Source of the DNA: Candidatus Sulfobium sp.
GTDB lineage: Bacteria > Nitrospirota > Thermodesulfovibrionia > Thermodesulfovibrionales > UBA6898
DNA length: 29,337 nucleotides
Direction: 5' to 3'
Assembly: GCA_037380845.1 (NCBI GenBank)
Contig: JARRRI010000024.1
Location: 35,607-64,943 of the forward strand
The translations under genes and the position numbers were made by a program. The notes under the pieces were generated by a model. That model saw nothing but the letters and a program-made list of their open reading frames with translations, ran no database searches and had not been told where the DNA came from. Below, piece after piece: positions 1 through 29,337 of the stretch (position 1 is its first letter; every line of letters starts with the position of its first letter).

Positions 1-261
1 CCATCGATCAGGGATATACTTCGGGAAAACGTCAATACAATAATGATCGATTCGTCCGGGGAGGAAAAGCTGGCTGATCAGGGGCTGACAGGGAGCGAGC
101 TTGCCAGGAAATACAGGGTCCGGGGTATTCCCACCCTTATCTTTCTGGGCCCGAAGAGGAAGGAACTGCTGAGGATTCCCGGACTGCTGACGAGGGAGGA
201 CTTCAGGGACGTGCTCTGCAATCAGGTTAAAGGCATAAACCGCAGACTGTGCGCCAGGTAG
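1..261 (+). CDS. soxW: Thioredoxin-fold protein, SoxW-like (5'-partial)
   Basis: Frame is open from base 1 to TAG 259-261. 'ELARKYRVRGIPTLIFL..ELLRIPG' is the C-terminal cis-Pro region of the thioredoxin/SoxW fold. It lies directly upstream of soxXYZAB. The CxxC is outside the window. Confidence 0.7.
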   Translation, partial: PSIRDILRENVNTIMIDSSGEEKLADQGLTGSELARKYRVRGIPTLIFLGPKRKELLRIPGLLTREDFRDVLCNQVKGINRRLCAR

Positions 262-327
262 CCGCAGATGCGGTGCAGGCTTCGCCTGTGTTTATTCAGA
301 TAAATGAAGAAAAGAAAGGAGGAAACA

Positions 328-693
328 GTGAAGACCATCAAGAATTTTGCGGCGTTGGGTTTGACCCTCGTGCTTCTTGCCTTGCCGGCTGCCGCATTGG
401 CAGGCGGCAGCTTCGAAAGCGGAAAGAAGTGCGTCAACACCAGGAGCCTGGGCAACTGCGCGGCATGTCATGTGGTGCCGGGCATGGAGTTCCCGGGAGA
501 TGTCGGGCCGGACCTTGTCAAGGCGATGCAGCATTACTCCGAGAAGGACCGGGACGTGGTCTGGCAATGGGTGTGGGACGCAAGGAAATTCGACCCGGAT
601 ACCATTATGCCGCCTTTCGGACCCAACAAGATACTCACGAAGGAGCAGGTCGATGACGTCGTCGACTATCTTTACAGCTTAAAGAAGAAATAA
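328..693 (+). CDS. soxX: SoxX monoheme cytochrome c
   Basis: GTG 328 follows SD AAGGAGG, so it is preferred over ATG 304. Sec signal peptide ending AALA; GNCAACH heme motif; 'GDVGPDL' and 'TIMPPFG' (axial Met) are typical of SoxX. Confidence 0.93.
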   Translation: MKTIKNFAALGLTLVLLALPAAALAGGSFESGKKCVNTRSLGNCAACHVVPGMEFPGDVGPDLVKAMQHYSEKDRDVVWQWVWDARKFDPDTIMPPFGPNKILTKEQVDDVVDYLYSLKKK

Positions 694-711
694 ACCAAGG
701 AGGTAAAAACC

Positions 712-1206
712 ATGGAGCGGAAGGATAAGGATCTGGTTCTCTCCAGGAGGGCTTTCCTGAAGACTGGCGGCGCAACCTGCGCTGTTTTCCTGTTGGCGGG
801 CAGTTTGCCGTCGCTGGTGAAGCCGGCCTTCGGCGCGCCGAAGAAAGAGAGCATCAAGGATGTGCTGAAAAAACAGTTCGGGGACAAGCCCATGAGCATG
901 TCCCATGTGGACATCAAGGCCCCTATCATCGCAGAAAACGGCGCCGTCGTCCCCATAAGGGTCGTCTCCGACCTGCCGATGAGGGATGACGATTACGTGA
1001 AAAAGATATATATATATGCCGAGGGCAACCTTCAGCCGTACGTCGCCGGCATCAATCTCACCCCGGCCAACGGCAAGGCGGATTTTTCCCTGAGGATAAA
1101 AATGAGAAAGACCGCCAACGTCAGGGCGGTGCTTGAGACTAGCAAAGGCAAGCTCTACGAGGCTTCCAGGTCCGTAAAGGTGACGATCGGCGGCTGTGGC
1201 GGCTGA
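712..1206 (+). CDS. soxY: SoxY sulfur carrier
   Basis: Tat signal SRRAFLK; 'APIIAENGAVVP'; C-terminal swinging arm VKVTIGGCGG. Confidence 0.97.
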   Translation: MERKDKDLVLSRRAFLKTGGATCAVFLLAGSLPSLVKPAFGAPKKESIKDVLKKQFGDKPMSMSHVDIKAPIIAENGAVVPIRVVSDLPMRDDDYVKKIYIYAEGNLQPYVAGINLTPANGKADFSLRIKMRKTANVRAVLETSKGKLYEASRSVKVTIGGCGG

Positions 1207-1257
1207 TCGGTCTTTCCTTTGAAATACCTTGACTGACAATTCCAGGAGGAAAATGAT

Positions 1258-1590
1258 ATGGCAAAGATAGGAAGGATCAAGATAAGGGTACCGCATTCCA
1301 TAACAAAGGGAGAGGTTATCCCGGTACAGGTGCTGGTCACCCATCCCATGGAGACCGGGCAGCGGAAGGACAAGAAAACCAAGGAACTCATCCCGGCATA
1401 TTACATCAATGGCGTCGATGTTTATTACGGCGACAGCCTGATAACACACTGCGACTGGACTATCGCCGTCAGCGCCAACCCGTTCATGACTTTCTATGTG
1501 AAGGCGGAGAAGGCGGCCCCGCTTAAGATCGTCTATAAGGACATCAAGGGAGGGGTTTACGAAAAGACGGTACAGATTAGCCCGCAGTAA
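1258..1590 (+). CDS. soxZ: SoxZ
   Basis: 'HPMETGQRKD..ELIPAYYI' and 'AVSANP' motifs; no signal peptide, consistent with co-export with SoxY. Confidence 0.96.
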   Translation: MAKIGRIKIRVPHSITKGEVIPVQVLVTHPMETGQRKDKKTKELIPAYYINGVDVYYGDSLITHCDWTIAVSANPFMTFYVKAEKAAPLKIVYKDIKGGVYEKTVQISPQ

Positions 1591-1624
1591 AAGGAACCTA
1601 TAAAGACCAGGAGGTAACGGGCAA

Positions 1625-2467
1625 ATGCATAAACTAATTACACGAATCCTGATATTGCTTTCAGTTTCATTCGGGATGCTCAGTATAATCGGAATACAGT
1701 ACTCCTTTGCCGCCGACGGATCCACGCCTGTGATAAAAGAGTACAAGCAGAGCGTCTCTGCAGAGGAGTACGAGAAAAGATACAATGCCGTTTACGGCAA
1801 ATCCACCGAGCAGATGGCCGAGGAGGGGAATCCCGCCGACTTTCTGCTGGAGGACGGCCGGGACCTTTACAACAAGGTCGAGGGCAGCGCCGGCAAATCC
1901 TGCGCCGACTGCCACGGCAAAAACGGCGAGAAGTTGAAGGGTGTAGCGGCCACTTATCCGAAGTACGACCCCGCAATAAAGGGTATAAACACAGTGGCCC
2001 TGCAGATTAACAGGTGCCGCGAGGACAACATGGGCGCCGAGCCGTTGAAATACGAGTCCGACGACCAGCTGTCACTGACACTGTACGTCAAGTCTCTCTC
2101 AAACGGCGACCCAATCAACGTCAGAATAGACGGGCCCGCCCGCCCGTTCTATGAAGCGGGCGAGGCTTACTACTATAAAAGGTTCGGACAGTTCAACTTC
2201 AGCTGCGCACTTTGTCATGTCAAGTACGCCGGCCACATGATGAGGGCCAACCTTCTTTCCAACAACAGACACCACGCCGACCATTGGCCCTCATACAGGC
2301 TGAAGTGGGGTGCTACAGGCTCTATCCAGAGGAGATTCCGGGGCTGCAACAAGAACGTCAGACAGAAGCCGGAGCCTTATCAGAGCGAGACGTACCGCAA
2401 CCTGGAGCTGTACCTGACTTATCAGGCCAACGGGCTGCCGATAAACGTCCCGGGCTTCAAGATGTAG
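1625..2467 (+). CDS. soxA: SoxA diheme cytochrome c (L-cysteine S-thiosulfotransferase subunit)
   Basis: Signal peptide; CADCH (1901-1915) and CALCH (2204-2218); 'INRCR' Cys ligand; 'WPSYRLKW' and 'RRFRGC' active-site Cys. Confidence 0.96.
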   Translation: MHKLITRILILLSVSFGMLSIIGIQYSFAADGSTPVIKEYKQSVSAEEYEKRYNAVYGKSTEQMAEEGNPADFLLEDGRDLYNKVEGSAGKSCADCHGKNGEKLKGVAATYPKYDPAIKGINTVALQINRCREDNMGAEPLKYESDDQLSLTLYVKSLSNGDPINVRIDGPARPFYEAGEAYYYKRFGQFNFSCALCHVKYAGHMMRANLLSNNRHHADHWPSYRLKWGATGSIQRRFRGCNKNVRQKPEPYQSETYRNLELYLTYQANGLPINVPGFKM

Positions 2468-2496
2468 GCGGGATAAACTTGATTTGAGGAGGTAAG

Positions 2497-4158
2497 ATGA
2501 GTATTACGAGGCGTAAATTCGTACAGATGATGGGTCTCGCGGCCGGCACCGCCGCAGTCTCTCCGTCTGCACTGGCCAAGAGTCTGAAGCCGGAGAAGCT
2601 CGTCAAATTTCAGGCGATGGGCAACATCACGCTGCTCCATACCACCGACACCCACGCCCAGCTTGTCCCCATATATTACCGCGAACCCGATACCAACATC
2701 GGGGTGGGAGAAGACAAGGGCGAGCCGCCTCATCTGACGGGCAGACACTTTCTGGAATACTACGGCTACAAGCCCGGAACCGTGGAGGCGTATGCCTACT
2801 CGAGCGTCGACTATGCAAGGCTGGCCGAGGAATACGGCAAGATGGGCGGGTTCGCATATATCGCTACGCTTATGAACCAGATTAAGGCGGAGAGGCCCGG
2901 CAAGACGCTGCATATAGACGGGGGCGATACCATCCAGGGTTCTGCCACCAGTCTCTGGACCAGGGGCGAAGACATGGTGAAGGCCATGAACAAGATGGGC
3001 TGCGATGTCATGACAGGCCACTGGGAGTTCACGTACGGACAGGATCGGCTTATGGAGCTGATAAAGAAGATGGATTTCGCGTTCGTTGCCCAGAACGTCA
3101 ACGATGCAACATGGGGCGACCCCATCTTCAAGCCCTATGTCATCAAGCAGGTCAACGGCCTTGCCGTGGCGGTTATCGGCCAGGCGTTCCCGTACACTCC
3201 CATAGCGAACCCGAGGAGGTTCATACCCGACTGGTCCTTCGGAATCAAGGACGAGCACATGCAGAAGGTCGTCAACGAAGTGAGGGCGAAGAAGGTCGAC
3301 CTTGTCGTCGTCATCTCCCACAATGGGATGGACGTGGACAAGAAGATGGCCAGGAGGGTTAAGGGGATAGATGTAATCATGGGCGGCCACACCCATGACG
3401 GGGTTCCTCAGCCCTTTGTGGTGAACAAGACACTTGTAATCAACTCCGGCTGCTACGGAAAATTTCTCTCCAGGCTCGACCTGAAGGTGAAGGGAAGAAA
3501 GATAGAGGACTATTCTTACAGGCTCATTCCGGTCATGTCCAGCATGATAAAGCCGGACGCCGAGATGGCCGGGCTGGTCGAGGAAATCCGCGCCCCTTAC
3601 AAGGACAAGCTCAACGAGGTCATCGGCCACACAGAGACCATCCTTTACAGGAGGGGTAATCTGGACGGCACCTTCGACGACCTGATATGCGACGCCCTCG
3701 TCGACCACTACGATGCTGACTTCGCTCTCTCTCCGGGCTTCAGGTGGGGAAGGACGGTGCTGCAGGGCCCCATCACGGCAGAAGACGTTTACTCGCAGAC
3801 AGCACTCACATATCCCAATACCTATAAGGCCGCCATGAAGGGCAGCAGGATAAAGGAGGTCCTCGAAGACATAGCGGACAACCTGTTTAACCCCGACCCC
3901 TACAGGCAGCAGGGAGGGGATATGGTAAGGACTAGGGGCCTCGATTTCACCATCAAAGTCAACGGAACTATGGGCAACAGGATAAGGGACCTCAAGGTCC
4001 GGGGCAAGGCCATGGAGCCGAACAAGGATTATACCATGTCCGGATGGGCCTCCATGGCGGAGCAGCCCGGGCCGCCTGTCTTTGACATAGTCATCGATTA
4101 TATCAGAAAGAAAAAGAACATCAATGTGTTTAATGACAGACCCAGGATGGTAACCTGA
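2497..4158 (+). CDS. soxB: SoxB thiosulfohydrolase
   Basis: Tat signal TRRKFVQ; metallophosphoesterase motifs DTHAQL, DGGDT, GHWEF, SHNG, GGHTHD; SoxB-typical 'REPDTNIGVG', 'SPGFRWG' and 'NPDPYRQQGGDMVR'. Confidence 0.97.
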   Translation: MSITRRKFVQMMGLAAGTAAVSPSALAKSLKPEKLVKFQAMGNITLLHTTDTHAQLVPIYYREPDTNIGVGEDKGEPPHLTGRHFLEYYGYKPGTVEAYAYSSVDYARLAEEYGKMGGFAYIATLMNQIKAERPGKTLHIDGGDTIQGSATSLWTRGEDMVKAMNKMGCDVMTGHWEFTYGQDRLMELIKKMDFAFVAQNVNDATWGDPIFKPYVIKQVNGLAVAVIGQAFPYTPIANPRRFIPDWSFGIKDEHMQKVVNEVRAKKVDLVVVISHNGMDVDKKMARRVKGIDVIMGGHTHDGVPQPFVVNKTLVINSGCYGKFLSRLDLKVKGRKIEDYSYRLIPVMSSMIKPDAEMAGLVEEIRAPYKDKLNEVIGHTETILYRRGNLDGTFDDLICDALVDHYDADFALSPGFRWGRTVLQGPITAEDVYSQTALTYPNTYKAAMKGSRIKEVLEDIADNLFNPDPYRQQGGDMVRTRGLDFTIKVNGTMGNRIRDLKVRGKAMEPNKDYTMSGWASMAEQPGPPVFDIVIDYIRKKKNINVFNDRPRMVT

Positions 4159-4172
4159 GAGCGCGGGATTCA

Positions 4173-4211
4173 GGGGCGCTCCGGACAGTTTCTTCCCCGC
4201 CGGAGCGCCTT
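4173..4211 (+). terminator. GC-rich stem-loop after soxB (terminator or RNA-stabilising hairpin)
   Basis: GGCGCTCCGG (4175-4184) pairs perfectly with CCGGAGCGCC (4200-4209); the U-tract is weak. Confidence 0.55.
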
Positions 4212-4216
4212 CCCGT

Positions 4217-4222
4217 TATAAT
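4217..4222 (+). promoter_or_regulatory. Sigma-70 -10 box (TATAAT) for the regulatory operon, probably leaderless
   Basis: Perfect TATAAT ends 6 nt before ATG 4229; there is no SD; the -35 match is poor. Confidence 0.5.
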
Positions 4223-4228
4223 TCAAGA

Positions 4229-5818
4229 ATGAAAAAACGTTTCAGTATTATTTTTTTCGCAGCTTTTTTCCTTCCCTTCCTTCTTTTATTGTCCTTCTGT
4301 CCTCCCGTCGCGGCCAAAAAACACAAACTCACCCTGATGCTTATACCGCTCCAGTCGCCTTCAGTCATGTACGGCAACTTCCTGCCCTTCAAACGATATC
4401 TGGAGGAGCAACTGGGCGAGCCGGTGGATTTGAAGGTGGCAAACAAGAGAAGCGACGTCATAGGGAGCCTTCAGAGGGGCGAAGCCGATATGGCCTTCAT
4501 GTGCCCCACGCTATACTGCAGCGCCTCCAGGCTCATACCGCTAGAGCCCCTGGCGAAGCTGCGCGTGAACGGGAGTGCCGAATACCGGAGCGTACTGCTG
4601 GTGCGGAAGGATTCCGATATCAAAAAAACGGCGGACCTTGCAGACAGGACCTTCGTGTACGGAAGGTATTACTGCCCCGGTTCCGGGCTGCTGCCGGAGT
4701 CGCTCCTGCAGAAGGTCGGGATCGATGACGACGATTTCATGGAAACGGTAAAGCTCGGCTCGGACGAAAGCGCGATCCTTGCGGTCATGGCCAGGCTGTT
4801 CGACGCGACCGGGGTTTCCGAGATGGCGGCAAAGCCTTACCTGGACAAGGGTATGAGGATCCTGAGCTATTCATATCCTATCCCCCAGTATCTTTTTGCC
4901 GCCAGGGCCGGCCTCGGCAAGCCCCTCCTGAAAAAAATCCGGGAGGCGATGGTCTCCGTAAACTCCCACGACCCCAAAAAAGTGCTGGGCAGCATAGAGC
5001 CCGGGGCCGACGGACTGGTCGAGGCGGGGGACGGCGACTACGATATTGTCAGGATCCTGATGAAAAGCGTTCTCGGCGATAAGGACATGATGAAGCCGGT
5101 CAAAGGAGCCGTCAGGTTTGTGGTGGAACCGGTCTCGTTCGAACCCGAGATGTTCAAGGAGCTGCATTCGCTGGTGCTTTACCTCTCCAGGGCTTCAGGC
5201 AGGCGGTTTCAGCTTGTGATCCCCGAAAGTATCAAGGACTTCATTCGTATGATGAAGGTCGGGGAGGGGGATTTCTTCCTCCAGAATCGCGATCTTTATT
5301 CCGGGGCCGTGACGAAGGGCTATCTCTCCGGGCTGGCATCCCTCGCCCGGACCGGACGGTCTGAAAACAGGGGAGTGATTATCGTAAGCGCAAAGAGTCC
5401 GATAAAAGCCCTGCGTGAACTTGACGGCAAAAAAACCGGCGTTGTATCATTATATTCAGATAGCGGTTTTCTCGCCCAGAAGGAACTGCTAAGGAAAGAG
5501 AAGGTGCCTGCTGGTTCCGTCCATTTCGTGGTGCTCAGGTCCTGCGAGCGTGTGATCATGCAAGTTTACCATGGCGTGGTCAGTGCCGGTTTTGTGAGTT
5601 ACTCCGCACTTCAGTCCATGGGAAAGGACATAGACCTGGGCCGTTTCAGGGTCCTGGCGACGTCGCCGCCGCTGCCCGACTGGGTCATCGCCGCAAGGAA
5701 AGGCCTGGATGCGGAATTCGCTAAGAGAATAGAAAAGGCCCTCATCCGGTACTCAGTAAAAGGCCCGGACGTCCCCGGCGATATCAGGATGAGAGAGTTG
5801 AAGTCAACCGGCGGATGA
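4229..5818 (+). CDS. Tandem (two-domain) PhnD/phosphonate-binding-fold periplasmic substrate-binding protein, not linked to an ABC transporter here
   Basis: Signal peptide. Two repeats of the PhnD pattern: 'F.PFKRYLEEQLG.PV.L', 'YRSVLLVRKDSDIK..ADL', 'PIPQYLF'; then 'L..LVLYLSRASG', 'GVIIVSAKSPIK.L.EL.GK', 'SDSGFL', 'SPPLPDW'. Confidence 0.85.
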   Translation: MKKRFSIIFFAAFFLPFLLLLSFCPPVAAKKHKLTLMLIPLQSPSVMYGNFLPFKRYLEEQLGEPVDLKVANKRSDVIGSLQRGEADMAFMCPTLYCSASRLIPLEPLAKLRVNGSAEYRSVLLVRKDSDIKKTADLADRTFVYGRYYCPGSGLLPESLLQKVGIDDDDFMETVKLGSDESAILAVMARLFDATGVSEMAAKPYLDKGMRILSYSYPIPQYLFAARAGLGKPLLKKIREAMVSVNSHDPKKVLGSIEPGADGLVEAGDGDYDIVRILMKSVLGDKDMMKPVKGAVRFVVEPVSFEPEMFKELHSLVLYLSRASGRRFQLVIPESIKDFIRMMKVGEGDFFLQNRDLYSGAVTKGYLSGLASLARTGRSENRGVIIVSAKSPIKALRELDGKKTGVVSLYSDSGFLAQKELLRKEKVPAGSVHFVVLRSCERVIMQVYHGVVSAGFVSYSALQSMGKDIDLGRFRVLATSPPLPDWVIAARKGLDAEFAKRIEKALIRYSVKGPDVPGDIRMRELKSTGG

Positions 5819-5877
5819 AAGCATGAGCCATCCGTGAAAGGGCTTTTGGCAGAATTGATGACGCCCCTGCCCGTAGC

Positions 5878-7368
5878 ATGAGGATTTTTAGAGAACTCAA
5901 CGAGCGCACCAGCATCAAGGTCAAGGGCATCCTTTACATGATGCTGATGCTGATGGTCATCTATTTTTCGGTAAGCCTCATAGTACTCTCTACGGCCCAT
6001 AAAAACCTGGACCTCCATCTCAGACAGTTCCATACAAGTATTGCCCAGAAGCTGGCCGTTTCCGCTTCCGACTCAATAATAGCAAAGGATTACGGCTCCC
6101 TGATGGAGCAGGTAAGACAACTCAGGCAGTCGTCGCAGGTACAGGGCGTCAAGGCGGTGGACATGCGCGGGATCGTGGTCCTGTCCGATGACCTGAGCGA
6201 GATAGGAAAGCGCGAGCCGCAGATGCTGCAGCGCCTGCGCGACGTGACGATAGCCGGAAATGATGCCCGGGACGTGTCAGATACGGAGGTCTTTATGCCG
6301 GTCGATGTGGAAGGGGACGTGCTGGGTGCGCTGCAGGTGAAATTCAATGACTCCGGGAAGACCGGACCCAGCAGGGAATTCAGGAAAACGGAGATCCAGC
6401 TCGCTTATCTTTCGCTGCTGATCTTTGCGGCGGGCATATGGGGCTCTTTCATGGTGTCTTCGATCCTTACCAAGCCGGTAACGAAACTGGTGAGGGAAAT
6501 AGAGTCGTTTGAAAAGGAGATAACCCTCGGCGGCGGCAATCTGTACGACCCGGTGGTCAGGGACGAGTCGGTCCAGCTTAAACAGGCCTTCCGGCACATG
6601 ATAGAGCACCTGAAAGAATATCTTCAGGAATTCAGGAGGATGTCCGAGGAGAGGGAGAAGATTTCCTGTATGGCCATGGTGGGACAGATGTCAGCGCAGA
6701 TAGCGCACGAGATGCGGAACAGCCTCTATGCGATCAGGGGAGCGGCCTCCGAAATAAAACGGATAAACCACCAGTCTGAGATAGAGGAGTATGCGGATAT
6801 AATAAAGGACGAGTCGCTCGAGATGACCATAATGGCCGACGAGTTCCTCCGGTTTTCGAGGATGCCTTCTCCTTCGCCCAGGCCTTGCCGGATAACGGAT
6901 ATAGTGGACAGGGTGGTGGAACTGCTCGACACTGACCTGGATGAGGCCGGCGTCAGGGTCGTAAGGCTGGAACCTCACGAAGTGCCGCAGATAATCGGCG
7001 ATCCGGCTCTGTTAAAGCAGGCATTTATGAACCTTTTCATAAATGCTATACAGGCCATGGAAGAAGGCGGTAAGATCACGGTGGATTATAAGGTCTCCGG
7101 CGAGCGGGTGGAGGTGCACGTAATGGACACCGGGCCGGGTATTCCGGAGGAGGTGGCCTCCAGGATGTTCCAGCCGTTCTTTACCACCAAGACCGAAGGG
7201 AGCGGGCTGGGTCTTGCGACGGTCTATAAGATAATCTTCACCCATCACGGTGAGATCAAGCTGCTCGGGTCCGACGGGGGAGCGCATTTCCAGATAATGC
7301 TGCCTCTGGCCGGGAGCGAATACGGACGCATCTACCAGGCTGTCAAATTGGGGCAAGGCAGGGCGTAA
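5878..7368 (+). CDS. Membrane sensor histidine kinase (NtrB/AtoS-like)
   Basis: Two TM helices flank a periplasmic domain. H-box AHEMRNSL, N-box NLFINAIQA, DTGPGI, FQPFFTTK, GSGLGL. The start is uncertain (see findings). Confidence 0.93.
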   Translation: MRIFRELNERTSIKVKGILYMMLMLMVIYFSVSLIVLSTAHKNLDLHLRQFHTSIAQKLAVSASDSIIAKDYGSLMEQVRQLRQSSQVQGVKAVDMRGIVVLSDDLSEIGKREPQMLQRLRDVTIAGNDARDVSDTEVFMPVDVEGDVLGALQVKFNDSGKTGPSREFRKTEIQLAYLSLLIFAAGIWGSFMVSSILTKPVTKLVREIESFEKEITLGGGNLYDPVVRDESVQLKQAFRHMIEHLKEYLQEFRRMSEEREKISCMAMVGQMSAQIAHEMRNSLYAIRGAASEIKRINHQSEIEEYADIIKDESLEMTIMADEFLRFSRMPSPSPRPCRITDIVDRVVELLDTDLDEAGVRVVRLEPHEVPQIIGDPALLKQAFMNLFINAIQAMEEGGKITVDYKVSGERVEVHVMDTGPGIPEEVASRMFQPFFTTKTEGSGLGLATVYKIIFTHHGEIKLLGSDGGAHFQIMLPLAGSEYGRIYQAVKLGQGRA

Positions 7369-7369
7369 A

Positions 7370-8710
7370 GTGGAAAAGATCCTGATTGTAGATGACGAGA
7401 GGAATATCCTCAGGTTTCTGAGCAGGCTCCTGAAGCAGGAGGGCTTCCAGGCGGATACGGCTAAAAACTTCGAAGAGGCGGTCTCAAAAATTGTTGACCA
7501 ACCCTTTGATCTCATCCTGTCCGACATGAGGCTGCCCGGCAGGTCCGGTCTGGACCTGCTGAAATGGGTGAAGGAAAAGGACCCGGATCTGCCTGTTGTG
7601 ATAATAACGGCATACGGGAGCATAGAAAACGCTGTGGAAGCGATGAAGGCAGGGGCCGTCAACTACCTCACCAAGCCTGTCGAGTCCAATGACCTGTTCG
7701 CGGTCATAAGACACAGCCTTCTGCATAAGAAGGGCAGAAAAGGGGAAGACATCGCAGTCGGCCGGATAGAGGAGCAGTACGGGATAATAGGCCGCAGCAA
7801 ACCCATCCAGGAAATACTGACCACAGTCAGGATCGTTTGCGACAGCCGCTCCAACGTTCTTATCACGGGCGAATCCGGCACGGGTAAGGAATTGGTTGCC
7901 CGGGCGATGCACGACGCCTCCCAGAGGAGGCCGTTTCCTTTTGTCGCCATAAACTGCGGGGCGATACCCGGGGAACTTATGGAGAATGAGCTTTTCGGCC
8001 ACGAAGCGGGTTCCTATACGGGCGCAGCGTCAAGGGAAACCGGCAAGGTAGAACTGGCCAATAAGGGGACCCTGTTCCTCGACGAGATAGGAGAGATGCC
8101 CCTGCCCATGCAGATAAAACTTCTCCGCTTCATACAGGAGAGGGAGTTCTACCGCATCGGGGGGACGGTACCGGTGAAGGCCGACTGCCGCATCATCGCC
8201 TCTACGAACAGGAACCTGGAAGAGGAGATCGAAGAAGGCAGGTTCAGGGAAGACCTCTTTTACCGCCTGAACGTTATCCCTGTCCAGATGCCGAGGCTGA
8301 GTGAACGAAAGGAGGACATACCACTCCTGGTGGAACATTTTCTGGGCAAATATGCCGAACAGAACCAGAAGTTCGTGAAGGGCATCGATCAGAGGGCAAT
8401 GGAAGCCCTGGTGGCCTACGACTGGCCGGGCAATATCCGGCAGCTTGAAAATGTTATCGAAAGGGCCATCGTTCTTACCAGGTACGACACCATAGTAAGG
8501 GCGGACCTGCCCTCCAGGATATTGAATATCGGTGCCGAAGGCGGCGAAAAGATCGGGGGTTTTGACGGCCTGAAACTGCCTGAACTGGAGCGGGCCGCCA
8601 TTCTGAACGCTCTGGAGGGTGAGAGCTGGAACCAGACGAAGGCTTCCAGGCGCCTGGGCATAACGAGAAGGCAGCTCCGCACGAAGATGGCGAAATACGA
8701 TCTCCTCTAG
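7370..8710 (+). CDS. Sigma-54-dependent response regulator (REC-AAA+-HTH, NtrC family)
   Basis: GTG start; receiver 'IVDDE', 'SDMRLPG'; Walker A GESGTGKE; GAFTGA variant GSYTGA; Walker B LFLDEIGE; RFREDLFYRLNV; Fis-type HTH 'NQTKASRRLGI'. Confidence 0.96.
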   Translation: MEKILIVDDERNILRFLSRLLKQEGFQADTAKNFEEAVSKIVDQPFDLILSDMRLPGRSGLDLLKWVKEKDPDLPVVIITAYGSIENAVEAMKAGAVNYLTKPVESNDLFAVIRHSLLHKKGRKGEDIAVGRIEEQYGIIGRSKPIQEILTTVRIVCDSRSNVLITGESGTGKELVARAMHDASQRRPFPFVAINCGAIPGELMENELFGHEAGSYTGAASRETGKVELANKGTLFLDEIGEMPLPMQIKLLRFIQEREFYRIGGTVPVKADCRIIASTNRNLEEEIEEGRFREDLFYRLNVIPVQMPRLSERKEDIPLLVEHFLGKYAEQNQKFVKGIDQRAMEALVAYDWPGNIRQLENVIERAIVLTRYDTIVRADLPSRILNIGAEGGEKIGGFDGLKLPELERAAILNALEGESWNQTKASRRLGITRRQLRTKMAKYDLL

Positions 8711-8756
8711 TCTCGCAGGAAATAATCGCTTTCAAAAAATTGAAAAAATAACAATG

Positions 8757-8936
8757 CACCGCAGAGACGCGGAGAGCACAGAGATTCATCCGCCTCCGGC
8801 GGATAAAATTAATTTTGTTTTCCGGTGAGAGGCCGGAAGAACAAGAAAGGCCCACCTTTTGCAGCTCATGTATTTCTGCTTTCTCGGCAGAAATGCATGA
8901 TATAAAACTCTCTGCGTCCTCTGCATTTCTGCAGTG
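8757..8936. repeat. About 180-bp multi-hairpin element with imperfect terminal inverted repeats (MITE/REP-like)
   Basis: The left end CACCGCAGAGACGCGGAGAGCACAGAGA matches the reverse complement of the right end (CACTGCAGAAATGCAGAGGACGCAGAGA). Internal stems at 8788-8804, 8815-8844, 8846-8859 and 8866-8900. Confidence 0.65.
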
Positions 8937-8971
8937 AATATTTCTGGCTGCCCGGCTGTCCTGTTTCTCTT

Positions 8972-9020
8972 TGTTCAGAAAAGGACAGCGGCCGTCCGCA
9001 GGTTTGTGCATTTCTGAACA
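8972..9020. promoter_or_regulatory. Two candidate upstream activator sites (TGT-N10-ACA) for a sigma-54 activator
   Basis: TGTTCAGAAAAGGACA (8972-8987) and TGTGCATTTCTGAACA (9005-9020). They are 14/16 identical in inverted orientation, their centres are 33 bp apart, and they lie upstream of a -24/-12 promoter. Confidence 0.6.
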
Positions 9021-9058
9021 GTTTCTCTCTCCAAACCGCTCATTTTTGGAGCGTATCC

Positions 9059-9075
9059 CAGGCATGGAAAATGCT
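9059..9075 (+). promoter_or_regulatory. Sigma-54 (-24/-12) promoter of the yeeE-DUF302-tusA-porin operon
   Basis: CAGGCATGGAAAATGCT: GG at 9061-9062, exactly 10 nt spacer, GC at 9073-9074; about 70 nt upstream of ATG 9146. Confidence 0.75.
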
Positions 9076-9145
9076 TTGCTTAGGAATACAAGAACGGGTT
9101 GCTCACCAGAGAAAGTCGTTACAACACACTGCTCAGGAGGAATGA

Positions 9146-10372
9146 ATGTCGAAAGGTAGAAAAGTTTTCGGTATAGCTTTGATGATAGGTGCAGTCCTCT
9201 GGATCGTCTATTACATACTCAAGATAAAGGGCTATACGACCATAGACGCCTCGTCCCTGTCGGACGACCAGATAGCGGCCATCAAGACTTCCATCCGCTC
9301 CGCAGTAATAATCTCCGGCCTGCTGATAGGCGGGATCATGGGGGCAGTAGTGCAAAGGTCCAAGTTCTGCATAGCCGCAGCCTGCCACAACATAGTGACC
9401 ACCAGAGACATGACCCAGACGAGGGCATATGCCATGGCGCTCTTTGTCGCCATTCCCGCAACCCAGGTGCTTTATAGTCACGGGATTGTGGACATCGGAC
9501 GGAGCATATACATTAATTCGCCCTTTACCTGGCTGAGTTACGTTGCCGGGGGGTTTATCTTCGGCGTCGGAATAGTGTATGCCGGAGGCTGCGCAAGCAG
9601 GATACTCGTACGCGCAGGTGAAGGCAATCTGGGAGGACTGGTGAGCGTGCTGGCATTCATTTTTGCATCGGGGGCGACCCTGTGGGGAATCACGGCCAGG
9701 CTCCGGGTGGACTACTTCAACAAATTGACCCTGAACATGAGTAACCAGTATCTGCCTGACGTGATCGGCCACGTGCCGGCCTGGGCAATAATACTGGTCA
9801 TAGAGGCTGTGCTGCTCGGTTTCATGCTGAAGGCGCCAAAGGAGTCCGAGTGGCGGAGCTGGAGATGGCCACTGGCGGGCGCCGCCATAGGGCTGGTTGT
9901 GGTATTGGCCTGGTGGGTCAACGGCCTGGCATTCAAGGCCATTCCCAATGTGGACGCGTTCTCCTTCGCCGGGCCTGACGACGCGACCCTGCTGCAGGTC
10001 TGGAGACCCAAAAGCATGACCTTCGCACTGGCCGATGCCCAGGCGTTCAGGTACATAATCCTCTGGACCGGGGAGACAATAAACTTCGCGGTGGCAACTG
10101 TACTCGGAGTGGTGGCGGGCTCCTTCATTTCTGCCGTTATCAGCGGAACCTTCCAGTGGGTCGCCCCCCCTCTTCAGCAGTTCAAGTACAACCTGGCCGG
10201 CGGACTGCTCATGGGCTTTGGCGCGGTCCTTGCCATGGGCTGCAACATCGGCCAGGGGTTGAGCGGCATTTCAACACTTTCACTGGGGAGCTTCCTCACC
10301 ATGTCTTTTATCCTGTTCGGCGCCATTGCCGGGGCCAAGTTCATGACCTGGCGAATAATGAGGGAGGCCTGA
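9146..10372 (+). CDS. YeeE/YedE (TsuA/SoxT-type) thiosulfate/sulfur transporter
   Basis: Polytopic membrane protein with the three family Cys motifs: 'RSKFC', 'AGGCASR' and 'AMGCNIGQGLSG'; SD AGGAGG. Confidence 0.92.
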   Translation: MSKGRKVFGIALMIGAVLWIVYYILKIKGYTTIDASSLSDDQIAAIKTSIRSAVIISGLLIGGIMGAVVQRSKFCIAAACHNIVTTRDMTQTRAYAMALFVAIPATQVLYSHGIVDIGRSIYINSPFTWLSYVAGGFIFGVGIVYAGGCASRILVRAGEGNLGGLVSVLAFIFASGATLWGITARLRVDYFNKLTLNMSNQYLPDVIGHVPAWAIILVIEAVLLGFMLKAPKESEWRSWRWPLAGAAIGLVVVLAWWVNGLAFKAIPNVDAFSFAGPDDATLLQVWRPKSMTFALADAQAFRYIILWTGETINFAVATVLGVVAGSFISAVISGTFQWVAPPLQQFKYNLAGGLLMGFGAVLAMGCNIGQGLSGISTLSLGSFLTMSFILFGAIAGAKFMTWRIMREA

Positions 10373-10374
10373 GT

Positions 10375-10890
10375 ATGAATATGAGCAGAAAAAAACTGTT
10401 TGCGCTTTGTCTGCTGCTGGCCGTGGCGGCATTTTCAGCGGCCCTCCAGGCGCAGACGTCTTCCGGGGACGAAAGGCAGGACCCTGTAGTTATTCGTTCA
10501 GTGAAGGGAAACTTCGACACGGTATGGGAGGACCTGAAAATCGTGCTCGCCGGTCGCGGCCTGGTCGTCTCCGGCGTTTCCCACGTGCAGAAGATGCTCG
10601 ACCGGACAGGCAAGGCCCTGGGCAGGACCAAAAAAATATTCGCCAGGGCGAAGGTGCTCGAATTCTGCAGCGCTGTCGTTTCAAGGGACATGATGGAAGA
10701 GAACCCACATTTTATCGCCTTCTGTCCGTACCAGATTGCTGTCTATGCAATTGCAGGTCACGAAGGGAAGGTCTATCTTTCCTATCGGCGCCTTGTCTGG
10801 AATGACGGAAGCGGAAAGGCCGCCCGCGACGAGGTTGAAAAACTGCTGGACGGCATTGTCGGCGATGTCGTAGAGATGAACAAGGAATAA
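10375..10890 (+). CDS. DUF302-family exported protein
   Basis: ATG 10375 follows the yeeE stop with SD GGAGG; signal peptide; 'GLVV..VSHV..ML', 'LEFCS' and 'FCPYQIAVY' fit DUF302. Confidence 0.8.
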   Translation: MNMSRKKLFALCLLLAVAAFSAALQAQTSSGDERQDPVVIRSVKGNFDTVWEDLKIVLAGRGLVVSGVSHVQKMLDRTGKALGRTKKIFARAKVLEFCSAVVSRDMMEENPHFIAFCPYQIAVYAIAGHEGKVYLSYRRLVWNDGSGKAARDEVEKLLDGIVGDVVEMNKE

Positions 10891-10948
10891 AAAGAAGTTT
10901 ATCGTAAGGCTTTTGACCATATCTTATTTTGAAAGGAGGCCATGATTA

Positions 10949-11185
10949 ATGGCGGAATTGGCGGTTGACGTGAAGATTGATTGCACCGGCCTGAACTGTC
11001 CCATGCCGGTGGTGAAGACAAAGAAAGCGCTGAGTCAGATAGCTGCCGGGCAGTTGCTGGAGGTAACAGCAACCGACCCCGGTTCAAAGTCGGATATACC
11101 GGCCCTTGTACGGAACATGGGTTCGGAGATCGTCGAAACGAGGGACGAGCAGGGTTCCGTTTTCTTTCTTATAAGAAAAAAATAG
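10949..11185 (+). CDS. tusA: TusA/YeeD-family sulfur carrier
   Basis: 'IDCTGLNCPMPVVKTKKAL' with the CPxP motif; 'ATDPGS..DIP'; 78 aa. Confidence 0.92.
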   Translation: MAELAVDVKIDCTGLNCPMPVVKTKKALSQIAAGQLLEVTATDPGSKSDIPALVRNMGSEIVETRDEQGSVFFLIRKK

Positions 11186-11307
11186 AAGAGAGAGACGAAT
11201 GAAAATGGGAGGGCGAGGCGCCCGCAAAAGCATGAGAAGGAGGTGAAAGCCATTTAAACTGACGAAATAGTGAGGGAATTCAAAATGAAAATCTGGGGAG
11301 GTAAAAC

Positions 11308-12459
11308 ATGAGACGTATTTTTTCTTTGCTTGTTTTTTTGATTATTGTAGTGGGATTGACGGCACAGGCGTATGCTATCGAGGTATACAATCAGAATGAC
11401 ACGAAGGTCTCGCTGGGGTTCAAGACCAAGATATGGTTTCAGTCCATCAAGGACGCGGCCCCGGACGGCGACTCGCGGTCCAATGATTTTTCTTTGAGGC
11501 AGGGCCGTATTTATCTCAAGGGTCAGTTTACGAAAATGATAACCTTCGGGTCGAACTTCGACTGGAACAACCTCGGTTCGGTCGACGGCAAAGACACTTC
11601 GTCGACCTCTACAAAACTGACGGACGCATGGGTGGGATTTAACTTCATGCCGCAGTTGCATTTCATGACGGGAAAATACCGTATCGCTTTTTCAAGATAC
11701 TCCCTCACCCCCTCATACACAGCCTTTCTTTTCCCTCACCATCCCTTTTCCGCCAGCGGTAAACTGCTGACCAAAACGGGTGATTACAGGCAGCTCGGCG
11801 TAACTGCCTGGGGATTTATCGGGAAAAGGTTCCGCTATAACGTCGGCGTGGCCAGCGGCGTTCCGAAGGCTCTGAACGGTGAGAACAATTCGTCCGACTC
11901 CCTGGAGTATGTCGCCAGGGCTGAATACTCGATCCTGGGGCATGACAAGGGTTACCTGCACGGAAACGAATGGCTCGGCAAGAGGGGTAAACTCCTCACC
12001 GTTGGCGCGGGCTATCTGTCCAAAAGATATGACATTAACCCGGACGCTGCTGTCACGGATAACGTGACTTATAGTGCGTGGACCGCTGACGGTTACTTCG
12101 AGTATCCCCTCGGAGGTGGTTCAATCGCCGCCGAGGCTGCGTATTACGACTATGACAGAGACACCCCGGACAACCCGAGGATAAAGTCGTGGTATGCCCA
12201 GGCGGGATATGTGCTTCCGGGCAGAATCGGCCCCGGCCAGCTTGAGCCCGCTTTCCGTTACGATTCGTATAAGCCTGACGGAGACGAGACAGGCACCACG
12301 TCATGGTCGGTCGGATTCAACTACTACATTAAGGGAAACAATGCCAAAGTGCAGGTAGAATACATGAACGTCAACAATGACTCAAACGCGAACCTTTTCA
12401 GCGGCGTAAAAGGGAAAGATACGGATGCCCTGACTGTACAGCTGATCCTGATCATCTGA
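11308..12459 (+). CDS. Outer-membrane porin, OprO/OprP (anion-selective)/ExtI-like
   Basis: Signal peptide ending AYA; amphipathic beta strands 'DFSLRQGRIYLKG', 'LTDAWV', 'WYAQAGYVLP', 'LEPAFRYD', 'VGFNYYIKGNNAKVQVEY'. Confidence 0.82.
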   Translation: MRRIFSLLVFLIIVVGLTAQAYAIEVYNQNDTKVSLGFKTKIWFQSIKDAAPDGDSRSNDFSLRQGRIYLKGQFTKMITFGSNFDWNNLGSVDGKDTSSTSTKLTDAWVGFNFMPQLHFMTGKYRIAFSRYSLTPSYTAFLFPHHPFSASGKLLTKTGDYRQLGVTAWGFIGKRFRYNVGVASGVPKALNGENNSSDSLEYVARAEYSILGHDKGYLHGNEWLGKRGKLLTVGAGYLSKRYDINPDAAVTDNVTYSAWTADGYFEYPLGGGSIAAEAAYYDYDRDTPDNPRIKSWYAQAGYVLPGRIGPGQLEPAFRYDSYKPDGDETGTTSWSVGFNYYIKGNNAKVQVEYMNVNNDSNANLFSGVKGKDTDALTVQLILII

Positions 12460-12639
12460 AGACCCGGGTATCAAAGCAGCTTTTGTTTCTCCTTTTCTCA
12501 CTCTAACCCTCCTTCGGGCGGAGGGCTTTTCATAATAGCTTCTCTGTTTTATCTCCCTGAACAGGCCCTCTTTCTGGAGCTGCCTTTTGAGAGATTTCAG
12601 CGCCTTCTCCAGATCATTTCCATAGACTCTTATATCCAA
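12382..12639 (-). CDS. rpsU: 30S ribosomal protein S21 with apparently replaced C-terminus (possible pseudogene)
   Basis: TTG start after SD AAGGAG. MDIRVYGNDLEKALKSLKRQLQKEGLFREIKQRSYYEKPS is a clear S21. After codon 40 (12520) it no longer looks like S21, and it runs 78 nt into the porin gene. Confidence 0.85.
   Translation of the reverse strand: MDIRVYGNDLEKALKSLKRQLQKEGLFREIKQRSYYEKPSARRRVRVRKGETKAALIPGSSDDQDQLYSQGIRIFPFYAAEKVRV
12507..12530 (+). terminator. Intrinsic terminator candidate after the porin
   Basis: CCCTCC-ttcgggc-GGAGGG followed by CTTTT and preceded by a pyrimidine tract. The 3' arm overlaps rpsU codons 37-40 on the other strand. Confidence 0.55.
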
Positions 12640-12665
12640 GATATCGCTTCTCCTTTCTGATGGAG

Positions 12666-12705
12666 AAAAATAAAAAGCCCCAGAGCTTCAAAAGTCCCGG
12701 GGCTT
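12666..12705 (-). terminator. Terminator-like hairpin between the rpsU promoter and start codon
   Basis: On the minus strand: AAGCCCCGG-13 nt-CTGGGGCTT followed by TTTATTTTT. Confidence 0.55.
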
Positions 12706-12730
12706 CCTTAACTCCAAAAGTTCAACAATT

Positions 12731-12759
12731 AGTATAGCCCATATCCACGCAATTGTAAA
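12731..12759 (-). promoter_or_regulatory. Sigma-70 promoter of rpsU
   Basis: On the minus strand: TTTACA (12759-12754), 17-nt spacer, TATACT (12736-12731). Confidence 0.7.
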
Positions 12760-12803
12760 TACTCCTCATTGCCTGGTTGCGGCTCATTTTCATTCCGCAA
12801 TTC

Positions 12804-13574
12804 TTATTCTTCTTTGGCCAGCAGATCGGCGAGTTTCCCGAATTCCTCCATGCTCAGCGTTTCCGGCCTCCGGCCGGGGTCTATTCCGCAGGCAACAAGC
12901 TTGTCCCGGATGCCCTCCCCGAGACCTTTGAGGGAGTTGGAGAGGGTCTTCCTGCGCTGCGAAAAAGCAGTTTTGACGACACGATAGAAGGTCCTTTCGT
13001 CCCTGACTACCAGGGAAGGTTCCGGGAGTATTTTCATGTGCAGGAGGGCCGAATCCACTTTCGGCACCGGCCTGAACGCCTCCCTGGGGATCACGAACTT
13101 CAGTTCTGCATGGGCGAGGTACTGGACCATGATCGAGAGTACGCCGTAATCTTTTCCGCCGGGATGAGCGACGATCCTTTCAGCAACTTCCTTCTGGACC
13201 GTGAGGGTCATGGTGGAAAGGTGCTTCCGGCTGTCCAGGAGTCTGAAGATGATCGGCGTCGTGATGTAATAAGGAATATTTGCCACTACCCTGAAATTGC
13301 CGATCCCTTCGAAGGGGAACTTCAGGACGTCGCCATGGACGAGTTCCACGTTGACGAGTCCGGAGAGTTCGGCCTTCAGCCTGTAATAAAGCCTTTCGTC
13401 CAGTTCGATGGCTATTACTCTCTTTGCTCTTTTCGAGAGGACCGTGGTGAGGGTCCCCGGTCCCGGGCCTATCTCGACCACGGTATCGTCACCGGTAACA
13501 CCGGCGGTTCTGACTATCTTTTCGAGTATGGAGCGGTCGTAAAGGAAATTCTGGCCGAGGCGGCTTCTCTTCAT
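12804..13574 (-). CDS. rsmA: 16S rRNA m6,2A1518/1519 dimethyltransferase
   Basis: LGQNFL, VEIGPGPG, VVANIPYYIT, QKEVAERI, F.PVPKVDS, AFSQRRKTL. Confidence 0.97.
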   Translation of the reverse strand: MKRSRLGQNFLYDRSILEKIVRTAGVTGDDTVVEIGPGPGTLTTVLSKRAKRVIAIELDERLYYRLKAELSGLVNVELVHGDVLKFPFEGIGNFRVVANIPYYITTPIIFRLLDSRKHLSTMTLTVQKEVAERIVAHPGGKDYGVLSIMVQYLAHAELKFVIPREAFRPVPKVDSALLHMKILPEPSLVVRDERTFYRVVKTAFSQRRKTLSNSLKGLGEGIRDKLVACGIDPGRRPETLSMEEFGKLADLLAKEE

Positions 13575-14548
13575 GAAACCTGGAGTCTGGCCGCGAGCTT
13601 AAGGGCCTCTACCATGCTCGACGGGTCCGCCTTTCCTGCCCATGCGATATCGTAGGCGGTCCCGTGGTCGGGAGAGGTCCTGACAAATGGAAGCCCCACG
13701 GTGACATTGACGCCTTTATCGAAGGCGACCATCTTCAGCGGTATCAGGCCCTGGTCGTGGTACATGCAGACAACGATATCGGTTTGTCCCCTGTATGCTC
13801 TGTGAAAGACGGTATCAGGCGGGAAGGGGCCGTCCACCGGAATCCCCTCCTTCCTCGCCAGTTCGATGGCAGGGAGGATTTCCTGCTTTTCCTCGCTACC
13901 GAACAGACCACCCTCTCCCGCATGGGGATTCAGCCCGGCGACTGCGATCCTGGGATGTTTGATTTCCAGCATATCGCAGGCCTTCTTCGCCAGCCGGATT
14001 GTCTTCAGTACGCTTTGGCTTGTTATAAGGCCGGGAACGCTCCTCAGCGAGGTGTGAATCGTGACGAGTATCACCCTGAGCGGTCCTCCCGCAAGCATCA
14101 TGGCATATTCCTTTGTTCCGGTCAGCTCGGCCAGCATTTCGGTATGCCCGGGCCACGAAAGGCCGGCCATCCTCAATGCCTCCTTCGATATCGGAGCGGT
14201 CACTATCCCTTCGACCTTTCCGTCAAGGGCCAGCGAGACGGCCTTTCTGATACAGTCCGCCGCGGCTTTTCCCCCCTCTGCCGTCGCCTTTCCCTTAAGG
14301 AACCCGTCGAGATTCCCCGCATCGATAAGAGAGATCGAACCTGACGGGGATTTCTCTTCTTCCGGACGCGTGATTACCCTGATTTCAAAAGGCAGGGAGA
14401 GGAGCGACAGACATTCTTCCATGACGCGGCGGCTCCCGACGATGACGGGCCGGCAACAGTTCAGTACCTCGGAAGAGGCAAGGGCCTTAAGTATAATCTC
14501 AGGGCCGACCCCACCGGGGTCCCCCATGGTAACGGCAAGTCTCTTCAT
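13571..14548 (-). CDS. pdxA: 4-hydroxythreonine-4-phosphate dehydrogenase
   Basis: [49 protein letters not shown]; canonical pdxA-rsmA order with a 4-bp overlap. Confidence 0.97.
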
Positions 14549-14961
14549 TCCCCGATTATCTTGACCAGCACCCTTTTTTTCCGTCTGCCGTCGAACTCGC
14601 CGTAGAAGACCTGCTCCCAGGGACCGAAATCGAGTTTCCCTTTTGTCACCGCAACTACCGCCTCCCTGCCCATGACCTGCCGCTTAAGGTGGGCGTCGGC
14701 GTTGTCTTCTCCTACGTTGTGGCGGTAGCCGGAAACCGGCTCGTGAGGGGCGAGTTTTTCGAGCCAGACTTCGAAGTCCTGGTGAAGCCCGGATTCGTCG
14801 TCGTTTACGAACACCGACGAGGTGATATGCATGGCATTGACGAGGATCAGCCCTTCCCTGATGCCGCTCTCCCTTAGGCATTCTTCAACATTAGGTGTTA
14901 TGTTAATGAAGGCCCGGCGCGTCGGGATGTCGAACCAGAGCTCTTTCCGGTAACTTTTCAT
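14545..14961 (-). CDS. yjbQ: YjbQ/UPF0047 family protein
   Basis: '[10 protein letters not shown]', '[14 protein letters not shown]', '[17 protein letters not shown]'. Confidence 0.93.
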
Positions 14962-15303
14962 TCAGGCCTCCTGTCTTGTCCGGACGACTGGGATCTCATC
15001 TTTACCTCTGCGATCCTTGTTCAGTATACCACGAAGGCATGGACTCCCTTTTTAGTAATGAAGAAAATATTTGCGGTCATGCCTCTTGGCGTCGACCGAC
15101 AGAATAAAGGCTGGCCTGCTCTAAAGCACATGTTGCCACAAGATTATGACTTAGAGCTCTCAGTTATTTGGAACTGCAACTCCCGGAGAGTTTGTCCCGC
15201 CATATGTTCGTTCATGTTCGTCGGAACGCAAGCGAGAATTCTGGGCTTCCGACAGCCGCCGACGTCTGACGAGATGACGGCCGGTGATAATTTCTTATGG
15301 CAA

Positions 15304-16248
15304 TCAACTGACTTCGGTAACAGCCGTCTGCCGCAGGTTTGTTATATCGCGCGAGGGCGAATTGCCGAACATACGGCTGTACTCTCGGCTGAATTGGGAG
15401 GGACTTTCATAGCCGACCTGGAATGCTGCCGCCGCTGCATCCTCATTCTCTGAGAGCATCAAGCGCCGAGCTTCATTTAAACGCAACCACTTTTGATATT
15501 GCAGCGGGCTCATGGCTGTCAGCGCCCTGAAATGGTGGTGGAAAGTCGATGCGCTCATATTTACCTGCGCCGCCAGGTCATCGATGCGCAGCGGCTGGGC
15601 GTAATGGCCCTTCAGCCAGTCGATCGCCTGGGCAATCCTGTTGCCCTGGCTGCCTGCAGTGGCCATCTGGCGAAGGCGGGCGCCCTGTTCTCCCACAAGC
15701 ATGCGATAGAAAATCTCCCTTTTTATTATGGGTGCGAGTATGGGGATGTCCCCCGGATTGTCAAGGAGGTCAACAAGCCGCTTAAAGGCATCGAGCAGCT
15801 CAGGCGTGAGCCTGCCTGTGGCCATAGCGTGTCCCTGCTGTTGTGTCTGGGGCGAAGGAAGGGCGCTGTCAACCATCAACTCCGCCAGTGTACGCAGATC
15901 CAGGTCCAGTACAAGCCCGAGGTACGGTTTTTCCGGGCTCGCCTCAAGTATCTGAACGACCGTTGGCAGGTTAATGGGAGTAACCAGATAGTGCCGGGCA
16001 TCATATACATATTCATTGCTCCCGAGTACCGCACGCTTCGCTCCCTGAACCGCCACGCAGATACAGGGAGGGTACATGCCGCTATGTGGCCGGGTTGTCC
16101 CGGTTTTCATATAGAGTGTAAGGCCGGGCACGGCAGTCTCGTTGCTGCCGTCCTTGTCCGCCAGACGGGCAATGTTCACACGAAGCCCGGAAAGCACGGC
16201 GGACATATTTCCTCCCTCATTGGTCTCTTTCGCAAGCATACCTTCCAT
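15304..16248 (-). CDS. AraC-family regulator (YqhC-like, AraC_N + HTH)
   Basis: 'ETAVPGL', 'QGAKR', 'MSASTFHHHFR..TAMSPLQYQK..RL.EAR', 'VGYESPSQFSREYSRMFG'; divergent from a YqhD-like gene. ATG 16206 is an alternative start. Confidence 0.93.
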   Translation of the reverse strand: MEGMLAKETNEGGNMSAVLSGLRVNIARLADKDGSNETAVPGLTLYMKTGTTRPHSGMYPPCICVAVQGAKRAVLGSNEYVYDARHYLVTPINLPTVVQILEASPEKPYLGLVLDLDLRTLAELMVDSALPSPQTQQQGHAMATGRLTPELLDAFKRLVDLLDNPGDIPILAPIIKREIFYRMLVGEQGARLRQMATAGSQGNRIAQAIDWLKGHYAQPLRIDDLAAQVNMSASTFHHHFRALTAMSPLQYQKWLRLNEARRLMLSENEDAAAAAFQVGYESPSQFSREYSRMFGNSPSRDITNLRQTAVTEVS

Positions 16249-16454
16249 ATTTCAGCCTCCTGTCTCATACTAACAGGCTTCGATACGCCGTAGCAACAAA
16301 AAATCGCTTCCATCGGACTTTTAGGCAAGAATATGGCAGGATCGGTCTACCGGTTGTCCTGTCAGCGGGAGTATCATTAAATTATCGGGCAGAAAAAAAC
16401 ATCCGAAAATTGAATCAGGAAGACTTGGATGAAGATCGAGACGAGGAGGCAAAA

Positions 16455-18649
<2,195 letters not shown>

Positions 18650-18699
18650 CCGGATAGTGATACAGCGTCGCTGAAGGTTTGATAGGGAAGGAAACAATA

Positions 18700-18876
18700 A
18701 TGAAAGCTTTAGCAATAAACGGAAGTCCCAGAGCAGGCGGCAATACGGAGATCCTGCTCAAGAAGGCCATGCGGAATATGAGGCATCTCGGACGAACAAT
18801 TGCATGGCTCGGTTCAGCCATACCTGCCATCTCTGATGCCACCCCCTTCCCTAAGCTTGCTGTGGAGTTGCATTAG
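18700..18876 (+). pseudogene. Flavodoxin-fold (FMN reductase family) gene with a large internal deletion
   Basis: The N-terminus MKALAINGSPRAGGNTEILLKK is joined directly to the family C-terminal helix AMRNMRHLGRTIAWLG; the core is missing. Confidence 0.75.
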
Positions 18877-19110
18877 AAACGAACAGGACAAATTTGGCGT
18901 CTCAGTTTGGTGTCGTTAAAAGACTGGTAAAATGTGAAGAGGATAGTGCATATGGCATGGCGGAGTACCTTAATCCGGCACCCAGCGACTTTAAAGGCAA
19001 CGTCACCGGATTCCGGCTCAACTCACTGCCGGAATGACGAGCCATTGAGGTAAAGTCTATTTTGAGACGGTTAACAAGCATGGTGGTTATCGTTTAGCAA
19101 GGAGGTAATT

Positions 19111-20076
19111 ATGTCCAGTGGAGCTTACAATTTTTACAAAAGCAAGGATGTAACCGCGCAAAAGGTTAGGTTTAAAAATCAATACAACATGAAAGTTGTG
19201 GGGAATCTTTTCATTCCCACAGATTTAAATGAAAACACAAAATATCCCGCGATCATTGTCGGGCATCCTTTTGGCGCAGTAAAAGAACAAGCTGCGAATC
19301 TGTACGCCACAAAAATGGCTGAAAAGGGATTCGTTACCTTATCGTTCGATATGTCTTTCTGGGGTGAGAGTGAGGGGCAGCCTCGCAACGTTGTTGCGCC
19401 GGATATCAATACCGAGGATTTCAGTGCTGCGGTGGATTTCCTGGGCACTCGTCCGTTTGTTGACAGGGATCGGATTGGTGTTCTCGGGGTTTGTGCCAGT
19501 GGGGGCTTTGCCATCAGCGCAGCCAAGATCGACCTGCGCATGAAAGCCATTGCGACCGTCAACATGTACAATATGGGCGCTGTTACCCGTCACGGGCTCA
19601 GACATTCTTTGACTTTGGATCAGAGAAAACAGATCATCAAGGAGGCGGCAGAGCAACGCTATGTGGAGTTCGCCGGAGGTGAAACCAAATACACCGGCGG
19701 GACTGTGTATGAGCTGAAGGAAGACACTGACCCCATCCAGCGAGAGTTTTTCGACTTCTACCGCACGTCGCGAGGTGAATACACGCCTAAAGGAATGTCG
19801 CCAAAACTTACAACACACCCGACACTTAGCAGTAACGTTAGATTCATGAATTTTTACCCCTTTGTAGATATAGAAACGATTTCTCCCCGTCCTATGCTGT
19901 TCATCGCGGGTGAAAATGCGCATTCCATTGAGTTCAGCGAAGACGCTTACAAACTGGCGGCCCAACCGAAGGAGATCTATATCGTTCCGGGTGCCGGACA
20001 CGTCGATCTCTACGATCGGGTAGACCTTATTCCGTGGGACAAGATCACGCCTTTTTTCACCGCGCATCTGAAATGA
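19111..20076 (+). CDS. Alpha/beta hydrolase (YcjY-like, Cys nucleophile)
   Basis: 'GHPFGAVKEQ', 'WGESEGQPR', nucleophile elbow GVCASGG, 'PGAGHVDLYD'. Confidence 0.9.
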   Translation: MSSGAYNFYKSKDVTAQKVRFKNQYNMKVVGNLFIPTDLNENTKYPAIIVGHPFGAVKEQAANLYATKMAEKGFVTLSFDMSFWGESEGQPRNVVAPDINTEDFSAAVDFLGTRPFVDRDRIGVLGVCASGGFAISAAKIDLRMKAIATVNMYNMGAVTRHGLRHSLTLDQRKQIIKEAAEQRYVEFAGGETKYTGGTVYELKEDTDPIQREFFDFYRTSRGEYTPKGMSPKLTTHPTLSSNVRFMNFYPFVDIETISPRPMLFIAGENAHSIEFSEDAYKLAAQPKEIYIVPGAGHVDLYDRVDLIPWDKITPFFTAHLK

Positions 20077-20141
20077 GGCAATGGCGACCGCATTAAACAG
20101 CACGTATGACAGGCAGCTTGGGGGCATCTGGAAGGAGTAAC

Positions 20142-20283
20142 AATGAAAAACGTAAATTAGGATAAAGCGGTCCTTCGGAGGCGAAGAACGCGAAAAGCGA
20201 GGGATCTTGAACGCTAAACAGAAGAAAATCAGCGAATGGCTGGACATATCAGCGATGAACAGTACAAGACCGGAAAGAAATAG
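20142..20283 (+). pseudogene. Mosaic remnant: aldo/keto reductase start joined to a cupin-like C-terminus
   Basis: SD AAGGAG then ATGAAAAACGTAAATTAGGATAAAGCGG, which resembles the AKR start at 17663 (ATGGAAAAGCGTAAATTGGGAAACAGCGG). The end 'ISDEQYKTGKK*' resembles the cupin end 'VTDDQYLGK*' at 22304. Confidence 0.5.
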
Positions 20284-20310
20284 CTATTTGAAGAATTGAA
20301 GGAGGAAACA

Positions 20311-20538
20311 ATGCCTCATGTCATCGTAAAACTCTGGCCCGGAAAATCAGAAGAGCAGAAGATCCGACTCGCCGAACGAATTACCAATGACGTTACGGCC
20401 GTTCTCAATTACGGCGAAGAATCGGTTTCTGTTTCCATCGAAGAAATCAAATCAGAGGATTGGAAGGAGAAGGTTTATAAGCCAGACATACTTAACGCGC
20501 GGGGGAAGCTATACAAGAAACCTGGATATAAGATGTGA
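20311..20538 (+). CDS. 4-oxalocrotonate tautomerase family protein (PptA-like)
   Basis: SD AAGGAGG; N-terminal catalytic Pro in [17 protein letters not shown]; 'ESVSVSIEE'; 'KKPGY'. Confidence 0.9.
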
Positions 20539-20551
20539 AAGGAGAGAAACC

Positions 20552-21564
20552 ATGAAAGGAGCTGTTCTCTATGGACCTCGCGACGTGCGATTTGAGGAGC
20601 GCGCCGATCCGAAAATCATCAACGCGACGGATGCAATTATCAGAATCGCGGCCGCCTCCATCTGCGGCTCTGACCTGTGGCTATACCGCGGCATAAGCCC
20701 TATCACCGAGCCGACCCCGATGGGGCATGAGTACTGCGGCATCGTCGAGGAGGTCGGCAACGAGGTCACTTCGATTAAGCGTGGTCAGTTCGTCATCGGG
20801 TCCTTTTTCGTTTCCGACAACACCTGTCCCAACTGCCGGGCCGGCTACCAGTCCTCTTGTGAGCAGCGCGAATTAGTAAAGGGGGCGCAGGCGCCTCTGC
20901 TGCGTATCCCGCTTGCGGACGGCACCCTGGTGGCCATCCCGGACGTTCCTTCGGACAACCTGATCCCGAGCCTGCTGACGCTCTCCGACGTCATGGGAAC
21001 CGGCTGGTTCGCTGCCGAGGCAGCCGACGTCAAGCCGGGCAAGACGGTCGTGGTTGTCGGTGACGGCGGGGTGGGCCTCCTCGGTGTGCTCTCCGCCAGG
21101 CTGATAGGAGCCGAACGGATAATAGCGATGAGCCGTCACGAGCCAAGGCAGAAGCTCGCCCGCGAGTTCGGAGCGACCGACATCGTAATCGAGCGCGGTG
21201 ACGAGGGCGTAGCCCGCATCAAGGAGTTGACCAATGGAATCGGCGCTGACTCGGTGCTTGAGTGCGTCGGCACACAAGAGGCCATGATGCAGGCAATCCG
21301 TTCCACCCGTCCCGGAGGATACATGGGCTATGTAGGCCTCCCTCACGGGGTTGATCTCAACGGCCAGGAGCTGTTCTACTCGCACGTCCACCTCCATGGC
21401 GGCCCTGCCCCGGTGCGCCGCTACCTGCCCGAACTGATCGACCTGGTGTTGAATGGGAAGATTGACCCCGGCAAGGTCTTCGACCTGACCCTGCCCCTCG
21501 ACCGGCTGAGGGCTACTGCGCTATGGATGAGCGCCGCGCGATCAAGACTCTGTTGCGACCGTAG
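20552..21564 (+). pseudogene. Zn-dependent alcohol dehydrogenase with a frameshift near the 3' end
   Basis: ICGSDL, GHEYCG, CPNC..G..SSC, GDGGVG. At about 21503 the expected tail AEGY.AMDERRAIKTLLRP* continues in another frame to TAG 21562-21564, while the open frame runs on to 21601. Confidence 0.8.
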
Positions 21565-21615
21565 GTCGAGAGATAGAATGCGTTTGCTGAAGGATAGATA
21601 GTGTGAGAGGATGAC

Positions 21616-21788
21616 ATGGCAAAAAAGGTATTGGTACTGTCTGCAAGCCCGAGAAAAGGCGGGAATTCCGATCTATTGTGCGACCAGTTCCTGCAAGGGG
21701 CAAAAGAAGCAGGCAGGCGCTTGGCAAAAGGAGACATCACGGGAAGTAATGCATGTCCCGGGCTTACGAGATGGGGAAGAACGTATAG
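21616..21788 (+). pseudogene. Flavodoxin-family gene with internal deletion and frameshifts
   Basis: MAKKVLVLSASPRKGGNSDLLCDQFLQGAKEAG is followed directly by C-terminal pieces in three frames: GAWQK / GDITGSNA / MSRAYEMGKNV* (TAG 21786-21788). Confidence 0.75.
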
Positions 21789-21803
21789 GGGAGGGAATTT
21801 CAA

Positions 21804-22304
21804 ATGAAGCGCATAACTATTCTCATCATTGCCTTTTTGTGTTTTTGCGGTACCCTGAAAGCAGAAGACAAAAACCACATACAAAATAAGGAGGAAACTA
21901 TGAAAATGGAGATAATGCCTAAAGGCACTCAGAAGTCCATCAAGGGGCCGGAAGACAAGTTTACCGGTGACGTCCAGATCGATATGCTATTTCCCTCCAA
22001 TGAAGTCGCTCACTACTCGGGCGCGTACGTTACATTTCAGCCCGGCGCCAGGACCGCATGGCATCTGCATCCTGCAGGGCAACATATGATCGTGACCTCC
22101 GGTGTAGGACTGACCGGGACGCGGGATGGGAAGATCGTCACAATGAATACCGGTGACACAGTCTGGTGTCCACCCGACATAGATCACTGGCATGGAGCAA
22201 CACCCGACTCACCAATGACACACCTGGTCGTCACAGGAGAACTCGATGGCAAGAACGTGGTCTGGAAGGAAAAGGTCACTGATGATCAATATTTGGGAAA
22301 ATAA
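21804..22304 (+). CDS. Cupin-domain protein
   Basis: 'FTGDV', 'VTFQPGARTAWHLHPAGQ', 'HWHGATPD..MTHL'. The N-terminus is signal-like; ATG 21900 with SD AAGGAGG is an alternative start. Confidence 0.9.
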   Translation: MKRITILIIAFLCFCGTLKAEDKNHIQNKEETMKMEIMPKGTQKSIKGPEDKFTGDVQIDMLFPSNEVAHYSGAYVTFQPGARTAWHLHPAGQHMIVTSGVGLTGTRDGKIVTMNTGDTVWCPPDIDHWHGATPDSPMTHLVVTGELDGKNVVWKEKVTDDQYLGK

Positions 22305-22314
22305 TAAGAGGACA

Positions 22315-23049
22315 GTGAAAGCGAATATGCTTTCACTTCTGGTCATGTTCTCTTTTCTGGTGCCGGCTCTGGCACTTGTTTCGGAGGCAAATAATATGGA
22401 ACAACATCAAGCATTGGACAGGAGACAGCGAAGCATCATCCCCATTGCGGCCTTCACCTCCAACGGCGATCTGCAAAACCTGAAAGCGGCCCTGAACGAA
22501 GGGCTGGATGCCGGATTGACGCTAAACGAAGTAAAGGAAATTCTCATCCAGATGTACGCGTATGCCGGATTCCCACGCAGTCTGAACGGCATCCAGACGT
22601 TTATGACCGTCATGGAGGAGAGAAAGGCCAAGGGCATCAAGGACGAAGTGGGACGCGAACCGAGTCCTTTGCCTCCCGACACGGACAAAGATGCATACGG
22701 CGCAAAAGTGCGGGCAGAACTTGCCGGTCAAAAAAAGATACCGCCTCCAAGCGGGTATCAACTTTTCGCACCCGGAATCGACACGTTTCTGAAAGAGCAT
22801 CTTTTTGCCGACATTTTTGCCCGCGATGTCCTGGACCACCGGAGCAGAGAACTGGCCACCATCGCAGCCCTTGCCGGCATGACCGGCACAGAGGGACAGC
22901 TCCGGTTCCATCTTGGTGCGTCGATGAATGTTGGATTGACCGAGGGTCAGTTGAAGGACTTTATATCCGTACTCGAAAGCAGGGTCAGCAGGGAGAAAGC
23001 CGAGAAGGCCGGAGAAGTTCTCTCTGCCGTCCTGGCCGACAGGAAGTAG
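22315..23049 (+). CDS. Carboxymuconolactone decarboxylase (CMD/AhpD) family protein, two domains
   Basis: 'EVKEILIQMYAYAGFPRSLN', 'EHLFADIFAR..L..RELATIAALA', 'QLRFH'. Start is GTG 22315 or ATG 22396. Confidence 0.88.
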   Translation: MKANMLSLLVMFSFLVPALALVSEANNMEQHQALDRRQRSIIPIAAFTSNGDLQNLKAALNEGLDAGLTLNEVKEILIQMYAYAGFPRSLNGIQTFMTVMEERKAKGIKDEVGREPSPLPPDTDKDAYGAKVRAELAGQKKIPPPSGYQLFAPGIDTFLKEHLFADIFARDVLDHRSRELATIAALAGMTGTEGQLRFHLGASMNVGLTEGQLKDFISVLESRVSREKAEKAGEVLSAVLADRK

Positions 23050-23094
23050 GAACATGTCGACGGGATGGAAAACTCACACAAAAAGAGATCAGCC

Positions 23095-23277
23095 ATGAAA
23101 GCCGCCGTCTACCAGGGAGCACACAAACTCGCAATCGAAAGCGCGCCGGACCCGAAAATCGAAGAGTTATGGCACGCCGGCGTGGATTTGGTCCGTGGTA
23201 GCCGTGGTGATGCTGGTTGCGACCTACGCGGCATGGTCCACCACAAGCTGGTCAGCTACCATTATCAGGGCCTATGA
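23095..23277 (+). pseudogene. N-terminal fragment of a Zn-dependent dehydrogenase fused to unrelated sequence
   Basis: MKAAVYQGAHKLAIESAPDPKIEE is a typical MDR start; similarity is lost after about 24 codons. Confidence 0.6.
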
Positions 23278-23358
23278 GTCCGGGACCCGCTGGCTGGTCC
23301 TATCTGTGATGAACGGTCGTCCTGTGGTCGCTCGCCTTATCCATAAAAAGCGATTAAA

Positions 23359-24117
23359 TCACTGGCGTTCCTGTAATTTTCGCCAGGCATGCATCTGCAG
23401 AAAACTGCCTTCCACGCTGGCCTCCATTTCCTGAAACATCCTGAATGGAACGGTGAACGTCAAGATCTCCCTGTCAACAACCGAACGCTTTGAAATATCA
23501 AAAAAGCCTATCACGCCCCGGGGATTTTCCTTCTTTGCTTCTGCATAGCCAAAGAGTATTGATTGACATGCCGCGCCGAAAGGCGCTGTAACACTCTGAT
23601 TGGTCCCACGATTGTAATCCGCCATCACCACCAGGGCCGACAACTGATCCGCATTTGCAAAAAAGACAATCAAATCGGGTTCGTCCTGTTCCGTGACCTG
23701 TTCCCAGGGTTTAAACACCACATACTCGGTGGGGACGTCGGTCATAGATAGCGAATCAACCCATTTTCTTGCCAGTTCAGGATTCTTATAAAATCGTTCA
23801 CCCTCCGCCATTGAAGACATTCCGCGGCCCATTTGGGCGGCCATCTCCTTATTTCCCGTGGAAAGAAGGCAATCAATGGGAAATTTCCCGTATCTATCGC
23901 CAAATCCGAGACCGGTTCCACCTCCGGGGCAACCGAAAGATTTACGGTCAAAATAGGCCATACGACTTTTCTTGCTCGCCGTCACCAGAAAGACAGCCAC
24001 ACACCCACCCATACTTCCTTCTTTAAAGTGAAGTCCATCCTCTGGTTTATCGTCAGTCAATATTATCGCCACCGGTTGCATTTTTAATTTCAAAGCTTTA
24101 AGAAGTTGACTATTCAT
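23359..24117 (-). CDS. DUF169-family protein
   Basis: SD AGGAGG; 'LKLKMQPVAI', 'FGCPGG..GLGF', 'PDLIVFFANADQLSAL', 'PFGAACQSI', 'LTFTVP'. Confidence 0.8.
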   Translation of the reverse strand: MNSQLLKALKLKMQPVAIILTDDKPEDGLHFKEGSMGGCVAVFLVTASKKSRMAYFDRKSFGCPGGGTGLGFGDRYGKFPIDCLLSTGNKEMAAQMGRGMSSMAEGERFYKNPELARKWVDSLSMTDVPTEYVVFKPWEQVTEQDEPDLIVFFANADQLSALVVMADYNRGTNQSVTAPFGAACQSILFGYAEAKKENPRGVIGFFDISKRSVVDREILTFTVPFRMFQEMEASVEGSFLQMHAWRKLQERQ

Positions 24118-24328
24118 ATGACAAGCACCTCCTTTTTGAAGTGACTCAATTTAAAGCTGCCATCTGAAGAACCATGTAAAAAGAAAAAAGGGGACGGTTC
24201 TTCTTATCTTCAATATGTAGTCCAGTCTGGGTATCCCGCTCATTCCGCGGAGTTCAAGCGGAAACCACTGCAAGCGTTGCGCCCTGCGCGTATGGTCGGA
24301 GCGGGGTCCAGGACTTCGCGGTCCAAAT

Positions 24329-25237
24329 CTACATGGTACAAAGGCCGGTTGCCGAATCGCAAGCCATAGCAGTAACTTTGTGTGAAATAAGGTAGCCATT
24401 GCCCGCTTCACGCTTCTGAATCAGCTGCTTATCCAACAGTGAGTTAATTACTGACTTCAGTTCGTCATTCGTAAGGTCGAATGTCATTTGGATTTCAATC
24501 GGCGCCACGGAACCATACTTCGTTATAAACGCCATAATGGACTTTTCATTGGCCGAGACTGGATGTTCCTCTATTTCTCCGCCGGTCAAATGCCCAATCA
24601 ACGCCTTGAAATCTTCATACCGTTTGTACCCGCGAATCACCGTTTCCTTCTCGCCATATTTCACCAAAAATGAAGGAAAACCACGTGCCCCATATTCTGC
24701 CGTGGTAGCAAGGTCCTGCTCAAAGGCTCTTTGTGCCGAACCATGAGTAAAGTCATCAAGGAAGCGGGCAATATCGAGCCCTACTTCTGATGCCAATTCC
24801 AGGAGCACTTCGGTTGTGTTCGTTTGCCTCGCCTCGGCTGCCGACGCTTCCCGGATACGCCGAAGGAATTTATTTGCGAGCGTCGGGTCCTGCATCTGTG
24901 CGGCTTTATAGGCGATGTTTTGTGGGTATGTGGAAGGATGTTCCCTGGAAAACAGTTTAAATCCCTCGCTTTTTACCGGCATTCCATGACGTTCGGATGC
25001 TTCTACCCAATGCCTGCAGATATTTTTATTCGAGCGGTCAGGGTCGCCACCTATATCGTTATAGCTGTCGCAAAATGAGGTGATGTCTTTGACCAACCCG
25101 CCCATGATATAGCTGATTTTGACCTGCTCACCGAACCGCGTTTCCAACTTTCGCAGAACAGGTTCACTGCCCCAGCACCAGGTACAAACCGGGTCGGTAA
25201 ATTCTATAATTTCGACAATTTTCTTTTGCGTATTCAT
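24329..25237 (-). CDS. DsbA/FrnE/YjbH-like thioredoxin-fold protein
   Basis: 'FTDPVCTWCWGSEP', 'MGGL', cis-Pro 'RGFPSF'; winged-helix-like tail and C-terminal 'ACDSATGLC'. Confidence 0.85.
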   Translation of the reverse strand: MNTQKKIVEIIEFTDPVCTWCWGSEPVLRKLETRFGEQVKISYIMGGLVKDITSFCDSYNDIGGDPDRSNKNICRHWVEASERHGMPVKSEGFKLFSREHPSTYPQNIAYKAAQMQDPTLANKFLRRIREASAAEARQTNTTEVLLELASEVGLDIARFLDDFTHGSAQRAFEQDLATTAEYGARGFPSFLVKYGEKETVIRGYKRYEDFKALIGHLTGGEIEEHPVSANEKSIMAFITKYGSVAPIEIQMTFDLTNDELKSVINSLLDKQLIQKREAGNGYLISHKVTAMACDSATGLCTM

Positions 25238-25466
25238 TATTAATTAATTGCACTCGTACGAACTAACTTTTCAAAGCGATCCTTGCCCGTGGTCTCGATC
25301 AGGCGACCCTCCTCTCTTTACATATTTCTACCAGCATAATCGTAGTTAAGCAACTGCAAAAATGGCGTATCAGGCATTAATCACGCCAGCGACGTCCTCA
25401 TAGTATCTCTCACCTCGAATAGAGCTAAGAATACTGCGGAGTATACGAGTTCACCCTTTGGTCGAT

Positions 25467-26102
25467 TCAGGCAGGATAGAAGACCCGCCGTCGGGCCACG
25501 AGCACCCAAGCCCTGGCTTGTCTGTGACCTTCTCGATCAAAAGTGGTCGATCTCAGCTCGAGGATCTCGAAATGCGGCTCTACGGCCGTGACGATCTCGG
25601 TGGCGCTGTGCCTCGGCGGTCCGGTGTCACGCGGCGGACCATCGGTGGAGCCGATAAGGCTGTACCAGATCCCTTCGCGGGTGAGCAGGTCCGCGACCCG
25701 CCAGGCAAAACGCGAGAGTTCTTCTCCGCCTTCGAAGACATGAAGACAACCACGATCATAGACGAAATCGAAAGGAGCGCCGGGGACCTGATCGACCAGG
25801 AAATCGCCGACGAGGAACTGGCAGCTGACCCCGGCGGAGACGACCTTCGCCTTGGCCTTGGCTATCGCAGTTGGCGAGATGTCCATCCCTGTCACCTCAA
25901 AGCCATGCTGCGCCAGCCAGATCGAATTGGTGCCGGTGCCGCAGCCGATCTCCAACGCTTTACCAGATTTGACGCTATACGCCTCGATCACCCCGGGCAG
26001 ATGTACGTCAGGTTTACCACTATCCCAGGGCAGGTTGCCTTCGGTGTAACGTTTATCCCAGCTTGCGCGGTCCCTTGGACGCCTTTTTTCTTCTTCTTTC
26101 AT
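25467..26102 (-). CDS. Class I SAM-dependent methyltransferase (TPMT/thiol-MT-like)
   Basis: ATG 26102 after SD GAGGAGG; 'WDKRY..GNLPWD', 'LEIGCGTG', 'GMDISPTAI', 'FDFVYDRGCLH'. Confidence 0.88.
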   Translation of the reverse strand: MKEEEKRRPRDRASWDKRYTEGNLPWDSGKPDVHLPGVIEAYSVKSGKALEIGCGTGTNSIWLAQHGFEVTGMDISPTAIAKAKAKVVSAGVSCQFLVGDFLVDQVPGAPFDFVYDRGCLHVFEGGEELSRFAWRVADLLTREGIWYSLIGSTDGPPRDTGPPRHSATEIVTAVEPHFEILELRSTTFDREGHRQARAWVLVARRRVFYPA

Positions 26103-26994
26103 ATGAGGTGCCTCCTCAATTGCAGACACCGGCTCCTCCGACGCGGTGATAAACACTTTCACATAGCTGTCAGCTCCCGGCGAAGAAGAGATGGGTTGCC
26201 CTTCCGCCTCCTTCCCTCAATCACCGGCCGTCCATTCGAGGCTCCAGGCTGAAACGCCAGATAGCTGAAGATATTATACCCGACAGTGTGCTGTGGATTG
26301 CCAAAAGTTCAGGGAAAGAGCGTTATCGGATAAGATATGATTAATGACGGAGCACCGGGAGATCAATATGGTGATGCTTGCGATCAGCCTCGCCCCGGAT
26401 GGATTCCTGGTACTTTAGCATGCAGTTTCGCAGTATGTTGCGTTTTTCCTCATACCTTTATCTGTATCATGGGGAGCTTGCTTTCTCACAGAAACGAACG
26501 GGAGTTTCCATTGCCGATAACTGTTAAGTTCGCGGCGTTGCTTGGAAAGACCTGTTGCTTTCGGTGCATGATCATGCCCCATGAGAATCTTTTAAAGCTC
26601 ACTTTCTTCGGTGCGAAATGCCGGGAGAAAGTTTCACCCGCAGACCACTCAAGATGACTGATCACGATTTTCATCGACTCGTGTTGTTAACACCGACGCG
26701 CCCGTAGTTTCACAACGCCGAAACTGTTGAGGATTTACGGAAGAAACTGGCAGTTATAACGGCCGCTCCAATGCCGGATTAGGTCGCATTTTTAGCCACG
26801 AAAGGCGCAGACATTTCTTGGCAATGCAGACGTTGCATAAGTGGCACGAACATATCGAGTCGACCCGGAACGTTGTTATGCAAGCATCACTCACCTCTCT
26901 GCATCGGACTTGTTTGCTTTCCTATCGACCGCTGTTAGCCAAGAGCTTTTCCTCTTCGGCTAGGAATAACGGACGAACTGGCATAAGAGCGGAA

Positions 26995-27267
26995 TCAATG
27001 CTTTTTCCCTTGCTGATCCCGAAGCAATGCGTTCTGCTCCCGCAACATGTCGATGATTTCCTCGTTCTGTTTGTGCAATTGTGGCAGGATGGTCATGATT
27101 AGTTTCGGCGGTGACTCCTCGGGAAGACCGGCTAACATATGTTCCATCCGGTGAGCCATTCGACGGCTGACACCAGCACCGATGCGATGTCTCCGGTCTG
27201 GCGAAAGCACCAGCCAGGTGGCTACACTAGCGAGCACGACGGTCCCGAGGGCAATTGATCTGTTCAT
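26995..27267 (-). CDS. Small hypothetical protein with N-terminal membrane anchor and coiled-coil tail
   Basis: SD AAGGAGG before ATG 27267; hydrophobic 'IALGTVVLASVATWLVL'; heptad-like 'LHKQNEEIIDMLREQNALL'. Confidence 0.65.
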   Translation of the reverse strand: MNRSIALGTVVLASVATWLVLSPDRRHRIGAGVSRRMAHRMEHMLAGLPEESPPKLIMTILPQLHKQNEEIIDMLREQNALLRDQQGKKH

Positions 27268-28270
27268 AAGTCCTCCTTTTTGAGAGCGAAAAACCAGTGC
27301 GGGAGGCAACCCGCTGAATAATCTCAGCTTTTTCCCGTCGGGTGAGGTGATGTCGGTTTTTCATCGGATCGCACCCGTTCGATTCGATCTTTACGATAAC
27401 ATGCTCGTACATCGTAATGATAAGCTCCAGGATAAATCTACTGTCGCTGTCAAGAAACCGATATATTGGCACTGCCAAGGCTCGGCCCTGGGCAAGGTGC
27501 CATCGCGCTCGCCGCAGCAAGTCTTTTACCAGGTAGCAGGTTCCGGGGCTCGCCTGACGGTTCAACACCTCGCTTTTCAGCATCTCAGGACTTACACCGT
27601 ACGCGAGCATGTCTTCACGGGTTAAGCAGAGTCTTGTCTCTGTATTCGTGATATCCGTAGCAAGGTCCCGGATTATGTGCCCCAGATACGCGAATAGTCC
27701 GAGATGGCGACCACAGGCATACAAATCGAATCCTCGCGGAAATTCGCATGAGTTCTTCGTTTCATAGCGGCGCGCCACAATCAACAACAGGTAAATCGTG
27801 GTGGGTGCCACGGTCGCTCCTTCAGCATAAGCCAGGAAATCAGACCAGCGAACAAGCTCGCTGGCCACGATATCCGAGCGCATGGCTGCAAAGAAATTTG
27901 TCCAGAGCTTAATCGGAACGGGGAAAATGCGATACGAAGTGATGAAGGATTCGCAAACAGCCTTGGCTTCGGGAAAATTGCAAGATGCAAGCAGGGAGGT
28001 CGTTGGATAGATGCCATGGCAACTGGATCTGACCACTCGCTCCCATGAAGCCACAACACCCAGTTCACGTTTCCTCAGCTCGGCACAACGACTACCTGTC
28101 GAAGGGAGATTATCTATGCGGTCATCTACTACTCGCATGATGGCATAATAGGCGCAGAACGCCATATACTTGATGGGATCCCTGAAGAAGGAACTCGTGA
28201 TGTAGAGATTGTTGCGGTCCTTGGAGGCGATCTCCTCAGTCACTTCATGTGCTCGAGTTTGCATCTTCAC
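27227..28270 (-). CDS. Squalene/phytoene synthase family protein
   Basis: 'AYYAIMRVVDDRID' (DDxxD), 'FFAAMRSD', 'WSDFLAYAEGAT', second motif 'LGHIIRDLATD'. Confidence 0.85.
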   Translation of the reverse strand: MKMQTRAHEVTEEIASKDRNNLYITSSFFRDPIKYMAFCAYYAIMRVVDDRIDNLPSTGSRCAELRKRELGVVASWERVVRSSCHGIYPTTSLLASCNFPEAKAVCESFITSYRIFPVPIKLWTNFFAAMRSDIVASELVRWSDFLAYAEGATVAPTTIYLLLIVARRYETKNSCEFPRGFDLYACGRHLGLFAYLGHIIRDLATDITNTETRLCLTREDMLAYGVSPEMLKSEVLNRQASPGTCYLVKDLLRRARWHLAQGRALAVPIYRFLDSDSRFILELIITMYEHVIVKIESNGCDPMKNRHHLTRREKAEIIQRVASRTGFSLSKRRTYEQINCPRDRRAR

Positions 28271-28293
28271 CCGTTCCTTAAAAATAGTTAGCC

Positions 28294-28325
28294 ATCTAAC
28301 ACAGAAACCGGCGATGCCGTTAGAT
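28294..28325. repeat. Short attC-like inverted repeat
   Basis: ATCTAAC...GTTAGAT matches RYYYAAC/GTTRRRY perfectly and lies between two co-oriented genes, but at 32 bp it is too short for an intact attC. Confidence 0.35.
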
Positions 28326-28358
28326 TGTTTTGTTTATTTAGTTTATAAATTAGTGGCT

Positions 28359-28907
28359 TTATTCCTTATTCTCTAGATGTTCGTATTGAGATTCATGAGT
28401 GAAGTGCTCACAGTTTCGATCACAAGCATGGACTATTTTGCTCCCTTCGAAGGATATATTAAAAGGAAAATGGAGCTTTGGTTTTGTATTCATAATGCCC
28501 GCGACTTTCGTGCCTTCAATCATTGTGCAATCGACTCCTTGCAGTGAATCACGTATTGTTTTGAATGCAGAATCGCATCCTAAAACTATCACAGCTTCAT
28601 ATTGTCTTGCAGATTCTTGAAATTTGCCGCGTTGCCGCGAGGTCCACAGGCAAAGAAAAAATTGCTGGATAATACCGGCCCTAAACCATCTTGTTTTTAG
28701 GCCTTTTTCTCCTAGCTGAGATTGCAATCTCTTGATGTGTCTTTTAAGCGGTGGTGATTTTAACAAACTTCCAAAGGGCTGAAGGAAAGGTTTGTTTTCT
28801 TTCATTGCAAAACTTGCCCCAGCACACATATTGCAGGCAACAATCAATGCAGAACTTAACCCGTCAACTTCAGAAACTATATCTGTGTCATCAAGATGTA
28901 TCGGCAT
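28359..28907 (-). CDS. Hypothetical Cys-containing protein resembling the N-terminal domain of MetV
   Basis: SD GGAGG; 'LIVACNMCAG' and 'YEAVIVLGCDSA' recall MetV 'IVGCxxC' and 'DAVL.LACG'. The MetV C-terminal Cys cluster is absent. Confidence 0.55.
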   Translation of the reverse strand: MPIHLDDTDIVSEVDGLSSALIVACNMCAGASFAMKENKPFLQPFGSLLKSPPLKRHIKRLQSQLGEKGLKTRWFRAGIIQQFFLCLWTSRQRGKFQESARQYEAVIVLGCDSAFKTIRDSLQGVDCTMIEGTKVAGIMNTKPKLHFPFNISFEGSKIVHACDRNCEHFTHESQYEHLENKE

Positions 28908-29337
28908 TTCTTGTCCCTCCTTCCGATGTTCCTATTTTTAATATTGAAGTTAACCAGTTATTGGATAGTTAACCCCATAACGCCGGCATTTTTCATTCTC
29001 TTCAATTCATCAAGATGTTGTGTCGGGTGACTACTTGATTTATCGTATTATCACGGTAGACGAATATTACTTTTGTAATGTTATCGGGTTTTCCGTCTGA
29101 CATTACGCCCCCTTACCTCCCTTATACTCCGGCTAGGGACCGCTGTCAAGAAAAAACGTTGATTTCCGGTCGTAAGCTCTGGCCGACAACAGGCTTGAGA
29201 AAAGGACGTACAACTGGAGTCGAATGATCTTCTACCAGAGGAATGGTATAAGACGATGACGGACCTTCCTCCGATATTCCGTATATCCGGCGAGATTCTC
29301 AACGAGAAAACTTTCCTCATCATAGAGCCGCCAGATC

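Follow-up and report, generated by a model that had tools for sequence, protein, structure and literature searches.

A probable three-component sensor with a sigma-54 output beside the sox genes of Candidatus Sulfobium (Nitrospirota)

Which signal is read by the regulatory genes that directly follow soxB in Candidatus Sulfobium sp. (Nitrospirota; GenBank assembly GCA_037380845.1, contig JARRRI010000024.1), and which operons do they switch on? To our knowledge, the known cysteine-bridge sensors are cytoplasmic repressors and the known periplasmic ones are kinase domains. The sensing of external reduced sulfur by bacteria has been described as poorly understood (PMC11582611). We analyzed a stretch of 29,337 nucleotides (hereafter, the window), for which an earlier sequence-only reading had proposed a three-component sensor of sulfur oxyanions controlling an import route from an outer-membrane porin to the cytoplasm. 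All open reading frames of that reading were found in their places, and ORF positions, Pfam/NCBIfam matches and the top-ranking motif pair of the genome established that its genes and its yeeE promoter are real. The features of the locus are as follows:

1..261, + strand: periplasmic thioredoxin-like gene, 3' part (PF13098), first gene of the sox operon
304..4158, + strand: soxX, soxY, soxZ, soxA and soxB, without soxCD (TIGR04485/04488/04490/04484/04486, all above cut-off in the Pfam/NCBIfam profile search); predicted target operon 1
4175..4228, + strand: 10 bp hairpin 3' of soxB, then a TATAAT box (from sequence)
4229..5818, + strand: secreted tandem PhnD-fold binding protein (two PF12974 stretches)
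5878..7368, + strand: histidine kinase (HisKA, HATPase_c); two membrane helices flank its sCache_3-like periplasmic domain
7370..8710, + strand: sigma-54 response regulator (REC, sigma-54 AAA, HTH_8) with a family-specific HTH
8734..8945, no strand: dispersed palindromic repeat element, outside the system (similar stretches on 8 other contigs)
8972..9020, + strand: paired 16-bp TGT-N10-ACA candidate activator sites, 17 bases apart (motif matrix, relatives)
9059..9076, + strand: -24/-12 sigma-54 promoter of yeeE (GG 9061-62, GC 9073-74)
9146..10372, + strand: long-form YeeE/TsuA/SoxT-type sulfur transporter (PF04143, Sulf_transp), target operon 2
10375..10890, + strand: secreted DUF302 protein (DUF302 profile match) with conserved C98 and C117
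10949..11185, + strand: TusA-family sulfur carrier (PF01206)
11308..12459, + strand: ExtI-like/Porin_O_P outer-membrane protein (Porin_O_P match)
12507..12525, + strand: terminator-like hairpin at the end of the yeeE operon, facing the convergent rpsU (consensus match only)

The TATAAT box (4217-4222) lies 6 bases upstream of the start codon of the binding protein, and a similar -10 box right before the start occurs at most clade A and B loci, compared with 63 of 1409 long ORFs genome-wide. Judged by the sequence of hairpin and box, the triad probably has a leaderless sigma-70 promoter of its own. Downstream of the regulator, the inverted repeats at 8866-8938 were discarded as activator sites because they fall inside the dispersed repeat, which is missing from the promoters of the compared clade A relatives. 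The two sites of the yeeE promoter occupy 8972-8987 and 9005-9020. Scored with a matrix built from 14 promoters in other genomes, this pair reached 37.6 bits, the highest value genome-wide and one attained by 0 of 2000 shuffled versions of the intergenic region (maximum 14.4). Ranks two and three belonged to the promoters of the sox operon (28.2 bits) and of an operon unlinked to the window, C49 (25.1 bits), which encodes thioredoxin, TolC-like and HlyD-adaptor proteins; the best matches in five shuffled genomes scored 14-21 bits. The -24/-12 element is kept 38-40 bases past the second activator site in 7 compared clade A relatives, and a weaker, overlapping candidate starts from 9064; the sigma-54 matrix score itself is not independent, since the training set held a near-identical site from a close relative. 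The promoter of the sox operon, with paired sites and a -24/-12 element, lies 136-211 bases upstream of the window start (G000:C24:35395 onward). Because paired sites also precede the sox operon, sox is a main predicted output. They do so in 16 of 17 other loci of the sox-linked clade A as well, and the porin has an orthologue in a single one of these 17, from the same genus; a porin-to-cytoplasm route is thus not supported as the main output.

The sequence-only reading knew of no characterized system with this layout. However, AioXSR is a characterized precedent (PMC5908839, PMC8050422): its binding protein belongs to PF12974, its kinase is sCache-like and its regulator is of the sigma-54 type, and the window holds the same gene set in one cluster. 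AioXSR, ArxXSR and ArrXSR all have a separate PF12974 periplasmic protein and an sCache-like kinase clustered beside metabolic genes, with a sigma-54 regulator in the Aio and Arx clusters (PMC5908839, PMC8050422). The layout is therefore known and its use for sulfur is new: the predicted targets of the window system are sulfur, not arsenic, genes, its neighbors are sox and yeeE, and no aio, arx or arr molybdoenzyme genes adjoin it. With 3 of 7 pocket residues shared and no such neighbors, we do not assign the protein to AioX proper, from which it also differs in being two fused PhnD domains. ThsR and TtrR, the regulators of other sulfur sensors, are not known to be sigma-54 activators. Their partners ThsS and TtrS likewise use a PhnD-like domain for thiosulfate or tetrathionate sensing (PMC5408782), but fused to the kinase, whereas binding protein and kinase are on separate ORFs in the window and at 40 of 40 loci, so that membership of ThsS proper is excluded. 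In output, the triad resembles TspS/TspR of Acidithiobacillus caldus, a sigma-54 pair with an sCache_3_2 sensor beside a SoxCD-less sox cluster (PMC6335251, PMC12194929). The window shares this arrangement, its regulator and kinase adjoining soxXYZAB without soxCD. The first site before yeeE is identical to the A. caldus TspR site at 11 of 16 positions, and the exact site is present in clade B/C relatives (L067) (site from PMC6335251). A. caldus belongs to a different phylum, and its system is described as two-component, with no binding protein mentioned (PMC6335251, PMC12194929).

The triad is probably a three-component sensor that follows the AioXSR plan and has a sigma-54 output of the TspR type. 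Its genes would be expressed constitutively, probably from their own sigma-70 promoter, and the periplasmic binding protein would react to reduced sulfur, i.e., thiosulfate or a sulfane-sulfur product of thiosulfate. It would dock on the kinase's sCache domain; phosphorylation of the regulator by the kinase would follow, and the regulator would bind the paired TGT-N10-ACA sites, turning on the sigma-54 promoters of three operons (trx-soxXYZAB, yeeE-DUF302-tusA-porin, and the unlinked thioredoxin/TolC-like/HlyD-adaptor operon). Sox would then remove the sulfone sulfur as sulfate, and the leftover sulfane sulfur would pass through YeeE and TusA into cytoplasmic Dsr-type metabolism. Both rpoN and dsrA are present in the genome, in which a profile search found no SoxC above cut-off; a search for the DsrD family was uninformative, as even its controls gave no match. 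Such a circuit would mark dsrA-bearing Nitrospirota as turning on a truncated Sox pathway by signal.

The combination of binding protein, sCache kinase and sigma-54 activator is conserved in Nitrospirota and was intact at all 40 best-match loci examined. Among 251 Thermodesulfovibrionia genomes, the clade A binding protein lies directly 3' of soxB in 18 of the 18 that carry soxB, which do not represent 18 independent events because the sox cassette is patchily distributed across families and probably travels as a block. Conservation of the entire block beside sox, a search for which had been proposed, extends to the triad and largely to DUF302, the most constant co-target (14 of 17 other clade A loci); TusA is present in 8/17 and the porin in 1/17. 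At nine held-out loci, the site pair occurs before the sox operon in nine and after the regulator in seven. A single-protein query did not find the triad in three soxB genomes of the phylum, and no site pair occurs in two genomes that carry a sox-yeeE-DUF302 cassette and in which no triad turned up.

Beyond sox, 16 of 32 clade B/C loci have a scoring pair nearby, and 11 of the 32 have no sulfur gene within about 10 kb. Where triads are detached in this way, exactly one paired match was found in 7 of 10 genomes tested, in every case preceding tauE, usp-tauE, PhnD(-tauE) or yeeE, compared with 0 of 10 for a reversed-pattern control; one of the three genomes lacking a paired match has a foreign regulator. 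With non-sox triads, YTD-type and tauE/thiosulfate-reductase-like operons carry this motif, also when they lie far from the triad, and nearly all assigned motif targets are sulfur-handling or sox-cassette genes. For the YTD cluster and these operons, which have a debated role in sulfur disproportionation (PMC13490349), the family offers both a regulator and a motif to search with. A scan of a genome collection with a single protein returned two irrelevant Pirellulales loci alone. The exact TspR site matched at least 119 metagenome stretches; among the 79 loci listed and analyzed, the surroundings were relevant at 4, and no sox locus was seen. An HTH search gave no Acidithiobacillus name among the best 120 of 179 matches, and a tblastn search of plasmids gave no match. 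We found no description of the triad in the open-access literature searched (bioRxiv supplements excluded).

Domain swaps that occur in nature link the binding protein with the kinase's sensor domain. Two loci (L064/L066) keep the binding protein and sCache domain (37-63% to kin) with a foreign kinase core (30-37%) and a foreign regulator, whereas at three others (L149/L128/L078) the regulator and site persist beside a multi-membrane sensor, and the locus does not encode a binding protein. The binding protein and the sCache domain are jointly gained and lost. A model of their complex, as had been proposed, scored 0.56 against 0.00 for the best control, with runs agreeing in at least 97% of contacts and a partner pLDDT of at least 76; this pass is graded weak, as passes at or below 0.60 comprise 18 of 157 solved complexes and both passing mismatches (of 215), and docking on the sCache domain is weakly suggested by it. 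An ordinary TspSR-type two-component system, with the sCache domain binding thiosulfate itself and the PhnD-fold protein as modulator or passenger, seems rather unlikely. It would resemble A. caldus, whose TspS carries the same sCache_3_2 domain (PMC12194929) and was modelled as a direct thiosulfate sensor (PMC6335251), and the regulator family does work with a sensor that has no adjoining binding protein (L149/L128/L078). However, besides the joint gain and loss and the weakly passing model, conservation of the sCache domain is low (48% within clade A and 40% within B/C), with no polar pocket that is invariant; in the binding protein, by contrast, there are pocket residues that never vary. 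The kinase has the TspS-type domain set (sCache_3_2, HisKA, HATPase_c), with sCache_3_2 (about residues 36-176) weak in the window (E 0.0063, below cut-off) and above cut-off in a clade B orthologue (E 7e-17). A fold search with the full kinase model was uninformative on this domain because its matches covered the cytoplasmic core alone, and atlas searches returned generic Cache/HAMP and PF12974 clusters. The preferred three-component reading raises the question of whether A. caldus TspS has an overlooked binding partner. We regard it as very improbable that the PhnD-fold protein serves in transport or delivery, handing sulfur to YeeE or Sox, and has no part in signalling. Its fold is typical of transport binding proteins, and single-domain PhnD proteins occur inside regulated tauE operons; yet its gene is part of the triad operon, outside the regulated one, it stays with the kinase where yeeE is elsewhere or absent, and a profile search found no PhnE-type permease above cut-off anywhere in the genome. 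The protein is therefore an orphan, as first suggested, and with 138 bits against a cut-off of 261 for the PhnD equivalog TIGR03431, a phosphonate ABC transporter role was also rejected.

The nature of the signal was approached through the predicted model of the binding protein (pLDDT 88.8), which resembles PtxB (Z 29.2), ArrX (27.7) and AioX (25.2). In domain 1 (about residues 30-285), the pocket cysteines C92 and C149 are invariant (37/37); in domain 2, which weakly matches the N-terminal region of TtrS (E 9.7e-5), the basic anion pocket is eroded in the window copy and kept in clades B/C, with two conserved arginines at the positions of residues 438 and 457 of the window protein. We infer that the working pocket of the sox-linked clade is domain 1. 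Its C92 aligns with the ligand cysteine of ArrX and AioX, and C149 with the anion-binding Ser161 of AioX (PMC5908839). The AioX pocket is formed by Y88, C106, Y131, S161, S163, H192 and D210 (PMC5908839); the corresponding residues here are R74, C92, Y119, C149, G151, D179 and D192, with Asp in place of His192. Since the basic pocket is lost and a cysteine pair stands at ligand-contact positions, the label of oxyanion sensor is doubtful for the window copy, whose ligand might be something other than a simple oxyanion; conservation, motif co-occurrence, domain swaps and the weak model still support a sulfur-linked three-component sensor driving yeeE. Two thiols suit As(III) binding or disulfide redox chemistry, and C92 is the arsenite-binding position of AioX, so the pair might respond to the periplasmic redox state or to a soft ligand, arsenite for example, with sulfur genes being switched indirectly. 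This is improbable, as nearly all the assigned targets handle sulfur or belong to sox cassettes, no arsenic enzyme was recognized at annotated loci, and 3 of 7 AioX pocket positions are kept.

Under the three-component explanation, C92 and C149 could sense sulfane sulfur covalently or form a structural disulfide. Covalent sensing takes about half of its weight, and non-covalent thiosulfate binding with a structural C92/C149 disulfide the other half. A more specific joint reading, which we offer tentatively, makes the clade A protein a periplasmic sulfane-sulfur sensor that evolved from a bilobed thiosulfate sensor, and the family a class-wide switch. The cysteines would face each other across the PhnD-type cleft. 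Polysulfide, thiosulfate/tetrathionate or persulfidated SoxY would donate the sulfur that bridges or modifies them, closing the lobe and firing the kinase. The ancestor would resemble clades B/C, with the basic pocket in domain 2, and sensing would have moved from this anion pocket to the reactive cysteine pair; the family would control Sox, YTD/DsrEFH-II and thiosulfate-reductase-like operons in Thermodesulfovibrionia. SoxR, sHdrR and SqrR are sulfane-sulfur sensors. SoxR and sHdrR offer an analogy in their two conserved cysteines, sulfur-bridged as a switch in SoxR (PMC11582611), but they are cytoplasmic DNA-binding repressors of another fold with no homology to the binding protein. The candidate sensor of this family is soluble and separable, and its single fold comes with two kinds of pocket. 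Since operator and targets are defined, ligand and mechanism are directly testable; the family is also a possible source of new thiosulfate or polysulfide biosensors.

Among the target genes, YeeE crosses the membrane with about nine helices, has three cysteines that are conserved (C75, C149 and C366, invariant with E. coli TsuA), and scores below the TsuA equivalog cut-offs. SoxT1A and TsuA-TsuB (YeeE-YeeD) likewise involve a long YeeE with three conserved cysteines, and SoxT1A occurs, as here, with a partner resembling TusA and with a periplasmic thioredoxin in the vicinity of a truncated Sox system (PMC11582611). In contrast, control in H. denitrificans is exerted by cytoplasmic ArsR-type repressors (PMC11582611), whereas here a periplasmic sensor and sigma-54 would act, and DUF302 is added. 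For a YeeE next to a Sox system without SoxCD, the analogy of SoxT1A (PMC11582611) makes sulfur derived from Sox a more likely import substrate than thiosulfate, which the sequence-only reading had named for YeeE/YeeD. In DUF302, C98 and C117 are both kept in 15 of 15 full-length orthologues (one further match is a fragment), and genes of the C49 target type sit directly after DUF302 in L037, L038 and L196. The porin scored 136.5 bits against the ExtI profile NF040900, under its cut-off of 150, and no ext cluster was found in the window. Rejected as a core part of the system on its single related orthologue, it is a genus-level add-on that is probably co-transcribed with the yeeE operon.

The gene positions put forward by the sequence-only reading were confirmed by an ORF check of the window, and profile searches there identified SoxX, SoxY, SoxZ, SoxA, and SoxB above NCBIfam cut-offs. 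The same searches described a sensor triad of three separate genes and what follows it:

4229-5818, binding protein with two PF12974 (PhnD-fold) domains
5878-7368, histidine kinase, matching sCache_3_2 weakly
7370-8710, sigma-54 activator with REC-AAA-HTH domains
Downstream of the activator, in this order: YeeE, DUF302, TusA, and a Porin_O_P/ExtI-like protein

In a fold comparison, the binding protein's AlphaFold structure (pLDDT 88.8) matched PtxB, ArrX, and AioX lobe by lobe. The genome encodes both rpoN and dsrA, and neither SoxC nor PhnE was found above cut-off by profile search of that genome. Close relatives carry Nitrospirota source names, one of them, at 80% identity, being Candidatus Sulfobium sp., and the genome probably belongs to Thermodesulfovibrionia.

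Full-length tandem orthologues of the binding protein were returned from a search across 301 genomes of the phylum, and at 40 of the best-scoring loci taken for a gene-order check, binding protein, kinase, and regulator were consecutive in every case. Clade A orthologues, the sox-linked subtype of the window, showed 40-79% identity and were located after soxB, and the more distant clades B/C showed 27-35%. Conservation next to sox genes, which had been proposed as a check, was seen for the clade A gene: soxB occurred in 18 of 251 genomes of the class, with the clade A gene directly behind it in all 18. These cases are not independent, as the cassette is patchy (e.g., 1/24 in its own family) and probably moves as a whole unit. 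Among the 17 other clade A loci, which include two cut early by contig edges, 14 contain DUF302, 12 yeeE, and 8 tusA; one genome without yeeE at the triad locus has the gene at another place, preceded by the same paired site. The porin was found in one of these 17 loci, from the same genus. These counts therefore point to sox plus DUF302/yeeE as the constant output and to the porin as a local addition, and its proposed place in an envelope-spanning output was not borne out. Five clade A loci (L035, L036, L041, L197, and L200) lack soxX and soxA and keep soxYZB with a periplasmic DsrE-like gene. At locus L038 (12542-17892), a Tat-exported 1147-aa molybdopterin enzyme, a 4Fe-4S subunit, and a chaperone are inserted between soxA and soxB.

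Clade A promoters consist of two 16-bp TGT-N10-ACA sites, mostly spaced by 16-17 bases, followed by a -24/-12 element. With a site matrix trained on 14 promoters from other genomes, three places in the window's own genome (G000) scored above five shuffles of it (best 14-21 bits), namely the yeeE promoter at 8972 (37.6 bits), the sox promoter, which lies 211 bases ahead of the window's start (28.2 bits), and contig position C49:7414 (25.1 bits). At nine loci outside the training set, the pair was located before the sox operon in 9/9 and after the regulator in 7/9. The C49 pair lies ahead of thioredoxin, TolC-like protein, and HlyD adaptor genes, which directly follow DUF302 at loci L037, L038, and L196 and in the L223/L224 cassettes; in all five the trio accompanies sox cassettes. 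It may form a route for sulfur export or import across the outer membrane; no inner-membrane pump was recognised beside the C49 operon. This third site lies between that operon and a divergent YeiH-type (PF03601) membrane gene (G000:C49:4628-9363, L074). soxB is followed by a hairpin and then by TATAAT 6 bases ahead of the triad's start codon, and most loci of clades A and B show a similar -10-like box, compared with 63/1409 long ORFs genome-wide. Judging from sequence, the triad seems to be transcribed from its own, predicted sigma-70 promoter. Between the regulator gene and the promoter that it targets, a dispersed palindromic repeat (8734-8945) is inserted, and 8 other contigs carry similar stretches.

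Sulfur genes were present within about 10 kb at 21/32 clade B/C loci, comprising tusA-DsrE-yeeE-tusA (YTD-type after PMC8780430), tauE with a molybdopterin oxidoreductase, and a sox operon on the opposite strand. A scoring paired site was found at 16/32 loci, and that of L067 exactly matches the Acidithiobacillus caldus TspR site printed in PMC6335251. Eleven genomes have a triad with no sulfur neighbour, and the paired pattern was searched in 10 of them; exactly one match occurred in 7/10, each preceding usp-tauE, tauE, a single PhnD gene, or yeeE, and the reversed pattern gave zero matches in the same 10 genomes. No pair was found in two genomes having the sox cassette where the triad was not found. 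On these grounds, the proposed refuting case of triads unconnected to sulfur genes largely fails. At L050, L051, L044, and L226, a close sox-yeeE-DUF302 cassette with its paired site stands divergent beside a clade B rather than a clade A triad, an apparent handover between sensor types. Clade B/C kinases (L042-L063; alignment A3 columns 228-296) carry a ~50-aa insert within the HAMP region, rich in cysteines, many of them conserved, which clade A kinases lack; it is possibly metal-binding and a possible second, cytoplasmic input.

The triad regulators formed a single clade (support 0.998 in a quick FastTree run excluding the truncated L054). At L064 and L066, the binding protein and sCache domain are retained (37-63% identity to kin), the kinase core is foreign (30-37%), the regulator has a different HTH, and a site scan found no activator site. 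At L149, L128, and L078, regulator, site, and YTD-type genes are retained, the sensor is multi-membrane, and the locus has no binding protein. From these two natural swaps it follows that the binding protein tracks the sCache domain; they also show that the regulator is able to act without such a protein. Complex prediction for binding protein and kinase sensor scored 0.56 (at least 97% contact agreement between runs; partner pLDDT at least 76), with 0.00 as the top value among three controls. The score is rated weak, in that 18/157 solved complexes pass at or below 0.60, together with both passing mismatches of 215. A separate binding protein signalling to the kinase, as initially suggested, is thus favoured by co-variation and weakly by the model. 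The multi-membrane-helix kinases (L149:6969-10084, L128, L078) match no Pfam sensor family and adjoin a YTD-type operon. In addition, a 950-aa protein of a chemotaxis-like cluster (L075:6364-9216, contig G000:C12) ends in a PF12974 domain, a C-terminal fusion common in the class.

In clades B/C, domain 2 residues N353, P354, Y355, R438, R457, and N484 (window numbering) are each invariant in 32/32, a predicted basic site into which a dianion would fit. Clade A has lost both arginines (0/37), varies at the remaining positions, and shows lower conservation in domain 2 (41%) than in domain 1 (61%); L040 and several 287-295 aa homologues have no domain 2. In the same-genus relative L195 (10191-11740), the binding-protein gene is interrupted inside domain 2, in line with its erosion. 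Clade A domain 1 carries C92 and C149 in 37/37 tandem rows (D and S in 32/32 of clades B/C), and in several members these are the sole cysteines. In alignment, C92 takes the place of the ligand cysteine of ArrX and AioX, and C149 that of the anion-binding Ser161 (residue roles after PMC5908839). Since both positions contact the same small ligand in AioX, the thiols should face each other. Either a structural disulfide or a reactive pair with a sulfur bridge between the thiols, of the kind that PMC11582611 reports for SoxR, would fit; that the protein is a covalent periplasmic sulfur sensor is a tentative and rather doubtful reading.

Most likely, the triad would be made constitutively, a sulfur signal would be received at domain 1, the binding protein would dock on the sCache domain, and the phosphorylated regulator would activate the sox, yeeE-DUF302-tusA(-porin), and thioredoxin/TolC/adaptor operons. 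The three TsuA cysteines are present in YeeE. By analogy with SoxT1A, for which PMC11582611 excludes thiosulfate as a substrate, this transporter probably brings in Sox-derived sulfur for use by TusA and Dsr-type enzymes. The secreted DUF302 protein, both of whose conserved cysteines are invariant, is a candidate carrier in the periplasm. Searches of the literature available turned up no description of this triad. It resembles the arsenic sensor AioXSR in layout and TspSR in output, and PMC12194929 reports an sCache_3_2 domain in TspS. The window's binding protein failed the pocket comparison with AioX proper, and the triad differs from the ThsS/TtrS type, a kinase fusion, in its separate binding protein.

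A tRNA-Ser gene directly precedes the sox cassette (locus L001:15194-15283); in L041, L195, and L201 the cassette is likewise flanked by tRNA genes, a pattern compatible with integration. Just upstream of the window, a 7-base N gap (L001 about 15600-15607) covers the expected CxxC region of the thioredoxin that opens the sox operon.
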